From Octopus vulgaris (Eukaryota): DNA of 64,000 nt. Positions 1-64,000 of the stretch are shown here, piece after piece (position 1 is the stretch's first letter; each line of letters begins with the position of its first letter). Position numbers and translations under genes: made by a program. The stretch lies in NCBI GenBank assembly GCA_951406725.2, contig OX597824.1, positions 39,308,001 through 39,372,000 of the forward strand. Reading direction: 5' to 3'. Below the pieces are notes generated by a model that searched no databases, was not told the DNA's origin, and saw only the letters and a program-made list of their open reading frames with translations.

Positions 1-290
1 GTTACGCACTGGGGTCGATATAATCGACTTAATTCGTTTTTCTGTCCTTGTTTGTCCTCTCTGTGTTTACCCCCTTGTGGGTAGTAGAGAAATAGGATTG
101 GCGAGCTGGCAGAATCGTTAGCACGCCGGACAAAATGCTTAGCGGCATTTCGTCCGTCTTAGTTCAAATTACGCCGAGGTCGAACTTTGCTGCTCAGAGT
201 CGATAAAACACGTAGCAGTTGAAGACTGGGGTCGACGTAATCGACTTACCCTCATCTCCGAGCTCGTTGGCCTTGTGCGAAAATTTCTAA
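1..290 (+). mobile_element. Two adjacent SINE family A pieces (3' tail 1-97, then an older copy 98-290)
   Basis: Matches the family A sequence seen full-length at 8106-8341 (ggcgagctggcagaa..gttagcacgccgg..gttcaaatt..gccgaggtcga; tail ccccttgtgggtagta.agaaatag). Confidence 0.85.
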
Positions 291-659
291 CCTATATTAT
301 TTTACGATGTTCTAAAACTTATCTGCATCACAGAAAAATAAAATAATATTCTATTAAAATCCAAAATAAGTAAAAAATATTTTTTTTATATTTAAAAAAA
401 TATTTCTGATTACTACACATTTATACTGTTAAAATGATATTTTATTAAAGTTTCATATATCTTTTTAACAATACACTGAATAATAAATAAGAAATGATTG
501 TGCCTTTTTTTTTTATTTCACATTAAATACTTTGGAACTTTCTGATTGGATAATTTTCCATTATAATGCATTAGTTCAGTTGTGGTTAGTACTTTTCGAT
601 TATTTGTTTTTGCATTATCCTACATTATAACGTTTTTTTTGTGTGTGTTTTTTTCAATT

Positions 660-3210
660 TTCTGCACTATTTCTTCTATTCATAGGTTTCATTATGTGTT
701 CATTTTTGTTATCTACTCGGATAATAGAATTCCACGTTGAATTGTGATGAAAATAACAAGCGCAATTTTTCTATGGAAACTTCATTAATAGTGGTCATTG
801 TAGTTGTCAGCAGCTAAATCAAACGTTATCTTCTACATCATTACATTTTTTCCCATGTCAGCACTGTATGGCGGCGTATATTCTGGAATATTCCAGTCTA
901 GCAGTAGCTAACCTATGATTTATATCTTTCATGCCGTTTTATATTGTACATCAAATATCGATGCTGTTCAGTTGATGTTCGCTGAAACGGTTAACAAAAT
1001 CTTTTGTTGTATCTAATTTCAGAACGTCTCCTCCTTTAGGGCAGACAAATAACCCTCACCTCATGTTCTGTCCATCTGTTTTTATAAGAAAAAATAAAAT
1101 AAAAGCTAAAAATCAATGTATTCAAACAAATCTAAATAAGATTTTCCCTTTACCATTGTATACTGTAATTTGCTGCACCGAGTACCCACAAAGCAAATAT
1201 CATAAAAGTTATGTACACTTACTGTCCAAATTTCTATAACAAACCATAATTTCTTTTTACCTGCTTGTACGCTTAAATATTGAACATTACCGTGAATGAT
1301 TATTCTAGCAGCAACCATAATGAAAAGCAGCCAATATGAGAGTGGTGGAACTTAGTGCGCATTTGTAAAGTTTTAAAGAAGTTGCATATCACATCATTCT
1401 CAACTACTTTCGTGCCGCAGGTCAAATATACTCGTAGCTCCCAGAGCGTTACTGCCGTTTCTCTGCAATCAGTGTTCATCAAACAGACTTACGGTGAATT
1501 AAAGAATTGTTTTTGTATAACTGGGGATCTATTTTGAAATATATTTATCCCTTTGTTTTTATAACAGCATGTTGTAATATTAGGGGAATTTGGCTGTTGT
1601 TTCTAGAATGTTGAGTTAACATATAGGAGTCCATTATTAGTTTGAGGATTGAGGTAGTGAACTTGTAGAATTGTCAGTACATCAAACAAAAATGTTCAAC
1701 TGCATTTTTTTCTGGCTCTTTACGTTCAAATTACGCCAAGGCTAGCTTTGCATTTAATCCTTTAAGTAGTTAAAATAAGTTGGTCTATGGAATGGGCATG
1801 CTCCTCCCCTTAAATAGTTCACCTTTTACCATAACGAACTATTTGTTCGAGCCCTATAACTGAAGTAGGTGTTATCAAATTACTGGAATCCAATTCCTTT
1901 ATAAAGGTCCCACTATGACTTAAATTTTCTTAGTGAAGCAAAATATACATCAGTTAAAATATTTCATCTTTTAAAAAGTTGCTTTCACATGAAACTGCCT
2001 GGAAACATTGCTAATATTGAAACGATTGATTCCCATTAATTCCAGTCCTTATCAATTATTTTGTTTTCAAAATTCTTCTCGGGGCTTCTCGCAAACATTT
2101 AATCATTCATTTTATTTTGTAGCATTTTAAGGGTATTTCGATTTCTTTCTGTTACATATAATTATAATTATATTTGAATCCTTTACTCAATTTTCGGTTT
2201 TATTATTTTGAATATTTTATAGGAGGTGGGTAATCCGTTAATTTCACTATTTTCATGCCTTCTTAGTGTTTGAGATTTTTAAAGCTATTTTCTAATCTAT
2301 CAATCTATTTATAAAATGAAGCAGCTTAACTTGGGATTATTTTTCTTCACTAGTCATAAGACGTTGTTCTTAATAGCGGAAATAATAACGAGGAAATTGA
2401 TCTTATTAAATTGATAGTGTATCTGTTTTACTTACACCCACACTAAGACAGTTTTTGCATTGAGAAATAGACTACACGGTGTGATGAAGTAATATGTACC
2501 TTCTGGGAGGATTTATCCCATGTTCCATTTCCACTGCTTTCAATGGATAGTTTATTTGTTGTGGTTATTACTAGAGCAATCATTATCAACAATGCGCAAT
2601 ATTCAACCATGTAACCAAGCAAAAGGAAATAAACAGTTTGTTACAGAACATTGGAGATCACCGACCATAACATTTATATATGTATTTTTGGTACATGATG
2701 CAGTAAATTACTGGATATAATAGTGAACGAACCATCTTATTTAGAGTTATTTGAATACTTTCATATTAGCTATATCTTCCTGTGTTTTGTTTTTATTCTT
2801 TTCTTAATAAATTGAATGGTATTTTTCTGCTATAAAAGAAGGGAGGGTTTGAAATCAGATACAAAAATAGATTTTGTTAAACGTTCCAGGAAATATCCAC
2901 AGAACAACGTTGATATTTGATGCATAATATAATATAAAACGTCATGAAGATATTAATCATAGGTTAGGTACTACTAGCCTGGAATAGTCCAGAATATACG
3001 CCGCCATACAACGCTGACATGGGAAAAAATGTAATGATAAGGAAGATTAACATTTGATTTGGCTGCTGACAATTACAATGACCATTATCAATGACATTTT
3101 CCTCGCAATTGCGTATATCTTTTTCATAGCAATTCGACGTATTTTTTACTATTCAAGTAAATAACAAGAAAAAAACAGTTAACGAATTTTATGGAAAGAA
3201 GATATACTGG
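660..3210. repeat. Long diverged inverted repeat, arms about 660-1350 and 2520-3210
   Basis: For example, ttttttcccatgtcagcactgtatggcggcgtatattctgga (846-887) is the near reverse complement of tccagaatatacgccgccatacaacgctgacatgggaaaaaa (2988-3029). Similarity continues about 700 bp. Confidence 0.85.
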
Positions 3211-3299
3211 GAGGCGGAATCGGAAACATATACAATGCGAGAAAATATTAGATAATTATGCGAGATTACGTATATATATATATATATATATACATATTT

Positions 3300-3499
3300 T
3301 CAATATGTAACCGCGGGTGTATCGTTGGCGATTTTCTTTCTTGGACCTTTCCTTTTTCTATGTTTCTGACGAAGAGCTCCGCTCGAAACGTTAGATCTTC
3401 CTTCCTTCTTTCTTTTTCCGAGCGTCCAATAACACTATACTTGTTCCACGTCCTCGCGTTGTTGTGTCTTCTCTTTGTTCATGCTTGGATTAACTATGT

Positions 3500-3500
<1 letters not shown>
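3300..3500 (+). mobile_element. Short (TA)n-embedded element with minimal hammerhead-like motif (Penelope pLTR-like)
   Basis: CTGACGA-a-gagc-tcc-gctc-GAAA-cg-TT at 3366-3392. The 3' half is homologous to 51203-51300 (- strand). Flanked by (TA)n on both sides. Confidence 0.6.
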
Positions 3501-3534
<34 letters not shown>

Positions 3535-4073
3535 ATTTGAGGTACATAAGTATCATAGCGAGCGGAACCACGGAGGTGGTAAATATCCAGACGAGGTGTA
3601 TAACACTTCCGAGGTTCCGGCTTCTCTCCTCAATGGCATATAGACAAATGCGGTACGTTTATTAGTGCTAGGAAACATAATTGTTTGAGGGAGAGAGGAA
3701 GCAGAACTAGATCATAAAAGCTCGGGCGGTAGTTATGAGACAGCATGTGAGGCTGAAGAGCATCAAGAACATATGAAAAGAATAGAGAGAGAAGAAACGG
3801 AGAAAGGAAAGAAAATTTGATGTAAAATAGGATAATGTAAAACATGTAGTAAACAAGTTACCAGAGAAAAAGTAATAGAAACCGTAGATACCTGAAGAAC
3901 TTCTTTATTGACTAATATGTGTCAGAAGGCAAAAAAGAAAAAGAAATCTTCCAAAATAAAGTAAGAAAGGGGCACAAAATTGGTAAACAAAAATGTGCTG
4001 AAATCAAGAATCCTCATACAAAGAAAATCTACAATATGCATATGTATGTAAATACATACTTGGGAACATACAC

Positions 4074-4109
<36 letters not shown>

Positions 4110-4809
4110 ATGTATGTCATTATTCAGTTTATTTCAAGATATCTTACCAATAGAGAAAGAATCGGTTTCTAACCGAGATCCAAGGCTCCTACATTGGAAT
4201 TTCAACATCAACAACAGGTTAAATTTGTATGTATGTATGTATGTATGTATGTATGTATGTATGTATGTATGTATGTATGTATGCATATGTGTATGCATGC
4301 ATGCATATGCGTATGTTTGTATGTGTTTATGTATGTATACATACAAAATGTTTTAAGGAGTTCAAAAGGGTAATATTCAGTGCTCCCTAGGTTTCTTATA
4401 TTTGGCAACATACAAAGGTATGAGTGTATGTGTATGTGTGTGTGTGTATGTGTGTGCGTGCATGTGTGTTTATGAACATGCATGGGCGTCGTTGCGTATG
4501 TGTGGGGCCATGTGCATATCGCTGATTACATATTTAGCAGTCATGTATATTCCTAAAATTTAACATTTGTTATCGGGGATTCTTTCGCCTTAGAATTGCA
4601 TTTAATATATAGTAACTCAGATTTCCCTAAATTCAACTTCTCCATAATAATTCATGAAACGGATTATTAGATTCATTGGTCTGATCAGATGAATGTGACT
4701 GAAGAGAGACACAATAAAGCCGTTTCTGTTAGTATTCCATATTTTAGAGAAAAAGAAATGGTAAGAAATATAACTGAAAATGTGATTTTTAGCCAAGTAA
4801 TGTATTCTT

Positions 4810-5660
4810 GCAAAGACAAAAGGCCAGATATTTTGAAAAGAAAGTACAATCGCATATACTGACTTCGGTACAAGAATGTTATTTATTTTATCGAACCCGG
4901 GAATGTGAAAGGCAAAATCGGTACCGAAGTGATTTCAATTCAAAACTTTATGTTTAACACTAAATATCGCAAGTTATTTTCTCCGATGAAGTATCGATCC
5001 TGTCATCCACCGCGATAAGTCGCCCCAAAATTGTTTGTCACTTAGCTACAAGGCCTGGAATTTACGGATGGGGAGGTGTAGTTTGCCCGAGTAAATCAAT
5101 CTACAATTTGTCGTGACACTTTATTTTATTGATGCGTATAGATTCTTATTTCTTTATTGCCCACAAGGGGCTAAACATAGAAAGGACAAACAAGGACAGA
5201 CAAAGGGATTAAGTCGATTAGATCGACCCAAGTGCGTAACTGATACTTACATATAGATTCTGCCAGATCGCCGCCGTAAGTCACCCAATAATTGTTTCAA
5301 AATTTAGCTCATGGTCAGTGATTTTAAAGGAAGAGGGAAGTCGATTACATTGACCTCATTGGTAGTTGAGGAAGATAGACAAAGTCAATTTCGGTGAAAT
5401 TTGAACTCACAGAGGCGGACGAAATACCTATTTCTTTACTACCCACAAGGGGCTAAACACAGAGAGGACAAAGAAGGACAGACAAGCAGATTAAGTCGAT
5501 TACATCGACCCCAGTGCGTAACTGGTACTTAATTTATCGACCCCGAAAGGATAAAAGGCGAAGTCGACCTCGGCGGAATTTGAACTCAGAACGTAAAGAG
5601 AGACGAAATACCGCTAAGCACTTTGTTTGGTGCGTTAATGATTTATTCCTTCACCACCTT
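4810..5660 (-). mobile_element. Cluster of SINE family A copies and fragments
   Basis: Several reverse-complement copies of cccacaaggggctaaacac..gtcgattacatcgaccccagtgcgtaactggtac..gtcgacctcggcggaatttgaactc. Best copy is 5425-5660. Confidence 0.85.
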
Positions 5661-6587
5661 AAGTTGCCAATAATGAAAGCGAAATTATAGTAATTAAGCG
5701 CTGATACTTTCTTTCGTTACCCATGATTGCTGTGGAGTTGTTTTGCTATTGCATAATCAAAGGATTTCCGAATATTCTGGCATGCATTGTGTGGGTGACT
5801 GGAGCGCAATATATCTTTAACATATTGGATCACTCCGTATCCACACAGATTTTTACATTCCTCTTAAACGTTTACATTATGACTTATTACTGATTCATAA
5901 TATATCAATTTTGAACTTCAATTAAGAATTAATTTTGATATAAACATATTGATTTAGATGCTAAATTACCTTTGCTTTGTTGAAAATTAAAGCAAAAAAT
6001 ATATATAAAGTTGAAAAAGTAATAATAAAATGGCTGCTAAATTAAATCGTTAAGTTTGCTTAAATATTGTCAGTTGCGTCCATAATGAAATATCAGTAAA
6101 TAATTCCCCCAAAGGAGAATGAGTGAGATTTACTGTGAAATCTCATCAACATGTGAAAGCTGAGTAAAAGTTAAATTTTCTATTTAAGTAAATTACACAC
6201 ACACACACACACACACACGGGTATCAGTTCGCAATTTTGACGAAAGGGAATTCATCAATCATTATTGAACTTTCACGAGAAAATTAGAATTTGATGTAAG
6301 TAGACAGATTTTGAATACTCGGATAAGACATAATATCTGAACTTTTAATTTATATTATTATATACTTTCGTTTTAAGTTTCTGTTCATTAACATGAGTTT
6401 ATATATCCATTTCGAATTAATTTCAAATCACTTGGAAGTTATTGTCCAATAAACCATAATTAACCTCGATAATTTTTAATAAAACTAAAGGTGTATCTAA
6501 CAATATTCCCATCACCACCACCACCACAAACAACTACAGCAACATACCCATTACTTTGATGTTACATAAGTAGTTGATTTACAGTGC

Positions 6588-7048
6588 ATTAGAGTTCGTG
6601 CCACGTCCATGCAACTGGAGAAGGGTTTTTTTAATTATTTTTTTACTTTATCTAGTTTCAGCACACGAGCTGTGGCCATGCTGGGGCACTGTCATTTTTC
6701 AATATAGCATTTAAACCAAATTTTCTCAAAACAACTTGTCTGACCGTCCCTTTTTGTGGCATTATTTCAAGTCAGGCGGCTTTTTTGCGCAAACTGTACG
6801 TGCATTTTTCTCGCGTACGTGCAGTATCGATCGCAACAGCTGATGTACTTGCGCGTACAAATGCACGTTCCCACGGCTTTAACTATCGCATTCTCACCTG
6901 GAATCGATTTTTGTCATTTTTTCAAGATTTATACACGCCCTGATACCGTCGGTATCTACATATCAAATTTTAGCGTAATCGGATGGAGGATGCTTGAGAT
7001 CCTAGAAGACACACACACAGACAGACAGAACAGATTTTATATAATAGA
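6588..7048 (-). mobile_element. Non-autonomous Helitron-like element (degenerate 3' end)
   Basis: The minus strand starts A|TCTATTATATAAAA..tctgtctgtctgtgtg..ccgatt..aaatttg, the same 5' architecture as the Helitron at 48617. The 3' end is only approximately placed. Confidence 0.55.
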
Positions 7049-7284
7049 TATGTTAGTGTGTAACCACAGAAGTGCGTGCACGCACACACGCATACACACA
7101 CCCACACACACACTCACACGCACACATATATATATAAATATATATATACATATATGTTGTGGCCTGAACCAGACCGTGTTTACTCAAACCTAGTCCTGTA
7201 TCCAAGCAGCCGATCACCCAATTTCAGCCAGGGCAGTGTAGGTCTTTTTCAGCTGCTTCTACATTGTTCTTAATGGCTCTTTTG

Positions 7285-7285
<1 letters not shown>

Positions 7286-7351
<66 letters not shown>

Positions 7352-7512
7352 GAAACACACAAACACACACACCCACACGCACTCAGTCAGATAGACAGAC
7401 AGACACACACACAGACACACACACAAATACAAAAACACACACACACAAACACACACAAATACACACACACACACATACATACACACACACACGCACGCAC
7501 ACACACACACAA
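7286..7512. repeat. (CA)n compound microsatellite (representative of dozens of (CA)n, (TA)n, (TACA)n, (GATA)n, (GA)n tracts in the window)
   Basis: Directly visible. Confidence 0.98.
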
Positions 7513-8105
7513 ATATAAGAAACAGCTGCAAATAGGTTCGAATTTCTTCGTTGAGAAAGTAATATGGTTCACGATAAGCTACTTCCCATTAAAATTTAAT
7601 GCTTCATGTTACCTAAATTACAAACCAAAAAACCATTGCCTGCCCCTCTGAAACTTTGGTTTAATTAACCTTACGCTGCCTATTGTAGTTATCATTCATT
7701 TGGACATAAAATGGAGTAGAACCATTGATGCCCTCTCATTACTTACCGGCTACTCCGGTACCCTATTATCTCGGCTGTCTACGTACCTAGTTACATTAAC
7801 TTATTCAAAAGAAATAGATTTTGTTGATGTTTTAGATCGAGATTTGTGTTAATCAAGCAAACTTCAGAGGTAATGATGTTTCCAGATATAATTATCCGAA
7901 ATTTTCAATCATTGCTTGTCTCAGATTTCATTATTCAATATGCGGTTCACCTCAAACTTTATTCTTTTTCTTTTTCATAACAATACAGTCAGATTCTAAG
8001 AATATTTAACTGCTTTTTCTACCAGGTCAAACAGCATGGTACATAGAGATCGTCTCTATATAGTTTGATACATAGATATCGTCTGTATATATATATATTA
8101 AATTT

Positions 8106-8341
8106 GAAGGCGGCGAGCCGGCAGAGACGTTAGCACGCCGGGCGAAATGCGTAGCCGCATTTCGTCTGCCGCTACGTACTGAGTTCAAATTCCGCCGAGG
8201 TCTACTTTGCATTTCATCCTTCTGGGGTCGATTAAACAAGTATCAGTTACGCACTGGGACCGATATAATCGACTTAATCCGTTTGTCTGTCCTTGCTTGT
8301 CCTCTCTGTGTTTAGCCCCTTGTGGGTAGTAAAGAAATAGG
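8106..8341 (+). mobile_element. Full-length SINE family A (tRNA-derived head, Meta-domain-like core)
   Basis: B-box-like gagttcaaattcc. The central segment (family consensus ggtcgactttgcctttcatcctttcggggtcgataaattaagtaccag) resembles the MetaSINE domain. 14-bp TSD tatatattaaattt at 8092-8105 and 8342-8355. Confidence 0.9.
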
Positions 8342-8846
8342 TATATATTAAATTTTTAAGTGTTACTCCTGCGAAATTTAACAATCGAATGCGATTTATT
8401 TATTTGTATTAAATCTTAAAGATATATTTCATAACGCCAGGATGGTTGTATAAGTGTATAGATGAAATGTCTTGGAATCAAGAATTTAAATATAATCTAT
8501 GGCATTGGGAATTATCGATAGAACATAATATAACCCTCTCCCCATTTTTATCTCTTTATTTCTCTGTCTTCAGATTTTAAAAGAAATATAGCAACTGAAT
8601 GTATCTAACGGTTTTTAAACTGAAAATCAATAAAATGAAGGTTCACTTACACATATATTATACATACTTCACTATCACATGTACAGCTTTTATAAATATA
8701 TGTCTATCTATCCCACTCTCCTTCTCCCTCTCTCGCTCTCTTCTGTATGTCTGTCTCTCTTTCTCTCTCTCTCTCTCTGCACATATATATATATACATGC
8801 ACACACACACGCACACACACACACACATACATATATATAGACACCC

Positions 8847-8889
<43 letters not shown>

Positions 8890-9651
8890 CTATTGTTGAC
8901 ATCATAAAAGTTTGGAAACTTCGAGGTGACACGAAATAATTCACTTTTAACATTTGAAATCGCGGTAGAGAGAGAGTTACAAATTATAACGTGTAAATAT
9001 TTTATACACGCTTTTAAACACTATATATACACTATTTACACGCCATTGTTTATAGCTTTTGTACTTCGAGTCCAACCCCTAAATACATATATATATATAC
9101 ATACATATATAAATATATGTATATAAATATATGTATATATGTATATATGTATGTTCTTGATGTCGAACGAATGATTGCTCAGTACATGTGATAGGGATCA
9201 TAGTCACTTTTATTGAAATTGAAATTAAGATTTTAACTCTCATCTTCCTCGGCAATGCACTCGTCCAGCGACATTAACATGGTCCGATGTTGTTGGTGTC
9301 GTGGCACTCCGTCGGTAACAGTATGCGAAGAAATAAAAAAAAATGCTTGCACTAAACAAACTAGGCTTATTTTTCTTCCTAACAATAAAATGCGAAATAT
9401 TAATTACAGGCTTTATATATGAAATCTGCTGAGATCTGTACAATTGGATTGCATAAATATGAATATAATTATCAAGAGATTATTAAATCATATAAGATTA
9501 AGTCTGGAACAAAAACAAACGTTTTGTGGGGATGAAATTAAAATTGTTTTGATATTAAACCTGAAATATTTTATACAGTGTGTTGTTAAATGTACTGTAT
9601 GGCTACCAAACATTGACACTCGTCACATAAGCAAAGAAGAATTTAAATTGC

Positions 9652-10010
9652 TGCTGTATACGGATGCTGCGAATGGACATGGGTGCGAAATGACAGCAAC
9701 GCTTGACTAATGAGCATCTCTGTAGAAGCATTCCAAAAAGTGTCCAGGACGATCAGAGAACGACGTCTTCATATAACCCTATCAAATCATTGCACGCGGC
9801 ATCAGGAAGAAGAAGCATCAAAACTTATCCTCTGGGAACCACAGCATGGTATCGAGACATGTGGAATATGTCGTCTGGCATTTATCGGCAACCTGAAGGA
9901 AGACACAGGATTGAATTCCATCCACGAACTGAAGGCGGTGATGATGGATCGAGTTGCATGCCGAAATGTCTTCGTCCTCGAGTACCGAGTGGAAGCCCGG
10001 CCGAAGTAAT
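9652..10010 (+). mobile_element. RTE-clade LINE 3' fragment (degenerate ORF2 C-terminus)
   Basis: KVSRTIRERRL..HCTRHQEEEASKLILWEPQHG..NLKEDTG..MMDR resembles the RTE C-terminal region. Homologous to 39005-39278. Confidence 0.7.
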
Positions 10011-11115
10011 GTATTGACTGTACATATATGGATAGGGAAGGGGGGAAATAGTAATAATTATCGGTGGAGACATACGTCCTCATATTTTCCGTTTAGATTG
10101 GCAACTTGTAATAGGTTTTCAATTTTCATCTGGCATTCGATTCTTTTCCTTTTATTTATCATATTTGCAGTTTTTGCTATTGTTTAGCTCCACTTCTGCC
10201 CAAATGACAAGCACTTATGTTCAAGGGAACTCTAATAGTGAGCACCCGTTTTCTCTAAGTGTACTCCGGTGTACAAAATCTAATGCATTTTTGGTTTGTT
10301 TATTGGGATATTTGAAGAAGATAGGTTGCGGTTTAAAAGAGATTTGACATTCGGGTATTACTTCTAGCTGGTAAAACGACCAGTCAGATGTTCAATTCGT
10401 TGACACATTAATATATTTCTTTTGAATGAATACTCATGCACATATGCACATATATGTATGTGCGTACGTATTTATATCTAGCCTTTCTCGGCTACAGCAA
10501 CTATAGTATGCAACACATAATATGGATGTTAAAATTAAAACTTGTGCCTGAGGACTTTTAAAACGGAGAATGACCTTGTACAAGACCAAGTCCACTCTCC
10601 AAGCAACGTATACATTTGCCCCCCAAAAACTAGTCTACGTCATTGGATGTAAACGAAATAGCAAATGTTACATCAAAGTTTTCTTTCTCCTAGAGAGATG
10701 TCTAGAAAAGGTTAGTAACCACTCATTCCCTGTTCTTGGTAAAGTTTACTCTGGTAAACTGATGTTCTAGACAGATTTTGCTTTTCATCTTGCAAGGTGT
10801 CCAACAAAGGTCACCTTCCTTATCAAGCAATTTGTAGCGTGGCCAGTTTTGTCACCGACGGTCTGACCATACATACATACATACATACATACATACATAC
10901 ATACATACATACATACATACATACATACATACATTCAACAACCAATGACTGGTTCACTGGTTTTGTAATGGACGTTTCATGAAAGTCGATGCAGATCAAA
11001 CATTACAGAGTATTTCGTTCAAGAAACGCAGGATTTTCGATCGTTTGTTGATGTTCGTTGGTGAGTTTTTTACTCATATGTAAATGTGTGTATGTGTGTG
11101 TGCTAATGGGGAAAT

Positions 11116-11833
11116 CCTTGAGACGTCCAAGGATAGGGTCTTCCTTAATCATGATTTGAATCTCACCACGAAAATCGAGGTTTATCGTACTTTTGTGGTT
11201 TCCACGCTTCTGTATGCCTCAGACACCTGGACACTTTATCGTCGTCATGTCAAACTCTACGAATCCTTTCATATCCGCTGTTTCCAGCGCATTCTTCATC
11301 TCAACTGGAATTACAAGATCCCACATATGGAGATCCTGAGACGAGCGAAATTGACCAGCATCGAATGCATGATCCTCGAACGTCAACTGTGCTGGGTGGA
11401 GCATGTTATCAGGATGCCGGAAACCCGTATACCCAAGATGTCCTTTTGGGAGAGATAGTGGAGGGTAACCCACCGCTCGGCGGTTCAAAGAAGCGATGTA
11501 AAGATCATCTCAAGAAATCTCTGAAGCTCTGCAGCATCCCCCATGGTGAACTTGAAACCCTGGCCACAGACCGTACTACCTGGAGGGGTATTGTCAAAAC
11601 TGGTACGCAGCATTTTGAGGATGAGCGGACTAGACTTCTCGAAGAAAATTGGAGACAGCTCAAGGAACGTCAGCAAAATTCTTGACGAGCTCATCTTCGT
11701 CGGAGCCCTCTACGCTTCTTTCAGAATCGGACTTTTCAGCCACGAGAGGGCCTGCCAGCGCCATCAAGACAACCCCTACGGATCAAAGGCGACGTCGTCA
11801 TCTTTCAAGATGGTATGCCTTAAGCAAGTAAGC
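11116..11833 (+). mobile_element. 5'-truncated RTE-clade LINE (frameshifted ORF2 C-terminus) with TSD
   Basis: TKIEVYRTFVVSTLLYASDTWTLYRRH..FHIRCFQRIL..WVEHVIRMPETRIPK / G..GGSKKRCKDHLKKSLK..ATDRTTWR / RIGLFSHERAC. Short-repeat tail taagcaagtaagc. TSD aatggggaaat at 11105-11115 and 11834-11844. Confidence 0.9.
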
Positions 11834-13274
11834 AATGGGGAAATAGAGAGATGACATTCCGTTTACCAAATTCTACTCAGTATTATAGATCAATCCGAAG
11901 TTTTAGAAGAAGCCATCCAAGGTGACACGTAGTCGGATAAAACCACGTGTTTGCGAAGTGAATATCTTGACCAGACAGCTATGTTTACAACAAAGCTACT
12001 TGTGTAGGAGTATATCACCTAACTAAGAGATATAGCCATCAATTTTGAAATCATTGCTTCATTGATAATGAGGTCTGATGTGAATAATAGTTTTCGGGAA
12101 GAAAAAACATATCTGATGAAATTTTCTTGTAGAAGTTATTTTCTTTGATTTATTTTTTATTTTTATTTAGCTATATTCGATTTATGTATTATTTTTATTT
12201 TAGTGATTTATTTATTGTTTGCTTCCTGCGCTTGGTTGAAATGGCCTAAGGACCCGGACAGATGAGAGTCATGTCTGTAAGTTCTGCTTAAAGTTAACAT
12301 CCGCAGGAAAGAGATCGGTGAGAAAAGATGCCAGACGGTATGTGGACAGTTATTCAATAAATTAAATTAGTATTGACATACAGATTAATGTTAACATTAA
12401 GAAAGATAAGTTTTCTATTGCGAGAATGTCTAGTAATGTGGAAGAATGTGTGTATTTCAGACTAAACTTACTTGGGAATTCATATGAAGCTTTCTTAATA
12501 AAAAGCAGATTGGTTAGCAGCATGTTTTGACATATTCAAGTGCAGTCTACGTTTAAAATCTTTAATTCAAAGAAAATATGACTCGTCTTAGTGGGACATG
12601 TGAAGGTATAAATGCATTATTCGTTGAGTTCGTTTATGAAAGTAAACGTCTTGCTATAAATAGCTTTCTGTTCTTGGTCCTATATTTGGCCAACGTAAGC
12701 CATAGATAATTGGAAATAACGTCATATCGCACAGGTATATAGATTTTTTAAATATACTACATAATACCTGAGATATTGTATTTTATTGTTTGCACTTCTA
12801 AGCTTTCATGATAGGTGGTTGAATCGTGATTTCGTATCCAAGCCCTCGTCAATCAAATTTCCAATGTTATATTTTCCAATATAATATATTTGCTACTTTA
12901 GACTTTCTTTCCAGCTTTATTCAACTCTGCAAAGTCTAGACAGAAACCGTCTCTGCTTGGGGAGAAATAAATATATACTGTTTTTGTTTTTGTCTCTTTT
13001 TCGGTATATATTATAGATATTATCTATTGCTTACTGATTCGTAGATTTTAAAACTTTATTCGTGACTTTAATCATGAAGTGATTTAGTAGTTATCAGTAT
13101 AATGATATTATTCGAACCATTCAACTCTCACCTAATTACCTTCTACATTATCACGTTGGATATCTCTACCTTCTTAAGATAATTCCTCAATATACTTAAA
13201 GGAAACTTCCAATAAAAAAAAAAGTTGTGTCGTTAATTTAGTTATATGGATATTATGTATGTTTGCTCTGATCG

Positions 13275-13870
13275 TTATCTGGCTAAAAAAATTTGGTTCG
13301 CGACCATGAGAACTTGAGTTCAAACCCATTGCATGATATTTTATGTATATGTTATGTGTAACCTCAACTTGACCCACAGCTTGTGAGTGAATTTAGCGAG
13401 ACGGAAACTCCTTGTCCAGTGGATTGTAACCATAATGTAAAATTATTACAACTTGTCATACAGCGTACCATATTGATTCAACCTGTGAATTACATTCAGG
13501 ATGCACGTCTGAATTGATCGAGCGCTTACACGTTAATTCAAGAGAAGTTAATTCAGTTGAATGAACGACTGAATCATCATCGTACGACAGAGATACACCA
13601 CCATCACTGTTATTGCTACCATATATGAAGAGCATGTGTGTACAGATATATATGTGTGTGTGAGTGTACGTTTAGTGGTTGAAGTGGTAGGATGAGAGTG
13701 GAGGAAATCCCACGATAGCGTGGTAGACAACGTATCTGTCTCATAATTAAGAACGTACATTGCAGAATCTGATCACCTGAAAGCCATGAGTTCAATCTTC
13801 ATCTGGGGCAAGTTTCCAGGGCGGCACCCCAAGATGGCCGCTGTACAAGAACTGAAACAAGTAAAATAAT
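13275..13870 (+). mobile_element. Old SINE family B-like copy
   Basis: gagttcaaaccc B-box, cttgtgagtgaattt..gacggaaact, and tail gatggccgc..actgaaacaagtaaaa shared with family B. Confidence 0.55.
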
Positions 13871-13882
13871 TGATACCCCCCC

Positions 13883-13960
<78 letters not shown>

Positions 13961-15532
13961 CATACATACACGCACACACATACATATATTTCTGTGTATG
14001 TATATGTACATGTGTATGTGTATGTGTATGTGAGTGTGTGTATTTATGTGTATCCCTACATATCTATGTCTATGTCTTTTCGCCATTCTTCCTCCTTGTA
14101 AAGATATGGCATTTGCTCATTAAACTTGCTTGCAGTATACCTGTGTATGTGCAGTCATTGTTTGCTAGAGTAAATGGATGTTTATAATTATTTATTTTGT
14201 TACATATGTGTATTATATAGTTATTTTTTATAAGAGGTCGATGTTCTCACGTTAGCGTTTAGTAACATATATTTGTGTCCAAAATGCATTTAAATTTTGA
14301 TTGCACATTCAATTGTATAAAAAGTATATTTATTTGCATGTTTATTGTATTGCGAGCGCTCGTTTTCCCTTTTTTGTTTTTGAGCATGTACAAAACAATG
14401 CGAGTGCCTGACATTGTACATTTGTCTGTAACTTTGCATGATAAGAAAGAATGTATATAATTACATTAAACGGTATTGATGATTAGATGCGAGTTGTTAC
14501 CTGAGGCACCAATTTTAAATCATTTATTTGTATTTTTATTTGAATCTAGTTATCTTATTACCGTTTTGTTTAATGAGAATCAACCCCGAAAAGGATAATT
14601 GGTTTTTTTTAAGAAGTGAAAATTCTTAATAGTGCTACTGTAGTTATTTGATCAACATATTTTCTGCGAGCTAAATTCTTCAAAACCGGCAAAGAAATTT
14701 GGTTAGAGGTTGTCTGATACTCATACCTTAGAACTTTTGGATAAATGAATAAATGATTTTTATTTCTCTATAATTTGTAACTTTTATATTTTTTAGTATA
14801 TGTCGAGTAAAATTAAGCAATATTAGCTAACAAATGTTTTTAAATGAATGAAAATGTTGAATTAAGAATTAGTATTTTAAATTGGACTACAATTTGGTTC
14901 CATGAACTTTTTATTGATTCTACACAAATAAAAAGTTTATTGGAAGCAAATTTGAGTGTTACGCTAAATATACAGAAACTAATGACTAGTTCAACAAGTT
15001 CAGTCTTGTTAAATACTTGTTGCTTGATAATGTTGGTCAGTAATTCCTCATGAAAACACAATACACGATTTCAAAAAACTTTTCAAAGTTCAACGTAAAT
15101 TAAACCTTGCAAATTGTTTTGCCTAGAGTGTTAGCGTCAAATTTCAACTTTGTGCAGGAGTCAGCATTGACACTTTCACGGAATCGATGTCTTATCAGCC
15201 CCAATATCATATAAATTTCTAAAATAAAATTAAAAAGTACGAGGTGGGCCAAATGACATGCACAAAGTAAGTTCGATACACTCCGAAACTTTCAAAGATA
15301 CGCTTCAATTATTCTAAAATGCAATTAAATAATGATGAATACACACGTACTTGTTCCATCCCATGCATGACACTAGGGGTATCTTTAATCATAGTCTCAT
15401 TTCAACCAATGATTTGTGTGTGAATTTTGTGAGACTAATACTAAGGAACAATGCTTGATATAAATAGATAGGCATATATACATATATTCATATACATGTG
15501 TTTATATGTATGCATGTCTCTCTCCCCCCCTC

Positions 15533-15583
<51 letters not shown>

Positions 15584-15679
15584 GTCTATCTATCTATCTA
15601 TCTATCTATCTAGCTAGCTAGCTAGCTAGCTAGTTATCTAACTATCAATCTATCTCTTTCTCTCTTGCACTCTCCGTCT

Positions 15680-15731
<52 letters not shown>

Positions 15732-15804
15732 ACACACTCTCATATATTTGTGTGGGGGTGTGTATGTATGTATGCATGTATGTATATGTGTATATGTATG
15801 TATG

Positions 15805-16935
15805 TATTCAAATTTATTTGGCAGAATTGAATTTTTTATGAATGCCTGTTTTTAAACTGATGACCCTCCATCAAGAAACAACTGCTGATAAAGCGAAGTA
15901 GTGTTTTACACACATGAAAGAAGCATTTCGTTTGGTATTTGCACGCATTTTTGTGGCATGCTTGCCCGAAATTCGACGAGTGTTGCCAATTTGCACCGTA
16001 CAGTTTATATTTTAAGTATCCCCATACAAGAAAACCAAATGACTTGATATACAGTGGACACGGTAAGTGTTCTGCTTCACCTCTTGGTGCAGTCCACCTG
16101 TTTGGCAGATTCTCATCTTAGTAGGTCCTTAGATTAGTAAGGTAGTGAGCGGGTTCCTCATCTTGCAGGAAATATAACTTTGCATCTGTAATATACTCAT
16201 GACGAATTGCCGCAATAAGTTCAAATAAATGAAACAGCCAAAATATGGCCCAGTTGACACTTTTGATAATCCACACCTTACTTTAACTCCTAGGAAAATA
16301 ACATGCTGTTCTTCTGCAATATGCGGATTCTCAAGTCTCCAGTAGTCACAACTACAGCAGTTAATTAAGCCATTTAATTTTAATGTAGCCTCATCATTGT
16401 AAACGACCCTTGTTAGAAAGAATGTATCTTCTGCACACCTCCCTACATAACAATCGCAGAGCTATACTCGTACATGGGTGGGCTATTTTTGGAATATGAC
16501 CATTCCAGTGACTGCGCTTCGAAATGCGATGGATGCTTGGTTTTTGTAAATCCTATTCTACGGCTCGCTTGCTGCACAGATTTTCTGAAACTCTGACAAT
16601 ACTTTTTTGTTATTCTTTATTGCTTTGTGCGGTTCGTCGATTTCTGCAGATTTCCAGAATGTTTCATGTGGACATTCTTAATAGTTCCGTCTAATCGAAA
16701 CTTAACTCCTATTCGAGTAATGGGAAGTCACGTAGATGGATTTGTTTGAAAGTCCCTCCTAAACTGAATTTGCTCTTTAACTACCATTTCATTACACAAC
16801 TAACACTTTCAGTTAAATTTCTTTTGCGCAAAGTCTTTTCTAGGGCTCTTTAGTTTTAATGGATTAAATATTAAAAAGGAACGAAAATCAAGTAGTCAAT
16901 CACTAAAATGTGTCTACATTATCTTGGGCACTCTA
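15805..16935 (-). mobile_element. Degenerate Tc1/mariner transposon, DD41D (rosa-like) type
   Basis: The minus strand around 16170-15995 reads FLQDEEPAHYLTNLRTY*DENLPNRWTAPRGEAEHLPCPLYIKSFGFLVWGYLKYKLY, a decayed QQDGAPxH..LPxRWIGR..PPRSPDLTPLDFFLWGYLK motif with 41-residue spacing. TIR-like end ta-tagagtgcccaag at about 16935. Confidence 0.7.
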
Positions 16936-17078
16936 TATATATCCATATACAAGCGCACATAAAACTCACAAACGCACGCACGCGCACACACACATATACA
17001 TGTGTATTTATGTTTATATATCGTAGATATGTATATCTTATATATATATATGTATGTTTGTATGTATACACACACACA

Positions 17079-17211
<133 letters not shown>

Positions 17212-17386
17212 CTGTTGTCTACTCTTTATTCAGAGTCTGACCACTTCTTGTACCTAAACCTTAGATTCATCATGGCGTCTGATGTAGCTTTTTAACCCGG
17301 ACAATATATTGAAAAGACACCCACATAGATTTCATATCCGATTTGGACCACCAAGAGCTGCAGTTAAGTTCTGATCTTTGTGCATG

Positions 17387-17448
<62 letters not shown>

Positions 17449-17880
17449 GTATATGTGTGTGTGAGAAAGAAAGCGGTCGTATATATGTTTGTATGTCTGT
17501 GTTTGTTCCCTAAGCATCGCTTGACAACCGATGTTAGTGTGATTACGTTCCCCGTAACATAGCGAAAGAATAAGTCCTGGGGTCGAGTTGTTCCACTAAA
17601 GTCGGTGCTCCAACATGGTCGCAGTCAAACGACTGAAACAAATGAATGTATAGAAGAATAAAAGAATATATAATCTCACCAACTTAAAGCTAATGTGTGG
17701 TGCAGAAATTAATGTTGCGTTCTACTGTTAAAGCCTGATATCCTCCATACTCATGTTATATTATTCTTTACGCATAGTATATATGTATATATATGTGTTT
17801 CTACGTATAGTATATATATATGCACATTTATATAATGTGACTATATATATGTATATATATACATAGATTTTTATACATAC

Positions 17881-17973
<93 letters not shown>

Positions 17974-19064
17974 ATATTATATGGGTGGTGTATGTTTATA
18001 TACGTGCGTATAAGGTAAATAAAATTTACTACATTACCTTCTTTTTCAGTTGTCTTCACATAGGTGATTGTTATATTCATGCATCGTTCTTCGAGATCGA
18101 TGATAATAAGTACGAGACTAGTACTGAGATCAATATAGTCGTCCTAACATGATCGTTTCCCTATTAGAGAAACTATCAAAATATGAAGTGTCCTAAAAGG
18201 AATTAAAAGAGAGACGTTGAGAGTTTTTCAATGCCCTGCTACCTAATTTTGGTTTTAAAAATCGATCAACAATTTCTGGAGTTGAGTTATATGGTTGTAA
18301 TTAAGCTTAGTTGTCTATAATTATTTTTGTTTCTACTTGTCTGTAATTGCCTGATATAAGAAAATGTAACCTTAGTGGTTACTTAGTCATTAATTATGTC
18401 TTGAAGTCTGCATTTATCTCACAAGTAGCTAGTACTTAGTAGTAAATACCATATATTTCTCATCCCTCCTTAGTCATTTTGTTTTTTTCTTTTTACGTTG
18501 CTACATTCATATCGGAAACTAAAAACCGTTGCAGCTTGAACGGTAATGCATAGATTAGATTTAAATGAATTATGTTTGGATAAGGACATTGTACTTAAAT
18601 TTTATCCTGTTTAAAAGCACTTTTTGACTCTTGGGTTTATTTAACTGATTCCATGTCTTGCAAATCGTCTGGTCATGTCATCAGGCTTATATTAACTTTT
18701 ATTTCCTAGCAGTTTTAGAGGTTTGAAAGTGAAACGAATGTTCCGTTTCTTCCAACATACCATAAAACACTAAATAAATAAAACATTGTGAGAACATTAA
18801 GCAAACTTGTATTGGGATTTGCTATTTACCTTAAACTTGAGATGTAGTTCAGCAGTGTACTATTGATGGATCTAGATTTAATGTTTGATATAAACCTCTT
18901 CTGTGTCACGAACCATCGAACCGTATAAAAAGTTATCTATTATCGACAACATTGAAGAGTCAGACTTTTGCTCCCATAAACGAGTAACTCTCCTGAAAAG
19001 TATGTTAACACACACATCACGCACACTCACACAGACACACATATACATGCATGCCTATATATAA

Positions 19065-19095
<31 letters not shown>

Positions 19096-19322
19096 TGTAT
19101 ATGTATGTATAAGAAAATTTCTATTTGCAAATCTCTCCACAAGTGACAGTTAGTAACAGTACTCTAGAGTAACGATTATTTGCCAACATAGCGTAGCAGT
19201 CGAATATTAGTGTTATTTAACACCAGGAAAGATCGTCTCCAGCTGGCTATACGATGCACAATCTGTTTCCTTATATTTTCGAAAAATGTATAAATATAAA
19301 TATATATATATATATATATATA

Positions 19323-19365
<43 letters not shown>

Positions 19366-19370
19366 GAGAG

Positions 19371-20051
19371 AGGTAATGGTGTCAGTAGGACCCAAATGTT
19401 TCAGGTAATGATGAATAACTACTATGGATAGACCATAGTTAAGCTCCAGGTTCGGTGATTATGCGAATATGGATTTTTTTCTCTTTTCTGTATTCCTCTC
19501 TTTCTGTTTTCGATTTGACCTTACAAACACATTCCCTACTTTTAGGTCACATTAAATAAAATCCTCGATTCAATAGCACTGTGTATAAACTCTATACTTG
19601 GAATGACCAATTTATATACCATTGGAATTTACTCACAAGGTATTGGAATCTTATATGTATCCAATTCTGCTTAAATAATGGATCTACAAATGCAATATCC
19701 CTGCAATTCTCACATCTATTTTCATTCTTCCACTTCACTCTCTATTTCATATCTGATCTAAATTAACTATTGCTTAACCACTTTCTCACACGTCCCAGAT
19801 GAAGGGATATAATAAATATCCTGGAAACAGCTGTAAGACCTTCTATTCATAAATGTTCTAAAATCTTCACAGCTTTGGTTTTTTATCTCATTCGGAAAAA
19901 AAAGTTTTTTTTATATATACACATGCTGATATATGACCTACGTTGGACTTCTTATTTGCATAATCACCGAACCTGGAACTTAACTGTGGTCTCTCCATAG
20001 CACTTACTCAGCATTACCTGACACCTTTGGGTCTTATTGACACCATTACCT
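19371..20051. mobile_element. Foldback element: about 100-bp inverted arms (19371-19469 / 19953-20051) enclosing a hammerhead-like motif
   Basis: Arms aggtaatggtgtca..caggttcggtgattatgc and gcataatcaccgaacctg..tgacaccattacct. Internal CAGATGA-a-gggatat-aataa-atatcct-g-GAAA-cagctg-TA at 19796-19835. Confidence 0.7.
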
Positions 20052-20057
20052 ATAATA

Positions 20058-20153
<96 letters not shown>

Positions 20154-21043
20154 GCACAGTTCCGGGAAAAGATAATGGTCAAGAGTCTGCGGTGCAGCTG
20201 CTCAATCTGGAGAAGGTGTTACTTCCAACAGGATCTTAGCCATATGTTTACAACGCTGAAAATTTCAGAACTAGAACTCTTAGATTTGAAAAGAATCTGA
20301 GTTCTTTCAGCCACGCATAGCTTACATCCGTTAAGTCACGGTGTGGATTTTTAGAAAGTTTTCCGCTTTGTCGTATATGGAATAGCGTTCGACTTCAAAT
20401 CCTATACGTAGCTAGCCAATGTAGTAGCTTTACTTTTCACCCAGTGTCGGAAAGAAGATATGTGATTAGCATAGCGACTTTGGAAGTCGCCTTCATATAG
20501 TCCACATGTGTGTGTGTGGATGGGGGTGTATGTGTGTGTGAGAGAGCGAGGTAACATTTTCAAATGATCTGTCATTTATTACCCATTGATGGCAGAATTT
20601 GATGGAAATGAAGATTAAAAGCGAAACATTTTATTGCAAGTATACGAAACGGTTTCCTTTGCAATCATTGTTATATAGAGTTCTACCAAACTAATCATGT
20701 TGCATGTAAAATGGATCGGGTTCAGAAGTGAGGGTAACATGAATATCACCATGTCGTCTAAGTTATATTGCATCGTTTACGATACAACAAAATATGTGTT
20801 ACACACATATATACTCAGTCATAAACCCACATACATACAATCTATTCAAAGTTTAGATTAATGCATTGAACAGTCTACACTCAAGGTATTACTAACGTAC
20901 TTACAATCAAATATATATATATATATAAATACCTGAAAAAGCGTGTGCATGTACGTATATGTGTGTAAGTGTGTGGATGTGTGTGTATGTGCGTGTGTGT
21001 TTGTATGTTTATAAATACTGATAGATGGACAGATATCTGTATT

Positions 21044-21075
<32 letters not shown>

Positions 21076-21349
21076 AGCATATATTGATATATATGCGCGG
21101 GTGCGTTTTCATTTATACATATTCAGTCTTATGAATATACATTAACACATCGGAATACGAGCACACTCACACTCACACACACAGAGACACACACACACAA
21201 ACACACACACATATGTAAAGATACACATACATACATATATATATATATATGTATGTATATATGTATATATACATATATGTATATATATACACACACACAC
21301 ATATATACATACACACAGACGCAGACACACACAGACGCACGCACACACA

Positions 21350-21395
<46 letters not shown>

Positions 21396-22229
21396 CATAC
21401 ATATATACATACATACATATATTCGTACATACATTCTTACCCTTAAACATCTCGCCAGAAATACGCATTCACTGACATTACCATTTGTAATATTTCTCCA
21501 ATGAACGTATTAAATATCTTCAGTAATAATCAGCATGCATTTTGTTGTCACGAAAGTAGCAACCCACCTGATTTGCTTCATAATCTAATTAAGCATATCA
21601 AAGTACTTTCCAGGCATACGGCATACGTATAATAGCATTTAGGATTTCAAATGGGAACACCAACGAATCACTTTCATCCTGTTATATTTGCTCTATAGAA
21701 GCTTCCTTGCAAGCCCTTTAGTACCCTTTTGGCTGACTGATGTTTCTTTGTTTCCATTATTAAGGTAATAGATGGAATTGCAGGCCCTTCATAATGCTGA
21801 TTCTCATTTTCAGATCTGGAATATTCGTGTATCAAACATTGATCCATGGATGAAATATGAAATGGTTGAAGCTCATGATGCATCACGTGAAGCAGAAAAT
21901 TTCATTGAATTATATGTAAACAAATTTAACAAAACTTCCTACTCCATGTTTTCAAAAACAATGAGTAAATATTTGAAATATTTGGTTTCTTACCCGACAA
22001 GTGTTTTTACTTAAAAATTCGCAACTTCTGTTGTATTCATAAAATTTAGGACTTAGATTTAGGTCCTGTTGTTAACTCCCCTCAGACTAAAAGTGGTTAA
22101 TTTCTCTTGTATTCTGATGTCTTACATATTTTGTTTTTCCTATATCTGTCCTGTAAGGAATATTCAAGGCAAAGTATACCAAAATTGAAAGGTGAATGTC
22201 AAATCTGTTAAGAACTTTATTATCGTAAA

Positions 22230-22720
22230 ATTTTTGACAGACATTACTGTTGTGATTAAAAAGCTATAAAATTTTTATTTTATAACAGTAACAATTTTGA
22301 CCTAATACTTCTGTTGTTGCAATTTAAGTATTGTTGCTATTAAAGTGTCATTTCTATTTTATTGTTGCGATTAAAACATTTAAAAAAAAATATTATTGCG
22401 ATTAAAATGCTTATAAAATATTATACAAATTCTGACCCTATACAACTGTTGTGGCTTTTAAATTTTTCTATCTATTAAATTATCGGTGTTATTAAAATGT
22501 AATTATTAAATTGATGCTATTAAAATGTAGTTGCAAGCGCTACTAAAACGTTAAAAATTTTTGACTGTATACACTTTTTGTTGGTATTACAACGTTGCCA
22601 TTAAATTGTTGTTGCTATTAAAATCTTGTTAAAATGCTATTAAAATGCCATTAAAATTCTACAACTGCAAGAATTTTAACCCTATACTATTGTTGATGCT
22701 ATTTAATCGCCCAAAAAATA
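22230..22720. repeat. Degenerate minisatellite, period about 120-135 bp, with tgctattaaaa subrepeats
   Basis: A recurring aattttgaccctatac-like anchor near 22293, 22428, 22556 and 22672. Confidence 0.65.
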
Positions 22721-23296
22721 TCTAATCAAGCAAGTCTACAATCATTTGTGTACAAATGTGTCTCTTATATTTTTGGCCATCACATGGAAGCGAAGATGAC
22801 TTATCAGGATGTACCATGTTTTCAGTGTCTATATCGTTGAGAGCAAACAATTTTCGAACTTCCAGCATAAAACCCAGTGAGATATCCATGTGTAACTACT
22901 GGAGATAGAAGGGACAGTATATGCCCTGTGCTGGTATACATTTCAAATGAGTAAACTGAAGGAACATGAAATGAAATACGTGGTCTGAAGAACGCAATGC
23001 TAGAGTCAAAACTAGAGTCAGATCCTTGAACTTATGATGGGGACTCCAACACTCTTACCACGAGGCCTCATTTTGCAACTATTGTGTAGCTAAGACTACA
23101 TAATAAAAATTTGTTTTCTATGCATAAAAGATACGGTTGCGATTTGCAATATTTTATCGCTCTTTGCTATAAAGTAATGGTTAATTCTTTCTCGTTGGAT
23201 CCTAAATCATCTACGTGCTAGAAAAAATATTGTGGGGTATTTTCGATGTGTACTATTATACGTTTATTCTTTCATGTCATAAATTATATCTATCTA

Positions 23297-23389
<93 letters not shown>

Positions 23390-23406
23390 ATATCTATCTA
23401 TCTATG

Positions 23407-23575
23407 ATTTGGTATGGTTTCTACGGCTGGATGCCCTTCCTAGCGCCAGCCAATCCGAGAGTGTAGTGGATGCTTTAACGTATCACAAGCAAGGGAGCTA
23501 GTCACGTGAGACCGGCATCGGCAACATTGCCTCCGTGAGGCCCAACGCTTGAATGGTGCTTTTCACGTGCCACCA
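23407..23575 (-). mobile_element. Fragment of a further SINE/LINE-tail repeat
   Basis: ggctggcgctaggaagggcatccagccgtagaaacc on the minus strand, a motif resembling one widespread in metazoan SINEs. Confidence 0.5.
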
Positions 23576-23672
23576 TATATATATGCAGATAGATAGGCGC
23601 AGGTGTGGCTGTATAGTAAGATGTTTGCTTTCCAACCACATGGTTCCGGGTTCAGTCCCACTGCGTGGCACC

Positions 23673-23795
23673 TACAGACTTTCTCAATATCAGGAAAGAC
23701 ATGCTGTAGCACGTCAGATGCAGTCTCAGTACAGATGGGAGATGAAACTTTACCAAGAACAGCAAATTTATGTTGCAGCACATCAAATGGAGTCT

Positions 23796-23838
<43 letters not shown>

Positions 23839-23892
23839 CACACACACAAACTATACCATCTTAATCCTGAGCAACGCCGGGTATCTCTGCTA
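23673..23892 (+). mobile_element. Helitron fragment interrupting a SINE B head (23596-23672)
   Basis: The 3' hairpin cctgagcaacgccggg..tgcta is essentially identical to the 3' end of the Helitron at 48973-49000. Internal duplicated tg.tg.agcac.tca.atg.agtctca unit. Confidence 0.55.
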
Positions 23893-24170
23893 TGTATGTA
23901 TGTATGTATGTATGTATGTATGTATGTATGAACGTATGTATTATGTAGATCAAGATTAAAATGAATCAAGCATCTAAAAGGTGAAGCCCCGGGTGGGGTC
24001 GAAAATTAAAATGACTGCAGAAGAAAAGTAGACGAATACATACGCGGGTACCGAATTACAGACACAATGGTACATGTGCCGTTGGCTTTTGAATGTCTTA
24101 AATTTTGTGGCTCATGTATTCACCTAATGAAAACGTTTTTTTTTTCCAATAAATAACTAAAAATTCATTG

Positions 24171-24229
24171 GAGATAGTTAATGTGTCAGTTCTCTACAGC
24201 TAATAGAGAACTGACACATTAACTATCTC
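24171..24229. repeat. Perfect 26-bp inverted repeat with 7-nt loop
   Basis: gagatagttaatgtgtcagttctcta-cagctaa-tagagaactgacacattaactatctc. Confidence 0.95.
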
Positions 24230-24694
24230 TTCTTATGTATGTTTGTATGTATCTATGTATGTATATATGTATGTGTATATATTTATCTTTCATGGCATCG
24301 CTAGGCAATCTGACAAATACATACAATGGCGTAGTTTCGAAGTCTCTATCAATATTCTGAGAAACACGACGATGAAAACCACGTTACATTTAAAAACCAT
24401 AAACAACAATATATTTTGAAAATGTACATTTGTTCTCATCATTTGTAAATTTGGTTTCGTGGAACAATGAATATTAGATGTAGCAAGGAAATCGCTTTTA
24501 AGAAGATTTATTTTTAAAAGACATGTGAATAGGAAACTAAGAACTATAAAAGGGTTTTATAAAACAATTGTCGGACAGGAAATGCAGATAAAATGGGAGA
24601 TAATGGTAAAAGACTAAAAGGAGAATTTACTTCAAACACAAAATATGGAAGTGTACATTCATATTATCCAAATTATACATGTATTGTATGTGTG

Positions 24695-24759
<65 letters not shown>

Positions 24760-24862
24760 TTATATATATATTTACATTTATATATATATATATATTATAT
24801 TTATATATTTATATATATACATGTATATGTGTGTATATATATATATGTACGTACAGATATGT

Positions 24863-24897
<35 letters not shown>

Positions 24898-25299
24898 TTT
24901 CATGCACATGTATATACATATGTCTGTCCCTGAGTGTGTCTGTATGCATGCTTATGTAAGTGTGCTTGTGTCACATGCATACATACAGAGTGTAAGAGGG
25001 ACAGAGAGAGAGAATGGGGAAGAAAGAGAGGGAGATGGTGTTTATCAGAATACAATTTATTCTAGTAATATTAGTATCCAGATTCTTTATATCAATAACG
25101 GGGCATACACTTTCGAAAATAGAACATCAAATGTTTTTTTCGATATTTGCTGATATTTAATTAGGTACTTCTGAAATATTTCGAAGAAGGACTAAAAGTG
25201 GTCGACAACACAATGTATCGAAGCAGTTCTTCTGTTCTAAAAATGAATGATAATACATATTTGCATGCATAACTGTCTTTCGTTGAGTTTCTCATACAC

Positions 25300-25805
25300 G
25301 TCGGCGAGTTGGCAAAAACGTTAGCACGCCGGGCGAAATGCTTAGCGGTATTTCGCCTGTCGTTACGTTCTGAGTTCAAATTCCGCCGAGGTCGACTTTG
25401 CCTTTCATCCTTTCGGGGTCGATAAATTAAGTACCAGTTACGCACTGGGGTCGATATAATCGACTTAATCCGTCTGTCTGTCCTTGTTTGTCTCCTCTGT
25501 GTTTAGCCCCTTGTGGGTAATAAAGAAATAGGTATTTCGCCTGCCGCTACGTTCTAAGTTCTCATTCCACCGAGGTCGACTTTGCCGTTTATCCTTTCGG
25601 GGTCGATAAATTAAGTGCCAGATAAATATTAGGGTCGATATAATCGACTTAATACGTTTGTCTGTCCTTGTTTGTCCCATCTGTGTTTAGCCCCTTGTGG
25701 GTAGTAAAGAAATAGGTATTTCGTCTGCCTTCATGTTCTGAGTTCAAATTCTGCCTAGGTTGAATTTGCCTTTCATCCTTTCGGGGTCGATAAATTAAGT
25801 ACCAG
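25300..25805 (+). mobile_element. Head-to-tail array of three SINE family A units
   Basis: Full unit 25300-25530, then 5'-truncated units starting ggtatttcg at 25531 and 25715. Confidence 0.9.
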
Positions 25806-26819
25806 CTTCGGTCGGCCCGGAGTTGTAGTAGAGGATACCTGACCAAGGTCCCACACCGTGGGACTGAACCTGCAACCAAGCAGTTGAAAAGCATGCATGC
25901 ATACATACATACATACATACATACATACATACATACATACATACATACATACATACATGTAGCGTATTGAAAAGGAATTTTAACAACAATACGCTACATG
26001 CAGCGTATTGTTGTTAAAATTCATTTGCCATAAATTGGTTATATTTTTTCAATATGCAGCATATTTAAACATTTTTTCTGTACAATTTCTATTCATATTT
26101 AATTGTAAACATATTTGATCATTTTAACATCGAATGTTTAGGAGGGACAATTCCAGTAAAATAGGAATCAAAGGTAGATAAAAAAAAATGATTGAAGAAC
26201 TCTGCTCTAAATCTACAGCAGACGTAAGTCTAAAAGAAGGTTTAACCCTGAAAAGCGTCATAGATGAAGAATGCACACGGACACCCACAAACACTCACAC
26301 AAGTTATCACACGAGCGTACGACACATGCACACACATACACACGCGGGCGTACACACACATATACACACATAACTCCCCCCCCCCCCCTGCACAAACCTT
26401 TCGTTTATTCCCATCCTAACCCGCCCCCTAATTACCTACACACAAGGACAAGCTGCCATACACACAGACGCAAGACCAGTTATCAGACGGGTGATACCAG
26501 CCTTCGAAACGTGTTGGTATGTGACGGTCACGGAAAAGGTTGCGATTGCCATCGAAAGAAATTTGATGAACAAAGAAAAAGAAAGAGAAATCTAAAAGAA
26601 AAAGTACGATTAACTTTTTAACCTGGAAGTCAAGCAAACGATCGATCAGTTAGTTGGATATCCATCTAATCAATTAACTATTAATAAAGAAGTAGAATTG
26701 AACCTGTGCGTGTGTTATTATTGGTGTAATGACTCTTTCAATACGTAACAAAGCATTATATCTACATACATTCATACATACATACATAGGGCAAAATCGT
26801 AGCTATGTGGTGAGAATAG

Positions 26820-27220
26820 GGCACAGGCGTGGCTTTATTGTAAGAAGCTTGCTTCCCAACAACATGGTTCCAGGTTCAGTCCCACTGTGTGACGCTATGG
26901 GCAAGTGTCTTCTACTATAGACTCGGGCCCACCAAAGCCTTGTGAGTGGATTTGGTAAATGGAAACTAAAAGAATCTTGTCGTATGTATACGAGAGTGTG
27001 TGTGTACGCGTGCTTTTGTGTTTGTCCACCCACCACCGCTTGACAACCAGTGTTGTGCTTACGTTCTCGTAACTTAGCGGTTCAGCAAATAAACCGATAG
27101 AATAAGTACTAGGCTGAAAAAATAAGTCTTTGGGGCGATTTGTTCGACTAAAACCCTTCAAGGTGGTGCTGCAGCATGGCCACAGTCAAACGACTGAAAC
27201 CAATAAAACAAAAAAAAGAA
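26820..27220 (+). mobile_element. Full-length SINE family B (tRNA-derived, CORE-like)
   Basis: B-box ggttcagtccc, CORE-like tgggcaagtgtcttctactatag, central (TG)n, tail gcatggcc.cagtcaaa.gactgaaac. Confidence 0.85.
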
Positions 27221-27242
27221 TACATACATATACATATATTTT

Positions 27243-27720
27243 CAAGATTAAATAGGATGAAGACAACAAACGGAAAATTCGACATACCCGTATATAATTT
27301 TAAAATTAAACAAACGAACATATACTAAATACACAGGCGAACAGAAAACAAGGAGGTCACCAACTCCTCATCAGTTATTCGCCAGAAGGTCAAACGCAAT
27401 TTCGCCCATTCGAAATTGTGTTTGAGTATTTAGTGTATGTTCGTTTGTTTATTTACTACACGTTTTCTTTAGCTATATATATAGATATATGCTTTCGATC
27501 TAGTTTGGATTCTTTGCCATCAAATTTGAATTCTTTGCAATCAAATTTGAATTCTTTGCAAACAAATTTGATTGCAAAAAATTCAAATTTGATTGCAAAG
27601 AATTCAAATTTATGGCAAAGTTTTCAAATTTGATGGCAACGAAATCAAACTAGATCGAAAATATCTATATATATATAGGTATGTCGAATTTTTCGTTTGT
27701 TGTCTTTTTATTTAATCCTG
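27243..27720. mobile_element. Nested inverted-repeat structure containing a foldback MITE (27493-27660) built of 21-bp subrepeats
   Basis: Outer IR 27243-27288 / 27678-27720. Inner IR 27308-27332 / 27426-27450. MITE ends tttcgatctagtttg / caaactagatcgaaa with tttgcaatcaaatttgaattc units mirrored about 27566. Confidence 0.85.
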
Positions 27721-27786
27721 TAAATATTTTAAAATATTGTTTATATAACGCATGCACTCCTTAATTTTTCCCCACCCAAATACATA

Positions 27787-28922
27787 CAGGATGCGTAAGT
27801 TATTTGAGGTCAAATTTATGTTTATAAAAAAAAGATATATAATAACAGATAATTTTATTTATCTCAAAATGCAATGAGGACAAAAATAAATATTCTTTTC
27901 TATAATGTTATTCAATAAAGCCACCTTCAGCTAAATCCTCTACATGCTCGAATCATGTGGGCCTGGTTCATTTTGGACATTACACTGACTATGGCAACTT
28001 TCACAGAATTTTTGGTGTTGTGGGGTTATGTGATCAGGAAAATTTTCAGCCATCCATTCCTGTGTTACAAGAGCCATGTGGGATAGTGCGGAGTCTTACT
28101 GAAACACATTTGGCCTTCCATTGCATATACTGTCTATCCAGGGTTTAATTATTTCCAGGACCTCAATGAAAGTGGTAGAGTTAACTTTAAGGCCTTGTGG
28201 AAAGAAATATGGTGGCATCACATGTCCTTCATTGCTGACGACACCTAAAATCATGACAGTGGCAGGAAGTTTCGCATGCATAACACTTGGAACTTCAGAA
28301 GGGTCTGCACATACCATCTGTCATTTCTTCTTTTAACTTTTTGATCTTGGCCGAAGTTTTTCGCGTTTGAGAAAAACCAAATCAATCTTCTGCTGGATTT
28401 TCCAGATTGCCTTTTAGAACTGATGTAGTTATTTTCTTTTGCTTTCTCTGACAAATTAACCTTTCCCCATCATATAAAGACTGATATCTGATGTCTTCGT
28501 GGACAACATTTCTGATTGCTCCTTCTGACACATGAAAATCTTTTGCAATTGACCTCATGCACTTTCTGGGATTGTAATCAATGGTCTGATGAACTTTCTG
28601 GATAAATTCAGGTGTTATGATTGTTTGAGAGCGCTTAGAATACTTTTTATGCTTTGATACTGGTGATACATTTCCATCTTCAGTCTCTAGCTCCTTACAA
28701 ACTTTGTAGACGAAAGATCTGGCAACTTTTAAAAATCGAGATATTTTTAAATCGCCATGCTCAGCCTATATAACCACAATAACATCATACCTCTTCCTTT
28801 CTTGAGTAAACTGAGAGTGCACCATTAGTATTTTCTGAAACAAAGAGTATAGAGTTAGGAAAAAATGCAGCAATAACCCCCCTCCCGCAAAATGTGTCCT
28901 CAAATACCTTACGCACACTCTA
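27787..28922 (-). mobile_element. Tc1/mariner transposon relic, maT/DD37D-like, with TIRs
   Basis: TIRs caggatgcgtaagttatttgagg / cctcaaataccttacgcac flanked by TA. Broken transposase includes HAKLPATVMILGVVSNEGHVMPPYFFPQGLKVNS..KPWIDSICNGRPNVFQ*DSA, homologous to 54419-55718. Confidence 0.88.
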
Positions 28923-29917
28923 TATGAGTGTGTATCTTCTCTTGTCACTGTGTGTCTTAATTTTTCTTTTTCTCTCCTCTCTCTCACTCCTCCCCCCTCT
29001 CTCTCACACTCGTCATGTGTCTCTAGCTATTTGTCTATCATTCTCGTTTTCACTGAGTGACTGCTTGGCTAGCTGACTGATCTGATCGCTTAGCTAGTGG
29101 CTGAAAGCTAGCTCTTGAATGATTGACTGGTCTCTGGAATGTCTAACTGCCTAGAAGACCGTCAGAGCTACTGACCGAACGATAGCAGGCCAAACAGCCA
29201 ATCATATTTATCTATCACTATCTATCTCTACCCCTCACGCCGGACAATAAATGTATTTATGTCGATCTCACAATCAGTGACTCTTTCAATGTCTCGCTCT
29301 ACTTCTCGCCTTCTCTTTTCATCGTTCCCTCGTATAACTCTATATCTATTTGCTCTCATTCTCTCCCCCCCTCTCTCTCTCTCTCTCTCACTTCCTCACT
29401 GTCTTCCCTTTCGACCATCTTTATAAACAACCTTCCATTTATATCAATTACTTACCTATTCAATCTCAATACATTCCGGCAGATTCGAACCCGAATTTTC
29501 TGATCGCTCTTGTATTTCGCCATTGGAGAATATTTTCCCTTTAGAGACGATGTGTTTAAAATACACGCGATTCGCCACTGTAAAGGGACTTTGAGACACT
29601 CCGGTGTTTTGACCTTATTGTGTGTCTCTTCAGTCGAAGAAGAGTCTATTCTTACCTACAATAGCTACAATGGTTTTCTTCCATCTTCTTACTCTATTAA
29701 AGTATTTGAGGAAAATATTAATGTGTCCAGCTGATTAAAACTCTATTAATTTTGTGCAAATGATGAAAGCTCTGCATTTAAACTAAAGTAATTACTGTAT
29801 TGTTCAATTAAATGGAGTCGATTGAAACGGTCGTACTACATCATTTCTTGATATCCCGTGGCTTATTTTGATTATATGTGTGTGTGTGTGTATAGATACA
29901 AATATATGTATATATAT

Positions 29918-29950
<33 letters not shown>

Positions 29951-30031
29951 CAAACGCATATATATATATATATACATACATATGCATACATATATGCATA
30001 TGTATATGTATATGTGTGTGTGAGTGTGTGC

Positions 30032-30074
<43 letters not shown>

Positions 30075-30134
30075 TAAATAGATAGAGAGATAGAGAGATA
30101 AATATATATCTATATATCTATATATAGATAGATT

Positions 30135-30215
<81 letters not shown>

Positions 30216-31111
30216 CGGTAAGGATAACATAGAGAAAAAAAAGACTGCGGAGGACTGAAAAAAAGTAAAACATACGAATATATAATGTTAAATTCACTGC
30301 AATTAACCAAGTTTAGTCTTTTTAGGAGGCAAATGTATATTGAACGTGTGGCCAACTGGGTATTCAACATCATTTAGTTTTTCTGCCATTGTTCCGAGGC
30401 AAGTCTTCTGAATGCAGTACATCTTAAATGGATGTTTAAATATTTAAACTTTTCTTCGAGGAATAACGAAATGAAATATTGTATTACACGGTTTTAAATC
30501 AAAGAAAGAATAGATATTTTATTTTCCTTTACGCCAATATATGACACATCCGCCAACACAAGCGTTTAAATCTCCCAACACAAACACAAACAAACACATG
30601 CACTCACAGAGACTCGCACACACACACACACACACACACAAACAAAAGGAAACCTCGGACACGCGCAGGCACATATGTATTTCTTTATGCATAAAACGGT
30701 ATGTGGGGGTGAGAGAGTATTATTTACATTTTATAGATACTTTCCTCTACAAAACACGTATGTGCGGGTGTTTATGTGCGTGTGTATTTGTTTGTGTACG
30801 TGCTATGCTTACATTTACAAACACATTCATATATATATATATATAATATTAATAAATAAAACATATGCATACATACATACATATATGTACATACGTACAT
30901 CTATATATATATATACATGCATATATGAGTACAGGACACCACAAATAAACGCAGAACACAACGAGAAACGAAAGCATAAAATCAAACAAGGAAACGGACT
31001 TTTTTTAACAACGTAAAAACAGAGTACAAGACAAACAATACAAGGAACATTCCCCTTCTTCAGCTGCCTCTGTTTCGACTCAATGCGTGTTATATATATA
31101 TACATACATGC

Positions 31112-31193
<82 letters not shown>

Positions 31194-31637
31194 GTGTATG
31201 CATAATGAGAGAATAACAGGGCAAGATAGGACAGAGATAGAGGGGAGTGAGAGAGAAAGAGAAAGAAAGGGACATAGATAAATAGACAGAAAATGACACA
31301 GAGAGACACTCAGAAATACAGACGGAGGAACATTGGAAAAAAGGCGGAATATAGCGACTCAAAACTTCAGTACAAGCACATTCACAAACACAATTCAAGA
31401 AAAATTTATAGATAACTTTAACAAATTCCACAAACTTTGGGATAAGTGAGATGCATCAATGCATATTTTCATATACAATCTCTGACACCTAAAACTACAC
31501 ATATATGCATACACGTGTGCACACAAACATACATCTATAGCTATGTATATGTACATGTACCACTGTGTTTGCGCGTGTGTGTATGTGTATGTGTGTGTTT
31601 ATGTATATCTGTATACAAACATACATATACACATGTG

Positions 31638-31679
<42 letters not shown>

Positions 31680-31821
31680 AGAGAAAGAGAGCGTCTGTGT
31701 TAGCCTTCGATACAAACTTTTCCAGTGCAGAAATATTCATGACTCTGGCTCAAATTTTGATGTGTCAGGTTTTGTTCTTTCGATTTGCTGGCCTACATGT
31801 GATAATATATATATACACACA

Positions 31822-32007
31822 CACGACGACTAATCAATACGTATCTGAACGGTTGCCATAGTAACGAAGCTAAAGCAAGCAGAATGAAGCCGCTTGGCAA
31901 AGATTCAACTTTAACTCATGCTGTGCATGCGCAGTAAGTTTTAACGTTCTAGCTCACTTCTGCTGTTTACAGCTCTGCTTAGAAGGAACGTGTGTAGCGT
32001 GCGATCC
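31822..32007 (+). mobile_element. Solo terminal fragment of the mariner-like element seen at 61846-62612
   Basis: gttgccatagtaac.aagctaaagca..gccgcttggcaaag..ctgtgcatgcgca.taagttttaa..ctcacttctgctgtttacagc matches both ends of 61846-62612. Confidence 0.75.
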
Positions 32008-32949
32008 TTTTTTGTCCCCTCTATATATTTAGCCCCCTGTGGGCAATAGCGAAATAAATTTGGTGGTAGACCTAGTAAGGCTGGGCCCCGCGTAAGGGTT
32101 AATATAATTAAACAATTTATTGATATGAACAATCTAACTTTTTATGATAACAATCTAACTTCTTATAATACATACTAAGTAAGATTTAAAGAAGTGTGTT
32201 GGGACATGGAGTCTGTAACCATGGTAGTAATTAGCAAGTATTTAAATTTTTTATTTTTAATCGCTTAAATGTTTGAGGTTTTATGCTTTTTCCCTATCGT
32301 GAACCTATGGGGAAGAATTTACTTAGGGACGTGTAGACTTTTACTTGTTCGTCCATTATTACCACTACTTGAAATTTTACTGGTTATCTAGGATGTAAGA
32401 TTAAGCACTAGTTTTGTAGGTAACTCCCACTAGCATGCATCTCTTATACTAATTGTCTCCTCTTAACTATAAAAAAGTTACAACCGTTTGACTGATAGCA
32501 TTTATCTATTTATTTTATTTTCATTTATGTTACGTTGAGAAGTTGCGGAAGGCCAGAAGCGGCATCGTGCCACTTATATCACAGTCTTCTCCCCCGCACC
32601 CTTTATTTACTGGTTCGTTTCTTCTTCATTTACATATCCCCTGTAACGGTCTTAACTTTTGCTCTTGGTTCAAATATAATTGACCAATTCTAGGGATGAA
32701 TAGACTTTGGTCAATTCTGTTGTGGACAACAAATATTCTCTATAATATTTCAGTAAGTACACCACTATAATAACCCTACGGTTTTGTTTTGGGCTAAATA
32801 TTAATTAGCCCTATTTACAATATCATAAATACTATTCTTTTTCTAGACATATTGGTAGTTCTTGTCTTATTTTAGTACTAGCTTCGTTTCACTATTATTC
32901 AAACACCTTAGTTCCTCTTTATATAGAAATAACACGTAAATATTTCCCT

Positions 32950-33457
32950 AGACTCTTTCGCCTATCGACTTCAAGCCCCATGCTGCAGCATGGCATGATT
33001 TTAATATATTAAGCCTTCTGTTCTCTTCTCGAGGCCCTGTTCCTTCCTTTTCCCTCTTCTCTTCGTTCATTTTATTATACGCGTTTCTATTTACTCTGAT
33101 GAAGCTCCACGTACTGAATTGAATTTCTTTCGTAAACACCGATTAATATTGAAAGCAGAAACAGCCATAAGAAAAGTTATGTCATGTTTTGTATTAAAAA
33201 AATAATCAACCGATGTGGTCCAATTTGTTTGATTGATGATCAAAAGTTTTCTCCATTTTCTGATTAGCCACCATGATCGACCCCTAGCCACTAAAGCTTT
33301 CTTATTCTCTCTCTGTTTATTTGCTCGAGTTCCAGTCTGTTGAAGAGCGTAGGTTCGAAACAAAAGACTTTCTCACCTCCCCGAGCGTTAAACTAATACA
33401 CCTGTGTGTTGATTATACACCTGTCTTCGTCTTTTCTTTTTTTTTGTAAATTCCAAA
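32950..33457 (+). mobile_element. Composite of two pLTR-like pieces, each with a hammerhead-like motif, ending in (TA)n
   Basis: CTGATGA-a-gct..agc-a-GAAA-cagcca-TA at 33096-33169 and CTGTTGA-a-gagc-gtag-gttc-GAAA at 33337-33360. 33270-33457 is homologous to 53005-53187 (-). Confidence 0.55.
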
Positions 33458-33491
33458 TATATATATATATATATATATATCATACACACAC

Positions 33492-33542
<51 letters not shown>

Positions 33543-33553
33543 CACACACACAC

Positions 33554-33602
<49 letters not shown>

Positions 33603-34792
33603 ATGTATCTATAATGTATGTATGTATGTATGTATGTATGTATTTATGTATATTTATATGTCCCCTTTGGATTTAAGTTTTTTTCTATGGTAGAATCCAA
33701 GTCAGTCACTAAGTAGGTTACGAAGTACTTTTGATAAAATTAATACAGCTCTTGGTGTTTATAGTATATGTATGAATCGGTTAGCATATGTTTATTTCTA
33801 TGTGCGTATGTGTGTAAATTTCATGAATGCGTGCGTGCATTCAAACCAGGTATCTCACTTGGAGAATTTTGGAATTCTACATAAATCTTCGTTGTACCAC
33901 TAATTGATTGTATTTGGGGAAGGTGAATAAGTCTTGGTCTATCCATTCATTTACTTGCAGGATTCAATATTTCCGTATTTATTTTTTTTTTAATTAACAA
34001 CTGTTGTTACAAAGAAGTGAACATGTGTCAATAGGAACATATGAAAATCTATAGCTTACAATAAGCGATCTCAATTAATCATTAATTCTCCTTACATTTT
34101 ATCAGTTTTGTGTGTACAGTGAACAATAATTTACGAAACCGGTATGCCTTTTAACCTCTTTAACAATTCACAATAATGACTTCTTTTACATTTTTCCTAC
34201 CTCAGTTCATCTAATTGTATATATCTATCGTTACTTTTCATAAAAAGCCTTTACATTTTTTGATTTCCAATGTGCATTATCGGTTATTTTCTTACTTTTC
34301 CCCACTACATATATACATATATATCAATGTTTATTTTCTTGTCAAGTTATATTTAAAAATAAAATAACATTAAACTGAATGATCACCCGATGCTTTTTCG
34401 TTGACTATATCTCTGTTAACACCTACAAAGAGAAATATTGACAGTAATTTTGAAGTTTCAGCTTGCTCTAGCACTAACGCACATAGATGCTAACACACAT
34501 TGAAAACGTGCTCCGAAATTATGCCTATCTGCGTATTTTGAATAAAAACAGTAACGTACATTTATATATACAAGTTATTGAACGTAGTTATTGATATACA
34601 TATGGAGATAGGGTCTCCCTTCAACATACGTATGTGGTTGAAGCACCGTGTTCACATATGTTTCACTAACAGATATAGTGATACACACACAGAGTTATGC
34701 TACGCAGCCTTGTGCACGTATTTGTATATTCATATATTTGTGTGTATGTGAATAAATATGTATGCACAAATGTGTGTATGCATGTATGTTTG

Positions 34793-34867
<75 letters not shown>

Positions 34868-35571
34868 GTATATAAAGCTATATGTTCCTAAACAAGATAT
34901 TAACTTCTACATGAATTCTTATGCTCATTCAGTTATGCATACATCTACACAACGTCTTCCTCACAACCATTCTCTCAAACGCATATACGTCCGCACATAT
35001 ATACACAGATACATACACTTCCACACACACACAAATATACACACACACACACAAACAAATATACACACACACATGCTAACATAAACACACTAGTACCAGG
35101 ATGCCCTTGAGATAGATAACGCGAAGCTGCACACAACTCCTCATCTCAACTGAACCGTAGACCAACACTTAATTATTATACAAGTGGGCATAGAATTTCA
35201 TTGAAGACTGAACCTAAATATGATGGTGTCTTCTTCATCTCACTTCCGTTCTGTGCTGTTTGTTTTAGTTTATTGTTTTTAATGTTTTTAACGTTTTATT
35301 GTGGGTTTTTTTTTTCTTACTCGAGGCTTCTTTCAACCTCTCAACACAGTAGGATATTACTTCCGATTACATCTTACATTGAAAAAAAAACAAAAAAAAC
35401 TTTGGAAGTTGTTGTTGCTGTTGTTACTACTGCTGCTGTGCTGCTCTTGGCCAGCCCTGATCGAGCAGGTCTGTCTATCCTCAAAGGTATTCTAAATCTA
35501 GCAGTTATCTTCAAAGCTTTTTGTATTTTTCACAGTGTGCGCCAAGAAATAGTCATCCAAATGGATAACTG

Positions 35572-35659
35572 ATTTTATTTTAAGGCAGTGTGTAACTTAA
35601 TTTTATTTCATTTTAAGGCAGTGTGTAACTTTATTTTATTTTATTTTAAGGCAGTGTGT
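35572..35659. repeat. Three tandem copies of a 33-34 bp unit (attttaaggcagtgtgtaactt..)
   Basis: Directly visible. Confidence 0.9.
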
Positions 35660-36124
35660 TCTATTCCTAACATATCATGTAACTACATCGAACTCCTTTA
35701 TTTGAATTGTATTTTACTTTATAAACTGCTAACATGCTACTTACGCTGCCCATAATATTCAGTTGGGTTCATTTCTGATTCCTGTCAGTAATTCATTTTC
35801 CTTATATATTTTTTCTTTGCTGCGTAATTTCATTTCGTTTCCTTGCAGTTATTTCCATTCATTTTACTTCGAACTTTCTATTTCTTTTGTTTCTCTTTGT
35901 TTCTCTTCCTTGTCCTCCAATTTGCATCAACATTGATATTTTCTTGCGATAAACTTTGTCTTTCTGCAGTTTGAATTTCCCCAAATTATTTGTAGCTGAG
36001 AATATTGCCATCTAGTGGTATCAATAAGCACTTGTTTGAGAGTTTTCACCATGTCTGCCAAGTGTGAGATTAATTCCCATATCCTATCGCACACCCATTT
36101 CTAAATTTACTTAACTGAGATTTA

Positions 36125-36433
36125 TTTGTTGTTGTTTGTTCCTTCTCGAACCACGCCTGGCTCATTAGGGCCAGTTTCCCGGTTTCCTTGGCGTATAGGT
36201 TCCTCACCTGGACGGGACGCCAGTCCCTCGCAGGTGAGCTGCAAGATGCAGGAGGAAAGTGTGAGAGAAAGTTGTGGCGAAAGAGTCAGCAGAAGTTCGC
36301 CATTACCCTCTGACGGAGCCGCGTGGACCTTAGGTGTTTCACTCATAAACACACACATCGCCCAGTCTCAGATTCGAACCTGCGATCCCTCGACCGCGAG
36401 TCCGCAGCTCAAACCACTAGGCCACGTGCCTCT
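36125..36433 (-). mobile_element. Full-length tRNA-derived SINE with V-domain-like segment
   Basis: A box tggcctagtgg, B box ggttcgaatc, cctgcgagggactggcgtcccgtccagg (V-SINE-like), (AAC)n tail. 11-bp TSD actgagattta at 36114-36124 and 36434-36444. Confidence 0.88.
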
Positions 36434-38316
36434 ACTGAGATTTAGTTGTAGTTAATCTACTTTGTTGTTTCCAGATTTTGAGCTCTCACCACTACCTCTC
36501 TTACGTAAAGGTCATTGTTCAACCAATGCTTTTTCTCTTCAGTTTGCGTAGTGATGATTTGTTAAAATTTTGTCGCCGCCATGTTGAGTTATTATTTGCT
36601 ACAATATTCTCAAAGTCCCTGATACCAGTGCATGAAGATCATCTGTTGTACACCAGACTTCGCGGATGTATGGAGACGAAATACTCAATATCTCTTCCTG
36701 TTTTTCCCGCGCATTATGAAATTTTCGAATCCTAAAGTCTGAAACCTGATATTTGGTCAGCAATAACAATCATAGTAACCGGGTTGCAGACGGTGCGGCG
36801 AAAAGTTTGACACCAAATAATATATTTTTAAGTGAAGTTAACTGTTTATCTGTTTTTAATGGCTAAGCTGTGATGACTTCTACGCTTCAACATAATAATC
36901 ATTATTGTGCAGACGCGGAGAGAAAAATAGTGTAAGTGAAGGGACAGGTGAGAGTGGCGCTGTCGAGAGACACTTTTGACTTAAATGACGGAGGTATTTT
37001 GATACCTAGGGAGAGATATAATAAATTCATAGCGGGATTTGCAAAAAATGTAAAACTGGTGAAACGGTGTCTGCTGCATGAGAGTCCACCCGCCATAATG
37101 GAATATGAGAGACTAAAAAGAAAAATTCAATTGAATTTTTGTGATATTCATTTATGATAAAGGGAAAAATTGTCGAAATATAACCACTTGACTTCGGGGG
37201 TCGAGTGGGCATTGCGCCTCATTTATATTCTTTCATATTTTCATTCGTTTTGGGGTTTTTTTCCGTCTTAATTCATCTTTTTGTATTTTAAGTTCCCCGA
37301 TTTTATGTTTGTCACGTTTTGTATTGTCCCATTCTGTGTATAACCCCCTGTGAGTAATAAAAAATTCAACATAATAATCATTATTTCTAGTTGAATCACA
37401 AGGCCAGCAATGTTCAATGGTGGAGTATGGCAGATTACATCTACCTAAGTATTTGCCTGGAACTTTATCGATTTCTGAAGGATGAAAGAAAAAAGTGACC
37501 TCTGCGTGATTTGAATTCAGAACGCAAAGAACCGGAACATACATCTAATGCATTTGATCCGATGTTTTCGCGACTCGTGCCAATGCGCTCCTCTGTCCTA
37601 CATAATATTGCCTTCCTCCTTCTCCTCTTCCTCCTCATCCTCCTCCTCTTCTTCATCATCATCATCATCATCATCAACAACAGCAATAACAATAACAAAA
37701 ACAACAACACACTGTAGACAACATCAATAAATATTCAAAATCAGTGACAGGTAGAAAATGGTGCTTACGTAAATATTGATTTTTTTTTTTTTTTTGCTTG
37801 GGCAAAAGGCCTTGAATATGGGAGATAACTATGGTATATTATATTAGCCGCAGTATTTGACTTGTGCTTTATTTTATCGACCGTGGAAGGTCGAAATGCT
37901 TTCAGTACTTCGACTAACCTTCCGAATTACAATATAACGTCAGACCACGATCCTCGATTTCATATTACTACCCCTTTCTTTTCTCTACATACAAGCCTCC
38001 CTCATTAGAATATATCGTGACTCGACCAGACCAGAGTTGTCACCCATAAGCGAGTATGAATTGGATGTATGTACCTTGCTTTTGCTAATTCTTTTAGGTG
38101 CCCATGTAATCGCGAGCAGACATAAACACACTCTTGGCCCACTAATCGTCTATCGGAATATCGAGGATGTAACAGCTGGAGAAGGAGAGGGAAGGGAGAG
38201 TGAACTGAACCAGTACTCGACTGTGCAGTCGTCACCTCAGATGCAAGTACTAATAATTATCAGAGCTCGTAATCATTACTTGCAGAAATGTATTTTGTGT
38301 TACAACAGCAAATAAA

Positions 38317-38427
38317 TATGCCCACGGGCATATGGCGTAGTGGTTAAGAGCGCGGGCTACTAACCCCAAGATTCCGAGTTCGATTCCAAACAGTGTCCTG
38401 AACACTAACAACAACAACAACAACAAC

Positions 38428-38483
<56 letters not shown>

Positions 38484-38652
38484 CAACATCGAAAAATACC
38501 TTAGGAATGAGAACCCAGGTTCGAAATTTCCCCAAGACACCTGAAGAAGGCTGGAGGGTATATCAACCGAAATGTGTTAACAACAAACAAGATGAGGACA
38601 AATATCTGTCGAATGTAAATAATGTGCATAATTCGTCATCTCTTAAATATAG
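38317..38652 (+). mobile_element. Chimeric element: tRNA-derived head + (AAC/AAT)n + hammerhead-like tail, with TSD
   Basis: A box tggcgtagtgg 38333-38343, B box gagttcgattcc 38376-38387, microsatellite 38407-38487, acac-CTGAAGA-a-ggctg..caacc-GAAA-t-gtgt 38537-38577. TSD aacagcaaataaa / aacagaaaataaa (38304-38316, 38653-38665). Confidence 0.7.
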
Positions 38653-39004
38653 AACAGAAAATAAACAGTTTAATAAGTTCACGTTAGGCAGGAAGATGCA
38701 ACCAGTTTCGGACAAGGAAACTGATATGGATGGTGAGGGTAGAATCTTGTTTCAATGTCCTGCCTATGTAAGCTTATCATCGCTTATTCTCTTAAAGCTA
38801 TTCTATATTGTTTTCTGATTCTAGCACAAAGCAGTCTATTCTTATGACGCGGTCAAAGAAGTCGGAATCACGTAATCTGGTGGTCTCGGTGCTGGAAATA
38901 TCGGGGAGTTATCTCCCCGTTAGTGATATAAACAAGAGCGTATTTTGCATCATAAGCCAATATGAGATATTTTGGTCATGTTACCTACCGTAATATAGCT
39001 TGTA

Positions 39005-39278
39005 CTAACAGAACATTCACATGAAGATCCTGCCGAAAGTTAGGGAGAAGATCAGGCAAAGACTTGTAAATATCTGGTCACTGCATACACCACCATGAAC
39101 TGGATGCATCCAAATTAGTTCATGGGTAAGAAGAGGAAAACGTTATCACACTTACATCGACAACTTGATCTCAGACACTGATCTAAAATGCATCAAGGAA
39201 CTCGAAGCAGTAGTGTTGGAAAGAGAGGTGTGGTGGGTAGACTTTGTTTCTGCGGCTTGTGTTCGAACCTGGCTATAG
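39005..39278 (+). mobile_element. RTE-clade LINE 3' fragment, same family as 9652-10010
   Basis: Reads, across frameshifts, LPKVREKIRQR..SGHCIHHHELDASKLV..GKRYHTYIDNLISDTDLKCIKELEAVVLEREVW. Confidence 0.65.
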
Positions 39279-39597
39279 AAGAAATATTACCTCTGGGTAT
39301 TAATTCTTTTTCTGTCGCTAATATATATTCCATATGAAAGAGTTTAATACCAAGTGAAACAGAAAGGCACCCATATCTTACACCTCTACTGATATGGCGC
39401 TGCTAATGATAGGCAAATCGCAATGTTATTTTTATGTAGCTATTTCCTTGTCGCAAGAACAGTGATTGGTTGTAATTTATTTTCTGTAGCTATCTGTAGC
39501 AGACGAGTTTCCACCACTGAGGAAAAGCACAAATAGCTCCAAACCGTACGGGACCACCAGACCGTACGGGACCACATCGGCTATCATTGCATTTAGA

Positions 39598-40090
39598 CAT
39601 AATCAAGGATCGAGCTATGGTGCTTAGTAAAAGACAGCCTAAAAACTTGAAAACATTACTAACAAAGGCAAAATTTGACCTCAGCAACAAAGACCAAACA
39701 TTCACGGTATCTAAATGCAATGATAGCCGATGTGGCACATGCCAATTCATACATACCGGTCAATATATAAACACAAAAACCGGGAAAATATTCACAAACG
39801 CGAATATGAACTGCAAAAGCAGAAATTTAATTTACTGCATCAAATGCCCAAATTGTGAAGAAATATATGTAGGTCAGACGGGAAACGCACTATTAGAACG
39901 CTCACGTGTACACCGGCAACAGATTAGAGACCCAGAGGTCCGTCAGATACCTTTGAGTAACCACCTAGCAACATGTGGTCGGAAAATATATATAATATTC
40001 TACAAATTACACAGCCCAAGTGAAATCGAGAGGAAAATCAGAGAAAAGAATTTTATTGATAAATTCGAACCCAAGCTAAATAAGCAATAA
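39598..40090 (+). pseudogene. GIY-YIG endonuclease domain of a 5'-truncated Penelope-like element (Neptune-like)
   Basis: KRQPKNLKTLL..CNDSRCGTC (Zn-finger-like linker)..MNCKSRNLIYCIKCPNCEEIYVGQTG..R..HRQQI..H..C..RKIREKNFIDKFEPKLN. The RT domain is absent upstream. Confidence 0.9.
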
Positions 40091-40775
40091 TAATAATACT
40101 TAGAGGTATTACTTCCACTGCTACGACCATGACCACTAACAACAACAACAATACTAAAGGTGATCAAGATGAAGATAGCAGGAAAATTATCTTATTTAGG
40201 GTTAAAAGTTCTATTGCCACCACCATCACCACTAGCAACAATAATTAAGGTGCTGACAATGATGATGATGACAATTGAAATATAAAAATATAAAAATCTC
40301 TGACAAAGGATATTTACAACATTTCTAAAAATAACCCAACAATTGTTGCTTCGGCCAGGGTCAAGATACAGGACTCTTGACCTGTCCAACAAAGCGTGAT
40401 GCCTAAACCAATCAGCTCAACCAACCAATCAGCTTAAGTAATTGAGTGATACTACACACTGATTGGTCAGAATACAGTTTGCAAAACCTAGCACTCTGGA
40501 GCCTACCCAGCTGTATTTATAGCACAGAATCACTCATCTTGCTACAGTCAAAAATTGTGAAGCATGACTGTCAACACTACTACATGAACCCGAAGATTGC
40601 AGAATTCAATGCATGAAAGTACTAGTTCAATCAGAATGAATATTTAACATTCTACTATTTCATTTTATTTTATTCAATTATAATATATTATCTTATAATA
40701 TATCATTATAAGATTGTAAATAAAACGTGAAAATCAGACAAGGTTGGAATTCTTTTTATTAATATATTCTTCTAT
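40091..40775 (+). mobile_element. 3' UTR / pseudo-LTR of the Penelope-like element
   Basis: Follows the GIY-YIG stop. CCAAT at 40408 and 40425, ATTGG at 40462, TATTTATA at 40514, hammerhead-like motif 40585-40629, AATAAA near 40719. Ends next to (CA)/(TA)n. Confidence 0.65.
40585..40629 (+). ncRNA. Minimal type I hammerhead motif with U4C core mutation
   Basis: tgaac-CCGAAGA-t-tgca-gaattcaa-tgca-t-GAAA-gtac-TA-gttca. Stems I and II pair and loop III is palindromic. Confidence 0.7.
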
Positions 40776-40791
40776 ACACAATCACACACAC

Positions 40792-40832
<41 letters not shown>

Positions 40833-40834
40833 AT

Positions 40835-40992
40835 TGGCTTCTTTCAGTTTCCGCCTACCAAATCCACTCGCAAGGCTTTGATTGACCCGAGGCTATAGTA
40901 GAAGACACTTGACCAAGGTGCCACGCAGTGGGACTGAACCCGGAACCATGTGGTTGGTAAACAAGCTACTTACCACACAGCCACTCCTACGT
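40835..40992 (-). mobile_element. SINE family B 5' half
   Basis: Reverse complement of ggagtggctgtgtggtaagtagcttgtttaccaaccacatggttccgggttcagtcccactgcgtggcacc. Confidence 0.9.
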
Positions 40993-41483
40993 CTAATGGT
41001 AACTAAAAAAAAATCTTACTCCCTAGACACACAAATGCAAGCTTAACCTTGCATTATGAAAAACTCTGTTGCAAGGGGAGTCTCCGCATTGCCAAATGCA
41101 CATGCTTCCATTGAACTCCATGTTCATTCACATGCATATAACATGGAAGACAGTAGTAAATTAGATATTACATTACGAAATGCTACATTTTGACAAAATT
41201 TTCAAGACTAACCTTCTAAATGCGAACCTACACGTTACGCAAGTAATAATTTCATGATAATCTTGCCGTAACGTGGCTTTCGTATCGCGAAAGAAAATTG
41301 TTCCGTTTAATTCTGTATTCATTGACTTTTCATATAACGTGGAATTCTACAGTAATATAATTTCTGCGTTACGAAATTCCACATTAAGATATAATTTTCA
41401 GGAAAGGAGAATGTTTCTGTGACATGAGGTACGCCTACACAACAACAACAACAACATTAATAATAATAATAATAATAATAATG

Positions 41484-41542
<59 letters not shown>

Positions 41543-41925
41543 TAATTTTAAAAATTTTGACACCAGGCCAACAATTGCGGGAAGTGTGTAAGTCGATTGT
41601 ATCGACCCCAGTACTCAAATGGTATTTTTTTATCATGTGCTGTTTATCTTCATATGAGATCACCATATCGCACACATATGGCTATGATGTATATGCCTGG
41701 TGTACCCTTTCTACTAAAGGCACAAGGCCTGAAATTTTATGGAAGAGGGTTAGTCGATTTGATCAATCCCAGTACTCAACTGGTACTTAATTTACCGACC
41801 TCGAAAGGATGAAATGTGAAGTCGACCTCGCGGAACTTGAACTCAGAACGTAAAGACGGACAAAAATGCCACAAAGCATTTTGACCGGTGTGCTAACGAT
41901 TCTCCCAACTCGCTACTACTACTAT

Positions 41926-41972
<47 letters not shown>

Positions 41973-42007
41973 ATAATAATAATAATAATAATAATAACAA
42001 CAACAAC

Positions 42008-42072
<65 letters not shown>

Positions 42073-42082
42073 TAATAATAAT

Positions 42083-42626
42083 AGATGCAGTACCAGGCAG
42101 TGGCTCTCATGGCTTCTGATCTTAACTGATTGGAAGTGTTATCATGTACATTGTTTTGTCTTGGTTTAAAAGATGGGCTACAGCAAATATTCTGCTCAAT
42201 ACCACAGATTTGCTTGTCAGTTGTTTGACCTTAACCAGTTGAGCATGTCCCTTAGTGGCTGACGATATGTGCATCTCTGATCACGAGCAGAAGTAGTGGG
42301 GGAGCATCATAGCCATGTGTTGAGAAGGATTCTTTGGGGTTTGAATAATTCACCTCTGGAAACATGGGTGTTTCGTTCAACGTCCTTAAACAACCCTTAT
42401 TCAGGGACCTTTTGAGCGGGATGGGTTACTCGATCTGAAAAAAATTCTAACTGGGCTCCACCTGCAAGGTCATGTGCTGTTTATCTTGATATGAGATCAC
42501 CATGTCGCGCACATATGGTTGTGATGCATGTGCCTGGTGTACCCTTATCAGACGGGTAGTCATGATGGGTATACTGGGCTTCGTATATTTTACCCCAGTG
42601 TCACTTTAATGGCATGCTCTGCTCGC
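42083..42626 (+). mobile_element. (AAT)n-embedded non-coding element, possibly the 3' UTR of a TAA-targeting (Dong/R4-type) retrotransposon
   Basis: Bounded by AAT repeats on both sides. A segment (tcatgtgctgtttatctt.atatgagatcacca..gcctggtgtaccctt) recurs at 41633-41710. The family assignment is inference only. Confidence 0.5.
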
Positions 42627-42694
<68 letters not shown>

Positions 42695-42697
42695 GCG

Positions 42698-42759
42698 AGG
42701 CAGGCTACCCTGAACTGACGATGAGCAATACACTCAGAAACATATGTCTTCAGGTGCCT
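42698..42759 (+). ncRNA. Type I hammerhead ribozyme, intact core
   Basis: aggca-[ggctac bulge]-cctgaa-CTGACGA-tgag-caataca-ctca-GAAA-catatg-TC-ttcagg-tgcct. All core nucleotides are present, GUC cleavage triplet, predicted cut after 42748. Confidence 0.88.
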
Positions 42760-42991
42760 TGTCCCGGCTTGCGGGGGTGACTGCCTCCCCCATTGCAAAT
42801 ATAAGGACACAGAAAATGTGCCAAAGCCGACAGGAGACGTCGATGTTTCCTAGGGCTAAATGACGGTAGTGTAATTCCCTTACGGGTCTGTCACATTGTG
42901 TTGACAGTATACGACCACTATATCGCTCCACCACCGCTTATGTCTCTCTGAGACATTTAGAAATTCAATATTTCTAATAATAATAATAATG

Positions 42992-43057
<66 letters not shown>

Positions 43058-43765
43058 TGCAAACAAGCATAGGAAGCACCTTCGTGTCATTGCGTCGTAT
43101 AACTCAAAACGTTGTATAACCTTACATTATTCAAAGCATATGAAAGCTTACGTACATCCCACTGTGTCATCTTGTTGCATAGCAACGATATCCCAATGGA
43201 ACGCAAATGAAGATAGCATGTATGATAGACAGCCAACATTCTTGGCAGCAGTAGCTGCGAATGCAGGAATTCGTTACCTTTTATTTTTCCTTTTGTTTTT
43301 GTTTTTTTTTCCCCTCTGATGATGATATGCAGTTCAGAAAATTTTTACATATTTCGTAACGAAACAAACTGAATTACTTAATAACGACCAAAGCAGGTCT
43401 GATGGCGGCGGCAGCGATAGTAGAGTCAAAAATACTACTTTTACTACCACTAGTAGTAATGATAGTAGTTTATTCTCAGACATAAACACACAGACTCATT
43501 TTCAAATATACGCCCAAAATACAGTTTTCGCTTTCGCTTCTTAATGATCTATAGTATTGGCACAGGGCCAAATCTTCTGTAAAAGTCGTGTATAGTTGTA
43601 TATGATAGTATATATTAAATGAAATCACTTCAACAGATTTCTTGTGAAAAACTTCGTTACTCTTATCTAGCGATACTGGGGCGATAACATACGAGGCTTC
43701 ATCTCAGAATATAAAGGGTTGAAACGAAATTCTGTGTGGCGGGCTTTTAGTCTGACTGTCTAAAA

Positions 43766-44020
43766 CTAAGTTTCTCAACCACCATTTTTTATCTGTGGAC
43801 CCCTTTGATTGCTATTTTATACGGATGGACCATCTTAGTGATTCGATGATAAGAATATTTATTATATTTTCATAATTAAATATTATTTGGCTTTGTATAA
43901 GAATAATTATTAAAATAGTCTGTATATTGTTGAAGTATAACCACCTTATTTCAGATAAATTTTAACAACAAAATCTTATATGGACCCAAGGACCATATGC
44001 CCCCCAGTTGAGAACCACTG
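43766..44020. mobile_element. hAT (Charlie/MER5-like) MITE
   Basis: Ends ctaagtttctcaac / gttgagaaccactg. 8-bp TSD gtctaaaa (43758-43765) / gtctaaag (44021-44028). Confidence 0.75.
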
Positions 44021-44052
44021 GTCTAAAGTAGCCTTTTTCACAACAATAATAT

Positions 44053-44272
44053 ATTTCTTTACTACCCACAAGGGTCTAAACACAGAGGGGACAAACAAGG
44101 ACAGACAAATGGATTAAGTCGATTACATAGACCCCAGTTCTCAACTGGTACTTAATTTATCGACCCCGAAAGGATGAAAGGCAAAGTCGACCTCGGCGGA
44201 ATTTGAACTCAGAACGAAATATGGTTACGCATTTCGCCTGGCGTGCTAACGTTTCTGCCAGCTCGCCACCTG
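44053..44272 (-). mobile_element. Full-length SINE family A
   Basis: Family A consensus. 17-bp TSD tttcacaacaataatat at 44036-44052 and 44273-44289. Confidence 0.92.
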
Positions 44273-45058
44273 TTTCACAACAATAATATGCTCTGAAGTA
44301 AGCAAAGTCTCACACGTTTTACAAGAGGGTATTTTTTACAAAGACACTAATAAGTTGTCCTGGAAAATAAAATCAAAATCATTTCCGACGGGCCTTGAGT
44401 TTAAAGGACGTAGGTAAATACAACAAGTTACTTACTCCAACGTTCTAGTGACTCTGGTAATGCCCGGAATATTTTCACGGTGTAAATAATTAATTTCGAT
44501 ATGGCCCATGATCAGAATTTATTATGGGTGTAAGGCGGTTAGTAGATTAAATCGATTTCCGTACTTGATTAATACTTTAATTTATAATCCTCACCTCGGA
44601 AGGATGAAAAGCAAAGTTGGCCCTAGCGGAATTTGAACTCATAATGTAAAAGTTCGAAACAAATGCTATAGAACACATTTTTGTAATGTTCTAACGTTTC
44701 TAATAATCCAACAGCTCTTTTTTTTTTTATCTAAGGCGCATGGCATGTATATTGGGATAAAGGCGTTAGTCAATTACCACAAAAACCCTCACTGAATACT
44801 TGTTTGTTACCTTATTTATTTTGTAGGCCCCGTGAAGCATGAAAAGCAAAGTCGACCACCGTTAGATTTGAGTACCTAATAAGTAATAAATGAAAATGAA
44901 GCACTGAGTTAGTAGATAAATTAGAATGCCCACCCGATAAAATGCAATGCTAAATCAACGCGCTAACCTTTTCAATTGAACTGAAATGTTGAATTTAAAT
45001 CCTCTAATAGATAAACTAAATGCAACATGAATTACTCAGATAGTGAGATGTTTTACTA

Positions 45059-45132
<74 letters not shown>

Positions 45133-45198
45133 GCATGTATGTATGTATAGATGTACGTGTGTATATATGCGTGTATACAGACATATATACATGTATAT

Positions 45199-45383
45199 AT
45201 TATTTATGTAAAGGGTACTATACGTATATTAAAGCGCTACTAATAGTTTCATATGTTGAGAAAAACTCAAACATATTTTTCAAGCGCAAACCACATATCA
45301 CAAACTAGTTCGTTATGAAGAATATGCATATGAAGCTATTAGTAGTGCTTTAATACATGTATTGGGCCGTTTAAACAAATAAT
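45199..45383. repeat. Diverged inverted repeat (arms 45199-45255 / 45327-45383) between (TA)n tracts
   Basis: tattaaagcgctactaatagtttcatatg / catatgaagctattagtagtgctttaata. Confidence 0.85.
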
Positions 45384-45419
45384 ATTTATCTCTCACCAGA
45401 TGGAGTACATTTTTTGTTG

Positions 45420-45476
<57 letters not shown>

Positions 45477-45477
<1 letters not shown>

Positions 45478-45714
45478 TTTATTTAAAGCAGCAGAAAATT
45501 CAACAAAATCTGTTACTCTGAGTTTCTCGTTGCCGTTCATCAGACTGTTTTTGCTAGAAAAACTGTCAAAAACTGTCTGATGAACGGCAACGAGAAACTC
45601 AGAGTAACAGATTTTGTTGAATTTTCTGCTGCTTTAAATAAAGCATATTACTCTACCACTGGTATTTGAGTACTCTTTTTTCCACCTTGTTTCACATTTA
45701 TGTGTTTACTCCGG
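45477..45714 (+). mobile_element. (TA)n-embedded element with perfect 69-bp inverted repeat carrying a hammerhead core on both strands
   Basis: Arms 45477-45545 and 45575-45643 are exact reverse complements. Confidence 0.85.
45573..45610 (+). ncRNA. Minimal type I hammerhead ribozyme, intact core
   Basis: ctgt-CTGATGA-a-cg-gcaa-cg-a-GAAA-ctcagag-TA-acag. GUA triplet, predicted cut after 45606. Confidence 0.75.
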
Positions 45715-46265
45715 TATATATATATACCATAACACATTTGGGTTATTTACTGTTAAGCCTACAAGCGGCTGGACGTTTAGCGAAGTGTGTGCTGAACAGC
45801 TTAAGAAATAGAAATAAGGTTTAATCGCATGTTCTTAAATTTACCATCACACACGCGCGCGCACTAAGCAAATGTGCGCGCGCGATATCATAGTCTAAAT
45901 ATCCATAGCTCATAATGTAAGAAATTGAATAATGCACCGCTAACATGCGAAACAGAGAGAGACAGACACAGATAACGAAAAGGAGAGAGAGAGAAGAGAG
46001 AGGTAGATACATTCATACAAGTAGGAAGGCATGTTTTGTAGAATTAGAAGACGAAACAAACTAAAGCAAGCCTAGAAACGTTATAAGACCTCCAAGCTAA
46101 TTACTCGACCTTGCTACGAAGCTAAAAGACTTTAACATTACGTGAAACTTTTATGAGCATTACCTAGATAATTGCTGAAGTGAACACGTTTTAAATCTTT
46201 GAATGACCAATAAACATGGTCAAATAATATATATGTTGAATGGCAAAATAAATACACATCGAGAC

Positions 46266-46312
<47 letters not shown>

Positions 46313-46337
46313 TACACGCATACACACACATACACAC

Positions 46338-46585
46338 AGTAGGAGTAGCTGTGTGGTAAGTAGCTTGCTTACCAACCACATGGTTCTGGGTTCATTCCCA
46401 CTGCGTGGCACTTTGGGCAAATGTCTTCTACTATAGCCTCGGGCCGACCAAAGCCTTGTGAGTGGATTTGGTAGACGGAAACAGAAAGAAGCCCATCGTA
46501 TATATGTATATATATATGTGTGTGAATATATTTGTGTGTCTGTGCTCCCCCCCCCCAACATGGCTTGACAACCGATGCTGGTGTC
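46338..46585 (+). mobile_element. SINE family B, 3'-truncated
   Basis: Family B head and CORE-like segment, central (TA)(TG) tract. Confidence 0.88.
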
Positions 46586-47279
46586 TTATATATATATATA
46601 CGGTCACTGATCAATGATCAATGATCACAAGATAAATATTTGGCTTTATTCAACGATGTAGAAAGTAAATATAAGTCAACAGCTGAAAGCAGCAAACACT
46701 TTAATCTTGTCAATCAATATTTAATTTTCCTTATATAAGATGTTATATTGTTGGGTAAACTGTTTGACATCTTAATCAGATCTTCATATCTGTAAGTAAC
46801 GAACCCTGTTGATTTCTAAAACTGACACCCATGCTTGTATTTCATTTCAATAGTGCAAGTGAATGGAAACAGCTCTTATAGAACGATTATATTGGCAATC
46901 TGTAATGTAATATGCGCATTATGCTAATTTGGAGATACACTATCGTTTGAGATAGGTTGCGATGATGTTTATTGCGAGTAAATGTGATATTAAGTCTCGG
47001 TTTATTAATGCAATAATTTATTCTCCTTTTATATATCGTATAACGCAGTTAATGTAAAATAGCATCACCAATGTCTACCAAATTGATATTACAGACGACC
47101 AACAAGCTAATACTTGTTTGTTTGACTGCATTTGTCACTGCTAAGGTGGCAGTGACAAAAGAGTGTCTATGACACGTTGTTGAACAAATGCCGCAAGGAA
47201 TTTCATTTCAAAAGATTCGTCCGTCTTGTCGCATGCATTTCTCAATCGTCAATGTTGAATGGCAAAGAAATACACATCG

Positions 47280-47329
<50 letters not shown>

Positions 47330-48063
47330 ATATATATATATATATACACACATACATCGAAACAAACACACACACACACACACACATATATAATCAAAGG
47401 ATATAATCAATAAAATTAAAGAATTTTATCAGTGACCAGCATATAAAACCTTTTATGTAAAATACATTTTTAGAGATATATAATTGTATAATTGTACTCT
47501 ATACAATTATCTCTCTCTCCCTCTCTCTCTCTTTCTATACATATATATATATATATATATATACATTCATACACGCACACACACACACACATACACACAC
47601 ATACATACATACACACATATGCAGTTCCGATAAGAAGAGACTGATGAACAAGTTTACCACACAAAATGTAGAATGAAAATTTAATGCTGGTCAATAAGGC
47701 GCCGGCATCAGTGGGCTTGGGACAAAGGGAATTCAGCTTATATTAAATCAACTCCTGTAACCCCGCTGAGGTTAAATTCTTAATCAGATATTTCGCGCAA
47801 AATGGAGGCATGATACCGAATATTATAGAGACAATATTTGTCTTCAGCTGCTTTCATATTTTAGACATTATGCGTGCATCTTCATAAGGCTGCACTTTTA
47901 ATATTTTACACTTGTTTTAATACACAATCATGTTTGCTTTTTGTGTATTGTATTTCCATCTATTTACCTTCTCCTTAACGTTGTCAGGAACAGGAGACAA
48001 GAAGAGGACATTAGCTCAGATGTTTCACTCATTATTTCTGCTGCAAACACAAGACAGGGTTGA

Positions 48064-48417
48064 TCAGTCCCAGTACGTGACACCTTAGATAAGCGCTCCC
48101 TTTGTAACCTCGGGTCGATCAAGGCCTTCTGTGTGGATTTGGTAGAAGGAAATTGAAAGAAGCCTGTCGTGTATCTATACGTGAGTTCATTAATGTATCT
48201 ATACGCGAGTCCATTAATGCACTAGAGTCCATTAATTTTTATGACAAATCAAAAAATGCTTGCTTCTCGATTCAGTCCCAGTACGTGGCACCTTAGATAA
48301 GCGCTCCCTTTGTAACCTTGGGTCGATCAAGGCCTTGTGTGTGGATTTGGTAGACGGAAACTGAAAGAAGCCCGTCGTGTGTCTATACGTGTGTGTATGT
48401 GTGTTTATGTGTGTGTG

Positions 48418-48452
<35 letters not shown>

Positions 48453-48616
48453 TCAGCGCTTCACAACTGGTGTTGGTTTGTGTACCTCCACGTATGTTAG
48501 ACGTTCGGCAAAAGACGCCGATAAGATAAGCACTAGAGTCCATTCATTTGACTAAAGTTCTTGAAAGGCGGTGCCACCAGCATGGCCGCGGTCTAATGAC
48601 TAAAACAAGTAACAGA
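48064..48616 (+). mobile_element. SINE family B with local duplication of its 5' part
   Basis: tcagtcccagtacgtg.caccttagataagcgctccctttgtaacc occurs at 48064 and 48272 with shared private mutations. Confidence 0.8.
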
Positions 48617-49000
48617 TCTCTCTCTATATAAACGGCAGTTTGTCTGTGCGTGTTTCTGTGTGTCTGTTTGCTTGTACCCTCACCCTGACCACGGCTTTCA
48701 ACCGATTCTGATGAAACTTGACACACACATAGCCCAATGTCATAATTCAAAACTAATGCAGCGAAAATTTTGAAAAGTTCCCCCAGTTCTGAAAAAAATC
48801 GATAAATTCGACATGGGGTCGAGAATCAGGAACACAAACCACAAACTGTGTAGGGGACGCAACTCCACCTTTTTTAACTATAAAAAAAAATTTACCATCA
48901 TTCTTTTCCATTTTTTTGCTATTTTTTGGCTATAACTCTCTAAAAATGCTTTATAGTTATTTCCCTTACAAACCTGAGCAACGCCGGGCGATACTGCTAG
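48617..49000 (+). mobile_element. Non-autonomous Helitron
   Basis: A|TC 5' end, subterminal hairpin cctgagcaacgccggg, CTAG|T 3' end, no TSD. Inserted at the tail of a SINE B. Confidence 0.85.
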
Positions 49001-49588
49001 TATATGATAAAAGACATATTGAACTGTCATAATACGCTTCTGCATATCCTTCAATTAAGTAATAGTCAGGCATAACACCATTACCAAACAACTTAGGGTG
49101 TCCTTACAGGAACCCTTTCTGTTGCAAGCATTTGGGCTGTGTTTCCAGTGTCAGGATACTTTACGAACTCACTGCTCCACCAGTCTTGGGCACTGTCAGG
49201 TCATGGAAACTCCTTTCCCTCTTGATTCAAATAAAAACAAAAAACAAACCAATTCCTCTGAGGATCACTGATATCTACGTAGTCATCATTGAACATATTT
49301 CAATAAAATGGTAACACCCCCACACATACACGGAGCAGGATGCTCAGATCAACGACATAAATCTATAAACATACATATGTGAAAGAATGCGTCTAAAACT
49401 AAATAAAACAAATAGAATCGATAGTTATATAAATAGCATCAGTATTTTTATGCTCGATGTTATATGGTCGTCTAAATTTAGCCATAAACATTACTCTCAA
49501 GATCTTACTGATATCAATAATTTAAGGGAAAAAATATACATGCATAAATATGTTTATATATGTATATATGTATGCGTATGTATGATGT

Positions 49589-49633
<45 letters not shown>

Positions 49634-49870
49634 TGTGTATAAACGAATACATACATATATATAAATATACATATATATATGTATATACGCATATATGTAT
49701 ATAGGCATATATGAATGTATGTACGCATAGAGATATATATAAATGTATATATATATACACGCATATATATATTTATATACATATATGTGCCTACATACAT
49801 ACATACATATATATGTGTGTGTGTATGTATGTATGTACGCACACATATTTTCATACATATGTGTGCCTAC

Positions 49871-49925
<55 letters not shown>

Positions 49926-50451
49926 GACATACAAAGAGAGAGACAGAGACAGAGATAAATAAATTGATATATGTATATACATACATTCGTACGTACGTAC
50001 ATAATTGTGGGCTTGAAATCGATTTGTTTGGAACATCGAAGGATAAATCTAGATAGCTTTTGTCTAAGCTAAAAACAAATATTACTATAAATACGTAGGT
50101 AACTATAATTATCTCTAGATATTTTATAATATAAGAGGTTTTGTTGTCGTTATGGATTCTTTACTGTTTTTCTTAACGTCTCTCTTAATACTGTCTGGCT
50201 TTGTGTATGGCGATAGTTTTCTTTAGAAATTTCTCTGATAAACAAGTATATATTTTTCATGAACGGAAAAGGTTAGTAAACAATAGGAAACGGTATTTAA
50301 AAGAAGTTTGCATAATGTAATGCTTTGCTCGTTAAACCAAATTACTAATAACATCGATAGGAACTACAACAACAAGAACAACTTGATAATAACAACAATA
50401 ACAACAGCAGCAACAACACGACAATAATAATATCGACAACAACAATAATAA

Positions 50452-50672
50452 TCCTTTCTATTATAAAAGTAGGCACAGGGCCTGAAATTTTGGGGCTAAG
50501 GGGATAGCCTATTACATCAAACCCACTGCTTGACTGGGACTTATTTCATCGACCCCGAAGGGATGAAAGGCAAAGTCGACCTCGGCGTAATTTGAACAAA
50601 GATCGTAAGGAGGAACAAGGTACCGCTAAGCACTTTTCCCGGAGTGCTACCGAATCTGCCAGCTCGCCACTT
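50452..50672 (-). mobile_element. SINE family A (alternative-tail subfamily) between triplet repeats
   Basis: atcgaccccgaagggatgaaaggcaaagtcgacctcggcg..ctgccagctcgcc, with the aggcacagggcctgaaatttt tail type. Confidence 0.85.
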
Positions 50673-50701
50673 TAATAATGATAATAATAATAATAATAAT
50701 A

Positions 50702-50767
<66 letters not shown>

Positions 50768-51404
50768 ATTATTATTATTATAGGCACAAAGCCTGATATT
50801 TGCGGGGAGGAAAACTATTTTCCAAAGTAAAGGTGAACATCTTTCTCCATGTCATGGGCTTGAAAAATTGTTAAGGCACAAAGATATTTTCCTACTTTTC
50901 TTAACGTCAAAAAACTGGTAGTCTTAATTCACAAATAAAGAAATTATATCCACCAACGCGGTGTTGAGCACTCATTTCCATTTCCATTGTTCGACATTTC
51001 CGTTTCAAAGCTTCCAACTTTGGTTAAGCACTGAATACGAACAAAGAATCAAAATAAACCATCGAAAAACCCAAAATAATGACATCACTGAAAATACATA
51101 TACATATACATACGTACATACATACATACATACATACATACATACATACATACATACCATACATACATACTTACATACATATATAAATATATATATATAT
51201 ATAGTTAATCCAAACAAGAAAACACAGAAAAAAAGAGAAAAAAACCCCACAGCAACGCAGGACGTGGAACAATTAAAGTATTATTGACGCTCAGGAAAGA
51301 AATATATATATTTGATATCAGGGTAATAAAGATTTTAGAAATTTTTACTACCAGTGGCCTAGCGTACAGAAAAATTAGTCAATAGATATATATCATTCAT
51401 ATAA

Positions 51405-51558
51405 AATACAGTGTACATTTAAACACATTAAGAGGTTTCCATGATAGGAATCCTTTGCGCTAGAAAGAACAGCTAAAGTTTGGACTTTACCTGTTCTTTC
51501 TAACGTACAGGATTCATATGATGGAAACCTCTTGATTTGTTTAAGTGTACACTGTATT
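51405..51558. repeat. Near-perfect 75-bp-arm palindrome with 4-nt loop
   Basis: aatacagtgtaca..agaaagaacagctaaagt-ttgg-actttacctgttctttcta..tgtacactgtatt. About 9 mismatches, no indels. Confidence 0.9.
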
Positions 51559-52350
51559 ATATATATATATATATATATACACGCACCCACCACATATATA
51601 TATGTATACTTATATATAAATATTAATAAATATAAAAGGAAAACGTTATGAGTAGGCGTTACAAAACGTTTGGTGAGAGACCAGATTGAAATAACTCAGT
51701 GTCATAAAATTGAGTGAAGGATTTAAGTCGTTGTAGTAAATGTGCGAATATATGTGTGTGAGTCAGTGTGCTTGAACTGGAATACACATGTGACGTATTA
51801 GCATTCATGCGCTTACAAGTGTGTGTGAGTGTCTACGTGGGTATGTACGTGTGTATAAACGAATTTGGTAAGAGTTAACTATACATGTATATGCAAATTA
51901 CAATAAATGGTTATGTAATAACATTATATCTTTGGGAAAATATATAATTTAAAGAACATAAGTAACCGATTGGGTAGCTTTCTGTGACATGGGTCAGAGA
52001 GGATATTAACAAGGTCGGATCAGAAAATCCCCATGACTTTCTGTACCTGATACAAGCTGTTTCGGAAACGGGTACCGCGAAATGCACCCATGAGCATTTA
52101 CTGTGTCGACTGAGACTCTAACGGTAAACAATTTTGTGCTAAATATCCCATAAAATATTTCTCGATTTTTAGCGTGGTCTTTCTCCAAATAATTGCTTCC
52201 AATAGTGGTGTCGCTACACCCCTTCAATTATCAAAGTACTTTTTTATTGCTTTCCACTCAGTTTATGGTTCTCACCTAAAACCACGACGTAGCTGAGTAA
52301 CTTTGTAGCGGGGTACTCCCTTCCGGTGTAGTAGATTCTCTCAACATATA

Positions 52351-52580
52351 TATTTCTTTATTGCCCACAAGGAGCTAAGCATAGAGGGGACGAACAAGGA
52401 CAGACAAAGGGATTAAGTCGATTATATCGACCCCAGTGCAAAACTGGTACTTTATTTATCGACCCCGAAAGGATGAAAGGCAAAGTCGACCTCGGCGGAA
52501 TTTGAACTCAGAACGTAACAACACACGAAATACTGCTAAGCATTTCGCCCGGCACGCTAACGTTTCTGCCAGCTCGCCGC
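52351..52580 (-). mobile_element. Full-length SINE family A
   Basis: Family A consensus. TSD ctcaacatata at 52340-52350 and 52581-52591. Confidence 0.92.
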
Positions 52581-52931
52581 CTCAACATATAGTCGATTCC
52601 CTCTATCTACTGTTGTTTATCTTTGTTTTTCTTTTGCGAGCTCCCTTATCTTCTCTCATTACGATAAGATGAGGTTTTACTTACTGGTAGTGAGGGTGGG
52701 GCTCTCTGTTTCGTTCGCTTTTCGGACTTCTCACGCAGTGATCTCCTTCGCTATGTTCCAAGGTTCAGTTTGTAGTGCTGTCGTCACAACAACCACCAGG
52801 ATCTACTCTTAATACTGCCTGTTCTGGTATATCTATCGTCCTCCAAATTTCTCTACCTTCTTAGTCTATTAGAGCTTTCAAGAATAAAAGGGCCGATGGT
52901 CTAACCTAGCTTAGACGAAAATAAAACATGG

Positions 52932-53004
<73 letters not shown>

Positions 53005-53008
<4 letters not shown>

Positions 53009-53187
53009 AGAGTTTAGGAAAAAAGCAAAAGACGAAGACAGGTGGTGTACAAAACAAACAGATGTATTAGTATAACGCTCAGGAATAGAAAAAGTCTTTT
53101 ACGTTTCGAGCCTACGCTTTTCTACAGAAAGGGACACAGAAAAAAACAAGGAGAGAAAAAAATGTGTGTAGTGGCTAACGATCTATC
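53005..53187 (-). mobile_element. (TA)n-embedded pLTR-like element with hammerhead-like motif
   Basis: Minus strand cttt-CTGTAGA-a-aagc-gtag-gctc-GAAA-cg-TA-aaag (53131-53096). Homologous to 33270-33457. Confidence 0.65.
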
Positions 53188-53220
53188 ATTTCAGGATTTC
53201 ACGCAATCCAGGAAGTAACA

Positions 53221-53279
<59 letters not shown>

Positions 53280-53651
53280 TATATATACATGTATATATCG
53301 CATCATCATTTCTGCCTGTCCTCTCAACACTAAGCTCCTCTCAATCTACGTCAAAGTGAGTCCAATTATTTTGCTTGTAATTGCTTCCCACTGACTTGCC
53401 CGTGTTAATCTTTACTCGTATCATCACATCGTAATCGTTTAAAACATTGTACGACATTCCTTCGGTGAAATTATCCACGGATGTTGATAATGAACTTCTA
53501 CGTTACAGGTCAAAGGGAATGCCACTCAAAATCTTGAAACACCTCAGAAGTGACTACAGAGTCCAACACAAGCAGAAAGGCTTAAAGAGGAAATTTGTGA
53601 CCAGCCGAGCAAATGACGGGAAGTGGGTTCGAGATGTCAATATTTGTTTAT

Positions 53652-53890
53652 TTACTTAGTAGATGTCGCTGTTGATAGAAGCGATCCGGGTCCTGAAAAC
53701 GGAACTAAAACCGGCCCTTCGAAGATAGGCGACAAGTCCTGGTGGTCAACATAATCGAAAGCTTTCGATTGATACAAATTGGACAGGGTCTGACAGAAAC
53801 TATTTTTATGATCCACACTTTCAATGATGTATTGCATGATGTGGAGTTTGCTGTGAATAGAACTGGAAATATATCGCATAAACCTATGAT
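53652..53890 (-). mobile_element. L1/Tx1-like reverse transcriptase relic
   Basis: SIHSKLHIMQYIIE..NLYQSKAFDYVDHQDL resembles the RSIxDNLxxxRxxI..LDQxKAFDRVDHxYL RT motif. Confidence 0.65.
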
Positions 53891-54381
53891 TTCAGAATTT
53901 CAGGATTTCAGGACTTCATGCAATCCAGGAAGTAACAACCACAGCAATCTGGTATTATAATTACACTCTGTTATTTCGTTTCTTTTGTAATTGTCTAGCA
54001 TCATAACAACAGTTTATTTAGCATGATGGCAATCTAGATGTTGTTTTTATTTTTAGCACGGCTAATGCTTGTTGTTCTAGATTTCGATCAATAATTTTTG
54101 CATTATTTCATAGCCATCGATTATGGAAAAATGGTAGGTGGTATAGTTTCTATAATGAGTAAGTTTGCAGTTTTCCTCAAAATGCGACTTTAAGATTTAT
54201 GAAGCAATGATTTCTAAATGTGTCACTCACTCATTCACTAAATCACTCAGTTACTCACTCACTCAATCTCTGACTCTGTCTTACTCTCTCCATATACACA
54301 TGTGTATTGTGTGCGTTTGTGCATATACATGTATCCATGTATACATACATACATACATACATACATACATACATACATACA

Positions 54382-54417
<36 letters not shown>

Positions 54418-54418
54418 T

Positions 54419-55718
54419 TAGGGTACGGTGAATAAATCATCGTCTAAATTACGCAGGAATGAAAATAACACTGACATTTCATTTTTATAGATATATTTAT
54501 TTACCAAAATTACATAAAAATATCTTGAAATACTAAAGGGTAAATTTATTCAATAAAAACGCCATTGGCGTCAGCCACAGCCTCCAGACGACTGCGGAAT
54601 CTCCTGCAACTCTTCCGGAAGATCTCCTTGTTTAAGTTGGTGAATTCTGCCGTAATCTTTGCCATCAGTTCATCTTTTGTGTTACAAGGAGTTTTGTTGA
54701 TCTCTCGCTCAACAGCGCCCACACATAATAACCAAGAGGATTGCAGTCTGGGGAGTTAGGTGGTCAGATGTTAAAGGTGATGTGGTCGCAGAAATTGTCT
54801 GACAGCAATGACTGGGTTTTCCTGATTGTGTGGTATGGTGCAGAGTCCTGTTGCCAGACATAGAGTCTTCCAACAGCCACCCTCTTGATCCAGGGCAGTA
54901 CCATCTCCTCCAGGCACTTGGTGTAGGCCTCGGTGTTGAGTATGAGGCTGCGTGGGAAGATAAATGGAAACATAATATCGCCATCACTAGAGATCACTCC
55001 AAACAAGATGATGTTGACTGGATGTTTGATTTTTATCACCCTTGGTACATGTTTTAGGGACATGGTAAGCTAACAGGTGTTCTGTGTGTTCTGATTCTGG
55101 CAGAATTTTTTTCTCGTCTGAGAAAAAACCAATGCATGTTCGGATGGAGGGGATGCTTGAGTTTGTTCAAAAGCCTCCGAGCGCGATCTTTCTTCTTGTT
55201 CTTAATGGCTTGGGATAAAAATTGGCCTTTTCTCATCTTATATGAGGAAAACCGAATATCTGTATGCACTGCCTGTCTGATAAGAAACTTAGACATTCCC
55301 ATGTTCCTGGTGATGGACATGATTGACTTGGAGGGATCGTTGTCCATTATGGCCTCGAGCCCGCCAACAAATTCAGGAATTCTTTTGCTATCAGAATAAT
55401 CAAAATGAGTTTTCCGACCTGCTGTACCTTCATTATCCCCATGAGAGTCAGGCAACTCTTTCCGAATCCTCCGCACTATCCTCAGATTGACATCCAAACA
55501 CTCTGAAATGTTTGTATTGGAGCTTCCGGTTCGAATGCCAAGCAGTACAGTATGTCGTTTCCAGATTTTTGGCAGAGAGATTTGCGCCATGGTGCTGCTT
55601 TTCTCACAGACGGTGCCCAACTGACCCTACTATACCCTATTCAACAAAATCAGAAGTAAGCAATGTGCATGTGCGAAATTAAAAGAATAAAATGGGGAAA
55701 TTTACCTATCGCACCCTG
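54419..55718 (-). mobile_element. Near full-length Tc1/mariner transposon, maT/DD37D type, inactive
   Basis: TIRs tagggtacggtgaataaat / atttacctatcgcaccctg-TA. Transposase runs from MAQISLPKIWKRH to WQQDSAPYH..NI*PPNSPDCNPLGYYVW, with 37 residues between the second D and the (mutated) third D position. Frameshift and stop present. Confidence 0.92.
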
Positions 55719-55779
55719 TACATATATATATGTGTGTGTGTGCCTCTGTGTGTGTGTGTGTGTATGTGTGTGTGTGTAC

Positions 55780-55930
55780 GCGCAGGAGTTACTGTAAGGC
55801 AACAAGCTTGCTTCTCAACCACACGATGCCACTGCGTGGCATCTTCAGCAAGTACCGTCTACTATGACCTCAGACCGACCAAAGCCTTGTGAGTGGATTT
55901 GATAGGTGGAAACTGAAAGACGTCTGTCGT
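55780..55930 (+). mobile_element. SINE family B 5' part
   Basis: ccactgcgtggcatc..ccgaccaaagccttgtgagtggatttg..ggaaactgaaaga. Confidence 0.8.
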
Positions 55931-56018
55931 ATACATACATACATACATACATACATACATACATACATACATACATACATACATACATACATACATACAT
56001 ACATACATGCATATATAC

Positions 56019-56068
<50 letters not shown>

Positions 56069-56072
<4 letters not shown>

Positions 56073-56497
56073 CATTACTACACGTAAATGCCTCACGCTA
56101 TGAGGGACTCTTAAAGTCAAAACTGCCATATACAGTGTACCGAACGCGAGGAAATTCAACTTTGGAAGCCACCCTTTAAAAACAGATTCAGCCGCAAATC
56201 ATAAGATTTCATAGTTAGTGTACACAATCCACCTTCTAATCGTCAGTGCAGGCATAATCAAGACATAAAAAATGAATAAAATTCAACAAACGACGAACAC
56301 AATATGTATCCAAGATAGCACATAGAAATGTTGACCCTTATGTATCTATGCAAGAGGCGGGCTTTTCAACTTGCATCTCCGTACACGTGTATATTCAGAA
56401 TATTTCAGCACTGAATATATTCTTGTATGTTTATTATAGTAGTTCTGACTTTAAGTGTCCCTCATAGCGTGAGGCATTTGCGTGTAGTAATGCCCTT
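56069..56497. mobile_element. Foldback element: about 65-bp inverted arms enclosing a minus-strand hammerhead-like motif
   Basis: Arms ggcattactacacgtaaatgcctcacgctatgagggac.cttaaagtca / tgactttaag.gtccctcatagcgtgaggcatttgcgtgtagtaatgcc. Minus strand gcctgca-CTGACGA-ttag..ctaactat-GAAA-tcttatga-TT-tgcggc at 56253-56191. Confidence 0.7.
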
Positions 56498-57164
56498 AAT
56501 ATAAATAATAGCGGTATTTCGCGTGTCGCTACGTTCTGAGTTCAAATACTGCCGAGGTCGACGTTGCCTTTCAGCCGTTCGGATTGCATAAATATGATAA
56601 CATGAAACAGAATGTTCAGTTTGATACACGGAAAGCTGTGTAAAGATTAGTTGATTCTTTAAAGACTTGCAGAAAGTCATTTAATTTATAAAGAATAAAA
56701 TAAGTCAAAAGAAGAAGAAAATTGATGAATTGAATCTGATGTTAGATTTGAAATAGGATTAAAAAATTAAAAAGATTAAAAGAAAATTTACATACAAGTG
56801 TTAAAGTGAGGATTATATTTTGAGAGTTAGATGCAAGTTGATCTGACGATGCAGAACGAGGACTAACCTAGAAATGTAATGCAGCGCACCAAATTTCAAG
56901 AATATGTGTTCAAAATATATCATATATTTCATTTGATCCCAGAGAATAGAAAGCCGAACCATATCGATCGTAGCCTAATTGGCTTTTCTTGCTTTTGTTT
57001 TGTTTTTTCTTTCTTTTATTTTAATTGGTGAAGTAAAAGCAGTGCGCATGACCGTTGTAACAACATTGGCAAGGTCAAGTAAAATGAAAGAAACCACCGA
57101 ACAAAACTTGTGGGTTGCAGTAAGAAGAAAGCAGTACAACGAGATATTCTTTCATTCGTTTATT

Positions 57165-57365
57165 TTTTTACTCGTTTCAGTCACTTGACTGAAGCCAAGC
57201 TGGAGCACCGCCTAAAAGAGTTTTAATCGAAGAAATCGACCTCAGAAATTATTCTTTTTAAACCAAGTACTTATTCTATCGCTCTCTTTTGTCAATCTAC
57301 TATTTTACAGGGAGGTAAACACACCGTCACTGATTGTCAAGCGATGGTGGGAGCACAAACAAACA
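57165..57365 (-). mobile_element. SINE family B 3' half
   Basis: gtttcagtca.ttgactg..gctggagcaccgcc..gtaaacacacc..ttgtcaagcgatgg. Confidence 0.8.
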
Positions 57366-58184
57366 CACACACGCACACACATACACATAATATATATATA
57401 TATAATGAGTGAGTAGTGTTATATAATATTTCAAAGATTTAACAAAAGCATCAAACGGAAACTTTAACAAAACAATAAATGGTAAATTCGTAGCTAATTC
57501 CTCATCAGTCAACTTCCAAAAGATCCTTACAATATCGCACCTTTTATCGTTGATATTGTTCACTTTTAGTGACGTCAGTAGCAAAAAGCTACTGGGAATA
57601 GCTAATGAACGGTACAGGACAATGTCGAAAACAAACACAAGAAAATAAAATGATTATTTCTATTGTCTGGAAATCTTTCGTCACGCAACTGTGACCTCTT
57701 CACCTCTTCCATCCCACGTGTCTCCTACTGTCCTATTTAGTCTATTTTAAAAATTACTTTCTGTTAAATATATTGTAAAATCACCTGCTAAAAGTAGTAA
57801 AGATAGAAGTAGAAGTACGGTGATAAATACAGATCACACAAATATAGGAAGATATATTTGTATTCCTTTCTCTCGTATATTAATAATACCGCTAATGAAA
57901 TTGATGGCTCTAAAATGGATGAAATACCCGCTGAATTTAATGAAAAATGCCTAAGTCAGTTGAGTGCGTTTCTGGGCTAAAATGTTTTTGATAAATGTCA
58001 GAAAACAGTTCAAGTTCCTACACCTCTTCGCATTGTGGCTCAAATTCATAGATTTAGGGAAGGAGGAAGAAAACAGAATCTCATATTATTCATTCGCTAG
58101 TAAGTTATATTTAGAGGTCTTAATGTTAAAAGAACGAGTGGTGTGCTTACAGAAAAGTTACCGCACTGGCAAAATTGTTTAGCG

Positions 58185-58335
58185 GCACTTCTTCCGAGTT
58201 CCAATGCCGCCGTGGTCAGCGTTGCCTTTCATCCTTTCGGGGTCGATGAAATAAATACGAGTCGAATGCTGAGGCCGATGTAATCGACATAACGTCTTCC
58301 CCGAATTTGCTGGCCTTGTACCAAAATTTGAAATC
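58185..58335 (+). mobile_element. SINE family A fragment
   Basis: ttgcctttcatcctttcggggtcgat..gatgtaatcgac..ggccttgtaccaaaatttgaaa. Confidence 0.8.
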
Positions 58336-58857
58336 AATAATAAAAAAAACAAATGAATTTCCTAATCCTGTGATCATAATTGTTATAATTAAGAAAACAA
58401 TTATACATAATTATATGTGTATATATAAAGAAAATTAAGTATAATTTTGAAATGACTATTAAAATATGAATATGTAATGTACACATATGCACATGTGTGT
58501 GTGTGTGTGTGTGTGTACGTATGTATGTATGTTTGCATATCTATATGTGTGTGTGTTTGTATGTATGTGTGTACATAATTGCCCACAAGGGGGATGAAGA
58601 GAACAAGTCGTTCTATTGCATAAATTTGCAAGCATTTCATTGACATGTAATAGAACGAACGATCACTCCATTCTCCTTGTGAATAATTACATACATTCTA
58701 CGCAATTTACGTATTTTCAGAAATACGATCAGTAAAACAATCGCTCTAGAATTGAATGTAGCCATCGATAAGCTTAACAGAATAAACTCTATGGCTAACA
58801 ACCGAATAAAATCGGAATATATATATATACATATATTTAGGTGTGTGTGTGTGTATG

Positions 58858-58914
<57 letters not shown>

Positions 58915-60119
58915 GTATATACAATTACAGCCAACGAATCTAGTCAACGCACAAGACAGCCATTATGCTCCCCCGACAAAACACCACCACGTGGACTCTG
59001 TTGACACTAGTAAGAAACAATTATGAACTTTTTTACTACACATAACTTTTAAAAATATTTTGATAAGGTTCGTTTTTTCAAGAAGAACCGAAACATGTAA
59101 AATCTCTAAGAAAATAAAAATTTATCTTATATAGTGGCGATTTCAAACTTTTTTTTTAATAAATATATACCAACTCGTATGCCACCTATATATATATATA
59201 TATATATATAGGTGTGTGTGTATGTGTGTGTATACATATCTTCTAATGACAATCCCTTCCACACTGTTCCCTGCTTTCATTGTTAGGGTAACAGTGATGT
59301 ATTTTACAGGTACATTGTTATTGCTGCTGTTGTCGTTTAACCCTAGATTATTCTTTATTTATAAAACTCTAAATCAAATTATTTCTAGCCATGCTCTTCT
59401 CCGTCAATTTTCATATGTGGGTCTACATACATAATGCGTCTTGGATTTTTTTAACTGAAAAAATATTTTAATGCGAGATTAGTATGGCTACAACAGCAGT
59501 AATTGAATTATTTTCTTTACTAACCGTGATAATCCCTATACTCCGTCCTCCTTTCCCAGAACAGAAATTCCCACTGAAATTTCCTTCCTGTTGATATCTA
59601 ACCAGCAAATATTGATTTGCTAGGTTAACGGTATCCATCTCACTAGTATTGGAGGGCCTGCGTGCTTTATGAGCTCTGCCCATTCCTCAAGATCCAGCAA
59701 GTGAAATATTAGAATAAGAAAATTAACATTGAAATCCCACTAGATTCAACTTAGTCTTTCATCCTGAGATTGATAAGTACCAGTCGAGGACCTAAGTCAA
59801 TTAAATCGACTATATCCCAACCACTAAATTTAAGTGTTTCTATGTTTAAAAATCATATTTTAAAGAGAATGAAAATCATTTGACAGGATATTTAATAGTG
59901 TCATAGGAGAGAGAAAGGGTTTTGCTGAGCTGGGGTTTTTGTTGGGTTTCTGTAAGAATACTAACTTCAGACTGAAAAAGCAGAAATTTTTGATAATGAG
60001 TTACTGCTGGGTTGTTCTGGAGGTGGTAATTTCAGACTCAAAGATTGTCTAGCTGTACCTGAGGAAAAGATATTCTTAGAGACACCACTGGGCAATCAGT
60101 GAATGGTTATCGAGTATTT

Positions 60120-60545
60120 AATTAGTGCTTTAGATATAGTGTTTAGCTTAGTACTTAGACAGTGTTTCAGACACATTGTATTAGATATAGTGTTTATACA
60201 TAATGCTTTAGTTATAATTCTTTGGATACAGTGTTTTAGACAGAGTTTTATACATAGTGCGTAAACATTGTGCTTTATATGTAGTATTTAAAGAGGGTGT
60301 TTAAACAGTGTTGGGATATAGTGTTTAGACATAGTGTTTATATATAATGTTTTAGACAGTAGTTTTAACAATGTTTTAAACGTAGTGTTTCATACATGGT
60401 GTTTTAGACATAATATTTAGACATGATATGTTAGGTATAGTGTTAAGATATAGTGTTTAGATAGTCCTTAGATATAATGTTTAAACTTAGTGTTCAAACA
60501 TACTGTTTAAATATAAAATTTAATGTTGGATCACTTAGATATAAC
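60120..60545. repeat. Degenerate 13-15 bp minisatellite (tagatatagtgttt)
   Basis: More than 20 decayed copies visible. Confidence 0.85.
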
Positions 60546-61845
60546 AGTAGATTTTACTGCTTTTACAATGATATTTACCAATGTATGCTGATGGGCGTAA
60601 AGTGTATTGAACACCAAAATATTGTGGTCAGCAGATTCATTGTACACTCGAGTGAAATACTTGGGTTAAACTGTAACTGATCTTACACCCAAAAAATGTC
60701 GTAATTGCATTAATGTAGATTTTTGTTCAAATTATCTTCTTAGTTGTGTTTTAATGCAAAATGTATTATTTAGTTATAACTAATTATAAACTTAACCAGA
60801 GATAGTTGTCGAAAGAAATTTAAGTGGTACGTAATAAACGTACCATGTAATTAGAACTTTCAAATCTTGTAGAAAGAATTTCCTATCTGGTTGTTATCAC
60901 AATAGTTATGAAAGTAAGTTGGGAACTGATGACGAATCTTAAAATTTAACTTTAAAATAAAGTTGTAACGTCTATGCTAAAAATAATGATATATAATAAA
61001 TAAATATACTATCATGAATAAAATATAGTGGCTTAATAAGAAAGCAAGAGAAAATTTAATTAATTTAAGGCAAGTATTAGTTTTCATATGCAAATGCATT
61101 TGCCTGGTATAAAATAATAGTCTAGTAGGTTTGCTATAAATATTTACCTCAGCAGTTTACTGTTGGAAGTCCGTGTTAACTGCTGGCTCTCTACTAAGCT
61201 AGTGCATATACTTGCATACAATCGTTGAGTATAGGAAAAGCCCACACGCTAGATATGCTGGATATGTATAGACCTTCGTTAAGCATAGTGGCAGTTGAGG
61301 ATTTGACTTCTTCTTTTGCTTGCTTTTTTTTCAAACTTATTTTCTCATTGCTTCATGCTAAAGTAACAAATATTCTTTCCTTCTGTATATACTAATTAAG
61401 TAGTTTCTTTTTATATAATGTGTTGCTTTCGGCAGTTTGCTTAGCTGCTGTACAGTATTATTCATGGAGTTATGCAGGTGACCGGGTGGATGGAGTTACA
61501 TGTTTCTCACATATCAAGCAGTGATAGGTTGTCAGTTGTCTGTCAACACGGTGCATTTCCACTGCACAGATACTTGAGCCCACCAATAAATATCAATTAA
61601 ATATTTTGGCCCTTTCTACTTTATGAATGCTAAAACAAAATAAAATCTGCACCCGTATGATTCTTTATGTGAAGGCACCTTATTTCTCAGAAGTAAGTCT
61701 ATAAAAATAAAATAAAATAAGCGTACCTTTATTAAACATTACAGTTTTCAAGTCACATTTTCCATCCTCACTGCTACTATCCTTATAAAAAATCTTGCAT
61801 TCACATCCCACCTAGCTCTGAATGAAACTATCGTTATAACGGTGA

Positions 61846-62612
61846 ACGTCGTGTGATCAATAAATATTCGGACAGAGTAAAGCCGCTTGGCAAAGGTTGA
61901 CCTTGAATACTACTGTGCATGCGCACTAACTCTTAAAACTCTAGCTTACTTTTTTCAGTTTCCGTCTACCAAGTCCACTCACAAGGCTTTGGTCGGCCCG
62001 AGGCTATAGTTGAAGACACTTGCCCAAGGTGCCACGCAGTGGGACTGAACCCGGAACCATGTGGTTGGTAAACAAGCTACTTACCACACAGCCACTCCTG
62101 CGCCTAGTTTTCGTAAAGTTTCCATCGTTCTCGACACAATCAAGGAGATCTTGTGCAAATGAAATCCAAGTGTCTTTTCGGTCAACTGAAAGCAGTTTTG
62201 GGACAAACTTGGCAGGCACGTGTCTCATACCGAAATCTTCAGTGATAATGGACTGAACTGAACTGAATTGTGATAATTCACGGATTCGATTATTTTCCTT
62301 CGCATCTGCGATGTTACTCTCAGTTCTGCTGGTTGCGGGTCTCCTAGAACGTTCGTCAATATCAACATTTTTTTCGGACTTTGAGCAATTATCGCCATGG
62401 CAACTTTCGCTGTCATGTTCAATGCGACGATCACGCGCTACAGACGTTCGTTCCAAGCACTGCTGTAAACAGCAGAAGTGAGATAGAGGATTAAAACTTA
62501 CCGCACAATCACAGCAGAGATTATGGTCAAAATTGTTGTCAAGCAGTTTCACTGTGCATGCTTTAGCTTTTTTACTATGGCAACAGTCCTGATACTTATT
62601 GATCAAACCTAG
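61846..62612 (-). mobile_element. Internally deleted mariner-like transposon with long terminal inverted repeats, interrupted by a SINE B (61955-62104)
   Basis: DDERSGRPxTS-like DIDERSRRPATSRT..SVQSIITEDFGMRHVPAKFVPKLLS. Ends tgatcaataaatattcggac / gtcctgatacttattgatca. Confidence 0.85.
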
Positions 62613-62683
62613 TATATGTTTCTATGTGTATTTGTAGGCACAGTATGGCCGAATGGTTAAGACCTTTCTAATAACTCTTTCCA

Positions 62684-62754
<71 letters not shown>

Positions 62755-62779
62755 TTATCTATCTCTCTCTGTCTGTCTC

Positions 62780-62876
<97 letters not shown>

Positions 62877-62924
62877 GTATATATATATGTATGTATATAT
62901 ATATATATAAACATATATATATAC

Positions 62925-63330
62925 TCTCACTTTTACTCTTTTACTTGTTTCAGTCATTTGACTGCGGCCATGCTGGAGCACCGCCTTTAGTCGATCAAAT
63001 CAACCCCGGGACTTATTCTTTGTAAGCCCAGTACTTATTGTATCGGTCTCTTTTGCCGAACCGCTAAGTGACGGGGACGTAAACACACCAGCATCGGTTG
63101 TCAAGCAATGCTAGGGGGACAAACAGACACACAAACACACACACACATACATATATATATATACATACATATATACGACAGGCTTCTTTCAGTTTCCGTC
63201 TACCAAATCCACTCACAAGGCATTGGTCGGCCCGAGGCTATAGCAGAAGACACTTGCCCAAGATGCCACGCAGTGGGACTGAACCCGCAACCATGTGGTT
63301 GGTTAGCAAGCTACTTACCACACAGCCACT
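62925..63330 (-). mobile_element. Full-length SINE family B
   Basis: Head gagtggctgtgtggtaagtagcttgc..gggttcagtccc, CORE-like segment, central microsatellite, tail gactgaaacaagtaaaagagtaaaag. Confidence 0.92.
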
Positions 63331-63904
63331 CACAGTGAGAGAGAGAGAGGCAAACAGACAGACAGAGACAGAGAGAGGCAAACAGACAGGGAGAGAGAGA
63401 GACAGAGGGTCAAAGAAAGAAAGAGAGAGAGAGAGAGTTAAATAGATAGATAGTGTGTGTGTGTGGCGTATGTGTGTGTATGTGTGTGTGTTTGACACAT
63501 TCTTATTCATACTTGAACGATTTGGTTGTGCAGTGCTAACTTGACACTGAAGTGACATTCCGTTAGCGCTAATAATGTTTTTTGTCACCTGAGAGGAATG
63601 GAGAAATGAGTAGTAAAGTACTGTGCCAAAGAGCACTATGCATCTTCTACTCTGGTCATCGAACTTACGATTTTATGATCGAGTGCATACTTTCATACTC
63701 GTCTTCTTACACACATACACACACACACAAACACACACACACACACACACATACACGTACACACACACGCATACACCCACATACACGAAAGCACACGTAC
63801 ATACATACAACATTCATACATATATTCATCAATCGTACATAAATTCACTCACGTAATACGCTCATATGTATATATATATGTGTATGTATATATATGTATG
63901 TGTG

Positions 63905-63973
<69 letters not shown>

Positions 63974-64000
63974 ATATGTATATATAACACACACACACAC

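Follow-up and report, generated by a model that had tools for sequence, protein, structure and literature searches.

We describe here a 282-bp non-coding repeat unit of Octopus vulgaris that is headed by a motif which, by every sequence criterion tested, is a type I hammerhead, its cleavage being a prediction. The unit lies at positions 42694-42975 of the 64,000-nucleotide stretch analysed (hereafter the window), between two AAT arrays. In our preferred reading, to which we assign a probability of about one half, it is a dispersed monomer that descends from a non-LTR-retrozyme-like family and was probably copied by Penelope-like elements (PLEs), and its hammerhead would be slow alone and better as a dimer. 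With this unit, the known association of type I hammerheads with non-autonomous retroelements extends to one more animal lineage and one more repeat family. The rival explanations differ along two axes, namely what mobilises the unit and whether its hammerhead is active.

With a GC content of 47.9%, the unit stands in microsatellite-rich DNA of about 32-41% GC. Both of its ends merge into AAT arrays (42627-42694, 22.7 copies, and 42975-43055, 27 copies, as delimited by TRF) and its limits are therefore uncertain by one or two bases. The longest ATG-started frame that it contains has 39 codons. The element had originally been predicted to be non-coding, bounded on both sides by AAT repeats and of retrozyme size, and all three statements stand, 282 bp falling within the range of 150-450 bp. 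Non-LTR retrozymes are described as elements of 150-450 bp with less than 50% GC and without coding capacity (PMC7229834), and the unit agrees with them in size, base composition and non-coding nature as well as in its type I hammerhead and its many copies. We call it retrozyme-like, and not a member of that group, because the tandem arrangement was not found. A reading as a tRNA-headed SINE was dropped because no Pol III A and B box pair occurs inside the unit and no tRNA in the 64-kb window. A Pfam search of the 110 longest of the 348 complexity-filtered frames of the window, from which the GIY-YIG frame discussed below was run apart, returned two sub-threshold rows only and no host gene or intron context. 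The features of the unit and its surroundings are collected in Table 1.

Table 1. Features of the repeat unit, its flanking arrays and a related copy, in window coordinates
Feature	Positions	Strand	Remarks
5' (AAT)22 array	42628..42693	+	May be the target, a spacer or the end of the adjoining 544-bp segment
282-bp non-coding repeat unit	42694..42975	+	
Type I hammerhead, including distal helix I and loop 1	42699..42763	+	Assigned by sequence criteria
Loop 1, 5' side	42703..42708	+	GGC pairing with 42756-42758 plus unpaired UAC, or 6-nt bulge
Helix I, 5' arm	42709..42714	+	Partner 42749-42754
Core C3-A9	42715..42721	+	Position 7 is C; no variant at >=5% among copies
Helix II, 4 bp	42722..42736	+	Starts with U10.1-A11.1; 7-nt loop ending in A42732
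G12-A13-A14, palindrome 42740-42747 and C17	42737..42748	+	Predicted cut after 42748
Helix I, 3' arm, and U1.7 (42755)	42749..42755	+	
Variable linker	42759..42787	+	Other subfamilies carry a diverged form
Abundant 3' module	42788..42975	+	Terminal hairpin precedes the AAT run
3' (AAT)n array	42976..43053	+	One GAT in it
Old diverged copy of the 3' module, without hammerhead	19112..19289	-	Between (TA)n and (TACA)n; nhmmer E 3.3e-4

A renewed reading of the hammerhead recovered the core (CUGACGA, 42715-42721; GAAA, 42737-42740; GUC, 42746-42748) and the helices at the places originally predicted, including the 6-bp stem I, the 4-bp stem II and the 7-nt loop. Helix I, the open end, pairs CCUGAA (42709-42714) with UUCAGG (42749-42754), and helix II pairs UGAG (42722-42725) with CUCA (42733-42736). 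Helix III has 2 bp in the monomer and would have 8 bp in a dimer by way of a palindrome that had been noticed as CATATG and in fact spans 8 nt (42740-42747), not 6. A descriptor for the full type I hammerhead matched once on both strands of the window, at this motif, and none of 200 dinucleotide shuffles produced a match having at least 6 bp in helix I and at least 4 bp in helix II; a loose hammerhead descriptor gave a mean of 0.05 matches per shuffle.

Scored against a consensus taken from PMC3088659, the core is complete at 13 of 13 positions (C3, U4, G5, A6, N7, G8, A9, G12, A13, A14, A15.1-U16.1 and H17). The core-adjacent pairs 1.1-2.1, 10.1-11.1 and 15.1-16.1 are all formed, as U-A, U-A and A-U, respectively. 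The core had been called perfect, which is correct for the consensus positions but overlooks that pair 10.1-11.1 is U-A and not the usual G-C. G10.1-C11.1 is reported to be highly conserved in hammerheads (PMC4209133); natural hammerheads with U-U or compensatory variants at this pair are on record (PMC3088659; PMC2837043), and one of them, a U-U hammerhead from the axolotl, cleaves (PMC7229834).

The Rfam hammerhead models did not match the motif at the gathering score in the window or at E<=10, where 9 and 4 weak rows, none of them a hammerhead, were returned. They likewise gave no match in 10 of the 72 PLE loci described below, though several of these contain clear descriptor hammerheads, and the silence of Rfam therefore says little. 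Since the motif escapes these models, families of this kind would be undercounted by model searches. For the giant squid genome 235 Rfam Hammerhead_1 loci have been reported (PMC6962438), so that type I hammerheads have been noted in a cephalopod, as a count only in the available text of that source; the motif of our unit, in contrast, does not score against Rfam. Exact-pattern scans of viral contigs and prokaryote genomes found nothing.

The canonical metazoan type I hammerhead is described as having a helix I of 6 bp, a helix II of 4 bp, a helix III of 1-2 bp, a palindromic loop and a dependence on dimers (PMC4209133), and the helix sizes of the unit (6, 4 and 2 bp) together with its palindrome match this animal layout. 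Like axolotl HHR_Amex2/Rtz353 (as described in PMC7229834), the unit combines a canonical type I motif, a 2-bp helix III with a tetraloop and a weakened base of helix II, and it is similarly a non-coding unit of about 300 bp with a GC content below 50% and many copies. Unlike the axolotl retrozyme, it stands here as a single copy without tandem, carries U-A instead of U-U or G-C at 10.1-11.1, has AAT on both sides, and possesses a 3' part that is far commoner than the hammerhead part. The literature searched held no description of the family of the unit or of an AAT-flanked retrozyme; supplements, Repbase or Dfam may contain one.

In monomer folds, G5-A6-C7 pairs with the cleavage-site G16.2-U16.1-C17 (GUC) at a probability of 0.70-0.95, helix III forms at 0.00-0.11, and none of the four fragments folded leaves the core free; placing U at position 7 lowers the mispairing from 0.95 to 0.09. 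The energy gap between the active monomer fold and the minimum is 3.8-7.3 kcal/mol, depending on the fragment and the loop model, and is smallest with the UAC/U loop introduced below. On these models, a lone hammerhead RNA is predicted to be mostly in an inactive fold, to be slow alone and to perform better as a dimer. For comparison, axolotl motifs in which helix II or helix III is weak are reported to reach 6-22% cleavage in one hour as monomers, and the rates reported for the coral and mussel monomers are about 0.8 and 0.1 per min (PMC7229834).

The palindrome yields an intermolecular duplex of -7.0 kcal/mol versus +2.4 kcal/mol for the monomer hairpin, in keeping with the earlier suggestion that a palindromic loop III permits dimeric cleavage. 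When constrained to the active fold, the dimer has an energy of -48.2 kcal/mol versus -36.4 kcal/mol for two active monomers, while the free folds come to -51.0 kcal/mol for two monomers and -55.4 kcal/mol for the dimer. The active dimer thus lies 2.8 kcal/mol above two free monomers and 7.2 kcal/mol above the free dimer, tertiary energy not being counted; in a model that ignores this term, dimer pairing narrows the energy gap to the active fold but does not close it. One of nine predicted retrozyme dimers from Xenopus is reported to have cleaved in vitro (bioRxiv 10.64898/2026.07.22.740005). Fold stability exceeds that of shuffles only mildly, with z of -1.3 to -2.1 for the motif and -1.8 for the element. 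Folded as a circle without spacer, the unit is 59% paired, a figure that lacks a shuffle control and is not used as evidence.

Loop 1 has two near-equal folds in these calculations, and the outcome varies with the fragment folded. The 5-bp extension of stem I across a 6-nt bulge, as originally proposed, can be drawn and is favoured in two of six folded fragments (42696-42761, and 42694-42775 with a probability of 0.95), but has a probability of 0.01-0.02 in four of the six, the whole element among them. An internal UAC/U loop, closed by 42703-42705/42756-42758, has a probability of 0.93 in both the whole element and 42694-42770. When the second set of family variants is applied together, with linkage assumed from their similar frequencies, the internal-loop fold has a probability of 0.63 and the bulge fold of 0.0. 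A 14-nt inverted repeat (79%; 42697-42710/42774-42787) also allows the 5' arm of distal helix I to pair with the linker as a competing fold.

These alternatives matter for the contact between loop I and loop II. In solved extended hammerheads, the final A of loop II is the Hoogsteen partner of U1.7 (PMC11875169, PMC6155905), and both contact bases are present in our sequence, where loop II ends in A42732. U42755 (U1.7) is unpaired only in the UAC/U model; the 6-nt bulge fold of the original prediction pairs this base, which is expected to be free for the contact. A fast extended hammerhead, in which the loop I-loop II contact makes the monomer an efficient self-cleaver, would draw on the presence of these two bases (contact: PMC11875169), on the 3.8 kcal/mol that separate the active fold from the minimum with the UAC/U loop, and on the rates of the coral and mussel monomers (about 0.8 and 0.1 per min; PMC7229834). 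It must contend with a helix III probability of 0.00-0.11, a core sequestered in four of four fragments and the 6-22% reached in one hour by the axolotl motifs with weak helix II or III (PMC7229834), and we regard it as very improbable. The description of the motif as likely active is accordingly not upheld for a fast monomer, given a helix III probability of about 0, the pairing of G5-A6-C7 with GUC and the atypical pair 10.1-11.1.

Public sequencing runs provide a view of the wider family. Twenty of the 24 listed runs, from 10 studies and under four organism labels, contain part of the stretch, none of them at least half of its words, and the family analysis was made on contigs at least 80% alike from four of these 20 runs. 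All four yielded family contigs (97, 710, 744 and 578), of which 12, 92, 108 and 71 run past the ends of the element, as expected of an interspersed repeat. In total, 40 variable sites at >=5% were listed, and these are unevenly spread, with 2 in the 56 positions of 42703-42758, 7 in the 29 of the linker (42759-42787) and 31 in the 188 of the 3' part (Fisher p 0.006 versus the linker and 0.013 versus the 3' part, values that are not true probabilities since the copies are related). One of the two variants in 42703-42758 is in loop II (42731, C/G) and the other turns a G-C pair into G-U. The core and helices I, II and III have no listed variants, and U10.1, A11.1 and C7 are kept among the copies; the copies thus retain the core and the stems, the constancy looked for in the original prediction. 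Two-sided compensatory changes were not found among the copies. The lower variation of the hammerhead is suggestive of conservation, with the 80% filter favouring close subfamilies, and may stem in part from a young subfamily; five sites at 30-56% suggest two subfamilies. The retention of U10.1-A11.1 and C7 across copies offers a natural test of helix II variation and of monomer silencing.

The hammerhead might instead be a dead passenger, without cleavage in any form and carried along as the 3' module multiplied a young subfamily. The U10.1-A11.1 pair, the C7-dependent misfold (0.95, falling to 0.09 with U7), the missing Rfam match and the inactivity of eight of nine Xenopus candidates (bioRxiv 10.64898/2026.07.22.740005) would all suit such a history. 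We nevertheless judge it distinctly unlikely, as the 13 consensus core positions are intact and both changes within the motif are harmless while the similarly deep linker varies at 7 of 29 positions; natural U-U hammerheads at 10.1-11.1 have, moreover, been reported (PMC3088659), the axolotl one with cleavage (PMC7229834).

In the three large runs, the depth of the 3' part from about 42790 onwards exceeds that of the hammerhead part by factors of 10.9, 12.4 and 13.0, figures to be taken as ratios only, since summed depth is not copy number. The 3' 185 bases are also found without the hammerhead. In each large run, 12-14 contigs have loose ends before 42788 that by eye resemble diverged versions of the linker, and older subfamilies may carry hammerheads of their own. 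No tandem unit was found at the locus, which holds a single unit only, nor did a head-to-tail (go-back) joint appear in the contigs of any of the four runs; absence from contigs is not evidence of absence, since a long AAT spacer would be likely to interrupt their assembly. Three opposite-strand joints were seen, each in a single contig. By our own reading of the table, some contigs extend 218, 371 and about 1200 bases beyond the ends of the element, a hint that long AAT arrays do not accompany every copy. Three listed contigs share a 5' end at 42694-42695, one of which continues for ~1.2 kb at low depth, like unique flank, the orientation again being our own reading.

Remains of PLEs share the window with the unit, in the form of a GIY-YIG frame and two minimal-hammerhead relics (~38540 and 3366). 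The frame, of 189 codons at 39521-40087 (+), specifies a GIY-YIG endonuclease (Pfam E 6.6e-7) with a Zn-finger-like linker of two cysteine pairs; it is 5'-truncated and directly followed by a short TAA run. Its 21 longer relatives are mostly proteins with reverse transcriptase (RT) plus GIY-YIG, 37-62% identical, and RT plus GIY-YIG with such a linker is the Neptune/Nematis layout (PMC8557442). In 72 metagenome loci related to the frame, the hammerhead descriptor returned 19 rows in 18 loci, not all of them convincing and mostly of the short PLE type downstream of the frame; short type I hammerheads with a palindromic helix III lie downstream of the GIY-YIG match in L001, L003, L004, L005, L009, L024 and L038, and Rfam at its gathering score detected none of these. 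No PLE relatives were found in prokaryote genomes.

The neighbouring Neptune-type endonuclease was considered as a partner of the unit and found to be unsupported, given that nhmmer matched the unit to none of the 72 related loci at E<=10 and that an AAT/ATT run occurs in only two of them; several relatives precede (TA)n runs. The nearest PLE frame ends 2.6 kb upstream of the unit, with unrelated repeats between. As judged from the sequence, PLEs are present in this genome, and the PLE at 39521-40087 is unsupported as the partner of the unit.

The unit shares with the pLTR hammerheads of PLEs (PMC4209133, PMC8557442) a type I motif and a palindromic helix III. Inverted copies beside the 5' pLTR and a bias towards microsatellites are among the traits reported for PLEs (PMC8557442), to which the three single-contig opposite-strand joints and the AAT flanks of this locus may correspond. 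It could be asked whether the unit is itself a pLTR, or the 3' end of an autonomous PLE, in a 5'-truncated solo copy. Hammerheads downstream of GIY-YIG in 18 of the 72 related loci agree with this idea, as do the prevalence of single truncated copies reported for PLE hammerheads (PMC4209133) and the greater 3' depth, which resembles 5' truncation. In animals, however, most PLE motifs are minimal and have one more base between A9 and a conserved G10.1-C11.1 (PMC4209133), whereas the canonical motif of the unit lacks this base, carries U-A at that pair and possesses a complete loop 1; no RT-endonuclease frame is attached to the unit. Nor is there a coding remnant in or beside the unit, and three listed contigs share their 5' end at 42694-42695. 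No RT plus GIY-YIG frame flanks the unit, and the comparison with the 72 related metagenome loci revealed no homology to such a flank. We consider a solo pLTR unlikely. Dispersed retrozyme monomers with homology to pLTRs have been reported from Xenopus (bioRxiv 10.64898/2026.07.22.740005); our unit resembles these in being monomeric and interspersed in a genome that contains PLEs and differs from them in that no pLTR homology was found for it, the Xenopus study covering vertebrates, three insects and a coral.

In the preferred, retrozyme-like reading, a single unit would fold into an inactive form in which G5-A6-C7 blocks the cleavage-site GUC, and two copies would pair through the 8-nt palindrome into a double hammerhead, aided by the contact between U1.7 and the A of loop II, as the folding models suggest. 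By analogy with the retrozymes of newt, axolotl, coral and mussel, source loci with at least two units would be transcribed and cut after C42748 of each unit, and the released units would be ligated into small circles. The reverse transcriptase and GIY-YIG endonuclease of a PLE could then copy these circles into simple repeats. A circular RNA leaves no visible junction at the cleavage site, where ligation re-creates the sequence of the genome. The copy at our locus would be an end product and largely silent; a single cut would take away its first 55 nt, and it could therefore not reproduce itself unless uncut or paired. Against this reading stand the lack of a tandem, the lack of a sequence link to a PLE and the U10.1-A11.1 pair, which departs from the most conserved pair.

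A different mobiliser would be a LINE of the R4/Dong type that targets (TAA)n, with the unit as its SINE-like parasite, the 3' module serving for recognition and a captured 5' hammerhead processing read-through transcripts. AAT lies on both sides of the unit, which belongs to a four-array cluster (41458-43055), and the 3' module also exists without the hammerhead. At its 5' junction Dong adjoins preceding TAA repeats, and non-autonomous SIDEs headed by a ribozyme are known for R2 (PMC3774820), likenesses that the unit shares in its 5' ribozyme and its repeat junction; Dong-R4 has been recently active in Octopus vulgaris, with 5 families and 1129 insertions (PMC13282606). The HDV-like ribozymes of R2 SIDEs and Dong, however, cut at or upstream of the 5' junction (PMC3774820), whereas the hammerhead of the unit would cut 55 nt inside, and Rfam found no HDV-like ribozyme in the unit, the feature that would mark a SIDE. 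The insertion had been described as AAT-targeted, which fits this locus but not the old 3' copy in (TA)n/(TACA)n or the contigs that run hundreds of bases past the ends (218-1200 bases), suggesting short or no arrays in some copies. The Dong-driven explanation therefore strikes us as quite improbable.

Equally doubtful in our estimation is a retrozyme spaced by microsatellites, in which (AAT)n would separate the source units and C7 together with U10.1-A11.1 would silence the single copy. Double cleavage would then release a circle with an (AAU)n tract, which could anneal to nicked genomic (AAT)n and prime one round of reverse transcription. One such round would give exactly AAT-unit-AAT, its 5' end bearing the complete hammerhead. 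The discovery of AAT-spaced tandems or of a Dong partner would explain how a unit can be inserted together with an intact ribozyme. Were a (TAA)n-specific Dong/R4 LINE the driver in place of a PLE, a hammerhead circle would be riding a LINE clade known for HDV-like ribozymes, and mobile RNA would have a route for seeding microsatellites.

Several minor features of the window deserve mention. The region 41458-43055, in which three inserted segments (370, 544 and 282 bp) separate four AAT arrays, looks like an AAT-associated insertion hot spot. The 544-bp segment has AAT on both sides, contains no open frame of any length and matches 41633-41709 over 77 bp (91%). An imperfect inverted repeat (6 exact bases and more matches across a gap) flanks the 5' AAT array at 42616-42627/42694-42705; 89 of 20000 random draws scored as well in this post hoc comparison, and the repeat may stem from the 5' part of the element, in inverted form, or have arisen by chance. 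At 3366-3392 (+) there is a minimal PLE-type core with an extra base before a 4-bp helix II, in which GAAA is followed by a short palindrome; it lacks a convincing helix I. The segment 38320-38660 (+), which has a single copy in the window, opens with a head bearing Pol III A/B-box matches (38333) and continues through (AAC)n(AAT)17 to a degenerate minimal hammerhead near 38540; a possible identity is that of a tRNA-headed SINE which encloses a microsatellite and whose tail derives from a PLE. Finally, an abundant SINE-like repeat of ~180 bp forms a 2.5-copy tandem at 25347-25805, with more than 10 dispersed copies elsewhere.
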